Positions 1-64,000 of a stretch of 64,000 nucleotides of DNA are shown here, in pieces. Position 1 is the first letter of the stretch, and each line of letters begins with the position of its first letter. The notes below the pieces were generated by a model. It did not search any database. It was not told the origin of the DNA and saw only the letters and a list, made by a program, of their open reading frames with translations. Both the position numbers and the translations under genes were made by a program. The stretch comes from Escherichia coli (lineage in GTDB: Bacteria; Pseudomonadota; Gammaproteobacteria; Enterobacterales; Enterobacteriaceae), in assembly GCF_022846255.1 (NCBI RefSeq), contig NZ_AP025682.1. One strand, given 5' to 3'.

Positions 1-10473: not shown

Positions 10474-11859
10474 ATGCTGACATTCATTGAACTCCTTATT
10501 GGGGTTGTGGTTATTGTGGGTGTAGCTCGCTACATCATTAAAGGGTATTCCGCCACTGGCGTGTTATTTGTCGGTGGCCTGTTATTGCTGATTATCAGTG
10601 CCATTATGGGGCACAAAGTGTTACCGTCCAGCCAGGCTTCAACAGGCTACAGCGCCACGGATATCGTTGAATACGTTAAAATATTGCTAATGAGCCGCGG
10701 CGGCGACCTCGGCATGATGATTATGATGCTGTGTGGCTTTGCCGCTTACATGACCCATATCGGCGCGAATGATATGGTGGTCAAGCTGGCGTCAAAACCA
10801 TTGCAGTATATTAACTCCCCTTACCTGCTGATGATTGCCGCCTATTTTGTTGCCTGTCTGATGTCACTGGCCGTCTCTTCCGCAACCGGTCTGGGTGTTT
10901 TGCTGATGGCAACCCTGTTTCCGGTGATGGTAAACGTTGGTATCAGTCGTGGCGCAGCTGCTGCCATTTGTGCCTCCCCGGCGGCGATTATTCTCGCACC
11001 GACTTCAGGGGATGTGGTGCTGGCGGCGCAGGCTTCCGAAATGTCGCTGATTGACTTCGCCTTCAAAACGACGCTGCCTATCTCAATTGCTGCAATTATC
11101 GGCATGGCGATCGCCCACTTCTTCTGGCAACGTTATCTGGATAAAAAAGAGCACATCTCTCATGAAATGTTAGATGTCAGTGAAATCACCACCACTGCTC
11201 CTGCGTTTTATGCCATTTTGCCGTTCACGCCGATCATCGGAGTGCTGATTTTTGACGGCAAATGGGGTCCGCAATTACACATCATCACTATTCTGGTGAT
11301 TTGTATGCTGATTGCCTCCATTCTGGAGTTCATCCGCAGCTTTAATACCCAGAAAGTTTTCTCTGGTCTGGAAGTGGCTTATCGCGGGATGGCCGATGCG
11401 TTTGCTAACGTGGTGATGCTGCTGGTTGCCGCTGGGGTATTCGCTCAGGGGCTTAGCACCATCGGCTTTATTCAAAGTCTGATTTCTATCGCCACCTCGT
11501 TTGGTTCGGCGAGTATCATCCTGATGCTGGTATTAGTGATCCTGACAATGCTGGCGGCAGTCACGACCGGTTCAGGCAATGCGCCGTTTTATGCGTTTGT
11601 TGAGATGATCCCGAAACTGGCGCACTCTTCCGGCATTAACCCGGCGTATTTGACTATCCCAATGCTGCAGGCGTCAAACCTCGGCCGTACCCTGTCACCC
11701 GTTTCTGGCGTAGTCGTTGCGGTTGCCGGGATGGCGAAGATCTCACCATTTGAAGTCGTAAAACGCACCTCGGTGCCGGTGCTTGTTGGTTTGGTGATTG
11801 TTATCGTTGCTACAGAGCTGATGGTGCCAGGAACGGCAGCAGCGGTCACAGGCAAGTAA
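10474..11859 (+). CDS. dcuC: Anaerobic C4-dicarboxylate transporter DcuC
   Basis: 461 aa polytopic membrane ORF; recognised as DcuC. Confidence 0.9.
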   Translation: MLTFIELLIGVVVIVGVARYIIKGYSATGVLFVGGLLLLIISAIMGHKVLPSSQASTGYSATDIVEYVKILLMSRGGDLGMMIMMLCGFAAYMTHIGANDMVVKLASKPLQYINSPYLLMIAAYFVACLMSLAVSSATGLGVLLMATLFPVMVNVGISRGAAAAICASPAAIILAPTSGDVVLAAQASEMSLIDFAFKTTLPISIAAIIGMAIAHFFWQRYLDKKEHISHEMLDVSEITTTAPAFYAILPFTPIIGVLIFDGKWGPQLHIITILVICMLIASILEFIRSFNTQKVFSGLEVAYRGMADAFANVVMLLVAAGVFAQGLSTIGFIQSLISIATSFGSASIILMLVLVILTMLAAVTTGSGNAPFYAFVEMIPKLAHSSGINPAYLTIPMLQASNLGRTLSPVSGVVVAVAGMAKISPFEVVKRTSVPVLVGLVIVIVATELMVPGTAAAVTGK

Positions 11860-11867
11860 ATAGTCAT

Positions 11868-11890
11868 GCCGGAGGCAAGTTTCCTCCGGC
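11868..11890. terminator. Stem-loop between convergent dcuC and dpiA
   Basis: gccggagg-caagttt-cctccggc followed by ttt. Confidence 0.6.
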
Positions 11891-11899
11891 TTTATCATG

Positions 11900-12580
11900 T
11901 CACCCACTGTGGTATATGCGTTGCGGTCTGCCAACTTTGCCATGAACAATTTCAGCAATAATCAGATGGCGGCTGGCGCAATATTCAAGATAACGCCTGG
12001 CAGTGGTGCGGCTGATGGTCAGTGCCTGCGCCACCGTTTCTGCCGTATGTTGCACACCAGGCTCTTTGAACAGTTTTCGCACCGCGTTTAGCGTCAAGGG
12101 GTCAATGCCGGTCGGCAGTTCGTCTTTGGGTTCACCGCGAGCATAGGCATTAAACATCTCATCAATTTGCTTCTGGCTGGCGCTATCAATACTTTCCAGC
12201 ATATGTTTACGCTGGCGGAAACGGGTTAGCGTTTGCCCCAACCGTTCATAGGCAATGGGCTTAATGAGATAATCAAATACACCACAACGTACGGCTTCAG
12301 ACACCGTTTCCATATCGCTGGCTGCAGTGGTAAACACCACGTCGCCGGGATAATGCGCCTGCACCAGTTCATGCAGTAAATTAATCCCTCTACCGTCAGG
12401 AAGATAGTTATCGAGCAAGATTAGCCCCGGCTTAAAACGCTCGATCATCATTCGGGCCTGCGCCAGGTTTCCCGCCAGTAATATCTGACTGAATCCGGGA
12501 ATGTGACGAATATATTCCGCATGCATCTCTGCCAGCGGCGTTTCGTCCTCAACGATCAATAGGGTTAATGGAGCTGTCAT
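11900..12580 (-). CDS. dpiA: Two-component response regulator DpiA (CitB)
   Basis: 226 aa; receiver domain with acidic pocket (LIVEDE...D) plus C-terminal HTH. Confidence 0.9.
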   Translation of the reverse strand: MTAPLTLLIVEDETPLAEMHAEYIRHIPGFSQILLAGNLAQARMMIERFKPGLILLDNYLPDGRGINLLHELVQAHYPGDVVFTTAASDMETVSEAVRCGVFDYLIKPIAYERLGQTLTRFRQRKHMLESIDSASQKQIDEMFNAYARGEPKDELPTGIDPLTLNAVRKLFKEPGVQHTAETVAQALTISRTTARRYLEYCASRHLIIAEIVHGKVGRPQRIYHSG

Positions 12581-14207
12581 TAGGTTTCACTTTCGGAATA
12601 TAGATTGAAAATAAGGTACCGCAGGGATCATTATCTTCGAGAGTGATAACACCACCGCAGCGCGTTACGTAGCTGGCAATCAAGTACAACCCAATGCCAT
12701 GTTCACCGGGCTCGTCAGCACGCGTACTGACACCCTGCTCAAATATTTTGTCTCGTAGAGACTCTGGAACGCCGCAGCCCTGATCGGCGACTTCAATCAC
12801 CACATCATCGCCTTCATCGCTGAGGAATAATTCAACGCTCTTGTTTCCTTCATCGCTACGCAGGCTTGCTTCGAAGGCGTTATCAAGTAAATTGCCAACA
12901 ATGGCTGCAAACTCGGTGCTGTCCAGTCCTGGCGGCAGTTGCGAAAGCTGGCTACCGGGGACGATGACCATTTTTAGCCCCAGTTCGCGGGCGCGCTGCA
13001 CTTTACCAAAAAGCAGCCCCGCCACCTGGCGATCGGCAAACGCCTCACGCAGGCTGTCAATAAGCTGTTGCTGGGCCTGAGACTCCCCCTGCACCATCAC
13101 CAGCACGCGATCATACTCTTTCATCTGCAACAGACCATTGAGCGTCGACATCCAATTGAGATGCTCGTGTCGCAATGTACGAAGGCTCTCGACGTATTGT
13201 TTAATTTGCGTCAGTTGCGCATTGAGGGTGGAAATTTCGTCTTTACTACGAAAGCTAATAATGGCCCCCAGTAAATCATCGCCAGAACGAATAGCTTCCC
13301 GGTTGGCAATAACACTCAGACCGTTAAAGTTCGCCACCACATCCTGACGTTTTTCATCAATCTGTTCGGTAAAGAAATCGGCGGGCCTGACCACTTCAGC
13401 AATGGGTTTACCCAACCATTGCCGTCCGGGGGAGCTCAGCCCCAGCATCTTTCTTGCGTTACGATTGATGGCGGTAATGTACCCGTGCGGATCCACCGCA
13501 ATCAGCCCTTCATAAACCGAACTAAACAGCGCCTCTTGCTGACGGACCACGCGAGCGATTTGCTTTGGCTCCATGCCCATCATCTGCCGACGGATATGCG
13601 CGGCCAGGAACCACGACAGCAACATCAAAATCCCTAACAGCACGACAAACACGCCTGCCATCGGTAATAAAAACTCAGCCCGCCAGCTATCGATTTTACT
13701 CACCAGATAGCCAATCGACACCACGCCGATGACTTTTCCATCGTCATCAAAGATTGGCGTTTTGGCACGCATCGCCATGCCAATTGACCCTTTCCCGGTG
13801 ATGAAGTAGCTCTCCCCTTTCTCCAGCGCGCCCGGTTTGGTGAACTGCATAGGATAACCAATTTTCTCCGGATTAGGATGGTAAAGACGAATCGAGTGCC
13901 GATCGCCAATCACCACATAATCGAAATCAGTATCTCTTTGTAATTTGTCAGCGATGGTCGCCAGCCTCTTGTAGTCACGCGTTTTCACTGCACTGATGAT
14001 ACTGTCATTAGAAGCAATAATTTTTGCCTGATTCATTGCCATGTCGCGCACATGAAGCGTTAAATAGTCCTCAAAACTGGCTGTAAAATATTGCGCCAGG
14101 GCTGCAATGACAAATATTGAGAACACCAGAATCAGCAAAAAGATACGCAGCGGAAATGCCAGTCTTTGGAAAAATGCAAACTGTTTATTCTCTTTAAGCT
14201 GCAACAT
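12549..14207 (-). CDS. dpiB: Sensor histidine kinase DpiB (CitA), citrate-sensing
   Basis: 552 aa from MLQLKENKQF; two TM segments, periplasmic domain, histidine kinase/ATPase C-terminus; 3' end overlaps dpiA start by 32 nt. Confidence 0.88.
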   Translation of the reverse strand: MLQLKENKQFAFFQRLAFPLRIFLLILVFSIFVIAALAQYFTASFEDYLTLHVRDMAMNQAKIIASNDSIISAVKTRDYKRLATIADKLQRDTDFDYVVIGDRHSIRLYHPNPEKIGYPMQFTKPGALEKGESYFITGKGSIGMAMRAKTPIFDDDGKVIGVVSIGYLVSKIDSWRAEFLLPMAGVFVVLLGILMLLSWFLAAHIRRQMMGMEPKQIARVVRQQEALFSSVYEGLIAVDPHGYITAINRNARKMLGLSSPGRQWLGKPIAEVVRPADFFTEQIDEKRQDVVANFNGLSVIANREAIRSGDDLLGAIISFRSKDEISTLNAQLTQIKQYVESLRTLRHEHLNWMSTLNGLLQMKEYDRVLVMVQGESQAQQQLIDSLREAFADRQVAGLLFGKVQRARELGLKMVIVPGSQLSQLPPGLDSTEFAAIVGNLLDNAFEASLRSDEGNKSVELFLSDEGDDVVIEVADQGCGVPESLRDKIFEQGVSTRADEPGEHGIGLYLIASYVTRCGGVITLEDNDPCGTLFSIYIPKVKPNDSSINPIDR

Positions 14208-14519
14208 TGTTTTCCTTGCGGGTTGTCCCGAGCCTCTTTGACGGATGTAATTAAAATGTTGAATCAAAATACATAGATATTAAATATGATCGTGGCAAAT
14301 TTTATTCATTAAATCAATTAAATCACTTAAACCTGCGGGTTATTTCGTAATTACATTAGTTAAAAAACTTAAAACCATTAAATAAATAAAAAACCACTAA
14401 CTCTATGTGAAATAAATCAAAATTTCACGCCGAAATACTCCTTAGGATGTATAGCGAAAGGAGAAAAAGATATACCTCGATCGCCCCCTTTCTCCCAAGT
14501 GAAAATAAAAGGTTATCAA

Positions 14520-14551
14520 TTTGCAACATTGAACAACATTCGTTGCAAATC
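14520..14551. promoter_or_regulatory. 9-bp inverted repeat (atttgcaac ... gttgcaaat) just upstream of citC
   Basis: Perfect 9-bp arms separated by 14 nt, ending about 35 bp before the citC ATG in the dpiB-citC divergent region. Confidence 0.35.
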
Positions 14552-14585
14552 GATAACAACATGCACCTTCAGGATACTATTTATT

Positions 14586-15644
14586 ATGTTCGGCAATGAT
14601 ATTTTCACCCGCGTAAAACGTTCAGAAAATAAAAAAATGGCGGAAATCGCCCAATTCCTGCATGAAAATGATTTGAGCGTTGACACCACAGTCGAAGTAT
14701 TTATTACCGTAACCCGCGATGAAAAGCTTATCGCGTGCGGTGGAATTGCCGGAAATATTATTAAATGCGTTGCTATCAGTGAATCCGTTCGCGGTGAAGG
14801 ACTGGCGCTGACATTAGCCACTGAACTGATAAACCTCGCCTATGAGCGGCATAGCACGCATCTGTTTATTTATACCAAAACCGAATACGAGGCGCTGTTC
14901 CGCCAGTGCGGTTTTTCCACGCTGACCAGCGTACCCGGCGTGATGGTGCTGATGGAAAACAGCGCCACGCGACTGAAACGCTATGCCGAATCGCTGAAAA
15001 AATTTCGTCATCCAGGGAACAAGATTGGCTGCATTGTGATGAACGCCAATCCCTTTACGAATGGTCACCGTTATCTGATTCAACAGGCTGCGGCACAGTG
15101 CGACTGGTTGCATCTGTTTTTAGTCAAAGAAGATTCTTCACGCTTCCCCTATGAAGACCGGCTGGATCTGGTGTTAAAAGGCACCGCCGATATTCCACGC
15201 CTGACCGTGCATCGCGGCTCCGAATACATCATCTCCCGCGCTACGTTCCCTTGCTACTTCATTAAAGAACAGAGCGTCATTAACCATTGTTACACCGAAA
15301 TTGATCTGAAGATTTTCCGTCAGTACCTCGCTCCCGCGCTGGGTGTAACTCACCGCTTTGTCGGTACTGAACCCTTTTGTCGCGTTACCGCCCAGTACAA
15401 CCAGGATATGCGCTACTGGCTGGAAACGCCGACTATCTCCGCACCGCCCATCGAACTGGTTGAAATTGAGCGGCTGCGTTACCAGGAGATGCCGATATCC
15501 GCTTCCCGGGTACGTCAACTGCTGGCGAAAAACGATCTCACGGCTATCGCGCCGCTGGTCCCTGCAGTCACGCTGCATTATTTGCAGAACCTGCTTGAGC
15601 ACTCCCGCCAGGACGCGGCAGCTCGTCAAAAGACCCCCGCATGA
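14586..15644 (+). CDS. citC: [Citrate (pro-3S)-lyase] ligase CitC
   Basis: 352 aa from MFGNDIFTRVKRSE; first gene of citCDEFXG cluster. Confidence 0.9.
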   Translation: MFGNDIFTRVKRSENKKMAEIAQFLHENDLSVDTTVEVFITVTRDEKLIACGGIAGNIIKCVAISESVRGEGLALTLATELINLAYERHSTHLFIYTKTEYEALFRQCGFSTLTSVPGVMVLMENSATRLKRYAESLKKFRHPGNKIGCIVMNANPFTNGHRYLIQQAAAQCDWLHLFLVKEDSSRFPYEDRLDLVLKGTADIPRLTVHRGSEYIISRATFPCYFIKEQSVINHCYTEIDLKIFRQYLAPALGVTHRFVGTEPFCRVTAQYNQDMRYWLETPTISAPPIELVEIERLRYQEMPISASRVRQLLAKNDLTAIAPLVPAVTLHYLQNLLEHSRQDAAARQKTPA

Positions 15645-15658
15645 GAAACAGGTGAAAA

Positions 15659-15955
15659 ATGAAAATAAACCAGCCCGCCGTTGCAGGCACCCTTGAGTCT
15701 GGGGATGTGATGATACGCATCGCCCCACTCGATACGCAGGATATCGACCTGCAAATCAACAGCAGCGTTGAGAAACAGTTTGGCGATGCAATTCGCACCA
15801 CCATTCTGGACGTTCTCGCCCGCTACAACGTGCGCGGCGTACAGCTGAATGTCGATGACAAAGGCGCACTGGACTGCATTTTACGTGCACGACTGGAAGC
15901 CCTGCTGGCACGCGCCAGCGGTATCCCGGCTCTGCCATGGGAGGATTGCCAATGA
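15659..15955 (+). CDS. citD: Citrate lyase acyl carrier protein (gamma subunit) CitD
   Basis: 98 aa; recognised CitD sequence. Confidence 0.92.
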
Positions 15956-16860
15956 TTTCCGCTTCGCTGCAACAACGTAAAACTCGCACCCGCCGCAGTA
16001 TGTTGTTTGTGCCTGGTGCTAATGCCGCGATGGTCAGCAACTCCTTTATCTACCCGGCTGATGCCCTGATGTTTGACCTCGAAGACTCCGTTGCATTGCG
16101 TGAAAAAGACACCGCCCGCCGCATGGTTTACCACGCGCTGCAACATCCGCTTTATCGCGATATTGAAACCATTGTGCGTGTAAACGCGCTGGATTCCGAA
16201 TGGGGTGTTAACGACCTGGAAGCCGTCGTTCGCGGTGGTGCGGACGTTGTGCGTCTGCCGAAAACCGATACCGCTCAGGATGTTCTGGATATCGAAAAAG
16301 AGATCCTGCGTATCGAAAAAGCCTGTGGTCGTGAACCCGGCAGTACCGGCCTGCTGGCGGCGATTGAATCTCCGCTGGGCATTACCCGCGCGGTAGAAAT
16401 CGCTCACGCTTCCGAGCGTTTGATCGGTATCGCCCTCGGTGCAGAAGACTATGTGCGCAACCTGCGTACAGAACGCTCCCCGGAAGGAACTGAACTGCTG
16501 TTCGCTCGCTGCTCCATTTTGCAGGCCGCGCGCTCTGCAGGTATTCAGGCGTTCGATACCGTCTATTCCGACGCTAACAACGAAGCCGGATTCCTGCAAG
16601 AAGCCGCCCACATCAAACAGCTGGGCTTTGACGGCAAATCGCTGATCAACCCGCGTCAGATTGATCTGCTGCACAACCTCTACGCACCGACCCAGAAAGA
16701 AGTGGATCACGCCCGCCGCGTCGTAGAAGCCGCTGAAGCCGCCGCTCGCGAAGGCCTCGGCGTGGTTTCCCTGAACGGCAAGATGGTGGACGGTCCGGTT
16801 ATCGATCGCGCCCGTCTGGTGCTCTCCCGTGCAGAACTTTCCGGCATCCGCGAAGAATAA
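15952..16860 (+). CDS. citE: Citrate lyase beta subunit (citryl-ACP lyase) CitE
   Basis: 302 aa from [12 protein letters not shown]; start overlaps citD stop (ATGA). Confidence 0.92.
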
Positions 16861-16870
16861 GGCAATCAAA

Positions 16871-18403
16871 ATGACGCAGAAAATTGAACAATCTCAACGA
16901 CAAGAACGGGTAGCGGCCTGGAATCGTCGCGCTGAATGCGATCTTGCCGCTTTCCAGAACTCGCCAAAGCAAACCTACCAGGCTGAAAAAGCGCGCGATC
17001 GCAAACTGTGCGCCAACCTGGAAGAAGCGATTCGTCGCTCTGGTTTACAGGACGGCATGACGGTTTCCTTCCATCACGCTTTCCGTGGCGGTGACCTGAC
17101 CGTCAATATGGTGATGGACGTCATCGCGAAGATGGGCTTTAAAAACCTGACTCTGGCCTCCAGCTCCCTGAGTGATTGCCATGCGCCGCTGGTAGAACAC
17201 ATTCGCCAGGGCGTGGTTACCCGCATTTATACCTCTGGCCTGCGCGGTCCACTGGCGGAAGAAATCTCCCGTGGTCTGCTGGCGGAACCGGTGCAAATCC
17301 ACTCTCACGGCGGACGTGTGCATCTGGTACAGAGCGGCGAACTGAATATCGATGTGGCTTTCCTCGGCGTCCCGTCCTGTGATGAATTCGGTAATGCCAA
17401 CGGCTACTCCGGTAAAGCCTGCTGCGGCTCCCTCGGCTATGCAATGGTTGATGCCGACAACGCAAAACAGGTCGTGATGCTTACCGAAGAACTGCTGCCT
17501 TATCCGCATAATCCGGCAAGCATTGAGCAAGATCAGGTTGATCTGATCGTCAAAGTTGATCGCGTTGGCGATGCTGCAAAAATCGGCGCTGGTGCTACCC
17601 GTATGACCACTAACCCGCGCGAACTGCTTATTGCCCGTAGCGCTGCGGATGTGATTGTTAACTCTGGCTACTTCAAAGAAGGTTTCTCCATGCAGACCGG
17701 CACCGGCGGCGCTTCGCTGGCGGTAACCCGTTTCCTGGAAGACAAAATGCGTAGCCGCGATATTCGCGCCGACTTCGCCCTCGGCGGTATTACCGCAACG
17801 ATGGTTGATCTGCACGAAAAAGGTCTGATCCGCAAACTGCTGGATGTGCAGAGCTTTGACAGCCATGCTGCGCAATCGCTGGCCCGTAACCCCAATCACA
17901 TCGAAATCAGCGCCAACCAGTACGCTAACTGGGGGTCGAAAGGCGCAGCGGTTGATCGTCTCGACGTGGTGGTACTGAGCGCGCTGGAAATTGACACCCA
18001 GTTCAACGTTAACGTGCTGACCGGCTCTGACGGCGTACTGCGTGGTGCTTCCGGTGGTCACTGCGATACCGCGATTGCTTCTGCGCTTTCCATCATCGTC
18101 GCGCCGCTGGTACGCGGTCGTATTCCGACGCTGGTGGATAACGTGCTGACCTGCATCACCCCGGGCTCCAGTGTCGATATTCTGGTCACAGACCACGGCA
18201 TCGCTGTTAACCCGGCACGTCCGGAGCTGGCAGAACGTCTGCAGGAAGCGGGGATCAAAGTGGTTTCTATTGAGTGGCTGCGTGAACGTGCGCGTCTGCT
18301 GACCGGTGAACCACAGCCGATTGAATTCACCGACCGCGTCGTTGCCGTTGTGCGTTACCGCGATGGCTCGGTGATCGATGTTGTGCATCAGGTGAAGGAA
18401 TAA
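16871..18403 (+). CDS. citF: Citrate lyase alpha subunit (citrate CoA-transferase) CitF
   Basis: 510 aa from MTQKIEQSQRQ. Confidence 0.92.
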   Translation: MTQKIEQSQRQERVAAWNRRAECDLAAFQNSPKQTYQAEKARDRKLCANLEEAIRRSGLQDGMTVSFHHAFRGGDLTVNMVMDVIAKMGFKNLTLASSSLSDCHAPLVEHIRQGVVTRIYTSGLRGPLAEEISRGLLAEPVQIHSHGGRVHLVQSGELNIDVAFLGVPSCDEFGNANGYSGKACCGSLGYAMVDADNAKQVVMLTEELLPYPHNPASIEQDQVDLIVKVDRVGDAAKIGAGATRMTTNPRELLIARSAADVIVNSGYFKEGFSMQTGTGGASLAVTRFLEDKMRSRDIRADFALGGITATMVDLHEKGLIRKLLDVQSFDSHAAQSLARNPNHIEISANQYANWGSKGAAVDRLDVVVLSALEIDTQFNVNVLTGSDGVLRGASGGHCDTAIASALSIIVAPLVRGRIPTLVDNVLTCITPGSSVDILVTDHGIAVNPARPELAERLQEAGIKVVSIEWLRERARLLTGEPQPIEFTDRVVAVVRYRDGSVIDVVHQVKE

Positions 18404-18406
18404 GCC

Positions 18407-19811
<1,405 letters not shown>

Positions 19812-19861
19812 TTATTTAAGCACTTGATAAATTTGGAAATATTAATTTTCGGAGAACCCGT

Positions 19862-21325
19862 ATGTCTTTAGCAAAAGATAATATATGGAAATTATTGGCG
19901 CCCCTGGTGGTGATGGGTGTCATGTTTCTTATCCCTGTACCTGACGGTATGCCGCCGCAGGCGTGGCATTACTTTGCAGTGTTTGTGGCAATGATTGTCG
20001 GCATGATCCTCGAGCCAATTCCGGCAACGGCGATCAGTTTTATTGCGGTTACTATTTGCGTTATTGGCAGTAATTACCTGCTCTTTGATGCCAAAGAATT
20101 AGCTGACCCAGCGTTTAATGCGCAAAAACAGGCGCTGAAATGGGGTCTGGCTGGTTTTTCCAGCACCACGGTATGGCTGGTATTTGGCGCATTTATTTTT
20201 GCATTAGGGTATGAAGTTTCCGGGTTAGGCCGTCGTATTGCCCTTTTCCTGGTGAAATTCATGGGCAAACGCACGCTGACGTTGGGTTATGCGATTGTCA
20301 TTATCGACATTCTGCTGGCACCGTTTACACCGTCCAACACCGCGCGTACCGGGGGTACGGTTTTTCCGGTCATTAAAAACCTGCCGCCGCTGTTTAAATC
20401 ATTCCCGAACGATCCGTCCGCGCGTCGTATTGGCGGCTATTTGATGTGGATGATGGTCATTAGTACCAGTCTGAGTTCGTCCATGTTTGTCACCGGTGCG
20501 GCACCAAACGTGCTGGGTCTGGAGTTCGTCAGCAAAATTGCCGGTATCCAGATTAGCTGGTTGCAGTGGTTCCTCTGCTTCCTGCCGGTTGGGGTTATCT
20601 TGCTTATCATTGCGCCGTGGCTTTCCTACGTGCTGTACAAACCGGAAATCACACACAGTGAAGAAGTGGCAACCTGGGCGGGTGATGAACTAAAAACCAT
20701 GGGTGCGCTGACACGCAGAGAGTGGACGCTGATTGGCCTTGTATTGCTCAGCTTAGGCTTGTGGGTATTTGGCAGTGAAGTCATTAATGCTACTGCGGTA
20801 GGTCTGCTGGCAGTTTCGCTGATGCTGGCGCTGCACGTTGTGCCGTGGAAAGACATTACTCGCTATAACAGCGCATGGAACACGCTGGTCAACCTGGCAA
20901 CGCTGGTTGTTATGGCGAATGGCCTGACCCGTTCTGGCTTTATCGACTGGTTCGCCAACACGATGAGTACGCACCTGGAAGGCTTCTCACCAAACGCAAC
21001 GGTGATTGTACTGGTTCTGGTGTTCTACTTTGCCCACTACCTGTTTGCCAGCCTGTCTGCGCACACCGCAACCATGCTGCCGGTTATTCTGGCCGTCGGT
21101 AAAGGGATTCCGGGCGTACCAATGGAACAACTGTGTATCCTGCTGGTGCTGTCTATCGGTATCATGGGCTGTCTGACGCCTTATGCAACCGGTCCTGGGG
21201 TGATTATTTACGGCTGTGGCTATGTGAAATCAAAAGATTACTGGCGTCTTGGCGCAATCTTCGGGGTGATTTACATCTCTATGCTGCTGTTGGTTGGCTG
21301 GCCGATTCTCGCCATGTGGAACTAA
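19862..21325 (+). CDS. citT: Citrate:succinate antiporter CitT (DASS family)
   Basis: 487 aa polytopic membrane protein downstream of citG. Confidence 0.9.
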   Translation: MSLAKDNIWKLLAPLVVMGVMFLIPVPDGMPPQAWHYFAVFVAMIVGMILEPIPATAISFIAVTICVIGSNYLLFDAKELADPAFNAQKQALKWGLAGFSSTTVWLVFGAFIFALGYEVSGLGRRIALFLVKFMGKRTLTLGYAIVIIDILLAPFTPSNTARTGGTVFPVIKNLPPLFKSFPNDPSARRIGGYLMWMMVISTSLSSSMFVTGAAPNVLGLEFVSKIAGIQISWLQWFLCFLPVGVILLIIAPWLSYVLYKPEITHSEEVATWAGDELKTMGALTRREWTLIGLVLLSLGLWVFGSEVINATAVGLLAVSLMLALHVVPWKDITRYNSAWNTLVNLATLVVMANGLTRSGFIDWFANTMSTHLEGFSPNATVIVLVLVFYFAHYLFASLSAHTATMLPVILAVGKGIPGVPMEQLCILLVLSIGIMGCLTPYATGPGVIIYGCGYVKSKDYWRLGAIFGVIYISMLLLVGWPILAMWN

Positions 21326-21354
21326 TACGTTCGCCAAACGCTGAATAAATCATC

Positions 21355-21391
21355 ACGCCCGCCAGGTAAGCCCACCTGGCGGGCTTTTTTA
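21355..21391 (+). terminator. Intrinsic terminator after citT
   Basis: gcccgccagg-taagcccac-cctggcgggc followed by tttttt. Confidence 0.75.
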
Positions 21392-21438
21392 TGATTTAAT
21401 AGATAATATTCAGTGTATGTATGAGTTCCACACCCATT

Positions 21439-22245
21439 ATGAAAGCATTCTGGCGTAACGCCGCGTTGCTCGCGGTTTCTCTGCTTCCCTTCTCTTCTGC
21501 CAACGCCGTGGCGTTGCAGGCAAAACAGTATGGCGATTTTGATCGCTATGTCCTGGCCCTCTCCTGGCAAACCGGATTTTGCCAGAGTCAACATGATCGA
21601 AATCGTAACGAACGAGATGAATGTCGCCTGCAAACCGAAACGACCAACAAAGCTGATTTTTTGACCGTACATGGTCTGTGGCCAGGATTGCCTAAATCGG
21701 TTGCTGCCCGTGGTGTTGATGAACGCCGCTGGATGCGCTTCGGTTGCGCTACTCGCCCAATCCCGAATCTGCCAGAAGCACGCGCCAGCCGGATGTGTTC
21801 ATCGCCGGAAACTGGGTTATCACTGGAAACGGCAGCTAAACTAAGTGAAGTCATGCCAGGAGCTGGCGGACGTTCCTGCCTGGAACGCTACGAATATGCC
21901 AAACACGGTGCCTGCTTTGGTTTTGATCCAGACGCATACTTCGGCACGATGGTACGCCTGAATCAAGAAATTAAAGAGAGCGAAGCCGGAAAATTCCTTG
22001 CGGATAACTACGGTAACACAGTGAGCCGCCGTGACTTTGATGCCGCCTTTGCCAAAAGCTGGGGAAAAGAGAACGTGAAAGCAGTTAAGCTAACGTGCCA
22101 GGGTAACCCTGCGTATTTAACTGAAATTCAGATCTCGATCAAAGCTGACGCCATCAACGCTCCGCTTTCTGCAAACTCATTCTTGCCACAACCACACCCA
22201 GGTAACTGTGGCAAAACCTTTGTGATTGATAAAGCAGGTTATTAA
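21439..22245 (+). CDS. rna: Periplasmic ribonuclease I (RNase T2 family)
   Basis: 268 aa from MKAFWRNAALLAVSLLPFSSANA (signal peptide); RNase T2 motifs with catalytic His (TVHGLWP and KHGACF). Confidence 0.92.
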   Translation: MKAFWRNAALLAVSLLPFSSANAVALQAKQYGDFDRYVLALSWQTGFCQSQHDRNRNERDECRLQTETTNKADFLTVHGLWPGLPKSVAARGVDERRWMRFGCATRPIPNLPEARASRMCSSPETGLSLETAAKLSEVMPGAGGRSCLERYEYAKHGACFGFDPDAYFGTMVRLNQEIKESEAGKFLADNYGNTVSRRDFDAAFAKSWGKENVKAVKLTCQGNPAYLTEIQISIKADAINAPLSANSFLPQPHPGNCGKTFVIDKAGY

Positions 22246-22382
22246 TCCTCTGATTTACAAAACACGCTAATTCGTCTCCCATAAACCATGACGATTAAGA
22301 TTTATACATAATGCGCTACATTGAGGAATTCCCTGAATGTGACGCAAATCACTTCAAAGAGTGAGCAACAGTCAGTATCATC

Positions 22383-22418
22383 ATGTGAGTTAAACCCTCG
22401 CCGCCTGACGGTGAGGGT
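22383..22418 (+). terminator. Stem-loop with T-tract between rna and rnk
   Basis: ccctcgccgcc-tgac-ggtgaggg followed by ttttcttttgg. Confidence 0.5.
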
Positions 22419-22474
22419 TTTCTTTTGGGTATGTTTATCTGCGACACTCGCAGTACCGACGACATGGAGTAAAA

Positions 22475-22885
22475 ATGTCCAGACCAACTATCATCATTAA
22501 CGACCTTGATGCCGAACGCATCGATATTCTGCTGGAGCAACCCGCCTATGCTGGTTTGCCAATCGCCGACGCGTTAAACGCAGAGTTGGATCGCGCCCAA
22601 ATGTGTTCGCCAGAAGAGATGCCACACGACGTGGTGACAATGAACAGCCGGGTTAAATTCCGCAATCTTAGCGATGGCGAAGTGCGTGTGCGCACGCTGG
22701 TGTATCCGGCAAAAATGACCGACAGCAATACTCAGCTTTCCGTTATGGCTCCGGTAGGTGCCGCACTGCTGGGGCTGCGCGTTGGCGATTCCATTCACTG
22801 GGAACTTCCGGGCGGCGTTGCAACCCACCTTGAAGTGCTGGAACTCGAATACCAGCCAGAAGCTGCTGGCGACTACCTGCTTTAA
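22475..22885 (+). CDS. rnk: Regulator of nucleoside diphosphate kinase Rnk (GreA/GreB-like C-terminal fold)
   Basis: 136 aa; recognised Rnk sequence. Confidence 0.9.
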
Positions 22886-23027
22886 TCCCATCTGCACAAG
22901 CGATAACTCGCTTTGCCCAGAGGATGCACTCGCATCCTCTTTCCGCTCAAATATCAACCAGATTTATCATTTTGCGCTTAAGCGCAGCATTCTAATCTGA
23001 ACTGGTTATTCATCTGCGGAACCTCAT

Positions 23028-23117
23028 ATGAGCGAAGCTCTCGGTATCACTGCATTTTATATATTCATAGCCGCAATTATTGTTGCTGCAGTGCTATACC
23101 TTGAACAACGCTGGTAG
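23028..23117 (+). CDS. 29-aa hydrophobic small protein (single predicted TM helix), possibly the small protein YldA
   Basis: ATG ORF MSEALGITAFYIFIAAIIVAAVLYLEQRW in the rnk-uspG gap; mostly hydrophobic core with charged ends; no strong SD; identification as YldA rests on memory of a 29-aa small protein in this neighbourhood. Confidence 0.4.
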   Translation: MSEALGITAFYIFIAAIIVAAVLYLEQRW

Positions 23118-23240
23118 CGCCTGGTTTTATTTATTTTCCAGCTCAATAGCAAATTCAGATCAAATCAGCCTCGCAAATCATAGATTCATAACCAATAATG
23201 TGCTGTTATGTATACATGCAAAAACAAGGAGAGAATGCTT

Positions 23241-23669
23241 ATGTACAAAACAATCATCATGCCAGTGGATGTTTTCGAAATGGAATTGAGCGACAAAGCG
23301 ATTCGCCACGCTGAATTCCTCGCCCAGGATGACGGAGTTATTCATCTACTTCACGTACTACCGGGGTCAGCCAGCCTGAGCCTGCACCGTTTTGCCGCTG
23401 ATGTACGTCGTTTTGAAGAGCATCTGCAACATGAAGCAGAAGAACGTTTGCAAACGATGGTCAGCCACTTTACCATCGATCCTTCCCGCATTAAGCAACA
23501 TGTCCGTTTTGGTAGTGTGCGGGATGAAGTTAACGAGTTAGCGAAAGAACTTGATGCAGATGTAGTAGTGATTGGTTCGCGTAACCCATCAATTTCAACT
23601 CATCTGTTGGGTTCTAACGCCTCGAGCGTAATCCGCCACGCCAATTTGCCGGTGCTGGTTGTGCGTTAA
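23241..23669 (+). CDS. uspG: Universal stress protein G
   Basis: 142 aa from [13 protein letters not shown]; Usp fold with C-terminal G-x-x-S nucleotide-binding motif ([14 protein letters not shown]). Confidence 0.92.
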
Positions 23670-23687
23670 TTGCCAGAATAAGTATCC

Positions 23688-23721
23688 CGCCCTGCCCGGA
23701 GCCATCCCTGCAGGGCTTTTT
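23688..23721 (+). terminator. Intrinsic terminator after uspG
   Basis: ccctgcccggagccatccctgcaggg stem-loop followed by ttttt. Confidence 0.65.
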
Positions 23722-23729
23722 AATGCAAT

Positions 23730-23762
23730 AAAAAAGCCGCCAGGTTTGACCCCGGCGGCTAA
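23730..23762 (-). terminator. Intrinsic terminator after ahpF (minus strand)
   Basis: agccgcc...ggcggct stem with a T-run on the minus strand (aaaaaa on plus). Confidence 0.65.
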
Positions 23763-23789
23763 GCAATTACAGGTGAATCTTACTTCTTC

Positions 23790-25355
23790 TTATGCAGTTT
23801 TGGTGCGAATCAGGTAGTCAAAAGCACTCAGAGAGGCTTTGGCACCTTCGCCAGTGGCGATGATGATCTGCTTGTACGGAACCGTCGTACAGTCACCCGC
23901 TGCGAACACGCCTTTGACGTTGGTTTCGCATTTCGCATCAATGATAATCTCGCCCATGCGATTACGTTCGACTGCGCCTTCCAGCCAGTTGGTGTTCGGC
24001 AGCAGACCAATCTGGACGAAAATACCGGCCAGTTCGATGTTGTGAATATCGCCGCTGACACGATCGCGATATTCCAGACCTACGACTTTGCTACCGTCGC
24101 CTTTCACTTCCGTGGTTTGCGCATTCAGAATAATGTCGACGTTTTTCAGGCTGCGTAGTTTGTCCTGCAGAACCTGGTCGGCTTTCATTTCTGGCGCAAA
24201 TTCCAGCAGCGTTACGTGCTCAACGATACCCGCCAGGTCAATTGCCGCTTCCACGCCGGAGTTACCGCCGCCGATAACCGCTACGCGTTTGCCTTTAAAC
24301 AGCGGGCCGTCGCAGTGCGGGCAATAGGTCACGCCTTTGGTGCGATACTGATCTTCGCCAGGAACGTTCATGTTGCGCCATTTTGCACCAGTCGCCACGA
24401 TAATGCTGCGTGCTTTCAGTACCGCGCCAGAAGCTGTTTCAATCTGATGCAAGCCGCCTTCAACCGCTGCCGGGATCAGTTTGCTCGCGCTCTGGCTGTC
24501 GATCACATCAACGTCGTATTCATCAACATGAACTTTCAGCGCACCTGCCAGTTTCTGGCCTTCGGTCTTCGGTACAGAAATGTAGTTTTCGATATCAACG
24601 GTATCGAGGATCTGACCACCAAAACGTTCGCCCATCAAACCGGTACGGATGCCTTTACGTGCGGAGTAAATTGCTGCCGCTGCACCCGCCGGGCCGGAAC
24701 CAACGATTAATACGTCATAAGCATCACGCTTATTCAGCTCTTCTGCCGCACGTTTTTCCGCACCAGTATCAATTTTGGCAACGATTTCAGTCAACGTCAT
24801 GCGGCCCTGACCAAACTCTTTCCCGTTTACGAACACTGCCGGAACGCCCATCACGTTGCGATCGGTGATTTCGTTCTGGAAGGTGCCGCCGTCAATTGCA
24901 GTGTGCTTGATGCGCGGGTTCAGTACGCTCATCAGGTTCAGCGCCTGCACCACGTCCGGGCAGTTGTGGCAAGAGAGCGAGTAATAGGTTTCGAATTCAA
25001 AATCACCGTCAATATGGCGAATCTGCTCCAGCAGAGACTGCGCTTCTTTCGACGGATGACCACCGGTCCACAGCAACGCCAGTACCAGCGAGGTGAACTC
25101 GTGGCCCAGCGGGGAGCCTGCAAAACGTGGTCCCTGGTTGGAACCTGGGTTGGTGATCAGGAAAGACGGCTTACGCACCGGCAAGCTGTTATCTTCTTTA
25201 AAGGTGACTTTGTCTGACAGTTCTGCGATTTCAGCCAACAGTTCCTTGATTTCTGCCGATTTAGCGCTGTCATCCAGCGTGGCAATTAACTCAACAGGCT
25301 TGGTCAATTTCTCAAGGTAAGCCTTGAGTTGAGTTTTCATATTTGTGTCGAGCAT
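23790..25355 (-). CDS. ahpF: Alkyl hydroperoxide reductase subunit F (NADH-dependent flavoprotein)
   Basis: 521 aa from [13 protein letters not shown]; two CxxC motifs (CHNC and CPHC), FAD/NAD binding GxGxxG/A. Confidence 0.93.
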
Positions 25356-25525
25356 GTTTATCTCCTGGGCTTTAAACATCATCATGCAAGCGGCCTCTGC
25401 GGCTAGCTGGATGCAGCTTGCATCATGGTGCGGGGAAGAAAATCGGGTGCCGCAGCACCCGAAGAATTAGGTGAATTTCCGAAGTATCTCGCGCCGGAGT
25501 TGATAGCGCGAAAGACGAAGGAAAT

Positions 25526-26089
25526 TTAGATTTTACCAACCAGGTCCAGAGACGGAGCCAGAGTTGCTTCACCTTCTTTCCATTTAGCCGGGCAAACTTC
25601 ACCTGGGTGAGAAGCTACGTACTGTGCTGCTTTGATTTTACGCAGCAGGTCTGACGCGTCACGGCCAATGCCTTCAGCGGTAACTTCGATTGCCTGGATG
25701 ATACCCTGCGGGTCAACAACGAAGGTCGCACGGTCAGCCAGACCTTCATCTTCACGCATGTTGTCGAAGTTACGGGTCAGGGCGCCAGTCGGGTCGCCGA
25801 TCATCGCATATTTGATTTTAGCGATGGTTTCAGAGCTGCTGTGCCATGCTTTGTGGGTGAAGTGAGTATCGGTAGATACTGCGTATACGTCTACGCCCAG
25901 TTTCTGCAATTCTTCGTAATGGTCAGCAACGTCACCCAGTTCGGTCGGGCATACGAAAGTAAAGTCAGCCGGGTAGAAGAAGAAGACGCTCCAGCGGCCT
26001 TCGGTATCTTTTTCGGTGATTTCGATGAATTCGCCGTTTTTGAATGCCTGGTTTTTAAAAGGTTTAATTTTGGTGTTAATCAAGGACAT
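25526..26089 (-). CDS. ahpC: Alkyl hydroperoxide reductase subunit C (2-Cys peroxiredoxin)
   Basis: 187 aa; peroxidatic Cys motif FTFVCPTE; resolving Cys near C-terminus. Confidence 0.95.
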
Positions 26090-26460
26090 CTATACTTCCT
26101 CCGTGTTTTCGATGAGATGTAAGGTAACCAATTTTTGCCGATTCGGCTAATGCGTTTCCATTATCAAATCGATAAGTTTTACCTTACAACCTTCGTAAGA
26201 CAACTTTGTGAACTTTGCACCGCCAGCGGCGATAAAAAGTAAAATGGCCCCCTTTCCAGGTGACCGTGTAATCTGAACTACCCTTTGGTATCTTCAGCGC
26301 CTGCCTGCAGGCTGAGGTGTTGCCCTTACAAATGCAACAACGACATGGATTACAACACCCTCATAAACAAAGGGCAATCACCTGATCTAAGCTCTTACCT
26401 ATGACAGTGATAGGTTATGCCTTTTACTCGACTTTTGCACTGACTGAAAAGGACAAATTA

Positions 26461-27207
26461 ATGTTAAAAAAGATACTTTTACTGGCCCTGCTTCCTGCAA
26501 TCGCCTTCGCAGAGGAACTTCCTGCCCCAGTAAAAGCGATTGAAAAACAGGGTATTACAATCATCAAAACGTTCGATGCCCCTGGAGGAATGAAAGGTTA
26601 TCTCGGTAAGTATCAGGATATGGGCGTCACCATCTACCTGACTCCAGATGGTAAGCACGCTATCTCTGGTTACATGTACAACGAAAAAGGTGAAAACCTG
26701 AGTAACACGCTTATCGAAAAAGAAATTTACGCACCCGCCGGACGTGAAATGTGGCAACGGATGGAACAATCCCACTGGCTCCTCGACGGTAAAAAAGACG
26801 CGCCGGTCATTGTCTACATCTTCGCCGATCCGTTCTGCCCATATTGTAAACAGTTCTGGCAGCAGGCTCGTCCGTGGGTAGATTCTGGCAAAGTGCAATT
26901 GAGAACATTGTTGGTTGGGGTTATCAAGCCAGAAAGCCCGGCGACAGCAGCGGCAATTCTTGCCTCCAAAGATCCCGCAAAAACCTGGCAACAATATGAA
27001 GCCTCTGGTGGCAAGCTTAAGCTAAGCGTGCCTGCAAACGTAAGTACAGAGCAAATGAAAGTGTTAAGCGACAACGAGAAACTCATGGACGATCTGGGGG
27101 CAAATGTCACACCAGCTATCTATTACATGAGTAAGGGAAATACCCTGCAACAGGCCGTCGGATTACCCGATCAGAAAACACTTAATATCATTATGGGGAA
27201 TAAATAG
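26461..27207 (+). CDS. dsbG: Periplasmic thiol:disulfide interchange protein DsbG
   Basis: 248 aa from [17 protein letters not shown]; thioredoxin CPYC motif. Confidence 0.92.
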
Positions 27208-27414
27208 AATATAATTCATGGGTGGTTGAAATACATCCTTGCTTTTCAACCATCCTAAAAACTCATGAATTGCTCGTAACCCACCTGACAGCTATGCTAT
27301 TTTAGATAAACTTAATCCAAAGTTAAGCAGAAAAACATAATACATATAAATACAACAGCAACACTATTGATCAAGTGAATGATTTCTGGAAGAGACAATA
27401 CAGCGGAGTATGTT

Positions 27415-28317
27415 ATGGCTAATCTTTATGATCTAAAAAAATTTGACCTCAATTTACTGGTCATATTTGAATGTATTTATCAACATCTCAGCATTAGTAA
27501 AGCGGCAGAATCATTATATATAACGCCCTCTGCTGTTAGTCAGTCGTTACAACGTTTACGTGCGCAATTTAATGACCCGTTATTCATTCGCTCTGGGAAA
27601 GGTATCGCGCCGACTACAACAGGGTTAAACCTGCATCACCATCTTGAGAAAAATCTCAGAGGCCTTGAACAAACGATCAATATCGTAAATAAGTCTGAAC
27701 TAAAGAAAAATTTTATTATCTACGGTCCTCAGCTTATTTCTTGTACTAATAACAACATGCTAATCCGCTGTCTTAGACAAGATACTTCAATCGATATAGA
27801 ATGCCATGACATCCTGCTTTCAGCTGAAAATGCCGAAGAACTGTTGGTTCAACGCAAAACTGACCTGGCAATTACGCTGCAACCAGTAATTAGTCGCTCT
27901 GTCATCTGCATGCCGTTACACACTATTCGCAATTCCCTTATATGTAGCAACAAACATCCTCGTATTACTGATACCAGTAACTATGAACAAATTATCGCCG
28001 AAGAATTCACCCTGTTGATATCTAAATCAGCAGGGATTGACGAAATTCAAATGGACATAGATGAACGTTTTATAAACCGTAAAGTTTCATTTCGCAGTTC
28101 TTCTTTGTTGACTATAATTAATAGCATTTCTGTTACTGACTTATTAGGCATTGTGCCCACCGAACTGTACGATTTACATCGTGATTTTTTGAAGTTAAAA
28201 GAAATAAAACTAGAACAACCTCTTCCTGCGGTTAAACTTTATATTTCCTATAACAAGGCTTCGTTGAACAACCTTGTCTTCTCCCGATTCATAGATCGTT
28301 TAAATGATAGCTTCTGA
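27415..28317 (+). CDS. ybdO: LysR-family transcriptional regulator YbdO
   Basis: 300 aa from MANLYDLKKFDLNLLVIFE; canonical LysR N-terminal HTH. Confidence 0.88.
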   Translation: MANLYDLKKFDLNLLVIFECIYQHLSISKAAESLYITPSAVSQSLQRLRAQFNDPLFIRSGKGIAPTTTGLNLHHHLEKNLRGLEQTINIVNKSELKKNFIIYGPQLISCTNNNMLIRCLRQDTSIDIECHDILLSAENAEELLVQRKTDLAITLQPVISRSVICMPLHTIRNSLICSNKHPRITDTSNYEQIIAEEFTLLISKSAGIDEIQMDIDERFINRKVSFRSSSLLTIINSISVTDLLGIVPTELYDLHRDFLKLKEIKLEQPLPAVKLYISYNKASLNNLVFSRFIDRLNDSF

Positions 28318-28463
28318 TTCATTACCACTGACAAATAATATATTACGCATCAATTAATTCATTGTGTGAATATAAAATAATGTGCTCTATCTTGCTTCGT
28401 TTATCCTATAATTAGCGGATTCATCTCACGAGTCACCCCGTAACGTTCAGAGAGCGTTTTTAG

Positions 28464-29684
28464 ATGTCTATTTATAAAATCCCGCTTCCACTGAATATTC
28501 TGGAAGCTGCAAAAGAACGTATTACCTGGACACTTAATACCCTACCCCGTATCTGTGTTTCTTTTTCGGGTGGTAAAGATTCCGGATTAATGCTGCATCT
28601 GACAGCCGAAATTGCCCGACAAATGGGCAAAAAAATCTGCGTTTTGTTTATCGACTGGGAAGCGCAGTTCTCATGCACTATTAACTATGTTCAGTCATTA
28701 CGTGAGTTTTACGCCGATGTCATCGAAGAGTTTTACTGGGTTGCGCTCCCGCTTACGACGCAAAATTCCCTTTCTCAATACCAACCCGAATGGCAGTGCT
28801 GGGAACCTGATGTCGAATGGGTACGTCAGCCCCCGCAAGATGCGATAACCGATCCTGACTTTTTCTCCTTTTACCAGCCTGGCATGACCTTCGAACAATT
28901 TGTGCGTGAGTTTGCTGAATGGTTTTCACAAAAACGTCCGGCGGCGATGATGATCGGCATCCGTGCAGATGAGTCCTACAACCGTTTTGTCGCCATCGCC
29001 AGTTTAAATAAACAACGTTTTGCCGATGATAAGCCCTGGACCACCGCCGCACCAGGCGGTCATAGTTGGTACATTTACCCCATCTACGACTGGAAAGTGG
29101 CTGATATCTGGACCTGGTATGCTAACCATCAACAGCTCTGTAACCCACTGTATAATATAATGTATCAGGCAGGCGTTCCTCTGCGTCATATGCGAATTTG
29201 CGAACCTTTTGGCCCGGAGCAACGGCAAGGATTATGGCTCTATCACGTTATCGAACCGGATCGCTGGGCTGCTATGTGCGCACGAGTCAGCGGGGTAAAA
29301 AGTGGCGGCATTTACGCCGGACATGATAATCATTTTTATGGTCATCGGAAAATCCTCAAGCCAGAACATTTAGACTGGCAAGAATATGCATTATTGCTGC
29401 TCAATAGCATGCCGGAAAAAACAGCTGAGCATTACCGCAATAAAATCGCCATTTATTTGCACTGGTATCAGAAAAAAGGCATCGAAGTTCCACAAACCCA
29501 GCAAGGGGACATTGGCGCGAAAGATATCCCCTCCTGGCGGCGAATATGCAAAGTTTTACTCAATAACGATTACTGGTGCCGGGCATTATCATTTAGTCCT
29601 ACGAAAGCGAAGAACTATCAGCGTTATAACGAACGGATAAAAGGAAAACGTCAGGAATGGGGGATACTATGCAACAACGATTAA
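28464..29684 (+). CDS. ybdN: PAPS-reductase-like (adenine nucleotide alpha-hydrolase fold) protein YbdN, IbrA-like
   Basis: 406 aa; N-terminal SGGKDS P-loop-like motif typical of PAPS reductase / ATP-PPase fold. Confidence 0.85.
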   Translation: MSIYKIPLPLNILEAAKERITWTLNTLPRICVSFSGGKDSGLMLHLTAEIARQMGKKICVLFIDWEAQFSCTINYVQSLREFYADVIEEFYWVALPLTTQNSLSQYQPEWQCWEPDVEWVRQPPQDAITDPDFFSFYQPGMTFEQFVREFAEWFSQKRPAAMMIGIRADESYNRFVAIASLNKQRFADDKPWTTAAPGGHSWYIYPIYDWKVADIWTWYANHQQLCNPLYNIMYQAGVPLRHMRICEPFGPEQRQGLWLYHVIEPDRWAAMCARVSGVKSGGIYAGHDNHFYGHRKILKPEHLDWQEYALLLLNSMPEKTAEHYRNKIAIYLHWYQKKGIEVPQTQQGDIGAKDIPSWRRICKVLLNNDYWCRALSFSPTKAKNYQRYNERIKGKRQEWGILCNND

Positions 29685-30286
29685 CGCAGGATTTAACCCA
29701 ATTTCTCGCCAGCTTGCCGGAAGATGATCGCATCAAAGCGATTAATGAAATCCGCATGGCGATCCATCAGGTTAGCCCCTTTCGTGAAGAGCCAGTGGAT
29801 TGCGTTCTGTGGGTTAAAAACAGCCAACTTATGCCTAATGATTACAACCCAAACAACGTGGCACCACCCGAAAAAAAACTGCTGAAAAAATCCATTGAAA
29901 TAGATGGTTTTACCCAACCCATTGTGGTCACGCATACGGATAAAAATGCCCTGGAAATCGTGGATGGTTTTCACCGCCATGAAATTGGTAAAGGCTCATC
30001 ATCGTTAAAATTACGCTTAAAAGGTTATTTGCCGGTGACCTGTCTGGAAGGTACGCGTAATCAACGCATCGCCGCGACTATTCGTCATAATCGCGCTCGT
30101 GGACGTCACCAAATCACTGCCATGTCAGAAATCGTCCGTGAACTCAGCCAGTTGGGATGGGACGATAATAAAATTGGCAAAGAGCTGGGAATGGACAGCG
30201 ACGAAGTGTTGCGCCTGAAGCAAATTAACGGCCTGCAAGAGTTGTTTGCCGACCGTCAATTTTCCCGCGCCTGGACGGTTAAATAA
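29657..30286 (+). CDS. ybdM: ParB/sulfiredoxin-like nuclease-domain protein YbdM, IbrB-like
   Basis: 209 aa; overlaps ybdN 3' end by 28 nt; ParB-like motifs (IVDGFHR). Confidence 0.85.
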   Translation: MGDTMQQRLTQDLTQFLASLPEDDRIKAINEIRMAIHQVSPFREEPVDCVLWVKNSQLMPNDYNPNNVAPPEKKLLKKSIEIDGFTQPIVVTHTDKNALEIVDGFHRHEIGKGSSSLKLRLKGYLPVTCLEGTRNQRIAATIRHNRARGRHQITAMSEIVRELSQLGWDDNKIGKELGMDSDEVLRLKQINGLQELFADRQFSRAWTVK

Positions 30287-31447
30287 CTACAGCTGGCGCA
30301 GGCGTTCTGCTGCTGCCAGCAACGTCGATTCCTTTTTGGCAAAACAGAGACGAATCAGTTTATGTGGGAAGGGATCGGCGCAAAACACCGACAGCGGAAT
30401 CGCCGCTACGCCGTGCTCCCGCGTCAGCCACTGGCAAAACTCAACATCATCCATCGTAGATACGGCACTGTAATCCACCAGCAAAAAGTATGTACCTTCG
30501 CACGGTAAAATCTCCAGCCGACTTTCATTTAAGGCATTCACCAGAATATCGCGCTTCTGGCGATAAAAGTCCGGTAACGCAAGATAATGCTCAGGTTCTG
30601 CACGTAGCATATCGGCAAGCGCCAACTGTGCCGGGGTATTCACCGAAAAGGTCAGATACTGATGCACTTTGCGGATCTCGGCGCTGATGGGCGCAGGTGC
30701 AACGCAATACCCCACTTTCCAGCCGGTCATATGATAGGTCTTGCCAAACGATGACACCGCCACCGCTCGCTCACACAATTGCGGATGCGCCAGCACGCTG
30801 GCATGGCCCTGTTGTGAAAAATTGATGTGCTCGTAGACTTCATCGCTAATGACAAAAATCTCGTGCCCGGCAATCGCCTGCCACAGAGCGGAGAAATCAG
30901 CCTGCTGCCAGACAGTTGCACTGGGGTTATGCGGGGTGTTGAGGATCACCAGTCGGGTGCGCTCGCTTAACAATGCGGCAAATTCCTGCCAGTCCACGCG
31001 AAAATGCGGTGGTTGCAGTGCCATACGCTTCACTATTCCCCCAGAAAGCGCGATGGCGGGGGCGTAACTGTCATAGCTGGGATCAAAGCAGATCACTTCA
31101 TCACCATTGCGCACCAATGCGGTAATCGCTGCATATAACGCTTCCGTCGCCCCTGCCGTTACGGTGATATCACTATCGGCATCCGGTTGATAGCCATACA
31201 GACGTTCCGTTTTCTGAGCAATCGCCTCGCGCAAGGCCTGCACGCCAGTCATAGGCGCGTATTGGTTTGCCCCCTGGGCAACGTGGTACGCCAGCCGCTC
31301 TTGTAAATAGCGCGGACCATCAAAATCAGGAAAGCCTTGCGAAAGGTTAATGGCCTGGTGTTGCTGCGCCAGCGCGCTCATCTGGGTGAAAATAGTGGTG
31401 CCAAGTTGTGGAAGTTTGCTTTGTGGAATCAGAGGGTTATTTGTCAT
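30287..31447 (-). CDS. ybdL: PLP-dependent methionine aminotransferase
   Basis: 386 aa; class I/II aminotransferase features with PLP-lysine region (SFGKTYHMTGWKVGY). Confidence 0.9.
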   Translation of the reverse strand: MTNNPLIPQSKLPQLGTTIFTQMSALAQQHQAINLSQGFPDFDGPRYLQERLAYHVAQGANQYAPMTGVQALREAIAQKTERLYGYQPDADSDITVTAGATEALYAAITALVRNGDEVICFDPSYDSYAPAIALSGGIVKRMALQPPHFRVDWQEFAALLSERTRLVILNTPHNPSATVWQQADFSALWQAIAGHEIFVISDEVYEHINFSQQGHASVLAHPQLCERAVAVSSFGKTYHMTGWKVGYCVAPAPISAEIRKVHQYLTFSVNTPAQLALADMLRAEPEHYLALPDFYRQKRDILVNALNESRLEILPCEGTYFLLVDYSAVSTMDDVEFCQWLTREHGVAAIPLSVFCADPFPHKLIRLCFAKKESTLLAAAERLRQL

Positions 31448-31555
31448 TTTTATTGTACCTGACGAAGTTGCGTGTTGAAGGCACTATAACACGATGCTAG
31501 TATTTGGCAATCAAGACGTTTAGATGTCTAAATAAAACAATAAGGACAACACAAC

Positions 31556-32644
31556 ATGCCTCACAATCCTATCCGCGTGGTCGTCGGCCCGGCTAACTAC
31601 TTTTCACATCCCGGAAGTTTCAATCACCTGCACGATTTTTTCACTGATGAACAACTTTCTCGCGCAGTGTGGATCTACGGCGAACGCGCCATTGCTGCGG
31701 CACAAACCAAACTGCCGCCTGCGTTTGAACTGCCAGGGGTAAAGCATATTTTGTTTCGTGGTCATTGCAGCGAAAGCGATGTACAACAACTGGCGGCTGA
31801 GTCCGGTGACGATCGCAGCGTGGTGATTGGCGTCGGCGGCGGCGCACTGCTCGACACCGCAAAAGCCCTCGCCCGCCGTCTCGGTCTGCCGTTTGTTGCC
31901 GTTCCGACGATCGCCGCCACCTGCGCCGCCTGGACACCGCTCTCCGTCTGGTATAACGATGCCGGACAGGCGCTGCATTATGAGATTTTCGACGACGCCA
32001 ATTTTATGGTGCTGCTGGAGCCAGAGATTATCCTCAATGCGCCGCAAGAATATCTGCTGGCGGGGATCGGTGACACGCTGGCGAAATGGTATGAAGCGGT
32101 GGTGCTGGCTCCGCAACCAGAAACGTTGCCACTAACCGTGCGGCTGGGAATCAATAATGCGCAGGCCATTCGCGACGTCTTGTTAAACAGTAGCGAACAG
32201 GCGCTTGCCGATCAGCAAAATCAGCAATTAACGCAATCATTTTGCGATGTGGTGGATGCCATTATTGCTGGTGGTGGAATGGTCGGTGGTCTGGGCGATC
32301 GTTTTACGCGTGTGGCGGCGGCTCATGCCGTGCATAACGGTCTGACCGTGCTGCCGCAAACCGAGAAGTTTCTCCACGGCACCAAAGTCGCCTACGGCAT
32401 TCTGGTGCAAAGCGCCTTGCTGGGTCAGGATGATGTGCTGGCGCAATTAACTGGAGCGTATCAGCGTTTTCATCTGCCGACTACGCTGGCGGAGCTGGAA
32501 GTGGATATCAATAATCAGGCGGAGATCGACAAAGTGATTGCCCACACCTTGCGCCCGGTGGAGTCCATTCATTACCTGCCAGTCACGCTGACACCAGATA
32601 CGTTGCGTGCAGCGTTCGAAAAAGTGGAATCGTTTAAAGCCTGA
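31556..32644 (+). CDS. ybdH: Iron-containing alcohol dehydrogenase family protein (glycerol dehydrogenase-like; hydroxycarboxylate dehydrogenase)
   Basis: 362 aa; GGGxxxD NAD-binding motif (GVGGGALLDTAK); metal-binding His residues. Confidence 0.88.
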   Translation: MPHNPIRVVVGPANYFSHPGSFNHLHDFFTDEQLSRAVWIYGERAIAAAQTKLPPAFELPGVKHILFRGHCSESDVQQLAAESGDDRSVVIGVGGGALLDTAKALARRLGLPFVAVPTIAATCAAWTPLSVWYNDAGQALHYEIFDDANFMVLLEPEIILNAPQEYLLAGIGDTLAKWYEAVVLAPQPETLPLTVRLGINNAQAIRDVLLNSSEQALADQQNQQLTQSFCDVVDAIIAGGGMVGGLGDRFTRVAAAHAVHNGLTVLPQTEKFLHGTKVAYGILVQSALLGQDDVLAQLTGAYQRFHLPTTLAELEVDINNQAEIDKVIAHTLRPVESIHYLPVTLTPDTLRAAFEKVESFKA

Positions 32645-32653
32645 CGTGCAAAT

Positions 32654-32851
32654 TTAGCAGCAGCGCGCGCCGCCTTTTCCACCGTAGCGCGCGTCCTGCC
32701 GCTCACGGAAAAACTCTTCGTAGGTCATCGGCGTTTGATCGGGATGATTAACCCGCATATGTTCGACATAGTTGTCGTAATCAGGCATACCAATCATCAG
32801 CTTCGCCGCCTGACCTAAATATTTTCCGGCTTTTGCCAGTGAATCAAACAT
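32654..32851 (-). CDS. ybdD: Small protein YbdD (DUF466), co-transcribed with cstA
   Basis: 65 aa from [14 protein letters not shown]; lies downstream of cstA on the same strand. Confidence 0.85.
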
Positions 32852-32884
32852 CAATACCTCCGGTAAACAGGTTGCTGAGAGAGT

Positions 32885-32919
32885 GCCGGATGCGGCGTGA
32901 GCGCTTTATCCAGCCTACA
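32885..32919. repeat. REP (repetitive extragenic palindrome) element
   Basis: gccggatgcggcgtgagcgctttatccagcctaca matches the canonical E. coli REP sequence family. Confidence 0.8.
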
Positions 32920-32944
32920 AATGCTATCAACGCGCTCGGTCAGT

Positions 32945-32989
32945 CCCCTCGCCCCACCGGGGAGAGGGTTAGGGTGAGGGGGAACCCTC
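32945..32989. repeat. GC-rich boxC-like intergenic repeat
   Basis: cccctcgccccaccggggagagggttagggtgagggggaaccctc resembles boxC-type enterobacterial intergenic repeats. Confidence 0.55.
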
Positions 32990-33032
32990 GGCACTATGCC
33001 AACATTCGCCAACATCCCCCCTCACTCTGACT

Positions 33033-35138
33033 TTAGTGTGCGCCTTTTGCCTGCGCCACGATCTCCTCGACATTTTCCGGCATTGGCTCATACGGCGTTT
33101 CTTTCGCCGTTGGCTTCGGATCTTTCAATGCCGCCAGTGCCGTCTTAATCGAGAACAGCGCCAGAACCACCACGACCACCATAAAGAAGATGGTTAACCC
33201 GGCATCCAGACGGTTGTTGAACACCAGTTGCGCCAGCTGTGACTCAGTATACTGCGACGGAATATTGCCGCTGTCGATCATTGCCTGGAACTTATTAGCA
33301 ATGGCCAGGAAGCCGACTTTCGCATCCGGGCTAAACGCTTTCTGCCAGCCTGCAGTCAGGGTACAAATCAGCAGCCAGGCCGTTGGTACCAGCGCCACCC
33401 AGGCGTAACGTTGACGTTTCATTTTGAACAGCACCACGGCACAGAGCATCAGCGCCATCCCTGCCAGCATCTGGTTGGCAATACCAAACAGCGGCCACAA
33501 GGTATTAATACCGCCCAGCGGATCGACCACGCCCTGATGCAGGAAGTAGCCCCACGCCAGCACACACAGCGCCGTTGCCAGCAGGTTCGCTGGCAGTGAA
33601 TCGGTCCGCTTCAGGCCAGGAGAAACCACGCCCAGCAGATCCTGCAACATAAAGCGTGCAGCACGCGTACCTGCATCCACCGCTGTCAGAATAAACAGTG
33701 CTTCAAACAGAATAGCGAAGTGATACCAGAACGCCACATCCATCATGCCGCCCAGCGCGCCGTGCAGAATGTAGGCCATCCCCACCGCCAGCGTCGGCGC
33801 ACCGCCCGCACGGGAAATGATCGACTGTTCACCCACTTCGCTGGCAATCTGGTTGAGCGTATCTGGTGTAATGCTAAAGCCCCAGCTACTCACCACCTGC
33901 GCGGCAGAAGCGACCACATCCGCCGTCCCTGCCGGAGCCAGCACCGCCATTGGGCTGTTCATGGCAAAATACACGCCCGGATCGATGATACAGGCAGAAA
34001 CCAGCGCCATAATCGCCACGAAGGATTCCATCAACATCCCACCGTAGCCGATAAAGCACGCCTGCCCTTCGTTCGCCAGCATCTTCGGCGTGGTGCCGGA
34101 AGAGATCAGCGCATGGAAGCCAGACACCGCACCACAGGCGATGGTGATAAACAGGAACGGGAACAGGTTACCGGTCCATACCGGTCCAGTGCCATCGACA
34201 AATTTGGTCAGCGCAGGCATGGTCAGCGTCGGGCGCATAATCAAAATGCCTACCGCCAGACCGACGATAGTCCCGATTTTCAGGAAGGTAGAGAGGTAGT
34301 CACGCGGGGCCAGCAGCAACCACACCGGCAGCACCGCCGCCACAAAACCGTAGCCCACCAGCATCCAGGTCAGCTGCACGCCGGTAAAGTCAAAGTACGG
34401 TGCCCAGGTCGGACTTTCTGCCACCCAGCCGCCAGAAATAATGGCGAAAATCAGGAATACCAGACCGATGACCGACACTTCACCAATACGCCCCGGACGC
34501 AGATAACGCAGGTAGATCCCCATGAACAGCGCCAGCGGAATGGTGAAAGCAACGGTATACGTTCCCCACGGGCTATGAGTCAGGGCTTTCACCACGATCA
34601 TCGCCAGCACGGCAAGGATAATGACCATGATCATAAAGCAGGCCACCAGCGCAATCACCCCGGCGGTTGGCCCCATCTCTTCTTTGACCAGCTCACCCAG
34701 CGAGCGACCGTCACGACGCGTAGAAACAAACAGCACCATGAAATCCTGCACCGCACCGGCGAGAACCACCCCGGCGAGCAGCCAGATCATCCCCGGCAGG
34801 TAGCCCATTTGCGCCGCCAGCACCGGCCCCACCAGCGGCCCTGCTCCGGCAATGGCCGCAAAATGGTGACCGAACAGCACTTTCTTGTCCGTCGGCACAT
34901 AGTCCAGCCCGTCGTTATGGCGCACCGCTGGCGTCATACGCGTCGGGTCAACCGCCAGCACATTTTTGGCGATATACAGACCATAAAAACGGTAAGCGAT
35001 CAGATAGATACAGACCGACGCCACCACAATCCACAGCGCGTTGATCTGTTCCCCACGATTTAAAGCAATGTATCCCAGAGCAAATGCTCCCATTACAGAG
35101 AGCACTGTCCAGACGAGGTATTTCCCTGATTTGTTCAT
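33033..35138 (-). CDS. cstA: Carbon starvation protein A (peptide/pyruvate transporter)
   Basis: 701 aa polytopic membrane protein; recognised CstA. Confidence 0.93.
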   Translation of the reverse strand: MNKSGKYLVWTVLSVMGAFALGYIALNRGEQINALWIVVASVCIYLIAYRFYGLYIAKNVLAVDPTRMTPAVRHNDGLDYVPTDKKVLFGHHFAAIAGAGPLVGPVLAAQMGYLPGMIWLLAGVVLAGAVQDFMVLFVSTRRDGRSLGELVKEEMGPTAGVIALVACFMIMVIILAVLAMIVVKALTHSPWGTYTVAFTIPLALFMGIYLRYLRPGRIGEVSVIGLVFLIFAIISGGWVAESPTWAPYFDFTGVQLTWMLVGYGFVAAVLPVWLLLAPRDYLSTFLKIGTIVGLAVGILIMRPTLTMPALTKFVDGTGPVWTGNLFPFLFITIACGAVSGFHALISSGTTPKMLANEGQACFIGYGGMLMESFVAIMALVSACIIDPGVYFAMNSPMAVLAPAGTADVVASAAQVVSSWGFSITPDTLNQIASEVGEQSIISRAGGAPTLAVGMAYILHGALGGMMDVAFWYHFAILFEALFILTAVDAGTRAARFMLQDLLGVVSPGLKRTDSLPANLLATALCVLAWGYFLHQGVVDPLGGINTLWPLFGIANQMLAGMALMLCAVVLFKMKRQRYAWVALVPTAWLLICTLTAGWQKAFSPDAKVGFLAIANKFQAMIDSGNIPSQYTESQLAQLVFNNRLDAGLTIFFMVVVVVLALFSIKTALAALKDPKPTAKETPYEPMPENVEEIVAQAKGAH

Positions 35139-35258
35139 AGTTGTTATCCGTGTGCGTGTCCATAGAGATGTTACATTTTGTTTCTATAACATCTTTGTAC
35201 GATTTAACAACACGGCAACCATGTAAATCGGAGTTGAAACCAATATTTAACTTAACAA

Positions 35259-35274
35259 TGTTAACTCGATCACT
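35259..35274. promoter_or_regulatory. CRP-like site (TGTTA-N6-TCACT) upstream of cstA
   Basis: tgttaactcgatcact, about 120 bp upstream of the cstA start; cstA is known to be cAMP-CRP dependent. Confidence 0.35.
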
Positions 35275-35318
35275 CCGTTAACCGAGTTTTCCTGCAATCT
35301 CATATAATTCTGTCGGGT

Positions 35319-36480
<1,162 letters not shown>

Positions 36481-36481
<1 letters not shown>

Positions 36482-37338
36482 TATTTCACCTCGCGGGAGA
36501 GTAGCTTCCACCAGGCGTCGATGGTCGGGTTTTTCGCCAGCATGACAAAGTCGATATCGCCATGCACTTTGCGCCAGCGCGCCGCCAGCGCCATCATGCG
36601 CACCGAATCCAGACCGTAGTCGATCAGGTTGTCGTCATCGAAGGGTTCATCGGACTCGTCCAGCAACGGCAGGATCACCTCACGCAGCGCCGCTTTGCTG
36701 GCGGGGATAGGTGCTGGCAGCAATTCTTCGGTCATCACCACCCGACCAGAACGTCCGGCCACATATTTCAGCGACATCAAATGCTCGTCACGGCTGAAAT
36801 CGGCCAGCGCATCCGCCACCATAAACGGTTTAATATCGCGCATAAACGCGTCCGTTGCGGTGGTCATACAGCCAATGTGGGCATATACCCCGGTAATAAT
36901 CAGCTGGTTACGTCCACTCTCTTTGAGCATTTGCTCCAGCGGGGAACGATGAAACGCGCTATAGCGCCACTTCACCAGCACCGTGTCGTCGGCATCTGGC
37001 GTCAGGCGATCCACCACCTTTTGCTGTTCCGGCGAACGGGTCAGGCCAGGCCCCCACATATCATTCAACAGCGCCCGATCTTCATCGCTCTGCTCTTTCG
37101 GCTGGGCGGTGTAATAAACCGGGATATTGTGCTGTTTGCAGTAGTCGCGTAGTGCCGCAATATTCGCGATCACCTGCTCCATCATCGGGCAGTTCTCACC
37201 CCAGAAGCTGACAAAATAGTCCTGCATATCATGGATTAACAACGCGGCACGTTGCGGTTCAAAGGCCCAGTCGACTTTATTCTGCGGAATATCGTGAGAC
37301 TCCGGCAGTGCGTAAGCCTGTAATTTTGGAATAGCCAT
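36481..37338 (-). CDS. entB: Isochorismatase / aryl carrier protein EntB
   Basis: 285 aa; isochorismatase domain plus C-terminal carrier domain with the LGLDSV phosphopantetheinylation-site serine. Confidence 0.93.
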
Positions 37339-37351
37339 CGTGTTCTCTCCT

Positions 37352-38962
37352 TCAGGCTGATGTGCGTGACGCCAGCCACTGACGTAATTGTTTTTTATCG
37401 ACTTTCCCGACCGCCGTCAGCGGAAGTGAATCCACACACTCCACGCGATCCGGTAATTTAAATTCGGCAATACCCTGTTCACGCAGGAAACGACGCACCT
37501 GCACCGCGCGCAGCGGCTCTTTTACCACCAGATAAGCACAGCTTTTTTCGCCCATCAGCTCATCTTCCATGCTCACCAGTGCGGCGTAGATCACCGCCGG
37601 ATGGCGCAGCAGCAGGTTTTCGATCTCTTCGGCAGCGATCTTCTCGCCGCCACGGTTGATCTGATCTTTCTCGCGTCCCTGCACAGTGATGTAACCCTCT
37701 GGATCAATAGAGATCAGATCGCCGGAACAGTAAAAACCGTTGGCATCAAAGGCGCTGGCATTGTGCTGCGGGCTTTTGTAATAGCCACGGAAGGTGTACG
37801 GCCCGCGCGTCATCAGGCGTCCAACTTCCCCTTGCGGCAGTGGATTTCCTTCGGCATCGGCAACCCATACTTCATCGTCCGGGCACATTGGGTAACCCTG
37901 GGTATGGATAATTTTCTCCGCACTATCATCAAGACGGGTGTAGTTCACCAGCCCTTCCGCCATGCCAAACACCTGCTGCAACTGACAGCCAATCTCAGCG
38001 GGAATACGCGCCGCAAGCGTGGCAGAAAGACGGGCGCCGCCGACCTGTAACAGTTTCAGCGAGGCAAGCTGCGCCCGGCTTTCGCCTTCAGCCAGTGCCT
38101 GCAACCACAGGCTGACTGCTGGCGGCACCAGCGCGGTGACGTTCACCTGATGTTTTTCAATCAATGGGAAGCAAAGCGTAGCGCTGGGGTCGGCAGCCAG
38201 AACGACAGTGCCGCCAGCGAGAAATACCCCCAACGATCCCGGTGAACTCATGGCGTAGTTATGAGCCGCCGGGATCGCGCACAGGTAGCGCGTCTGTTGT
38301 GTGAACTGACAAATCTCGACGCTACGACGCACGCTGTAGTAGTAGTCGTTATGAGTGCGCGGGATCAGTTTCGGAGTGCCGGTGGTGCCGCCGGAAAGCT
38401 GGAAATAGGCCACTTCATCAGCAGGAGATGGCGTGGCAGTAAAATCCTCAGCCGGATGGTTAATCGCATCCTGCAAGTTATGCTCACCGCTGTCGTTGAG
38501 CAGCTGCACCACGCGAATCGAAGAATGCTCTGCAACAAATGTGTTGAGGAAATCATCCCCGCTAAATAGCGCATGTTGGCGATCGGCAATCAGTAACGCC
38601 GGTTCAATCTGGCTGGCATAGGCGTTCAGTTCACTACGCTGATGGCTGAACAGCGCCAGCACCGGCGCAACGCCCAGTTTCAGCAGCGCGAAAAAGGTAA
38701 TGTAAAGTTCAGCGACGTTACCCAGTTGTACCAGCGCGGTTTCACCAGGTTTAATGCCCTGACGGCGCAAACTACAGGCGAGGTTATCCGCCGCCTGATT
38801 CAGCTCCCGGTAACTCAACTGCCGCTCGCCGTCGATAACCGCGATGCTGTCACTCGTAGCGTGGCGAGTCAGAATGTCGGTCAGTGGCAAATCCTGCCAG
38901 TAGCCTTTTTCCCGATAGCGACGGGCAAACTCTTCCGGCCAGCGGGTGAATGGAATGCTCAT
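37352..38962 (-). CDS. entE: 2,3-dihydroxybenzoate-AMP ligase EntE
   Basis: 536 aa adenylate-forming enzyme. Confidence 0.93.
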
Positions 38963-38971
38963 CCTCGCTCC

Positions 38972-40147
38972 TTAATGCAATCCAAAAACGTTCAACATGG
39001 TAGAAAGTTTGACGCCCGTTTCGCGCCACTCACCCAACGGTGAGGACGCAGGCACAATCCCCGCTCCGGCAAACAGACGCACCTGATTTTCCCGCAGCTT
39101 CGCGCAGCGGATGGTCACCACCCATTCACCGTTACCTTCGCTGTCACACCAACCCACAATGCCGCCAAACAGTTCGCGGTCGAACGGCTCCAGTTCAGCA
39201 ATAACCTGAGTCGCGGCCTGATGCGGGAAACCGCTCAGCGCGGGGGTCGGATGCAGCAGACAAGCCAAAGTCAGTGCGTTTTCTTGCGAATTCGCTTTAC
39301 CTTCAAAGGGAGTTGCGAGATGCCACAGCGTCGGCGTGGTAATCAATTGTGGAGAGGAGGGAACGTGTAACTCACTACTGCGTTTGCGCAGTACCTCTTT
39401 CATCGCCTGAGTCACCAGTTCATGTTCATGGCGATCTTTTTCTGACGCCAGCAGACGATTACCCGCTTCGCGATCGAGCACTTCATCCGGCTGACGACGC
39501 GCGGAACCGGCTAACGGAATGGAGCTAAAACGCTCGCCGTCTTTACGTAGCAGCAGTTCCGGGCTGGCCCCCAGCAGAACGCCACCATCAGCCAGCGGGA
39601 CATGGAAGTTGTAACTAACCGGGTTTTGCGCAATCAACCGTTCCAGCAATACGCCACTATCAATGGCGGCGTCAGTGGTGATATCAATCAACCGTGACAA
39701 CACCACTTTGTCGACCTGCGGCGTGGCGGTAAGTGCGGCGGCGCGAGCAACCATCTGTTCAAACGTGGTTTGTTCCGGAATTGCCTGGCGTTCCACCACG
39801 TTCAGCGACTGGCTGCGGGTAAAACGGCGGGCTGAAGATTGTTTTTCCTGGCGGGAGAACGACTGCCAGGACTCGGGAATATACAGCGATGAAGGCTGAC
39901 GTGGATCGAAGGGAATCGCCCCGACCATCACCGGATTTTTGATGCCCTGCGCTTTGGCATCGGCAAACAACGCGGCGAGTTTTTGCTGGAAGGGACTGTC
40001 GGGCGAATCCCCGTTCACAGCCGGTTCATCGAAGCGGGCGAAACATCCTGACGTCGTAAAACTGCGGTACGGCGACATAAAGAAAAAGCGATTGGGCGCA
40101 AGTGTTGCCATGGTCTGCTGTACTTCCTCAGCCAGTGACGTATCCAT
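38972..40147 (-). CDS. entC: Isochorismate synthase EntC
   Basis: 391 aa from [16 protein letters not shown]. Confidence 0.93.
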
Positions 40148-40162
40148 ATCATCCTCCACAAA

Positions 40163-40195
40163 ATGATAAAGGCTTTAATAATGATTATCATTTAT
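40163..40195. promoter_or_regulatory. Fur box(es) in the divergent entC / fepB promoter region
   Basis: aatgataaaggctttaataatgattatcatttat contains close matches to GATAATGATAATCATTATC. Confidence 0.8.
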
Positions 40196-40335
40196 ATTTT
40201 CGGTCGCTAACCTAAAAGCAAACGCGCACTATGTCAACTCTTGAGGTAACGCAATCTGCAACTCGGGGTTGCATCTGGTTGTGGTTACAATGAAAATGAG
40301 AAGCATTAACTTCATTAATAACAGGAAGCTGATTT

Positions 40336-41292
40336 GTGAGACTCGTCCCGCTCTACCGCAACGCCCTTCTATTAACAGGACTTTTGCTTTCAGGAATAGC
40401 CGTAGTTCAGGCCGCCGACTGGCCGCGTCAGATTACTGACAGCCGGGGCACTCATACCCTGGAAAGCCAGCCGCAGCGTATTGTTTCCACCAGCGTCACC
40501 CTGACTGGCTCACTGCTGGCGATTGATGCTCCGGTGATCGCCAGCGGCGCGACCACGCCGAATAACCGCGTCGCGGATGACCAGGGCTTTTTACGCCAGT
40601 GGAGCAAGGTGGCGAAAGAACGCAAACTGCAACGGCTCTATATCGGCGAACCGAGCGCCGAAGCCGTTGCCGCGCAAATGCCGGATTTGATTTTAATTAG
40701 CGCAACCGGCGGGGATTCGGCGCTGGCGCTGTATGATCAGCTTTCCACCATCGCCCCGACATTAATCATCAATTACGACGACAAAAGCTGGCAGGCGCTG
40801 TTAACGCAACTTGGCGAAATTACCGGGCATGAGAAACAAGCGGCAGAGCGGATTGCACAGTTTGATAAGCAACTGGCGGCGGCGAAAGAGCAAATCAAAT
40901 TACCGCCGCAGCCGGTCACTGCCATTGTCTATACCGCCGCTGCACACAGTGCCAATCTCTGGACGCCGGAATCAGCACAAGGGCAGATGCTGGAACAACT
41001 CGGCTTTACGTTGGCGAAATTGCCCGCAGGGTTAAACGCCAGCCAAAGCCAGGGCAAACGCCATGACATCATTCAGCTTGGTGGAGAAAATCTGGCTGCA
41101 GGGTTAAATGGCGAGTCACTATTCCTGTTCGCCGGTGATCAGAAAGACGCCGATGCTATTTATGCTAATCCGCTGCTCGCGCACCTGCCTGCAGTACAAA
41201 ACAAGCAGGTTTATGCGCTGGGAACCGAGACGTTCCGTCTGGATTACTACAGCGCCATGCAAGTGCTGGATAGACTTAAGGCGCTGTTTTAA
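40336..41292 (+). CDS. fepB: Periplasmic ferric enterobactin-binding protein FepB
   Basis: 318 aa, GTG start; signal peptide. Confidence 0.92.
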
Positions 41293-41295
41293 GCA

Positions 41296-42546
41296 TTAAC
41301 TGTCGGACGCTGTCACCTGCGGCGGCGTCTGGCGAAAACGTCGCAACTCCACCAGCACCAGCAACAACAACACGCCGATAATCAACAAACCAAAACCGCT
41401 CGCGCTTGCGGAAGCAACCGGTGTCATCATCGCGCCCAAACCGCCCAGCAGCGCCGCGCCTATGGCATCGCCCGTCACGTTTTGTGCCGTCCACAAACCG
41501 TTAATCCGCCCTAACATCGCTTCCGGGGTTTGCGTTTGCAGCATTGTATATTGCAGCAACGAACTAACCGCGCTCAGCCAGCCGAACAGCGCCAGACAAA
41601 CCACGCCTAAAATCCACATCGGCATCAGGCCAAACAAACCAATGGCGAGGAACGATCCCAGCGTGGAAAGCAGCATCAATAACCCTGGTCGCGCGCTATG
41701 TGCCAGCTTACCGCTGGTTAACGCGCCAATAGCCGCGCCGAGCGGGATCGCCGCATAGAGAAAACCAATCTGTGCCGCCGACATCTGCCAGTTGTCAGCC
41801 AGCGCCGGATACAGGACCCGCACCGCGCTCGCCATCGTCAATAAACCACCCAGCAACGCAATCCCTCCCACCAGCGGGCTGGCGAGTAGAAAACGAAATC
41901 CTGCCAGTAATGATTTCAACGGATGCTCACGCGGCTGCGGCGGTGGTGGCAACGCCGGAAGGCTTAACAACGGTAGCAAGGTAATAAACGTGCCCGCCGC
42001 CGCCAGCCCGTAGTTCCAGGCTACGCCGCCGGTCGCCAGCAGTAAACCGCCAATCATGGGCGAAATCACCGATCCCAGACGCACAGTCAACATGGTGATC
42101 GCCCCGGCCTGCATTAGGTTTTCACGCCCTACCAGTGCAGGTGTCGCCGCCAGTAGCGCCGTAACGCCAAGTGATGCGAAAAAACCATCCCATAAACCAA
42201 GTAAATAGATTGCCAGCAAAGACGGCTCCGGCAGCAGCGCATTCAGGCACAGTCCAATGAAGCCAATGCCACAGGTGCCACGCGCCAGCAAAATCACTTT
42301 TTTACGCTCATAGCGATCCGCCAGCACACCGCCGACCATCAGGCCAACAAACATCGCGCCGCCGGTCAGCGTCACCGAAAGCCCCACCTGCCAGGTAGAA
42401 TGCGTCATCATCTGGATCTGCACCGGCACCGCGACGCCGAGCAAACCCAGAGAAACAATTGAGATAAAACGAGCGAGGAATACTGCGCGAAACGCCGGGT
42501 GCGTTTTCAACAGGCTGAGGTTAAGCAGCCAGGATTGTTTATTCAT
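41296..42546 (-). CDS. entS: Enterobactin exporter EntS (MFS)
   Basis: 416 aa, 12-TM MFS-like. Confidence 0.92.
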
Positions 42547-42618
42547 TACAATGCCTTGCCATCAAATATTTTAAATACCTATTCTTAGGCTGCACATGCT
42601 AACATATCCAAATAAGAT

Positions 42619-42646
42619 CGATAACGATAATTAATTTCATTATCAT
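42619..42646. promoter_or_regulatory. Fur box in the divergent entS / fepD promoter region
   Basis: gataacgataattaatttcattatcat. Confidence 0.8.
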
Positions 42647-42656
42647 GGAAGTTCGT

Positions 42657-43661
42657 ATGTCTGGTTCTGTTGCCGTGACACGCGCCATTGCCGTGCCCGG
42701 ATTGCTGTTATTACTGATTATCGCGACGGCATTAAGCCTACTCATTGGGGCAAAATCACTCCCCGCTTCCGTAGTGCTGGAGGCGCTCTCCGGCACCTGC
42801 CAGAGCGCCGACTGCACCATCGTGCTCGACGCACGACTGCCGCGCACCCTTGCCGGTTTACTGGCAGGCGGTGCGCTTGGCCTTGCCGGGGCGTTAATGC
42901 AAACCCTCACCCGAAACCCGCTTGCCGATCCTGGTTTGCTTGGCGTGAACGCCGGTGCCAGTTTTGCCATTGTGCTGGGCGCGGCGCTGTTTGGTTACTC
43001 TTCCGCGCAGGAACAACTGGCGATGGCCTTCGCCGGGGCGCTGGTGGCCTCGTTGATTGTTGCCTTTACCGGCAGCCAGGGCGGCGGGCAGTTAAGTCCG
43101 GTGCGTTTAACCCTGGCAGGCGTGGCGCTGGCGGCGGTGCTGGAAGGGCTGACCAGCGGCATCGCCCTGCTTAATCCCGACGTCTACGATCAACTGCGTT
43201 TCTGGCAAGCCGGTTCGCTGGATATTCGCAATCTACATACCTTAAAAGTGGTGCTGATCCCGGTGCTTACCGCTGGAGCAACTGCGCTATTACTGAGCCG
43301 CGCGCTGAACAGTTTAAGCCTTGGCAGTGACACCGCGACGGCACTGGGCAGTCGCGTAGCGCGCACACAGTTGATTGGTCTGCTGGCAATTACCGTGCTT
43401 TGTGGTAGTGCGACGGCGGTAGTTGGCCCGATTGCCTTTATTGGCCTGATGATGCCGCACATGGCGCGCTGGCTGGTAGGTGCCGATCATCGCTGGTCGC
43501 TGCCCGTCACGCTACTCGCTACCCCTGCCCTGCTGCTGTTTGCCGATATCATTGGGCGGGTGATTGTTCCCGGCGAACTGCGCGTTTCTGTAGTCAGTGC
43601 CTTTATTGGCGCACCAGTGCTGATCTTCCTCGTACGACGTAAAACGCGAGGTGGCGCATGA
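42657..43661 (+). CDS. fepD: Ferric enterobactin ABC transporter permease FepD
   Basis: 334 aa from MSGSVAVTRAIAV (the ORF track starts 4 codons upstream at 42645). Confidence 0.9.
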   Translation: MSGSVAVTRAIAVPGLLLLLIIATALSLLIGAKSLPASVVLEALSGTCQSADCTIVLDARLPRTLAGLLAGGALGLAGALMQTLTRNPLADPGLLGVNAGASFAIVLGAALFGYSSAQEQLAMAFAGALVASLIVAFTGSQGGGQLSPVRLTLAGVALAAVLEGLTSGIALLNPDVYDQLRFWQAGSLDIRNLHTLKVVLIPVLTAGATALLLSRALNSLSLGSDTATALGSRVARTQLIGLLAITVLCGSATAVVGPIAFIGLMMPHMARWLVGADHRWSLPVTLLATPALLLFADIIGRVIVPGELRVSVVSAFIGAPVLIFLVRRKTRGGA

Positions 43662-44650
43662 TTTACGTCTCTCGCCGATTAATTATCACCTGTCTGCTGT
43701 TGCTAATAGCTTGTGTGATGGCAGGCGTGTGGGGATTACGTAGCGGTGCCGTCACGCTGGAAACTTCGCAGGTATTCGCCGCGTTGATGGGCGACACGCC
43801 GCGCAGTATGACGATGGTGGTCACCGAATGGCGTTTACCACGCGTGCTGATGGCGCTGTTGATTGGCGCGGCGCTGGGCGTCAGCGGCGCGATTTTTCAG
43901 TCGCTGATGCGTAACCCGCTCGGCAGCCCTGACGTAATGGGCTTTAACACCGGGGCGTGGAGCGGCGTGCTGGTGGCGATGGTGCTGTTTGGTCAGGACC
44001 TGACGGCTATCGCGCTGGCAGCAATGGTGGGCGGCATTGTCACTTCGCTGTTGGTCTGGCTGCTCGCCTGGCGTAACGGTATCGACACCTTTCGGTTGAT
44101 TATTATCGGTATCGGTGTTCGCGCCATGCTGGTGGCCTTTAATACCTGGCTGTTGCTGAAAGCGTCTTTAGAAACGGCGCTAACAGCGGGTTTGTGGAAT
44201 GCCGGATCGCTCAATGGCCTGACGTGGGCAAAAACCTCGCCTTCCGCACCCATCATTATATTAATGTTAATTGCCGCCGCCTTGCTGGTGCGGCGAATGC
44301 GCTTGCTGGAAATGGGCGATGATACCGCATGTGCGCTGGGCGTCAGCGTCGAACGTTCGCGACTGTTAATGATGCTGGTCGCCGTAGTGCTTACCGCAGC
44401 TGCCACTGCCCTGGCGGGGCCAATTTCCTTTATTGCTTTAGTCGCGCCACACATTGCCCGCCGCATCAGTGGCACCGCTCGCTGGGGGCTGACCCAGGCG
44501 GCGCTGTGCGGGGCGTTGTTACTGCTGGTGGCCGATCTCTGCGCCCAACAACTGTTTATGCCGTATCAACTTCCGGTTGGCGTCGTTACCGTCAGCCTCG
44601 GCGGTATTTACCTTATCGTCTTGTTAATTCAGGAGTCTCGCAAAAAATGA
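43658..44650 (+). CDS. fepG: Ferric enterobactin ABC transporter permease FepG
   Basis: 330 aa; start overlaps fepD stop. Confidence 0.92.
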   Translation: MIYVSRRLIITCLLLLIACVMAGVWGLRSGAVTLETSQVFAALMGDTPRSMTMVVTEWRLPRVLMALLIGAALGVSGAIFQSLMRNPLGSPDVMGFNTGAWSGVLVAMVLFGQDLTAIALAAMVGGIVTSLLVWLLAWRNGIDTFRLIIIGIGVRAMLVAFNTWLLLKASLETALTAGLWNAGSLNGLTWAKTSPSAPIIILMLIAAALLVRRMRLLEMGDDTACALGVSVERSRLLMMLVAVVLTAAATALAGPISFIALVAPHIARRISGTARWGLTQAALCGALLLLVADLCAQQLFMPYQLPVGVVTVSLGGIYLIVLLIQESRKK

Positions 44651-45462
44651 CCGAATCAGTAGCCCGTTTGCGCGGCGAACAGTTAACCCTCGGATATGGC
44701 AAATATACCGTTGCGGAAAATCTGACTGTAGAAATACCTGATGGTCACTTCACGGCAATTATCGGGCCAAATGGCTGCGGTAAATCCACGTTACTGCGTA
44801 CCTTAAGCCGCCTGATGACGCCTGCTCACGGGCATGTCTGGCTGGATGGCGAGCACATTCAACATTACGCCAGTAAAGAGGTTGCACGCCGGATTGGTCT
44901 GTTGGCGCAAAATGCTACCACACCGGGCGATATCACTGTGCAGGAGCTGGTGGCGCGTGGGCGTTACCCGCATCAACCGCTGTTTACCCGCTGGCGCAAA
45001 GAAGATGAAGACGCGGTAACAAAAGCGATGCAGGCCACGGGAATAACTCATCTGGCGGATCAAAGCGTGGACACCCTTTCTGGCGGACAACGCCAGCGAG
45101 CGTGGATCGCGATGGTGCTGGCCCAGGAAACGGCAATTATGCTGCTCGATGAACCCACGACCTGGCTGGATATCAGTCATCAGATTGATTTGCTGGAACT
45201 GTTAAGCGAACTGAACCGCGAGAAAGGCTATACCCTGGCGGCGGTGCTGCACGATCTTAATCAGGCCTGTCGTTACGCCAGCCATTTGATTGCATTGCGG
45301 GAAGGGAAAATTGTTGCTCAGGGAGCACCGAAGGAGATTGTCACTGCTGAACTGATCGAGCGCATTTATGGTCTGCGCTGCATGATTATTGACGATCCGG
45401 TTGCCGGAACGCCGCTCGTGGTGCCGCTCGGACGAACGGCACCTTCAACCGCAAAGATTTAA
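44647..45462 (+). CDS. fepC: Ferric enterobactin ABC transporter ATPase FepC
   Basis: 271 aa from MTESVARLRGEQ; Walker A GPNGCGKST; start overlaps fepG stop. Confidence 0.93.
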   Translation: MTESVARLRGEQLTLGYGKYTVAENLTVEIPDGHFTAIIGPNGCGKSTLLRTLSRLMTPAHGHVWLDGEHIQHYASKEVARRIGLLAQNATTPGDITVQELVARGRYPHQPLFTRWRKEDEDAVTKAMQATGITHLADQSVDTLSGGQRQRAWIAMVLAQETAIMLLDEPTTWLDISHQIDLLELLSELNREKGYTLAAVLHDLNQACRYASHLIALREGKIVAQGAPKEIVTAELIERIYGLRCMIIDDPVAGTPLVVPLGRTAPSTAKI

Positions 45463-46592
45463 ACTAAGTGGTCTGCCATCATGGCATCCTGTTTTCTGGA
45501 TGCCATCGCATGACGCAACAGCACACCACCACAAGCCACCATCCCGCCGATCAACGCGGAAAGGATCACAATAATAGCCTTACCCGGACCATCTTTTTTC
45601 ACTGGCAATGACGGTCTTAACTGATATTTAAACGGCGTAAAATTCACATCGTTGATATTTGCTTTTGTTAACTGCTCAACAAGATACTGGCGATTACGTA
45701 ATTCGCCGTTCAGTTCCGCAACGTCAGTAACCGCTTTTTCAATTTCCAGTTTGCGTTCAATACCGTCTGCGCCGAGAGAAATAGAGAAATCGGGGTCATC
45801 TTTAACGGCCTGACCATTACTGTATACGGGCTTTTTAATTCCTGCCGCGTTGGCAATGTCGAGTGAATAATTGAGGCGCTGAATGTTTGCATCAAGTTGA
45901 TTTTTCATTTTAATGCGGTCCTGAGCCAGTTTTGCTTTTTCAAACTGGGTTTTGATCTCCAGTTTATTACGGACGTTTTCTATCGACTCTTTCACCACCA
46001 ACACAGAGATATAATCGATATACCCGCTCAAAACGGTCTGCGCCTCTTCACTGGTTGGCGCGGTAAAACTTAGCGTCCAGGAGGTATACAGTGACGGTTC
46101 ATCTTTTTTCTTACTGGCATTGTCATCAACCGCTTTCATTTTTTCGCTCAATGCGACAATTGCGCGATGCAAATCCAGTTCGTCGATTTTCGCCTCTTTT
46201 AATTGGTCCATTACATAAGGTGATGAGCGCAGGTACTCTTCTAGTAAGCTAACAGACTGAAACTTCTTGATAAACAGGTTAAATGCACCGCCACGGTCGA
46301 TATTAACATCGAGATCAAGAACGCGGAGTTTGGTAAAGGTTTTCTCCAGGTCCTGCCACTGAATGGCTTCGGCGGGAGTAATGACGGCTGAGCTGGTCCA
46401 TTTTTGCGGCAGGATGAAAGAGATCAGCAAGCCTGCGCAGGCAAACGCAAAAACGACCGCCATGATCGTTTTTTTGGCCCGCCATAAAACTTCAATTAGA
46501 CTAAGTAAATCAATTTCATTATTACTGGGCGACGCCAGAGGATACTCGGGAAAATGAGCTTCACTTCCCTGTTTAATATTCAGTGATGACAT
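45459..46592 (-). CDS. fepE: Polysaccharide co-polymerase (Wzz-like) FepE
   Basis: 377 aa from MSSLNIKQGSEAHFPEY; N- and C-terminal TM segments. Confidence 0.9.
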   Translation of the reverse strand: MSSLNIKQGSEAHFPEYPLASPSNNEIDLLSLIEVLWRAKKTIMAVVFAFACAGLLISFILPQKWTSSAVITPAEAIQWQDLEKTFTKLRVLDLDVNIDRGGAFNLFIKKFQSVSLLEEYLRSSPYVMDQLKEAKIDELDLHRAIVALSEKMKAVDDNASKKKDEPSLYTSWTLSFTAPTSEEAQTVLSGYIDYISVLVVKESIENVRNKLEIKTQFEKAKLAQDRIKMKNQLDANIQRLNYSLDIANAAGIKKPVYSNGQAVKDDPDFSISLGADGIERKLEIEKAVTDVAELNGELRNRQYLVEQLTKANINDVNFTPFKYQLRPSLPVKKDGPGKAIIVILSALIGGMVACGGVLLRHAMASRKQDAMMADHLV

Positions 46593-46760
46593 GGGGTATA
46601 ACCTGAAAATGAGTCCAATAAGAGTAAATCTCCACGGCCCCCACTCTACCAGTTGGTGAGATTTATCCGAAGCTGAAGTTTGTAAATTACTCCCACTGAA
46701 TGCAACATTCACTCTATTTCAGAGAAATACCCACCAAATTTATAAATTAAACAAATGATA

Positions 46761-46792
46761 AACCCATAATTATTTTCTGTAATTATGGGTTT
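46761..46792 (-). terminator. Stem-loop between entF and fepE (minus strand)
   Basis: Perfect 12-bp inverted repeat aacccataatta / taattatgggtt. Confidence 0.5.
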
Positions 46793-46807
46793 ATAGATAA
46801 TATAAAT

Positions 46808-49800
46808 TTACTTATTTAGCGTCGCACGAATAATCGGCCCAATTTTTTCAAACGCCACCGGAGAGATAATATCCACATGCGCACAATCCTGACGATAGAT
46901 ATCCAGCCCAGCAATCCACGGTGCCCAGGCCTGTTCAGGAGTCATACCTTCCTGAAGCGTGCGTTCGGCAACAAATAGCGTCGCTTTACCATCAAACGGT
47001 ACGCTATGAGCTGTCGTCAGCAGGCGCACAGCATCAGCGTAGTTGCCTTCAATGGTGGTAAACAACTCCGTTGAAGTACTTCCCTGCTGTGCCGCCAGGA
47101 AGGCTTCGCGCTCGCGGTTAATCTCCGCCAGCACTTCCGGGTCCAGACCATTGGCTTCTTTTTCCTGCCAGTTTTGCGTTTCTGGCGGCCAGGTATCCAG
47201 CAAGCCAAGAAATGCCACCTGTTCGCCACGGGCACGCAGTCGCGCCGCAATGCCCTGCGCCAGCGTACCGCCCAGCGAATAACCCAGCAGGTAATATGGG
47301 CCGTGCGGTTGTTGTTCAAGTAACGTTGCCAGATGCGCTTCGCAGACTTCATCCAGATTTGCTGACGTCTGCATGGGGCCATGAGGGCGCGGCGACTGAA
47401 TGCCGATAATCGACCATTGTGGATCGAGATAACGCGAGAGCACGCTGAACTGCCAGGCAAAACCGGATGCCGGATGGAAACAAAACAGCGTCGGACCATT
47501 ACCTTCACGCAACGGCAGAATGGTTTCGAATCCCATGCGCTGGGTGCTGTCTTCTTCACCATCAATAATCGTTGCCAGTTTGGCGACAGTTGACGCGACC
47601 ATCACCTGCCCCGGCGTCACCTGACGAGCAAACTGTCGACTTAACTGCGCTGCCAGTTTCATTGCCAGTAGCGAATGACCGCCAAGCGCAAAGAAATCAG
47701 CATCGGCATCCTGCACGTCACAACCCAGCAACGACGAGAATGCCGCGGCGATAATCGTTTCACTGCCCGCTTTCGGCGCACGCCCCGGCGCTTGTGCCTT
47801 CAGTTCAGGCAACGGTAAGGCTTTGCGATCCAGCTTGCCGTTGGCGCTAAGTGGTAACTGTGGAAGTTGCAGCAGAACCACCGGTACCATATGTGGTGGC
47901 AATGTTTCACGAAGCTGCGCCTGTAATGCGCTGGTATCCAACGGCAGACCTGATTGCGACACCAGATAGCCCACCAACTGACGCGCATCACCACCAGTGG
48001 CTGCCGCCTGGTTAATCACACAGGCGTGGGTAACGGCTTGTTCGACATCCGGCAGCGCCTGCATCACGCGATCAATTTCGCCCAGTTCGATACGCTGCCC
48101 GCGAATTTTTAGCTGATCGTCACTGCGCCCGAGGTACTCCACCGCGCCGTTATCCAGCCAGCGGGCCACATCGCCGGTACGGTACATCCGTTCACCTGGG
48201 GCAAAAGGATCGGCAATAAAGCGGCTGGCGGTCAGATCGGGTCGTCCAAGATACCCCTGCGCCAGTTGAATACCGGTGAGATAGAGATCTCCCGCCACAC
48301 CCGGCGGCACCGGATGCATCATCGCATCGAGAATGCGCAGGCCCGTATTCCACACCGGATAACCGATCGGCACACTGCTGCCGCGCACCTCTGCCAGTTC
48401 CTCGCCAAAAGCCGGATACCAACTGACATCTACCGCCGCTTCCGTCGGGCCATATAGATTATGCAACGGCGCGCCGGTTAACTGTTGCCATTCGCGGCAT
48501 AAATCAGCCGGTAAGGCTTCACCACTACAGAAAACCTGTTTCAACGTCGCGCAACTCTGGCGAGCGGTTTGCGGCGTCAGCGATGCAACAAATGCCGCCA
48601 GCATCGACGGCACAAAGTGCGTGGTCGTTACGCCATAATCAGCAAAAAAATGCTGCATAGCGAGCGGGTCGCGGTGCGCTTCCGGTTCAGCCATCACCAG
48701 TTTCGCCCCGGCAATAAACGGCCAGAAAAACTCCCACACCGAGACATCAAAACTGCACGGCGTTTTTTGGGCAACGACATCTTCGCCTGTAAGCGGGTAA
48801 TGGTTTTGCATCCAAAGCAGGCGATTAACGATAGCCGTCTGCCCGACCATTACCCCTTTTGGTCTGCCGGTGGAACCGGAGGTGAAGATGATATAAGCCG
48901 TGTGGTGCGGTTGTGAAAGCTGCAGCGGCGCACTGCCCTGTGGGGTAAGCGGGGCGTTATAGCAAAGGCTGGTTAAATTAGGGATATCGCTAAAGCGCGG
49001 CAGTTGATCGTCAGTGGTGATTAACAGCGACGGACGCGCATCTTCCAGCATCATTTTCAGGCGATCGTCCGGATAGCCGGTATCCAACGGTAGCCAGGCC
49101 GCACCAGCTTCAACTATCGCATGTAGCGCCAGGGTCAAAAAGACCGAGCGCGGTAGAGCCACCGCCACGCTGTCGCCCGGTTTAACGCCGCGCTCACGCA
49201 GCAGATTCGCCAGCGCCACCACCTGCTCGCGCATTTCCCGATAGCTGAACTGGTAACGCGCATCTGCCAGCGCCGGAGCATCCGGTGTTTTTGCCGCTTG
49301 TTCTGCCACCAGCGCGCTCAGCGTGGTTTCTGGAATCTCAACCTGAGTGGCGTTGATCTGCGCCAGCTGCGCATACTCGCCTGGCAGCATAATATCGACA
49401 TCGCCGCACAACAGCGACGGATCCGCGGCGAACTGCGCAATCAGCATTTTCAGGCGTTCAGCGTGTTGAATTAACGTTGGCTCATCGTAACGCTGTTTAT
49501 TGGCGAGGATCTCAATACTCAAATCACCGTGTTCATCCGGGAACAGGGCCAGTTCAAGGTCATTAACCGGACCGGTTGCCAGGGTATGGGTTTGCGCCTG
49601 AACACCAGGAATATCCAGTTGGTAATCAAATACCTTGATATTGAGTACCGGACCGAACAGCGGTTCCTCTCCCGCCGCGCGCCCGCTGTCACGGACAATT
49701 TGTTCGGCATCGTAACGTTGATGGCGACGCATTTTTTTCAGTTGAGCCGCCAGTCGGGTTGCCAGTTCTGGTAGCGTTTCTTGCGCCGCAATGTGAATAC

Positions 49801-50689
49801 CCAACGGCAAAACGTTGAGCACGGGTCCGGTAGCCGTCAGCGCCGCCGAGCCCAGTCGACGCATAAAGATAAATCCGGCAGCGTAGTCCATGCGGTTGCA
49901 CAATCGCCCCAGCCACAAGGCTGCCAACGCAAGTGCTAAATCGGTACGCTGCACACCTGAAAGTTGCGTAGCCAGCTGGCGGAATTCCCCGTTGGTAAAT
50001 TCCAGTTTCAGGCGCAAAATATCTGCCGAAGCGCTGCGCCCCGGTAAAGGTGCCGGAGAAAGTGACGCGGGCGGTGGTAGTTGACGACGCTGTTCCGCCC
50101 AGAATGCCGCATCACGCTGCCAGGCTTCACTTTCGCGGTACTGCTGATACTCTTCCACTACATCAGCGAAAGGCGTAAACGGCGAAGCAGGCGTTGGTTC
50201 GCCACGCAGCAATGCGCAGTAAATGTTGGCGATCTGGCGTGTAATGGCCGGGAAACTGAAGCCATCGACCAGCAAATGGTGATAACGCTGATACCAGTAC
50301 CAGCGGTTATCCGCCACCTGTATCAGTTGATGAAAGACCAGTGGTTTACCACTATCGACGCGCAGATCTTGTTGCAAATCCGCCTGCATTAATGCCCGCG
50401 CAGTACCGTGCGGATCAATGTTGGTTCGCAGGTCGATAATTTCTGGCAGTTCGAACGTCTGCGCATCATCGACCCACTGCCAGACTTCGCCGTTATCTTC
50501 CGTAAAACGCATCCGCAACGTATCTGCTTGCGCTAGTCCGGCAACCACCGCGCGGGCCAGTAGTGGCGCATCAACCTCTCCGGTTAACTCAACGTAATGC
50601 GCCACGCTCCAGGCGGAGGGTAAATCCGACAGTTTTTCTGCCATCCAGATGCCGGGCTGTGCGGCGACCAAAGGTAAATGCTGGCTCAT
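46808..50689 (-). CDS. entF: Enterobactin synthase NRPS component F (C-A-PCP-TE, serine-activating)
   Basis: 1293 aa from MSQHLPLVAAQPGIWMAEKL; NRPS motifs (HHxxxDG, adenylation core, LGGHSL carrier site, thioesterase GxSxG). Confidence 0.95.
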   Translation of the reverse strand: MSQHLPLVAAQPGIWMAEKLSDLPSAWSVAHYVELTGEVDAPLLARAVVAGLAQADTLRMRFTEDNGEVWQWVDDAQTFELPEIIDLRTNIDPHGTARALMQADLQQDLRVDSGKPLVFHQLIQVADNRWYWYQRYHHLLVDGFSFPAITRQIANIYCALLRGEPTPASPFTPFADVVEEYQQYRESEAWQRDAAFWAEQRRQLPPPASLSPAPLPGRSASADILRLKLEFTNGEFRQLATQLSGVQRTDLALALAALWLGRLCNRMDYAAGFIFMRRLGSAALTATGPVLNVLPLGIHIAAQETLPELATRLAAQLKKMRRHQRYDAEQIVRDSGRAAGEEPLFGPVLNIKVFDYQLDIPGVQAQTHTLATGPVNDLELALFPDEHGDLSIEILANKQRYDEPTLIQHAERLKMLIAQFAADPSLLCGDVDIMLPGEYAQLAQINATQVEIPETTLSALVAEQAAKTPDAPALADARYQFSYREMREQVVALANLLRERGVKPGDSVAVALPRSVFLTLALHAIVEAGAAWLPLDTGYPDDRLKMMLEDARPSLLITTDDQLPRFSDIPNLTSLCYNAPLTPQGSAPLQLSQPHHTAYIIFTSGSTGRPKGVMVGQTAIVNRLLWMQNHYPLTGEDVVAQKTPCSFDVSVWEFFWPFIAGAKLVMAEPEAHRDPLAMQHFFADYGVTTTHFVPSMLAAFVASLTPQTARQSCATLKQVFCSGEALPADLCREWQQLTGAPLHNLYGPTEAAVDVSWYPAFGEELAEVRGSSVPIGYPVWNTGLRILDAMMHPVPPGVAGDLYLTGIQLAQGYLGRPDLTASRFIADPFAPGERMYRTGDVARWLDNGAVEYLGRSDDQLKIRGQRIELGEIDRVMQALPDVEQAVTHACVINQAAATGGDARQLVGYLVSQSGLPLDTSALQAQLRETLPPHMVPVVLLQLPQLPLSANGKLDRKALPLPELKAQAPGRAPKAGSETIIAAAFSSLLGCDVQDADADFFALGGHSLLAMKLAAQLSRQFARQVTPGQVMVASTVAKLATIIDGEEDSTQRMGFETILPLREGNGPTLFCFHPASGFAWQFSVLSRYLDPQWSIIGIQSPRPHGPMQTSANLDEVCEAHLATLLEQQPHGPYYLLGYSLGGTLAQGIAARLRARGEQVAFLGLLDTWPPETQNWQEKEANGLDPEVLAEINREREAFLAAQQGSTSTELFTTIEGNYADAVRLLTTAHSVPFDGKATLFVAERTLQEGMTPEQAWAPWIAGLDIYRQDCAHVDIISPVAFEKIGPIIRATLNK

Positions 50690-50904
50690 TGTGCCTCCTG
50701 CAACTGGGTGAAATTCGCCGGTGTCAGAGTACGCCAGTGGGCTTCCAGCCACTGCAGGCAGGACGCCTGTGACTGCGGCTGACACACAACGTCCCAGCCT
50801 GCCGGTAAGGCGCATTGTTGCGGCCACAGACTGAATTGCCCCTGCGCATTGCGCAAAATGTAAAACGCTCCCTGTGGATCATCGAAGGGATTACTGAATG
50901 CCAT
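50686..50904 (-). CDS. ybdZ: MbtH-like protein YbdZ
   Basis: 72 aa from MAFSNPFDDPQGAFYILRNAQGQFSLWP (MbtH signature); stop overlaps entF start. Confidence 0.9.
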   Translation of the reverse strand: MAFSNPFDDPQGAFYILRNAQGQFSLWPQQCALPAGWDVVCQPQSQASCLQWLEAHWRTLTPANFTQLQEAQ

Positions 50905-50906
50905 AT

Positions 50907-52109
50907 TCAACTCCTGTCATGGAAAAGTGGTTGCCAGAGGTCGATTAGCCCCTGCATCAAGCCACCGCGCCAACAAAGCGCATCATGTCCGCCGTCAACC
51001 TGACGCCAGAAAATGGATTCTTTTAGGGGGTGTAATTGCGCATACAGCGCCTGATTGGCCTGCATGATCATCGGCTCGCGAACACCCGCTTCCAGCACAA
51101 TGCGCAGACCTTCGGCGCTAACTTCACCAGTTTTTAGCTGTTCAAGTAACACGCCCTCTTGGTGCCCGCCCCGATGCGGCCACCAGTACGAACCTGACTG
51201 GCTTAATACACAGCCAAAGCGTTCAGGCCAGTGCAGTCCGGCATACAGCGCGGAAAGCCCACCAAAACTCTGTCCGGCAACCACGGTGCGATCGGCGCGA
51301 TCGCTAAAAGGGGCAATAGTTTTCACCAGGGGTAATAACTCTTGCTGTACTGCCAGCCAGAAATCCGCATTACACGGCAGTTCGTGGGCGCGGTGCGCGG
51401 TGTCGATAGCGTCGATCAACACATACACGGCGGGCGGAAGTTGCCGACGATGGGTCAGCGAAGTCAGCGCAGGCCAGACGGGCATACTCTGCGCCCAAAA
51501 TTCGCCATCAAGCAAAACTGCCAGCGGGCGTTCTTCTGCTGTTGCATCGCCGGTGGTAAAAATCCATACACGGCGTGAATTTTTCAACCGTTCACTTTTC
51601 CAGATAATTTCTTTGGCAGGCGTTTCTGGCGCTTGCGGACAATCCCATCCCGGTTGCAGAGACGCTTGCGGCATTTCGAGTGCAGAAACAGCGTGCCCGC
51701 GCCCGCCTTTCCAGCTTTGTGGATTCAGCGGATCGGCTATCGCCTGGGGTAATAGTTTTCGCCAGCCTTCGCGTAATTCGAGGCGATCGGGGGATGGTGC
51801 AGAAAAAATGTCATCGCGTTCAGTAGGAATAAAGCAGTAGCTGCCGCGCCAGTTGGCATTGAGTTGTGTCGTCCACTGCCAAACATCGGTTCCTGCAATT
51901 CGCTGCATCGACCGGGGCTGGCTGTTCTGATGGTGATCGGTCACGCCAGTGATATAGACCCATACGCGCTTTATCGTCGAGTATTCTTCAGAACCCTGGG
52001 GATCACGCCACCAGAAAGTGACCTCAAACATTTCGTCATTCAGACGTTGCCATTCCGGGCCATGTTTCGACTGCCACCAGCTCTCACTTCCTACTTTTAA
52101 CGCCGTCAC
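50907..52109 (-). CDS. fes: Ferric enterobactin esterase Fes
   Basis: 400 aa ORF from the most upstream in-frame start; esterase fold; upstream of ybdZ-entF. Confidence 0.88.
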   Translation of the reverse strand: MTALKVGSESWWQSKHGPEWQRLNDEMFEVTFWWRDPQGSEEYSTIKRVWVYITGVTDHHQNSQPRSMQRIAGTDVWQWTTQLNANWRGSYCFIPTERDDIFSAPSPDRLELREGWRKLLPQAIADPLNPQSWKGGRGHAVSALEMPQASLQPGWDCPQAPETPAKEIIWKSERLKNSRRVWIFTTGDATAEERPLAVLLDGEFWAQSMPVWPALTSLTHRRQLPPAVYVLIDAIDTAHRAHELPCNADFWLAVQQELLPLVKTIAPFSDRADRTVVAGQSFGGLSALYAGLHWPERFGCVLSQSGSYWWPHRGGHQEGVLLEQLKTGEVSAEGLRIVLEAGVREPMIMQANQALYAQLHPLKESIFWRQVDGGHDALCWRGGLMQGLIDLWQPLFHDRS

Positions 52110-52134
52110 ACCATAACCCCATGTTTACTGTGCA

Positions 52135-52185
52135 ATTTTTTATTGATTGCAGAAATATATTGATAATATTATTGATAACTATTTG
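52135..52185. promoter_or_regulatory. Overlapping Fur boxes in the divergent fes / fepA promoter region
   Basis: tattgattgcagaaatatattgataatattattgataactatt contains tandem GATAAT-type repeats. Confidence 0.8.
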
Positions 52186-52351
52186 CATTTGCAATAGCGT
52201 AATGGCGCGCCGTGGGAAGCGCGGACATTAATTAATCAGCTGCACTGCGTGTCTTTCAGGATCAAAGGTTTTCGCGGTAGCGGGATGCGTCGTGTTGATG
52301 ACGACCATGCCCGACAGTTGCAATTCGTGGCAAAAATGCAGGAATAAAACA

Positions 52352-54592
52352 ATGAACAAGAAGATTCATTCCCTGGCCTTGTTGGTCAATCTGGGGATTT
52401 ATGGGGTAGCACAGGCACAAGAGCCGACCGATACTCCTGTTTCACATGACGATACTATTGTTGTTACCGCCGCCGAGCAGAACTTGCAGGCGCCCGGCGT
52501 TTCGACCATCACCGCAGATGAAATCCGCAAAAACCCGGTTGCCCGCGATGTATCGGAGATTATCCGTACCATGCCTGGCGTTAACCTGACCGGTAACTCC
52601 ACCAGTGGTCAGCGTGGTAATAACCGACAGATTGATATTCGCGGCATGGGTCCGGAAAACACGCTGATTTTGATTGACGGCAAGCCGGTCAGCAGCCGTA
52701 ACTCTGTGCGTCAGGGCTGGCGTGGCGAGCGCGATACCCGTGGTGATACCTCCTGGGTGCCGCCTGAAATGATTGAACGTATTGAAGTTCTACGTGGTCC
52801 GGCAGCTGCGCGTTATGGCAACGGCGCGGCGGGCGGCGTGGTTAACATCATTACCAAAAAAGGCAGCGGTGAGTGGCACGGCTCCTGGGATGCTTATTTC
52901 AATGCGCCAGAACATAAAGAGGAAGGTGCCACCAAACGCACCAACTTCAGCCTGACCGGTCCGCTGGGCGACGAATTCAGCTTCCGCTTGTATGGCAACC
53001 TCGACAAAACCCAGGCTGACGCGTGGGATATCAACCAGGGCCATCAGTCCGCGCGTGCCGGAACGTATGCCACGACGTTACCAGCCGGGCGCGAAGGGGT
53101 GATCAACAAAGATATTAATGGCGTGGTGCGCTGGGACTTCGCGCCTCTGCAGTCACTCGAACTGGAAGCGGGCTACAGCCGCCAGGGTAACCTGTATGCG
53201 GGTGATACGCAGAACACCAACTCTGACGCTTACACTCGATCGAAATATGGCGATGAAACCAACCGCCTGTATCGCCAGAACTACTCGCTGACCTGGAACG
53301 GTGGCTGGGATAACGGCGTGACCACCAGCAACTGGGTGCAGTACGAACACACCCGTAACTCGCGTATTCCGGAAGGTCTGGCGGGCGGTACCGAAGGGAA
53401 ATTTAACGAAAAAGCGACGCAGGATTTTGTAGATATCGATCTTGATGACGTGATGCTGCACAGCGAAGTTAACCTGCCGATTGATTTCCTCGTAAACCAA
53501 ACGCTGACGCTGGGTACAGAGTGGAATCAGCAACGGATGAAGGACTTAAGTTCCAACACCCAGGCGCTGACCGGAACGAATACCGGCGGTGCTATTGATG
53601 GTGTGAGTGCCACCGACCGTAGCCCGTATTCAAAAGCAGAAATTTTCTCGCTATTTGCCGAAAACAATATGGAGCTGACTGACAGCACCATCGTAACGCC
53701 GGGGCTGCGTTTCGATCATCACAGTATTGTCGGCAATAACTGGAGTCCGGCTCTAAACATATCGCAAGGTTTAGGCGATGACTTCACGCTGAAAATGGGC
53801 ATTGCCCGTGCTTATAAAGCGCCGAGTCTGTACCAGACTAACCCAAACTACATTCTCTACAGTAAAGGTCAGGGCTGCTATGCCAGCGCGGGCGGCTGCT
53901 ATCTGCAAGGTAATGATGACCTGAAAGCGGAAACCAGCATCAACAAGGAGATTGGTCTGGAGTTCAAACGCGACGGCTGGCTGGCGGGCGTGACCTGGTT
54001 CCGTAACGATTATCGCAATAAGATTGAAGCGGGCTATGTGGCTGTAGGGCAAAACGCAGTCGGCACCGATCTCTATCAGTGGGATAACGTACCGAAAGCG
54101 GTGGTTGAAGGTCTGGAAGGATCGTTAAACGTACCGGTTAGCGAAACGGTGATGTGGACCAATAACATCACTTATATGCTGAAGAGTGAAAACAAAACCA
54201 CGGGCGACCGTTTGTCGATCATCCCGGAATATACGTTGAACTCAACGCTGAGCTGGCAGGCACGGGAAGATTTGTCGATGCAAACGACCTTCACCTGGTA
54301 CGGCAAGCAGCAGCCGAAGAAGTACAACTACAAAGGTCAGCCAGCGGTTGGACCGGAAACCAAAGAAATCAGTCCGTACAGCATTGTTGGCCTGAGCGCG
54401 ACCTGGGATGTGACCAAGAATGTCAGTCTGACCGGCGGCGTGGACAACCTGTTCGACAAACGTTTGTGGCGTGCGGGTAATGCCCAGACCACGGGCGATC
54501 TGGCAGGAGCCAACTATATCGCAGGTGCCGGGGCGTATACCTATAACGAGCCGGGACGTACGTGGTATATGAGCATTAATACTCACTTCTGA
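52352..54592 (+). CDS. fepA: TonB-dependent ferric enterobactin outer membrane receptor FepA
   Basis: 746 aa from MNKKIHSLALLVNLGIYGVAQA; TonB box DTIVVTA; C-terminal aromatic residue. Confidence 0.95.
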   Translation: MNKKIHSLALLVNLGIYGVAQAQEPTDTPVSHDDTIVVTAAEQNLQAPGVSTITADEIRKNPVARDVSEIIRTMPGVNLTGNSTSGQRGNNRQIDIRGMGPENTLILIDGKPVSSRNSVRQGWRGERDTRGDTSWVPPEMIERIEVLRGPAAARYGNGAAGGVVNIITKKGSGEWHGSWDAYFNAPEHKEEGATKRTNFSLTGPLGDEFSFRLYGNLDKTQADAWDINQGHQSARAGTYATTLPAGREGVINKDINGVVRWDFAPLQSLELEAGYSRQGNLYAGDTQNTNSDAYTRSKYGDETNRLYRQNYSLTWNGGWDNGVTTSNWVQYEHTRNSRIPEGLAGGTEGKFNEKATQDFVDIDLDDVMLHSEVNLPIDFLVNQTLTLGTEWNQQRMKDLSSNTQALTGTNTGGAIDGVSATDRSPYSKAEIFSLFAENNMELTDSTIVTPGLRFDHHSIVGNNWSPALNISQGLGDDFTLKMGIARAYKAPSLYQTNPNYILYSKGQGCYASAGGCYLQGNDDLKAETSINKEIGLEFKRDGWLAGVTWFRNDYRNKIEAGYVAVGQNAVGTDLYQWDNVPKAVVEGLEGSLNVPVSETVMWTNNITYMLKSENKTTGDRLSIIPEYTLNSTLSWQAREDLSMQTTFTWYGKQQPKKYNYKGQPAVGPETKEISPYSIVGLSATWDVTKNVSLTGGVDNLFDKRLWRAGNAQTTGDLAGANYIAGAGAYTYNEPGRTWYMSINTHF

Positions 54593-54631
54593 AGCTAACG
54601 TCAGATTGTTGACAAAGTGCGCGTAGTTCAT

Positions 54632-54666
54632 GCCGGATGCGGCGTGAACGCCTTATCCGGCCTACA
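54632..54666. repeat. REP element (first arm of a BIME) between fepA and entD
   Basis: gccggatgcggcgtgaacgccttatccggcctaca. Confidence 0.85.
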
Positions 54667-54701
54667 AAAAATCTTGCCAATTCAATATATTGCAGGACCA
54701 C

Positions 54702-54731
54702 GTAGGCCTGATAAGCGTAGCGCATCAGGCA
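54702..54731. repeat. Inverted REP element (second arm of the BIME)
   Basis: gtaggcctgataagcgtagcgcatcaggca, a REP in opposite orientation to 54632-54666. Confidence 0.8.
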
Positions 54732-54767
54732 GTTTTGCGTTTGTCATCATTCTCTAATATGGTTGAC

Positions 54768-55427
54768 ATGAAAACTACGCATACCTCCCTCCCCTTTGCA
54801 GGACATACGCTGCATTTTGTTGAGTTTGATCCGGCGAGTTTTCGCGAGCAGGATTTACTCTGGCTGCCGCACTACGCACAACTTCAACACGCTGGACGTA
54901 AACGTAAAACAGAGCATTTAGCCGGGCGGATCGCTGCAGTTTATGCGCTGCGGGAATATGGCTATAAATGTGTGCCCGCAATCGGCGAGCTACGCCAACC
55001 TGTGTGGCCTGCGGAGGTATACGGCAGCATTAGTCACTGTGGGACTACGGCATTAGCCGTGGTTTCCCGTCAACCGATTGGCATTGATATTGAAGAGATT
55101 TTCTCTGCACAAACCGCAAGAGAATTGACAGACAACATTATTACACCAGCAGAACACGAGCGACTCGCAGAATGCGGTTTAACCTTTTCTCTGGCGCTGA
55201 CACTGGCATTTTCCGCCAAAGAGAGCGCATTTAAGGCAAGTGAAATCCAAACTGATGCAGGTTTTCTGGACTATCAAATTGGAAATTGTCAGCATCAACA
55301 GATGAATATAAGCGGGCCGAATGGCGACCATATCGTGCAGTGGTTAGTAAGGGGTAATAATGTTATTACCTTGTGCCTGGTAGATAAACACCCGCACACT
55401 GCAGCATGCGGGTTATCTGGCGGGTAA
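54768..55427 (+). CDS. entD: Phosphopantetheinyl transferase EntD
   Basis: 219 aa from MKTTHTSLPFAGHTL (ORF open from 54690; MVDMKTT alternative start); PPTase motifs (GIDIEE; ESAFKA). Confidence 0.88.
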   Translation: MKTTHTSLPFAGHTLHFVEFDPASFREQDLLWLPHYAQLQHAGRKRKTEHLAGRIAAVYALREYGYKCVPAIGELRQPVWPAEVYGSISHCGTTALAVVSRQPIGIDIEEIFSAQTARELTDNIITPAEHERLAECGLTFSLALTLAFSAKESAFKASEIQTDAGFLDYQIGNCQHQQMNISGPNGDHIVQWLVRGNNVITLCLVDKHPHTAACGLSGG

Positions 55428-55428
55428 T

Positions 55429-56364
55429 TCAAAGCATTTCCCGTGCCTGAGCTGCAATTCCGGCAGCATCAAATCCATGATGCTGACGCAACCACCCACG
55501 ATCCGCCGCTGCGGCATATTCTCCATCCATAATGCCTGCGCGTTTTAATTTGATCCCCGTTCCGGCCTCTGCCAACACTTCCGCGACCAGGCTACCAAGG
55601 CCGCCATTGACGTTATGCTCTTCAACCGTCATCACTGCTTTGCATCCTTTTAACGCTGCCAGCAATGCTTTGGTGTCGCATGGGCGAATCGACGGTACGC
55701 TGACAACTGTAGCCGCGATACCAGACTGCGCTAAAAGTTCTGCGGCATCGACCACTTCATGAACGGTAGAGCCTGTGGCTACCAGCGCCAGTTCGCTGCC
55801 CTCGCGCAAAGTCACCACGGCACCTGGTACAAATCGGTAGTCCTCATCGTGGATTTCCGGCAGGGCTTTACCGTCCATACGGATATAAACAGGCCCCTGA
55901 TAGCGAAGAGCATAATCAATCACCTGACGGCACTCCCGAGGTGAAGACGGGGCAAAGATTTGAATATTGCCGAAACCACGCATAACCGCAATGTCATCAA
56001 TCGCATGATGCGTGCTCGCCAGCGGTCCATAACTCGCCCCGGCATTCAGACCAAACAATTTTACGTTGGTAAAGTTGTAGCAGACATCAACCTTGATTTG
56101 CTCGTTAGCGCGAGCGATAAGAAATGGCGCGGCATTGCAGGTAACAGCCACCTTGCCGCCCAGCGCCAGCCCGGCAGCGGCACCAACCATGCTCTGTTCG
56201 GCAATACCCACATTCACCAGTCGGTCAGGAAATTGCTTAATAAAGGGAGCAATTTTTGCCGTAGACGTTGAATCAGCCACTACAGGCACCAAATCGATCC
56301 CCTCATTTACGGCATCGATAAATGCCTGAACCATCACATTTGCCAGATGTTCACTGTTACGCAT
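55429..56364 (-). CDS. Transketolase C-terminal subunit (pyrimidine-binding and C-terminal domains) of a split transketolase
   Basis: 311 aa with transketolase Pyr/C-domain character; start overlaps the upstream N-subunit gene by 8 nt. Confidence 0.8.
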   Translation of the reverse strand: MRNSEHLANVMVQAFIDAVNEGIDLVPVVADSTSTAKIAPFIKQFPDRLVNVGIAEQSMVGAAAGLALGGKVAVTCNAAPFLIARANEQIKVDVCYNFTNVKLFGLNAGASYGPLASTHHAIDDIAVMRGFGNIQIFAPSSPRECRQVIDYALRYQGPVYIRMDGKALPEIHDEDYRFVPGAVVTLREGSELALVATGSTVHEVVDAAELLAQSGIAATVVSVPSIRPCDTKALLAALKGCKAVMTVEEHNVNGGLGSLVAEVLAEAGTGIKLKRAGIMDGEYAAAADRGWLRQHHGFDAAGIAAQAREML

Positions 56365-57187
56365 CTTTGAGTTCCTTCAGTGCCTGTTCAATTTCATCGC
56401 CTTTCGGCACCCGGTGATGCCATTCCGCACGCCCTTGTATAAAGGAAATGCCTGCCCCTTTAGTGGTGTGGGCAATCACCACATTCGGTTTGCCTTCCTG
56501 TTTAAGCCCTTCAAGCGTCGCGACAACCGAAGCCATATCATTGCCCTGACATTCGGTAACCTGCATACCGAATGCCAGCCATTTCTCTGCCAGAGGATCG
56601 GTGTTCATGATTTCGCGCGTTGGCCCGGCTAATTGCAGATTATTTTTGTCATTAATAATGACCAGGTTATCAAGCCCGTAATGCGCCGCCGCCAGTGCAG
56701 CTTCCCAGTTACTGCCCTCAGCCAGCTCACCATCGCCAGTAATTAAGAAGATACGACGACGGCTTTGACTTTTTTTCGCCGCCAGCGCAAGTCCTACAGC
56801 CACAGGGAAACCATGTCCCAGTGCTCCGGTATTCAGTTCAATACCTGGCGTTTTTTGCCGAACCGGATGGCCGGGTAAGTGTGAATTTGGCTGCTGATAA
56901 GTGGAAAGCCATTCCAGTGGGAAGAATCCTGCTTCCGCCAGCACGCAGTAGTAACATCCAACAGCATGGCCTTTTGACTGAATGTATATATCCCGGTCAT
57001 CGTCGTGAAGGCGATCCGGGGCGACATTGAGAATACGAAAATAGAGTGCGGTCAGTAATTCAACCTGAGAGAGATCGGCCCCAGTGTGTCCACCTGCCGG
57101 GCTATTGGCATTTAAGCGCACGATATGGCAGCGTACCGCCCGCGCTTTACGCTCAAGGGTCTGGATATCATAGCTATAGGGATTCAT
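56357..57187 (-). CDS. Transketolase N-terminal subunit (thiamine diphosphate-binding) of a split transketolase
   Basis: 276 aa; TPP-binding region (GHTGADLS... GDGELAEGSNWEA); SD agagg before ATG. Confidence 0.8.
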   Translation of the reverse strand: MNPYSYDIQTLERKARAVRCHIVRLNANSPAGGHTGADLSQVELLTALYFRILNVAPDRLHDDDRDIYIQSKGHAVGCYYCVLAEAGFFPLEWLSTYQQPNSHLPGHPVRQKTPGIELNTGALGHGFPVAVGLALAAKKSQSRRRIFLITGDGELAEGSNWEAALAAAHYGLDNLVIINDKNNLQLAGPTREIMNTDPLAEKWLAFGMQVTECQGNDMASVVATLEGLKQEGKPNVVIAHTTKGAGISFIQGRAEWHHRVPKGDEIEQALKELKDA

Positions 57188-57216
57188 TTAATACCTCTGA
57201 ATTTATTTTCAACATG

Positions 57217-57228
57217 GAATATTTATTC
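57217..57228. promoter_or_regulatory. Imperfect copy (GAATATTTATTC) of the island palindrome, 30 bp upstream of the transketolase start
   Basis: Near-palindromic 12-mer related to GAATATATATTC. Confidence 0.35.
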
Positions 57229-57366
57229 CACCGGGGACTAAAAAAACCAGAAATCCCAGGGCGTTGCGCGGCAAGACTTACGCTGCTGCATCATACTCAG
57301 GAACATTCTGCCTCCTTACACCGTCAGTTACGTGTCCGGGTAATCATCAGTTGACCTGATATCATC

Positions 57367-57382
57367 TTGAATATATATTCAA
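57367..57382. promoter_or_regulatory. Perfect 16-bp palindrome TTGAATATATATTCAA in the divergent transketolase / regulator promoter region; candidate operator
   Basis: Self-complementary 16-mer; core GAATATATATTC recurs at 58729-58740. Confidence 0.5.
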
Positions 57383-57549
57383 TAATGATTCTTTATTCAA
57401 TTATGCCGCCTGTTTTTTATTTTTGTCCATCGCTGATTTTAAGGATTGGTTAAAGTTAGAACTCCATCACACTTAACTGTCTTCTTTTTTCGCGTATGAT
57501 AAAAGCCTCTAAGATAAGGGCGGTACGTTAATGATTTACGGGGAAATAT

Positions 57550-58500
57550 ATGGCTAAGCAGGATGAACAGCGGCTACTGGTGAAGATCGCCACTCTTTAC
57601 TATCTTGAGGGGCGAAAACAGTCTGACATCGCCCAACTTCTCTCGCTTTCTCAGTCATTTATCTCCAGAGCGCTAACCCGTTGCCAGAAAGAAGGCGTGG
57701 TTAAAATCAGCGTTGTCCAGCCGTCAAATATCTTTCTCAATCTGGAAAAAGGCATTGAAGAGCGTTACGGCATTAAACAAGCGATTGTTGTCGATACCGA
57801 AGATGATGCCACTGACCATACCATTAAACGTGCTATCGGCTCTGCCGCCGCGCACTATCTGGAAACGCGTTTAAGACCAAAAGATTTCATTGGCGTCTCT
57901 TCCTGGAGTTCTACGATTCGCGCGATGGTCGATGAAGTTCACGCCCAAAACTTAAAAGCCAGCGGCGTTATTCAGCTGCTGGGCGGCGTGGGGCCAAACG
58001 GCAATGTGCAGGCAACTATTTTGACACAGACCCTGGCCCAGCATCTGAATTGCGAAGCCTGGTTGCTTCCTTCTCAAAGCATTGAAGGTTCGGTAGAAGA
58101 GAAAAAACGCCTGGTGGCAAGCCAGGATGTGGCTGACGTTATCGCCAGATTTGACGACGTCGATATCGCCATTGTCGGCATCGGTATCCTTGAACCCTCG
58201 CAGTTGCTAAAAACCTCGGGCAACTATTATCACGAGGATATGTTACAGGTACTGGCGGATCGCGGTGCTGTGGGCGATATCTGCCTGCACTACTACGATA
58301 AACATGGTCAGCCCGTGTTGCAGGACGATGAAGATCCAGTGATTGGTATGGCACTGGATAAAATCAAAAAATGCCCGAATGTGGTGGCACTGGCGGGCGG
58401 CAAAGACAAAGTTGCCGCCATCAAAGGCGCCATGCAGGGTGGTTATATTGATGTTTTGATCACTGATTTCCCCACCGCCAGAATGCTGATTGCGGATTAA
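57550..58500 (+). CDS. SorC/DeoR-family sugar-phosphate-responsive transcriptional regulator
   Basis: 316 aa; N-terminal HTH (QSDIAQLLSLSQSFISRAL) plus C-terminal sugar-phosphate-binding domain typical of SorC/LsrR-type regulators. Confidence 0.8.
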   Translation: MAKQDEQRLLVKIATLYYLEGRKQSDIAQLLSLSQSFISRALTRCQKEGVVKISVVQPSNIFLNLEKGIEERYGIKQAIVVDTEDDATDHTIKRAIGSAAAHYLETRLRPKDFIGVSSWSSTIRAMVDEVHAQNLKASGVIQLLGGVGPNGNVQATILTQTLAQHLNCEAWLLPSQSIEGSVEEKKRLVASQDVADVIARFDDVDIAIVGIGILEPSQLLKTSGNYYHEDMLQVLADRGAVGDICLHYYDKHGQPVLQDDEDPVIGMALDKIKKCPNVVALAGGKDKVAAIKGAMQGGYIDVLITDFPTARMLIAD

Positions 58501-58525
58501 TCCTCTCCTCCCTTTCTTCTGCCCG

Positions 58526-58553
58526 CCTTTGCGAAAAAATCTTCTCGCAAAGG
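58526..58553 (+). terminator. Stem-loop after the regulator gene (cctttgcga / tcgcaaagg)
   Basis: 9-bp inverted repeat with 10-nt loop; no clear T-tract. Confidence 0.35.
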
Positions 58554-58646
58554 CGCTTGCTTAAAAATCCTTTAATATCAATAAACTGAAATGATTCAAC
58601 AATCCTGTTTCTCGAGGCTTTCTCACCCTGTCACCACGCTTCTAAG

Positions 58647-58662
58647 TGTGATAGCCAGCACA
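58647..58662. promoter_or_regulatory. CRP-like site TGTGA-N6-GCACA upstream of the kinase/transporter operon
   Basis: tgtgatagccagcaca matches 9/10 of the consensus half-site positions; about 190 bp upstream of the kinase ATG. Confidence 0.45.
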
Positions 58663-58728
58663 TTTGATGATTTTTTCTCTAGCTCAGGAAGAATAATCTG
58701 GCTAAGGTATAAATAAATAATCAGCATC

Positions 58729-58740
58729 GAATATATATTC
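58729..58740. promoter_or_regulatory. Second copy of palindromic core GAATATATATTC, about 110 bp upstream of the kinase gene; candidate operator
   Basis: Exact repeat of the 12-bp palindromic core found at 57369-57380. Confidence 0.5.
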
Positions 58741-58850
58741 ACGCCTTAACACAAAATGTCACAGCAGGGCCTGATGAAGTAATAACGTGACCATGAGGAA
58801 CGCCTCATCTCCTTCCACGCCAGGATGCAATGTGACTCAGGAGACTACCT

Positions 58851-60371
58851 ATGTTTGCAGGAAATAAAGAGTTCGTTGTTGCGTTGGATGAGGGTACCAC
58901 CAATGTAAAAGCCATCGCACTTGATGGTTTCGGTAACGTGGTGGCGAAGTTTTCTCAACCACTGGCTATTCAGACGCCACGTGAAGGCTGGGTTGAGCAA
59001 TCCGGGGAAGCGTTAATCTCTGCCTCGCTTGATGTTATTGCCCAGGCCATCAACCACGTGGGGGCAGAAAATGTAGCGGCTCTGGCTATCAGTAATCAGC
59101 GTGAAACGGCTATCGGCTGGTATCGTCAGAGTGGAAAACCACTCAATGCGGCGATTACCTGGCAATGCACGCGCAGTGCAGAGTTTTGTGAAACACTTCG
59201 TCGCGAGGGCAAAGAGCAGCAAATTAAAACGACTACAGGCCTGCCTATCGCCCCGCTATTTTCCGCGTCCAAGATGCGTTGGCTACTGGAATCTACACCT
59301 GAGGGTGTGCAACTTGCCGACCAGGGTGAAATTTGTCTCGGCACCATTGATGCCTGGTTGCTATGGAACTTGACTGCTGGCGATTCATTTTGCTGCGACT
59401 ACTCTAACGCCGCGCGAACTCAATTACTTAACCTGAAAACAGGCGAGTGGGATGAGGAAATGCTGGCGTTGTTTCACATCCCACGCGCTGCATTGCCAGA
59501 AATTAAACCTTCCAGTGGCCTGTTCGGTTATACCCGAGGACTTAAAACAATTCCGGATGGTATTCCCGTCATGGCGATGGTGGGCGATTCTCACGCCGCT
59601 CTTTTTGGTCATGCGTTGGGAGAAGCGGGATGTGTGAAGGCGACCTATGGGACCGGTTCTTCCGTCATGGCCCCCGTCAACTCTGCTCAGTGTGATATCG
59701 CCACACTTGCCACAACCATTGCCTGGCATGATGGCGAAAATATTATTTACGGTCTGGAAGGAAATATCCCCCACACCGGCGATGCCGTGGCATGGATGGC
59801 TGACAGCACCGGTTTAAGTGAACTGACAGACGCGGAGCTGGCCCACGAACTGAATACCCTGCCAGCCTCAGTGGATTCGACTATGGGTGTTTATTTTGTT
59901 CCTGCTCTCACTGGCCTGGGCGCGCCATGGTGGGATGACAGCGCTCGCGGCGTGGTGTGTGGCTTAAGCCGTGGCGTAAAGCGCGCGCATTTGATTCGTG
60001 CCGCAATGGAATCAATCACTTATCAAATTGCAGATGTAGTGGAGGCAATGCAACAGCATGATGATTTTCACTTATCGGCGTTAATGGTGGATGGCGGCCC
60101 GACCAAAAATGACTGGTTGATGCAATATCAGGCGGATCTGCTGGGTTGCCCGGTGATGCGCAGTGATGTGCCAGAGCTTTCAGCCATTGGTGCGGGCCTG
60201 CTCGCCCGCAAAGCGCTTATCCCCGGTACCGTTGCAGATTTAAAAGCGTTATTAACTGAACACAGTGAATTTAAACCGGACATGGCGCGTCATCAGCGAC
60301 TGCAAAAGAGATGGCAGGAGTGGCGTCATGCGGTAAACAGAACATTATGGAAACCGGCATCGTCAATTTGA
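58851..60371 (+). CDS. FGGY-family carbohydrate kinase (xylulokinase / AI-2 kinase-like)
   Basis: 506 aa; FGGY N- and C-domain character; SD aggag before ATG. Confidence 0.8.
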   Translation: MFAGNKEFVVALDEGTTNVKAIALDGFGNVVAKFSQPLAIQTPREGWVEQSGEALISASLDVIAQAINHVGAENVAALAISNQRETAIGWYRQSGKPLNAAITWQCTRSAEFCETLRREGKEQQIKTTTGLPIAPLFSASKMRWLLESTPEGVQLADQGEICLGTIDAWLLWNLTAGDSFCCDYSNAARTQLLNLKTGEWDEEMLALFHIPRAALPEIKPSSGLFGYTRGLKTIPDGIPVMAMVGDSHAALFGHALGEAGCVKATYGTGSSVMAPVNSAQCDIATLATTIAWHDGENIIYGLEGNIPHTGDAVAWMADSTGLSELTDAELAHELNTLPASVDSTMGVYFVPALTGLGAPWWDDSARGVVCGLSRGVKRAHLIRAAMESITYQIADVVEAMQQHDDFHLSALMVDGGPTKNDWLMQYQADLLGCPVMRSDVPELSAIGAGLLARKALIPGTVADLKALLTEHSEFKPDMARHQRLQKRWQEWRHAVNRTLWKPASSI

Positions 60372-60474
60372 CGAACAAGACTAACCAACGGAAGGAGAAT
60401 ACCGGCCCATAAATAATTCAGGCTTTACGTTGTTTCACCGTACCCGACAATAACAACACAGAGAGAACATTGTC

Positions 60475-61410
60475 ATGAAATTACGTTTAACACTGTTAAC
60501 CGCTGCGACCCTGACTGCTCTTTCTTTTTCTGCTCATGCGGTAGAAAAAGGAACCATTATGATTATGGTCAATTCACTGGATAATCCTTATTACGCCTCG
60601 GAAGCGAAAGGTGCCAGTGAAAAAGCCCAGCAACTGGGATATAAAACGACCATTCTTTCTCATGGTGAAGATGTCAAAAAACAGAATGAACTGATCGATA
60701 CTGCAATTGGTAAAAAAGTTCAGGGCATTATTTTAGATAATGCCGACTCCACTGCCAGTGTTGCAGCCATTGAAAAAGCAAAAAAAGCAGGTATTCCCGT
60801 TATATTAATTAATCGCGAAATACCTGTGGATGATGTTGCACTGGTGCAAATTACCCATAATAACTTCCAGGCTGGCTCGGAAGTTGCCAACGTATTTGTC
60901 GAGAAAATGGGAGAGAAAGGAAAATATGCCGAACTCACCTGTAATCTTGCTGATAATAATTGCGTAACTCGCTCGAAATCTTTCCATCAGGTCATTGACC
61001 AGTTCCCTGAAATGGTCAGCGTGGCGAAGCAAGATGCCAAAGGCACGTTAATTGATGGCAAACGGATAATGGACAGTATTCTGCAAGCCCATCCCGATGT
61101 AAAAGGGGTGATTTGTGGTAATGGTCCGGTTGCACTGGGAGCTATCGCAGCACTGAAAGCAGCCAATCGCAATGACGTTATTGTTGTCGGCATTGATGGC
61201 AGTAACGATGAGCGCGATGCCGTGAAAGCCGAATCATTGCAGGCTACCGTGATGTTACAAGCGCAAGCCATTGCCGCGCAGGGGGTTACCGATTTGGATA
61301 ATTACCTGCAAAAAGGAGTTAAACCAGCCAAACAGCGGGTGATGTTCCGCGGCATTCTGATAACCAAAGATAACGCAGATAAAGTCCAGGATTTCAATAT
61401 CAAATCCTGA
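60475..61410 (+). CDS. Periplasmic sugar-binding protein of an ABC transporter (RbsB/LsrB-like)
   Basis: 311 aa; signal peptide ending SAHA; periplasmic binding protein type I fold features. Confidence 0.8.
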   Translation: MKLRLTLLTAATLTALSFSAHAVEKGTIMIMVNSLDNPYYASEAKGASEKAQQLGYKTTILSHGEDVKKQNELIDTAIGKKVQGIILDNADSTASVAAIEKAKKAGIPVILINREIPVDDVALVQITHNNFQAGSEVANVFVEKMGEKGKYAELTCNLADNNCVTRSKSFHQVIDQFPEMVSVAKQDAKGTLIDGKRIMDSILQAHPDVKGVICGNGPVALGAIAALKAANRNDVIVVGIDGSNDERDAVKAESLQATVMLQAQAIAAQGVTDLDNYLQKGVKPAKQRVMFRGILITKDNADKVQDFNIKS

Positions 61411-61456
61411 TCCCAGGTCGTTGCGCCCTCACAATGAGGGCGCAGAGGAGAATATT

Positions 61457-62077
61457 ATGGATAAAAAAGTCTGGCTGGCGCTGGCAATTCTGAGCCTGGG
61501 TGGATGTCGCATCGTCTCGCAGCAGGAACTTGCCGATCTCAAATCCCCGCCTAATCCTCATATGGCAAATATCGATCAGACCTGGCAGAAAAATATCGTG
61601 CCGCAGGTGGTAGAAAATGCACGTCCGGTTGCGGAGTTAATGGCGGCGCTACAGGCAGAAAAAGATGTCGATGCTGCCTGTAAAACGCTGGGCTATCGTT
61701 CTCAGGAAGAAAACCCGTGTATTTTCTACGTTAAGGTCGAAGGTGGCATCACCAATATTGATGCGAAATCCCGTAGCGGAAAAATGACCATCACAGATAT
61801 CAGCGGCACAAATATTGTCGTGCAGACGGGGCCAACTCTTCGCGGCACGCTTCTGCGAGATGCATATAAAGGTGCAAGCTATGAGCATTTTAACGATCAG
61901 GTTTTATTTGGTGAATATGGTCGTGCTATCAATGAGCAAGCCATCAATATGATTCAGTCGGCAAAGCTTAAAACCGGGGAAACGGTTCAGGTTTATGGCG
62001 TATTTTCTGCATGGGATATTCCGCAAACTATCCCGGATATAACGCCTGCGAAAATAGCCAGGGCGGGAGGCGAGTAA
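61457..62077 (+). CDS. Putative lipoprotein of unknown function embedded in the ABC transporter operon
   Basis: 206 aa from MDKKVWLALAILSLGGC (lipobox LGGC); AGGAG SD before this ATG; the ORF track entry starts 12 codons upstream. Confidence 0.55.
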   Translation: MDKKVWLALAILSLGGCRIVSQQELADLKSPPNPHMANIDQTWQKNIVPQVVENARPVAELMAALQAEKDVDAACKTLGYRSQEENPCIFYVKVEGGITNIDAKSRSGKMTITDISGTNIVVQTGPTLRGTLLRDAYKGASYEHFNDQVLFGEYGRAINEQAINMIQSAKLKTGETVQVYGVFSAWDIPQTIPDITPAKIARAGGE

Positions 62078-62078
62078 T

Positions 62079-63623
62079 ATGTTGCCGCAAGAAATTGACA
62101 CCCCCCAGACTGATGAATCACCTGTAATCATAGAAACGCATGACTTATCGCGTATTTATCCGGGTGTGGTGGCGTTAGATAACGTGAATTACCGTGTCTA
62201 TCGCAATAGAGTGAATGTGCTTATTGGTGAAAACGGTGCGGGTAAATCCACAATGATGAAAATGCTGGCGGGGGTTGAAACACCTTCCTCAGGCAAGATC
62301 ATTCTTGATGGTAAAGAAGTTACCCTAAATTCTACCCATCAGGCCGAAAAACATGGAATTAGTATCATTTTTCAGGAACTGAATTTATTCCCGAATATGA
62401 ATGTCATAGATAACATTTTCATGGCGAATGAATTTTTTCAGAAAGGGAAGATTAACGAAAAATATCAGTATGAATTAGCCAAATCTTTATTAGAGAGACT
62501 GGAGTTGGACGTTGATCCCTATACCCAACTGGGAGAACTTGGTATTGGTCATCAGCAACTGGTGGAGATTGCCCGTGCCCTTTCTAAAGATACCCGGGTA
62601 CTGATTATGGATGAACCGACCTCGGCCCTCAGCCAGTCGGAAGTCAAAGTACTTTTCAATGTGATCGCACAACTGAAGCGCCGTGGTGTCACCATCATTT
62701 ATATCTCCCACCGTCTGGAAGAGTTGATGGAGATTGGCGATTTCATCACCATTTTCCGTGATGGTCGCTTTATTAGTGAACGCGCAGTGAGCGATGCCAG
62801 TATTCCGTGGATCATCGCACAAATGGTCGGTGATAAGAAAAAACATTTTGATTATCAACCAGCTACACAAGGTGACACTGTACTGGCGGTACTGGGGTTA
62901 ACGGCGCTGCATCCCAGCGGTGGTTACAAACTCAATGATGTGACATTCAACCTGCGTAAAGGCGAAGTTATCGGCATTTACGGCTTGCTGGGCGCAGGAC
63001 GTACTGAGCTATTTAAAGGACTGGTGGGCCTGATGCCCTGTCAGAGTGGGAAGATCCTGCTTAATGGTGAAACCATCGACAAATGCCATTTCCAGGCGCG
63101 GCTCAAAAAGGGGCTGGCGTTGGTGCCAGAAGATCGCCAGGGCGAAGGCGTCGTTCAGATGATGTCGATTCAGTCCAATATGACGCTATCCGATTTCAGC
63201 CTGCAAGGTTTTCGCCGTGCCTGGAAATGGCTGAATCCGCAAAAAGAGAGCGCCAGTGTGAAAGAGATGATCCAGCAACTGGCGATCAAAGTCAGTGATG
63301 CCGAACTCCCTATTACCTCACTCAGCGGCGGTAACCAGCAAAAAGTGGTACTTGGCAAAGCGTTGATGACCCAGCCACAGGTGGTGTTTCTTGATGAACC
63401 CACACGCGGCATTGATGTTGGCGCAAAAACCGACGTCTATCAGCTGGTGGGAAAAATGGCACAACAGGGGCTGGCAGTCATGTTCTCTTCTTCAGAACTC
63501 GATGAAGTCATGGCACTGGCAGATCGCATTCTGGTGATGGCTGATGGCCGTATTACCGCTGATCTACCCCGGGGCGAAGTCACCCGAGAGAAACTGATCG
63601 CGGCTTCAACACCTCAAGATTAA
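62079..63623 (+). CDS. Sugar ABC transporter ATP-binding protein with duplicated ABC domains (RbsA-like)
   Basis: 514 aa; Walker A GENGAGKST in first domain, signature LSGGNQQK in second domain. Confidence 0.85.
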   Translation: MLPQEIDTPQTDESPVIIETHDLSRIYPGVVALDNVNYRVYRNRVNVLIGENGAGKSTMMKMLAGVETPSSGKIILDGKEVTLNSTHQAEKHGISIIFQELNLFPNMNVIDNIFMANEFFQKGKINEKYQYELAKSLLERLELDVDPYTQLGELGIGHQQLVEIARALSKDTRVLIMDEPTSALSQSEVKVLFNVIAQLKRRGVTIIYISHRLEELMEIGDFITIFRDGRFISERAVSDASIPWIIAQMVGDKKKHFDYQPATQGDTVLAVLGLTALHPSGGYKLNDVTFNLRKGEVIGIYGLLGAGRTELFKGLVGLMPCQSGKILLNGETIDKCHFQARLKKGLALVPEDRQGEGVVQMMSIQSNMTLSDFSLQGFRRAWKWLNPQKESASVKEMIQQLAIKVSDAELPITSLSGGNQQKVVLGKALMTQPQVVFLDEPTRGIDVGAKTDVYQLVGKMAQQGLAVMFSSSELDEVMALADRILVMADGRITADLPRGEVTREKLIAASTPQD

Positions 63624-63640
63624 TCAGGCTGGAATTTCTT

Positions 63641-64000
63641 ATGAATCAGAAATATATGATCTATATGTACCTGTTGAAAGCCAGAACGTTTATCGCTCTG
63701 CTGTTAGTGATCGCCTTCTTTAGCGTGATGGTGCCTAACTTCCTGACGGCCTCTAACCTGCTGATTATGACTCAACACGTTGCGATTACCGGGCTGCTGG
63801 CAATCGGAATGACGCTGGTGATCCTGACAGGCGGCATCGATCTTTCCGTCGGCGCGGTAGCGGGGATCTGCGGAATGGTTGCCGGGGCTCTGCTAACAAA
63901 CGGCCTGCCATTGTGGAGCGGCGATATTATTTTCTTCAACGTACCGGAAGTGATCCTCTGCGTGGCGGTATTTGGCATTTTAGTGGGACTGGTGAATGGT
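63641..64000 (+). CDS. Sugar ABC transporter permease (RbsC/AraH-like), N-terminal part; 3' end outside the window
   Basis: Open frame from ATG 63641 to the window end (120 codons, no stop); hydrophobic helices and a GGIDLSVG motif; absent from the ORF track because no stop is reached. Confidence 0.75.
   Translation, partial: MNQKYMIYMYLLKARTFIALLLVIAFFSVMVPNFLTASNLLIMTQHVAITGLLAIGMTLVILTGGIDLSVGAVAGICGMVAGALLTNGLPLWSGDIIFFNVPEVILCVAVFGILVGLVNG

Follow-up and report, generated by a model that had tools for sequence, protein, structure and literature searches.

Within the SorC/DeoR subfamily, Bacillus subtilis DeoR (PDB 8r7y) serves as the structural prototype, and its operator at dra-nupC-pdp, 5'-ATTGAACAAAATTTCAATTACCAATTTACATATGTTCAA-3', has a left half, TTGAA-N6-TTCAA, that is held by one dimer of the tetramer (PMC11229326). 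Binding is by a tetramer with one dimer per half-operator, and DeoR is released by a phosphosugar of the pathway that it regulates (PMC11229326). In Escherichia coli, LsrR uses two boxes in the control region to repress a sugar-like uptake and kinase operon as well as its own gene; it is induced by phospho-AI-2, which the cluster's own FGGY-type kinase produces, and the lsr promoter also involves CRP (PMC5137460). B. subtilis CggR has its operator at +32 to +77, beyond the transcription start, and is released by phosphorylated intermediates.

The locus described here lies in a 64,000-nt stretch of E. coli DNA (the window) and is the D-apiose degradation cluster (transketolase pathway) of E. 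coli ST131/STc14. A paper that makes no mention of a regulator has described a D-apiose cluster containing aplK and aptA/aptB next to entD in phylogroup B2 of E. coli; it demonstrated growth on D-apiose and presented the cluster as a functional, niche-defining trait common to the pandemic clones ST131 and STc14 (PMC13001218). Control of the apiose cluster is an ordinary kind of regulation; in the literature searched, we found no paper on the regulation of apiose genes and no description of it for this cluster. Within the cluster, three palindromes are very probably the strong halves of three two-part operators for a SorC/DeoR-subfamily regulator encoded at 57550-58500, which would thereby control D-apiose degradation.

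The D-apiose locus and its regulator

The gene content of the locus and its position between entD and hokE agree with the cluster description in PMC13001218, and the cluster was found in 630 of 5426 complete E. coli genomes. The features discussed below are collected in Table 1. The operon on the right runs past the end of the window, where it continues with a permease and two SDR oxidoreductases. The ExPEC 'tkt1' island was first considered as an identity for the locus, but its location between metE and ysgA and its single-chain tkt1 (PMC3349570) led to its rejection.

Table 1. Genes, palindromic sites and predicted control elements of the D-apiose locus (window coordinates)
Feature	Coordinates	Strand	Remarks
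aptA and aptB, split transketolase genes	56357-57187 and 55429-56364	-	Target operon of O1 and O3
Regulator gene, SorC/DeoR subfamily, 316 aa	57550..58500	+	Proposed dyad binder
aplK, kinase	58851-60371	+	First gene of O2 target operon (58851..63623)
RbsB-like binding protein	60475-61410	+	O2 target operon
DUF2291 protein	61421-62077	+	O2 target operon
ABC ATPase	62079-63623	+	O2 target operon
O1 strong dyad, TTGAATATATATTCAA, core GAATATATATTC	57367..57382 (core 57369-57380)	.	Divergent aptA/regulator region
O1 weak partner dyad, GATTCTTTATTC	57387..57398	.	18 bp from O1 strong dyad
O2 strong dyad, GAATATATATTC	58729..58740	.	111 bp 5' of aplK start codon
O2 weak partner dyad, AAATAAATAATC	58711..58722	.	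18 bp upstream of O2 strong dyad
O3 strong dyad, GAATATTTATTC, part of GGAATATTTATTCC	57217..57228	.	30 bp 5' of aptA start codon
O3 weak partner dyad, GAATTTATTTTC	57199..57210	.	Adjoins aptA Shine-Dalgarno (AGAGG, minus strand)
Conserved upstream ORF, 22 codons	57306-57238		Between O1 and O3, 5' of aptA
Predicted aptA promoter	57400..57429	-	-35 TGGACA (57429-57424), 18 nt spacer, -10 CATAAT (57405-57400); consensus scan
Predicted regulator promoter, TTAACT-16-TATGAT	57473..57500	+	Consensus scan; TATGAT conserved in group A
Alternative predicted regulator promoter, TTGACC-17-TATATT	57351-57379		-10 inside O1; consensus scan
Predicted aplK-operon -10 hexamer, TAAGGT	58703..58708	+	By analogy with aptA promoter geometry
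CRP-like site, TGTGATAGCCAGCACA	58647..58662	.	9/10 half-site positions as read by eye, 5/10 in the computed frame 58649-58664; ~60 bp upstream of inferred aplK start site
Weaker CRP-like site, TTAGAACTCCATCACA	57456..57471	.	8/10; between divergent aptA and regulator promoters

The regulator carries the Pfam domain PF04198 (Sugar-bind) over residues 63-314 (E = 6.3e-62) and matches the solved structures of SorC (2w48), DeoR (8r7y) and LsrR (4l5i) along its whole length, while its effector domain matches the solved domains 2r5f, 4oqp and 3efb. Against the NCBIfam models it scores 201 bits with Bacillus-type DeoR and 136 bits with LsrR; since the DeoR score lies below the cut-off of 420, the regulator is no DeoR orthologue. 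Some sources name the SorC homologues of K. pneumoniae 'Sor operon activator'. The alignments to DeoR, SorC and LsrR begin at residue 2-6, with the sugar-binding domain starting at about residue 60, and CggR matches the regulator from residue 64 onward only. Matches to HTH-type Pfam families are weak only and span residues 14-52. This domain plan places the regulator in the SorC/DeoR subfamily with a short (50-60 aa) homeodomain-like HTH, unlike the winged helix of about 100 aa found in the CggR type. Its recognition-helix segment, LSQSFxSR, does not vary among 15 orthologues, and the DeoR base-contacting residues R39 and R34 correspond to R40 and Q35 of the regulator, both likewise invariant among the 15.

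Palindromic sites, their pairing and their conservation

The palindromic sites are statistically exceptional, specific to the locus and conserved, they share their distribution with the regulator and the cluster, and they have a two-part geometry that resembles the DeoR operator. A first-pass annotation had reported a 16-bp palindrome with a recurring 12-bp core and a degenerate third copy, and a re-check of the sequence found each of them: TTGAATATATATTCAA occupies 57367-57382, its core GAATATATATTC is exact at 57369-57380 and again at 58729-58740, and GAATATTTATTC at 57217-57228 differs from GAATATATATTC by one mismatch. Allowing up to 1 mismatch, GAATATATATTC has 3 matches in the 64-kb window compared with 0.06 expected from dinucleotide-preserving shuffles, and 3 matches were reached in 0 of 100 shuffles. 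The loose pattern GAAT....ATTC is likewise confined to the three dyad sites within the window. No unrelated match to the dyad with up to 1 mismatch was present in a background of about 0.51 Mb, made up of 404,586 bp that flank related loci, 55.4 kb of window sequence beyond the island and a 50-kb sample of an E. coli chromosome, and the specificity claim has the scope of this background.

Each of the three strong dyads is accompanied by a degenerate second dyad at exactly 18 bp (Table 1). The mean best mismatch of the second dyad is 3.2 at offset 18 versus about 7.5 (6.4-9.2) at the other offsets from 6 to 38. Because every strong dyad has such a partner, the operator is best described as a two-part element of about 30 bp, with the composite consensus [tGAATAwATATTCa]-N4-[tGAwTnnnwATTCa] and dyad centres 18 bp apart. 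The half-operators are unequal in quality, each predicted operator having one strong and one weak dyad. A position weight matrix built for the composite element returned these 3 elements alone in the 64 kb at a threshold of at least 8 bits, where the block-shuffle mean was 0.05.

Conservation was followed in 80 related loci from about 30 genera, Vibrio included. The 31 loci of group A (Citrobacter, Klebsiella, Raoultella, Serratia, Trabulsiella, Cedecea, Mixta, Samsonia and others) have the same gene order and regulators that are 82-99% identical, and the 50 loci of group B have rearranged gene orders and regulators that are 69-74% identical. The three dyad sites are kept at equivalent positions across the 31 group A loci (O1 in nearly all of them): the O1 dyad lies about 181 bp 5' of the regulator start codon in nearly all, the O2 dyad is present in 31/31 at -80 to -191 relative to the kinase gene, and the O3 dyad is found at +30 relative to the transketolase gene, with the equivalent spot (about +30 to +45) occupied in most of group B. 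Elsewhere in group B the motif again stands 5' of aptA, of the regulator and of the binding-protein operon, and of extra transporter genes in some genomes. Whatever the order of the genes, a large majority of loci have the dyad 5' of aptA, the regulator gene, aplK or the binding-protein operon. Across the 1.16 Mb of loci, all 197 matches with up to 1 mismatch (197/197) fall inside or adjoin the cluster, and most of them were assigned to specific upstream regions.

Column conservation was taken from an alignment of 13 loci from different genera in which sites had not been selected by motif. Within the strong dyads, 35 of 36 columns show no variation (11/12 in the O1 core, 12/12 each in O2 and O3), versus 102 of 676 (15%) of the other intergenic columns (Fisher p = 5e-26). 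Among the weak partners in the same alignment, O2 keeps 11/12 and O3 6/12 columns invariant, and the O1 partner conserves its ATTC(A) arm and GA. Since the dyad is retained while the flanking intergenic DNA diverges, we count this pattern as support for the operator reading.

Outside the loci used to train the matrix, an apiose-type cluster in Pseudomonas has two composite sites in a single divergent control region, and the regulator encoded there is 59% identical with an identical recognition helix. In Pectobacterium one composite site was found, with none near the regulator gene. Because the regulator and the pathway genes always travel together in the loci examined, co-distribution of the motif with one is inseparable from co-distribution with the other. 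More distant regulators were also seen, one (P0122) being 44% identical and belonging to an apiose-type cluster and another (P0125) 41% identical in Dictyoglomaceae.

Predicted control of the cluster and rival explanations

Group A conserves both hexamers of the predicted aptA promoter, and group B has equivalents of them. Read on the aptA strand, the order of elements is CATAAT-T-(weak dyad)-6-(strong dyad), and on the aplK strand it is TAAGGT-AT-(weak dyad)-6-(strong dyad); the O1 weak dyad thus follows the predicted aptA -10 by 1 nt and the O2 weak dyad follows TAAGGT by 2 nt. TAAGGT was not returned by the promoter consensus scan, and a conserved block, GGCTAAGGTA, stands directly 5' of the O2 pair. 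A dyad pair directly 3' of the -10 at two predicted, conserved promoters is compatible with repression. The first-pass annotation had regarded all three sites as promoter-proximal; O3 lies about 165 nt downstream of the sole predicted aptA promoter, where it abuts the ribosome-binding site, and is therefore not clearly promoter-proximal. It had also noted a likeness of the dyad to a -10 element and suggested that binding could occlude the promoter directly. This suits the predicted TTGACC-17-TATATT promoter, but the more distant loci (L028, L029, L031 and those of group B) do not conserve it; in the conserved arrangement the pair comes directly after the -10, over the predicted start region.

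The CRP-like site upstream of aplK is conserved in 13/13 aligned loci, and CRP-like sites matching at least 9/10 positions number only 3 in the window. The weaker site keeps its TCACA half in groups A and B. The presence of these sites upstream suggests added catabolite control. A structured leader or attenuator RNA was also considered and rejected; the minimum free energy of the 209-nt aptA leader is unexceptional (z = -0.93), and an Rfam scan of 57000-59000 with E up to 1 returned no known RNA family. As RNA, the AU-only palindromes would form weak hairpins at most.

The earlier suggestion that the palindromes form a dedicated operator of the adjacent SorC-family regulator stands as a prediction, supported by a cluster-restricted dyad, its invariance across genera, its co-distribution with the regulator, and arms and spacing like those of DeoR. 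We infer the identity of the binder, its repressor mode, oligomeric state and effector, and the positions of promoters and start sites. On this model the regulator would control two operons, aptAB on the left and aplK-ABC transporter-oxidoreductase on the right, and probably also the gene that encodes it. If it resembles DeoR and CggR of B. subtilis and LsrR of E. coli, it would act as a tetramer (a dimer of dimers), and each dyad of a pair, strong or weak, would be occupied by one DNA-binding-domain dimer. At the promoters of aptA and aplK, a pair placed after the -10 would cover the start site to about +25, and the bound regulator may block initiation or promoter escape; the third pair, before the aptA ribosome-binding site, could serve as an added roadblock or as a loop anchor. 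The repressor would be released by a phosphorylated intermediate of the pathway, for which D-apulose 4-phosphate, the product of the kinase, is the most plausible candidate.

A strong dyad with a weak dyad at 18 bp is compatible with the dimer-of-dimers model of SorC tetramers. An 18-bp spacing, however, would take the dimers off the shared DNA face of the published models, so the picture of one tetramer per pair may be wrong. That palindromes abutting at 18 bp from centre to centre represent a distinct binding mode for a SorC/DeoR tetramer is a doubtful, though conceivable, reading; if it is true, the dimers would sit about 100 degrees out of phase, and untwisting or wrapping of the DNA would be needed at the TATATA centres. 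Alternatively, one tetramer might bridge the strong dyads at 57217 and 57369, which are about 150 bp apart, and form a repression loop that encloses the conserved 22-codon upstream ORF and leaves the weak dyads for a second tetramer. Across genera the distance from O3 to O1 ranges from 89 to 157 bp with no constant helical phase, from which phased looping gains no support.

Other proteins could in principle recognize such elements. The ARG boxes of ArgR are AT-rich imperfect palindromes of 14-18 bp, arranged in tandem, with TGAAT/ATTCA-like arms. TGAATATATATTCA fits the ARG-box core TGAAT-wwww-ATTCA, and if the dyads were ARG boxes for ArgR, acting alone or with the local regulator, arginine status would control the apiose genes. 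Nearly all the specified positions of the Charlier/Maas consensus, wnTGAATwwwwATTCAnw, are matched by CTTGAATATATATTCAAT at 57366-57383, and both remaining sites fit a GAAT-w4-ATTC core. ArgR operators are likewise tandem and AT-rich (PMC6640053), yet the canonical E. coli ArgR site consists of two 18-bp boxes 3 bp apart with a 21-bp period (PMC6640053), whereas the partner dyad here is at 18 bp and none is found at 20-22 bp, where the mean mismatch is 7.2-7.7 and every site has more than 3 mismatches. The outer T/A are about 70% conserved here versus about 99% at positions 5 and 8 (A and T), which are merely 'w' in ARG boxes; these figures come from sites selected at up to 1 mismatch, and positions 5 and 8 are also invariant in the motif-independent alignments. 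In the DNA examined, the motif is confined to the cluster, where it stands at every operon, including the regulator's own gene, whereas the ArgR regulon is genome-wide, and the motif recurs in the Pseudomonas cluster. The arginine regulator of Pseudomonas is an AraC-type protein. Arginine and a plant pentose, moreover, have no obvious physiological link, and we judge control through ArgR to be very unlikely. As a weaker variant of the reading with a distinct binding mode, the perfect mimicry of an ARG box might lead to ArgR cross-talk with the apiose genes in pandemic ST131.

It is also highly improbable that the AT-rich palindromes are promoter elements (-10- or UP-like) or sites for H-NS, IHF or Fis on an acquired island, conserved for promoter function. 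Although the strong dyad contains TATATT, scored as a -10 in one predicted promoter, the elements adjoin promoter-like hexamers and acquired AT-rich DNA is a common target of H-NS, an invariant 12-bp dyad with G/C ends in at least 3 copies per locus is unlike degenerate -10, UP or nucleoid-protein sites. The dyad is found at the aptA ribosome-binding site as well, where no promoter is predicted, and it is kept in the GC-rich control region of Pseudomonas; strict pairing at 18 bp together with the match to a solved SorC/DeoR operator points to a sequence-specific dimeric HTH protein. Such a protein could still bind the dyads and chiefly activate transcription, or both activate and repress it, as Klebsiella SorC is reported to do, and 'Sor operon activator' appears among the database names of close homologues. 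This is an unlikely mode for the apiose regulator: its pairs stand 3' of the -10 or, well beyond it, at the ribosome-binding site, positions typical of repression though predicted relative to inferred promoters, the characterised members DeoR and LsrR of the SorC/DeoR subfamily are repressors released by a phosphosugar, and the usual activator positions are taken by separate CRP-like sites.

If the palindromes are operators of the adjacent regulator acting as a repressor, the model predicts regulon genes in about 100 genera, including extra transporter genes and genes of unknown function in Citrobacter and Kluyvera. It also names the bases to mutate in order to obtain constitutive or uninducible strains for gut-colonisation work, and it would provide a compact switch, probably responsive to D-apiose through a phosphosugar, for use in sensors.

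Comparison with known SorC-family systems

The closest resemblance is to B. subtilis DeoR, whose left half-operator OL18, ATTGAACAAAATTTCAAT, shares the arms and spacing TTGAA-N6-TTCAA with TTGAATATATATTCAA at 57367-57382. Both proteins have the domain plan of an N-terminal HTH followed by PF04198 (full-length alignment, E = 3e-33), and the two-part DeoR operator likewise pairs a strong palindrome with a second, degenerate half. The residue identity between DeoR and the regulator is about 30% as estimated from the alignment. The conserved core at the apiose locus is GAATA-ww-TATTC with weaker outer T's, whereas that of DeoR is TTGAACA, and half-operator centres are 18 bp apart here, where a count from the sequences gives about 23 bp for DeoR and about 22 bp for CggR. 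The single operator of the DeoR locus lies at -60 to -21, overlapping the -35, whereas the apiose locus has three operators, with pairs after the -10 and one at the ribosome-binding site.

E. coli LsrR is likewise a SorC/DeoR-subfamily repressor (E = 4e-28 to the regulator) and differs in its pathway and effector; its boxes, AACAAT ... AAGATTTAA, are unrelated to GAATATATATTC, and its recognition helix presumably differs from that of the apiose regulator. CggR at gapA offers a parallel in its tetramer bound to a tandem operator with halves of unequal affinity, but it belongs to the other subfamily (SorC/CggR), has a winged-helix DNA-binding domain and recognizes a GC-containing operator of direct repeats (CGGGAC). 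The apiose element would be the third sequence-defined operator in the very small SorC/DeoR set, and its different spacing could help to test the model of DNA recognition by these tetramers.

The D-apiose cluster and its paired dyads

The locus is identified as the cluster for D-apiose degradation (aptA, aptB, aplK), which lies downstream of the enterobactin genes and was recently shown to function as a lineage-specific trait in ST131 and STc14 (PMC13001218). That report makes no mention of any regulator, and a literature search on repression of the apiose operon found nothing relevant; the control system is apparently undescribed so far, though the kind of control is well known. The cluster is of current interest for ST131 ecology. 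In E. coli M1/5 it forms a block of about 11 kb between entD and hokE that goes on into genes for a permease and a pair of SDR oxidoreductases; of 5426 complete E. coli genomes, 630 have the block on the chromosome. The entD stop codon, 1 bp away from that of aptB, forms the proximal island junction, and the distal junction in M1/5 (locus L001, 23087-23965) holds two tandem hokE copies with associated pseudogene fragments. The "tkt1" island, which sits between metE and ysgA (PMC3349570), was considered as the identity of the locus and rejected.

The first-pass annotation had placed a palindrome, TTGAATATATATTCAA, in the divergent aptA/regulator region, a recurrence of its 12 bp core, GAATATATATTC, upstream of aplK, and a third copy, GAATATTTATTC, upstream of aptA, and all three positions were borne out by the sequence check. 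With at most one mismatch, the core dyad matched three times in the window against 0.06 expected from dinucleotide-preserving shuffles, and the looser GAAT....ATTC occurred in the same three places only across the 64 kb. This recurrence is far beyond chance.

Each strong dyad of the window has a weak partner exactly 18 bp away. For 184 non-redundant strong sites, many of them orthologous and so not independent events, but representing at least four different operon contexts, a second dyad was sought at offsets 6 to 38. The mean best mismatch was 3.2 at offset 18 and about 7.5 at every other offset (range, 6.4-9.2); a partner with three or fewer mismatches accompanied 66% of the sites at offset 18 and essentially none elsewhere (0.01 at offset 16). 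The composite consensus is tGAATAwATATTCa-N4-tGAwTnnnwATTCa, and its matrix returned only the three composite elements at 8 bits or more in the whole window (block-shuffle mean, 0.05). The earlier suggestion of a dedicated operator for the adjacent SorC-family regulator is supported in a refined form: the sites are, with good confidence, three two-part putative operators (O1 to O3) of the cluster's SorC/DeoR-type regulator.

Features of the apiose control regions, in window coordinates
Feature	Position	Strand	Sequence	Remark
Split transketolase (aptA/aptB)	56357-57187 and 55429-56364	minus		ORF
Regulator, 316 aa	57550-58500	plus		Pfam PF04198 sugar-binding domain
FGGY kinase (aplK)	58851-60371	plus		ORF
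RbsB-like binding protein, DUF2291 protein, ABC ATPase				ORFs around the dyads, same locus
O3 weak dyad	57199-57210		GAATTTATTTTC	Degenerate, exactly 18 bp from strong dyad
O3 strong dyad	57217-57228		GAATATTTATTC	Upstream of aptA
A7/T7 tract	57235-57252		GGGACTAAAAAAACCAGA	Directly flanks O3
Upstream ORF, 22 codons	57238-57306	minus	MFLSMMQQRKSCRATPWDFWFF*	aptA leader, between O1 and O3
O1 strong dyad	57367-57382		TTGAATATATATTCAA	aptA/regulator divergent region
O1 weak dyad	57387-57398		GATTCTTTATTC	Degenerate, exactly 18 bp from strong dyad
Weaker CRP-like site	57456-57471		TTAGAACTCCATCACA	8 of 10
Hairpin	58525-58554		GCCTTTGCG-N12-CGCAAAGGC	After regulator stop codon
CRP-like site	58647-58662		TGTGATAGCCAGCACA	9 of 10
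O2 weak dyad	58711-58722		AAATAAATAATC	Degenerate, exactly 18 bp from strong dyad
O2 strong dyad	58729-58740		GAATATATATTC	Upstream of aplK

Conservation and specificity across related loci

Scanning the regulator alignment against one genome per species gave 80 related loci in two groups. Group A has 31 members, E. coli M1/5 and 30 of the scanned loci; their regulators are 82-99% identical, their gene order is that of the window, and the genera include Citrobacter, Klebsiella, Raoultella, Serratia, Trabulsiella, Cedecea, Mixta, Samsonia, and Intestinirhabdus. GAATATTTATTC is kept 30 bp upstream of aptA in all (one fragmentary locus is without the aptA side), exact GAATATATATTC lies 80-190 bp upstream of the kinase gene in all, and it recurs about 181 bp upstream of the regulator gene in all but Mixta, which has GAATAAATATTC. 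When both intergenic regions were aligned for 13 group A loci, the strong dyads were invariant in 35 of 36 columns, compared with 102 of the 676 remaining columns (15%).

Group B holds 50 loci with regulators 69-74% identical and several other gene orders, including Kosakonia, Kluyvera, Buttiauxella, Franconibacter, Atlantibacter, Pectobacterium, and Vibrio salinus. Here the dyad stands upstream of aptA, the regulator gene, and the binding-protein operon with 0-2 mismatches, mostly at the two central bases. Some 60 bp ahead of the regulator start (e.g., in L032, ~6930-6965), a conserved block, GCTTGTTATCTATTCAGGTATGAATAAAAATA, holds inward-facing ATTCA-N4-TGAAT half-sites, like the junction of two dyads, and may be an additional weak autoregulatory operator absent from group A. 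Pectobacterium, the genus of the first pathway characterization, yielded one composite site only, upstream of aptA (L075-L079); because none was found near the regulator gene in these loci, autoregulation may not be universal.

The dyad also occurs upstream of genes for a GPH-family symporter and a divergent unknown 500 aa protein in Citrobacter portucalensis and Kluyvera sichuanensis; these genes are candidate extra regulon members, possibly serving apioside uptake and hydrolysis. In C. portucalensis (L065, 8001-11224), the two-part motif (9489/9507, 9850) lies between the symporter gene and the divergent ~500 aa gene, whose product had no NCBIfam match; in K. sichuanensis (L033, 11915-13384), sites 13406 and 13638/13656 are upstream of the gene for a similar unknown ~490 aa protein, and a GPH symporter of the same locus is about 4 kb away.

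Across 1.16 Mb of loci, all 197 matches with at most one mismatch were inside or adjoining the cluster. The 404,586 bp outside cluster spans held three exact matches, all in Kluyvera cluster extensions (two in L033, one in L036), and no dyad match was found in the window outside the island or in a 50 kb chromosomal sample. In the proposed check on 12-mer frequency, matches fell at the cluster and its extensions alone, over the approximately 0.51 Mb of background DNA on which dyad specificity rests. A more distant apiose-type cluster, from Pseudomonas, was kept out of the motif definition. It encodes a regulator of 59% identity whose recognition helix (LSQSFISRAL) is unchanged, and in the one divergent control region of this cluster stand TTGAATATTTATTCA and GCATATTTATTC, both with a partner dyad at 18 bp (2 matches in 17 kb versus 0.04 expected). 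Regulator and pathway genes always co-occur in the loci examined, and a local and a global binder are therefore formally indistinguishable by co-distribution.

Predicted promoters and alternative readings

On the aptA strand, the predicted promoter reads TGGACA-18 nt-CATAAT-T-[GAATAAAGAATC]-ATTATT-[GAATATATATTC] (dyads in brackets), with both hexamers conserved in group A and counterparts in group B. The conserved block on the aplK strand, TAAGGT-AT-[AAATAAATAATC]-AGCATC-[GAATATATATTC], runs parallel to it, and both control regions thus have the same arrangement, in which a -10-like hexamer is followed by the weak dyad over the start region and then, at about +10 to +25 from the predicted starts, by the strong dyad. 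As judged from these predicted promoters, a dyad pair after the -10-like hexamer is in a repressor position. The earlier idea that the dyad itself serves as a -10 element holds for a single predicted promoter (TTGACC-17-TATATT, 57351-57379), whose conservation is confined to part of group A. The O3 pair is reversed, strong then weak along the aptA strand, and its end meets the aptA Shine-Dalgarno sequence, some 165 nt downstream from the predicted promoter. It may be a roadblock, a loop anchor, or the operator of an unrecognized promoter; the O1-O3 distance ranges from 89 to 157 bp across genera, and helical phase is not constant.

Two CRP-like sites are conserved, one about 60 bp ahead of the inferred aplK start and a weaker one between the divergent aptA and regulator promoters. 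Their distances from the predicted promoters of aplK and aptA are class-I-like, which suggests catabolite control of apiose utilization. The upstream ORF is preceded closely by the RBS AAGGAGG. Of the 31 group A loci, about 24 retain its start, length, and C-terminal (F/V/I)WFF*, with free variation in the middle; group B loci lack the ORF, which may code for a leader peptide or small protein. The A7/T7 tract, conserved in both groups, codes the FF* end of this ORF in group A and is present also where the ORF is absent. The hairpin stem is kept by compensatory changes across genera (e.g., CCTTTACGC/GCGTAAAGG and CCCTGACG/CTCAGGG), with no T-run after it, and may be a terminator or stabilizer insulating the regulator gene from the aplK promoter.

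Other readings of the dyads were weighed against the two-part operators. They resemble ARG boxes, but binding by ArgR is very improbable: the canonical ArgR operator has two 18 bp boxes 3 bp apart (PMC6640053), and here no partner dyad was found at 20-22 bp, the pattern of conserved positions differs, and the motif is confined to the apiose cluster in the DNA examined. We give equally little credence to generic promoter elements or nucleoid-protein sites, which would not yield a 12 bp dyad that is invariant, ends in G/C, and is strictly paired at 18 bp, nor its retention in GC-rich Pseudomonas DNA. An Rfam scan of the dyad region gave no family match, and structure in the leader RNA is not out of the ordinary. 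Since the promoter starts are predicted, the regulator could instead act through the dyads mainly as an activator, or as a dual activator-repressor, but we consider this unlikely.

Comparison with DeoR, CggR, and LsrR

The regulator is assigned by sequence to the SorC/DeoR subfamily because of its PF04198 domain, its best NCBIfam match, and its full-length alignment to the solved structures of SorC, DeoR, and LsrR; that match, to Bacillus-type DeoR, scores 201 bits, below the cut-off, so it is not a DeoR orthologue. For SorC repressors in general, binding as a dimer of dimers and release by phosphosugars of the pathway are reported, and in the physiological DeoR operator, 5'-ATTGAACAAAATTTCAATTACCAATTTACATATGTTCAA-3', one dimer occupies the left half, TTGAA-N6-TTCAA, and the degenerate right half is proposed to bind the second dimer of a tetramer (2024 structural study, PMC11229326). 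The perfect palindrome in the window is itself TTGAA-N6-TTCAA, identical to the DeoR left half in arms and spacing, and the strong-plus-weak pairing mirrors the operator logic of DeoR and CggR. Base-contacting R39 of DeoR aligns with an invariant arginine, whereas R34 is replaced by an invariant glutamine, which fits a specificity that is related but not identical (GAATA-ww-TATTC versus TTGAACA of DeoR). The spacing is 18 bp rather than the 22-23 bp of DeoR and CggR, so the published mode of contact, with one tetramer on both dyads, may not apply. In E. coli, the nearest regulatory parallel is LsrR, which has two boxes in a divergent region, is autoregulated, and responds to the product of its cluster's own kinase (PMC5137460); by this analogy, D-apulose 4-phosphate would be the likely inducer here.

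Follow-up and report, generated by a model that had tools for sequence, protein, structure and literature searches.

The lac P1 promoter is the paradigm of class I activation by cAMP-CRP, the global regulator of the response to sugar starvation, in the sense of the Busby & Ebright model. Class I CRP sites are centred near -61.5, -72.5, -82.5 or -92.5, that is, on the same helix face as RNA polymerase, and the G:C pairs at positions 5 and 7 of the half-sites are the main base contacts of CRP. At the malT promoter, CRP is found at -70.5. Regarding sugar operons of other types, the E. coli lsr locus is reportedly CRP-dependent, and the inducer of a SorC-family regulator is usually a phosphorylated sugar. 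A split transketolase together with a kinase recalls the apulose-4-phosphate transketolase pathway, and gene clusters for a transketolase-dependent D-apiose pathway are said to exist. The apulose kinase is given as EC 2.7.1.233 (Q6D5T8) in a preprint (bioRxiv 10.64898/2026.02.12.705490).

The locus that we compare with these systems lies in a stretch of E. coli DNA of 64,000 nucleotides, hereafter the window. A first, sequence-only reading of the window had noticed a CRP-like motif between a regulator gene and a kinase gene, in what it called an island. This word is justified, because the genes are placed with entD on one side and hokE/ybdK on the other in 630 of the 5,426 complete E. coli genomes, always on the chromosome. 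The genes of the island inside the window are the following:

55429-57187, minus strand: split transketolase genes (N-terminal subunit 56357-57187, C-terminal subunit 55429-56364)
57550-58500, plus strand: SorC/DeoR-type sugar-binding regulator of 316 aa (Pfam Sugar-bind, 5e-62)
58851-64000, plus strand: presumed controlled operon (kinase, SBP, DUF2291, ABC ATPase, permease)
58851-60371, plus strand: FGGY (GlpK-like) kinase of 506 aa
60475-61410, plus strand: RbsB-like SBP
61457-62077, plus strand: DUF2291 lipoprotein
62079-63623, plus strand: ABC ATPase
from about 63641, plus strand: permease, cut by the window end

The split transketolase and the regulator gene are divergently transcribed, and in complete genomes the permease is followed, beyond the window end, by two SDR oxidoreductase genes. 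The relatives of the regulator in the PDB are SorC, B. subtilis DeoR and LsrR (3.6e-28 for LsrR). The kinase is nearest to glycerol kinase (PDB GlpK, 1e-113) and stays below the GlpK cutoff (496 vs 590 bits). With a kinase, an ABC sugar transporter, two SDRs and a split transketolase, it was reasonable to speak of a secondary carbon-source pathway, as the first reading did. A literature search returned no paper on the island or its regulation.

As a system, the nearest analogue would be the lsr locus of E. coli. Both have a SorC-family repressor, an FGGY kinase and an RbsB-type ABC importer, and both would share the co-control of a divergent promoter region by cAMP-CRP, which is a prediction in the case of the island. 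However, the gene order is different, the proteins are distant (136 bits against a cutoff of 486 for the NCBIfam LsrR model, and 64 against 528 for LsrK), the operator motif is another one, and the island adds the split transketolase, DUF2291 and the two SDRs.

The motif TGTGATAGCCAGCACA occupies window positions 58647-58662, inside the 350-bp gap that begins after the stop codon of the regulator ORF (316 aa, 57550-58500) and ends before the start codon of the FGGY kinase ORF (506 aa, ATG at 58851). The 16-mer tgtgatagccagcaca agrees with TGTGA-N6-TCACA at 9 of the 10 core positions; thus, both the place and the near-consensus match claimed at the outset were confirmed. We define the element as follows:

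58644-58665, unstranded: CRP site 1, the 22-mer AAGTGTGATAGCCAGCACATTT (flanks AAG/TTT, core 58647-58662 with a spacer of 6 bp, dyad centre 58654.5)

The single core mismatch is GCACA for TCACA, at position 8 of the right half, and it falls at the least critical core position. G5 and G7 are kept in the left half TGTGA as well as in the right half GCACA (TGTGC on the other strand), and in the 30 orthologous loci described below these bases of both half-sites are invariant. The tdc (tdcABC) and pBR322-P4 sites, which belong to the training set of our matrix, have the identical core TGTGA-N6-GCACA. The genes at these two sites and at malT are unrelated to the island; the likeness concerns only the sequence or the position of the site.

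The 10-base core by itself is not significant across the window. Allowing at most one mismatch, it occurs 3 times in the 64 kb against 1.9 expected, and 34 of 100 shuffles equal that number. The count is therefore unusable as evidence and a full position weight matrix (PWM) was required. We used a symmetrised 22-bp matrix made from 18 classical CRP-regulated sequences (the Stormo-Hartzell set). On this matrix the 22-mer scores 16.69 bits and ranks first among 63,979 window positions, with an exact P of 6.2e-7 per position, which means an expectation of 0.04 per window and of 2e-4 per 350-bp intergenic region. From this P around 3 chance sites per 5 Mb are predicted at the 16.69-bit level, and 0.1% of the shuffled intergenic regions attained it. 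For comparison, the training median is 14.4 bits, the lac site scores 16.9 and the tnaA site 16.4. Scored against the background, the proposed site is thus the top of the window and level with lac and tnaA. Only three window positions reach 14 bits or more; all three fall between genes, two of them within the island.

Regarding the matrix, the 15 chromosomal training sequences, concatenated, gave hits in 5,425 of the 5,426 E. coli genomes, with 14 distinct locations per genome as the median. Since malE and malK lie in a common region, 14 is what one would expect, and therefore the chromosomal training DNA is genuine; the verification covered these 15 of the 18 training sequences, the other three being of plasmid or transposon origin. 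As a control within the window we scored the region upstream of cstA (35109-35288), which we take to be a CRP-dependent gene. Its best score was 7.3 bits (35256-35277), so this is a weak and uninformative control, which tells us that the sensitivity of the matrix, specific as it is, is limited. The low score could be due to a very degenerate site, to a limitation of the matrix, or to cstA not being CRP-dependent after all.

The runner-up of the matrix in the window was CTATGTGAAATAAATCAAAATT at 14403-14424, with 16.0 bits. By collinearity with another of our loci (L077), this is the dpiB (citA)-citC intergenic region, and a CRP-like site there fits catabolite control of the citrate-fermentation genes.

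In order to describe the conservation of site 1, the kinase protein was scanned against one genome per species, which gave 75 loci. Among them are 30 close orthologous loci, whose kinases are 75-99% identical and which come from 11 enterobacterial genera (Escherichia, Citrobacter, Klebsiella, Raoultella, Enterobacter, Serratia, Trabulsiella, Cedecea, Phytobacter, Mixta and Pantoea). TGTGAT-N5-GCACA is present in all 30, at 155-223 bp upstream of the kinase ATG. Over these loci the 11 half-site positions show one substitution (ACACA in Pantoea), so that TGTGAT and GCACA are intact in 29 of the 30, and the spacer has at least 10 forms. The information content is 1.98 bits for the half-sites, 1.20 for the spacer and 0.95 for the remaining intergenic region. 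Within E. coli, the divergent alleles (95.7-98.3% identical in the region) alter the site at one spacer base only. Kept half-sites around a free spacer are what a dimeric factor contacting both halves would be expected to leave. Because the island moves horizontally, part of the conservation reflects shared descent; recent transfer alone would not give the contrast between half-sites and spacer. The G of GCACA is invariant across the genera except for the Pantoea ACACA, and pure selection for CRP binding does not demand that G.

Some particularities of the alleles can be mentioned here. The window allele of 58501-58850 is rare: only 6 of the 630 island-bearing E. coli genomes have it at 99% identity or more, and the others are at 95-99%. 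All the Escherichia alleles examined, including that of the window, have one T fewer than the other genera (TAAGGTATAAAT here, TAAGGTATTAAAT there).

Around site 1, the alignment of the orthologs shows, in this order, a hairpin, the block at 58572-58601, around 45 diverged bases, the CRP-like site, a T-rich tract, T(A/G)GC(C/T)C, 17 poorly conserved bases, TAAGGT and a 33-bp block. In the window these elements are:

58525-58554, plus strand: hairpin GCCTTTGCGA-N10-TCGCAAAGGC after the regulator stop, with arms that co-vary across genera
58572-58601, plus strand: conserved upstream block TTTAATATCAATAAACTGAAATGATTCAAC, at about -145 to -115, with the words TCAATAA and TGATTC that are common to the operator blocks
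58663-58676, plus strand: conserved T-rich tract TTTGATGATTTTTT on the promoter side of the CRP site, at about -53 to -40
58680-58685, plus strand: candidate weak -35 TAGCTC (T(A/G)GC(C/T)C in orthologs), conserved columns 17 bp upstream of TAAGGT
58703-58708, plus strand: candidate -10 TAAGGT, with TAnnnT kept and a fixed CRP spacing
58709-58741, plus strand: near-invariant block ATAAATAAATAATCAGCATCGAATATATATTCA with the perfect palindrome GAATATATATTC (58729-58740), at about +1 to +27, candidate operator

The hairpin is probably the terminator of the regulator gene, and in that case the kinase promoter would be an independent transcription unit. Our terminator scan did not flag it, because the hairpin has no T-run. 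The block at 58572-58601 may be an auxiliary operator or the site of an architectural protein.

The proposed core promoter is a poor one. TAGCTC agrees with TTGACA at 3 of 6 positions, TAGCTC-17-TAAGGT as a whole agrees with the consensus at 6 of 12, and a simple sigma-70 scan of the kinase intergenic region called no promoter. Therefore, we infer this promoter from conservation and not from consensus. A core of this kind would have the look of an activator-dependent promoter. Mixta and Pantoea have TATCGT in place of TAAGGT, and Phytobacter has TAATCT; that TAnnnT is retained in divergent loci is the signature of a -10 hexamer. Furthermore, the hexamer starts 48.5 bp from the CRP dyad in 28 of the 30 loci and 49.5 bp from it in the other 2, whereas the distance from the dyad to the palindrome ranges over 80-83 bp and that to the ATG over 155-223 bp. 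TAAGGT is also placed relative to the operator block as CATAAT is in the transketolase (tkt) promoter described below.

If the hexamer is taken as -12/-7 or as -13/-8, the CRP centre is at -60.5 or -61.5 relative to a transcription start deduced in this way, which would lie at about 58715-58716. We lean towards the view that the geometry of site 1 is exactly that of a class I site at -61.5, and the T-rich tract would then sit, by analogy with other class I promoters, where the RNA polymerase alpha-CTD docks. Compared with lac P1, the kinase promoter would likewise have a single CRP site near -61.5 (from the deduced start) upstream of a weak promoter and an operator of a local repressor that overlaps or follows the transcription start, and the PWM scores are nearly equal (16.7 here and 16.9 in lac). 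Unlike lac P1, the putative repressor of the island belongs to the SorC family and not to LacI, the right half-site is GCACA and the predicted leader is long, with around 135 nt.

This leader contains a conserved inverted repeat around a variable stretch of around 50-60 nt: GUCACA (58758-58763) can pair with UGUGAC (58831-58836), the latter directly before the Shine-Dalgarno AGGAG (58839-58843), with an inner pairing of CCUG (58770-58773) and CAGG (58821-58824). In one of the orthologous loci (L014) both arms have changed to G-U-compatible bases. RNAalifold predicted the stem, with nearly all pairs invariant, and an Rfam search of 57100-58950 gave no family match. The repeat could be a translational or attenuator structure, or else consist of sites at the DNA level.

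On the other side of the regulator gene we found a second CRP-like site and two further palindromes, together with the promoters of the divergent genes:

57453-57474, unstranded: CRP site 2, AAGTTAGAACTCCATCACACTT, centre 57463.5, 15.29 bits, third best in the window
57400-57429, minus strand: tkt promoter TGGACA-18-CATAAT (-35 at 57429-57424, -10 at 57405-57400), called by the scan, 10 of 12 matches
57473-57500, plus strand: candidate regulator promoter TTAACT-16-TATGAT, 9 of 12 matches, with a -10 that keeps TAnnnT across genera
57369-57380, unstranded: second copy of GAATATATATTC, shortly after the tkt -10, with flanks like those of the kinase-promoter block
57217-57228, unstranded: third copy, the operator-like palindrome GAATATTTATTC, around 30 bp before the transketolase start codon (57187)

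Site 2 is conserved as TTAGA-N6-TCACA in nearly all orthologs. It lies at about -70.5 from the tkt promoter on the minus strand, as the CRP site of malT does from its own promoter, and both hexamers of the tkt promoter are conserved in the orthologs, as seen in TTTGTCCAT and TTATG. On the plus strand site 2 is 31.5 bp upstream of the conserved TATGAT, at about -43.5 from the putative start of the regulator transcript, which is near the class II position but not exactly at it. There is also a promoter-like TTGACC-17-TATATT (10 of 12) at 57351-57379 on the plus strand, with its -10 inside the GAATATATATTC palindrome, and this may be a second, autoregulated promoter towards the regulator gene.

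The palindromes follow a simple pattern. Almost all loci carry a single GAATATATATTC in the one intergenic region and a single one in the other. The flanks of its two exact copies in the window are alike in opposite orientation (TTGAATATATATTCAATAATGATTCTTTATTCA and, as reverse complement, GTGAATATATATTCGATGCTGATTATTTATTTA), so that the block at 58709-58741 recurs reversed at 57368-57400, and it is also found in the sister clusters described below. The GAATATTTATTC palindrome is likewise kept by every ortholog and by the sister clusters. Written as GAATAT(A/T)TATTC, the motif has three copies, starting at 57217, 57369 and 58729, and every one of them lies downstream of a -10 hexamer, where a repressor would be expected to bind. 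Thus, GAATAT(A/T)TATTC is probably the operator of the SorC-type repressor of the island. To our knowledge, no operator with this sequence has been described.

The search with the kinase also returned around 25 further loci with kinases 65-75% identical and a different gene order, tktN-tktC-FucI-like isomerase (472 aa)-kinase. These sister clusters (our loci L027-L049, L053, L055 and L074-L076, e.g. L028 500-760) are hosted by Leclercia, Kosakonia, Phytobacter, Citrobacter braakii and others. A conserved CRP-like site, AAATGTGATCCTTTTCTC(C/T)TTT, scoring 12-14 bits, is present in 20 of the around 25. It is located 36.5 bp upstream of TAGACA-17-TATCTT, i.e. at about -71.5, and the promoter is followed by CATGAATAATAAATCAG-N3-TGAATATATATTCA, with a second GAATAT(T/A)TATTC ahead of the ribosome-binding site. 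The design of a CRP-like site plus candidate operator is thus common to two clusters that are organised differently, and this argues for function. The likeness suggests a single type of regulon for two related pathways, of which one has an isomerase and the other a pair of SDRs.

With these results, we regard it as probable, and with considerable confidence, that 58644-58665 is a functional cAMP-CRP site which would activate the kinase/ABC-transporter/SDR operon by a class I mechanism. The PWM score, the conservation of the half-sites, the spacing, the second site and the sister clusters all support, on computational grounds, the original reading of a CRP site that controls the island operon. 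The predicted site is an ordinary control element of a well-known class that was previously unannotated here. We infer activation and not repression. CRP bound at about -61.5 would recruit RNA polymerase through the alpha-CTD to the intrinsically weak kinase promoter, and the SorC-type repressor would occupy the GAATATATATTC block (about +1 to +27) as long as the inducer, a sugar or sugar phosphate, is absent, so that expression would require low glucose (cAMP-CRP) and inducer together. CRP site 2 (57453-57474) would likewise activate the divergent tkt promoter from about -70.5 and possibly the regulator promoter as well. The operon would thus be predicted to be silent in glucose-rich media. 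The site shows where the promoter of this accessory sugar operon would be; the operon is uncharacterised and is carried by around one in eight E. coli genomes and by gut- and plant-associated Enterobacterales, and the mapped set of two CRP sites, three operator copies and three promoters offers a handle for finding the inducer and hence the substrate.

Other readings of the same region have to be weighed against this one. CRP could bind the site and act by a mechanism other than simple class I activation at -61.5, which we consider unlikely. The -10 might be AATAAT (58716-58721), since the AT-rich block after TAAGGT holds several -10-like hexamers and no consensus promoter was called; this would place CRP out of phase, at about -73.5 or -74.5, and from genus to genus the distances to AATAAT and to the palindrome shift by 1-3 bp, only that to TAAGGT being fixed. 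Besides, TAAGGT keeps TAnnnT in the most divergent loci and is placed relative to the operator block like the well-formed CATAAT of tkt. Alternatively, CRP might work with or against the SorC-type repressor, for example by bending the DNA between 58572-58601 and the operator at +1 to +27 while the two are joined in a loop; actually, the CRP site does lie between two conserved blocks, the upstream of which shares words with the operator. The fixed spacing to TAAGGT speaks against this version too, and we keep class I activation as the preferred mechanism.

That the palindrome at 58644-58665 belongs to a different regulator, either the SorC-family protein of the island or an unidentified factor, seems to us quite improbable. 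It is a conserved inverted repeat that adjoins a regulator gene, a related motif is found in the second promoter region of the island, and the invariance of the G in GCACA may point to some constraint that the CRP consensus does not impose. Against this, the differences between the two island sites are those of degenerate CRP sites (TGTGA/GCACA vs TTAGA/TCACA), both score high on an independent CRP matrix and both are upstream of a -35, which is the position of an activator. The element that is repeated three times downstream of -10 hexamers, and that is common to the sister clusters, is GAATAT(A/T)TATTC, which is AT-rich like the operator of B. subtilis DeoR. We give even less weight to a chance match without function that is conserved merely by recent horizontal spread. 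The island is indeed accessory and mobile, and the core with up to one mismatch is no rarer in the window than expected by chance; nevertheless, the whole 22-mer has a P of 6e-7, the spacing to the -10 is fixed, and among kinases down to 75% identity, where the intergenic DNA is largely randomised (0.95 bits), there is one half-site substitution in 30 loci. Binding by CRP is therefore the reading that we retain.

Nor do the TGTGA-type sites look like SorC-family operators, for which one motif would be expected at every promoter of the regulon and in a place that blocks RNA polymerase; they are upstream of the -35s and mutually different. Two further candidates were discarded. A site for FNR, the other CRP-family regulator of Enterobacterales (TTGAT-N4-ATCAA), was ruled out by the half-sites TGTGA/GCACA with G at position 5, and a sigma-54 promoter (TGGC...) was dropped because there is no GC element at -12.

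Regarding the substrate, the island resembles the D-apiose clusters in its split transketolase, sugar kinase and RbsB-like SBP, and it has two SDRs where the sister cluster has the FucI-like isomerase. The nearest solved structures to the island SBP are R. etli 5IBQ and 4RY0 (E around 1e-79), which we take to be D-apiose/ribose-binding SBPs. Two large homolog searches returned generic names only, and the name apulose kinase was absent from the homologs down to 67% identity. A literature search on apulose/apiose, DUF2291 and SorC/FGGY/transketolase found nothing relevant, and a paper that cites 5IBQ gives only a generic name for it. A substrate of the D-apiose/apiitol type is hinted at by the SBP structures together with the split transketolase, as a lead and not as a finding.

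More broadly, we put forward, as a tentative possibility, that the island and the sister cluster represent a catabolic route undescribed in E. coli, which would combine the ABC importer and its DUF2291 lipoprotein with the two SDRs, the GlpK-like kinase and the split transketolase, for a polyol or a branched or rare sugar, possibly D-apiose/apiitol-like, under a new SorC-family repressor that would act on GAATAT(A/T)TATTC in AND-logic with CRP. If this were true, the three promoters and five sites would be the complete cis-regulatory wiring of an unknown regulon, present in around 12% of the E. coli genomes and in many Klebsiella, Citrobacter, Raoultella and Serratia.

Finally, two of the matches deserve a remark. 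One of the loci (L015, JAJUHI010000057.1) is an 11.8-kb contig binned as 'Sporobacter termitidis' (a Firmicutes MAG) that carries the island, with a kinase 83% identical and the CRP site present; it is probably a mis-binned Enterobacteriaceae contig. In the E. coli sequence NZ_OZ040716.1 (3514982-3520148), an IS903B is inserted within the stretch that matches window 57400-61500, and the match is therefore split into two pieces around 1 kb apart.
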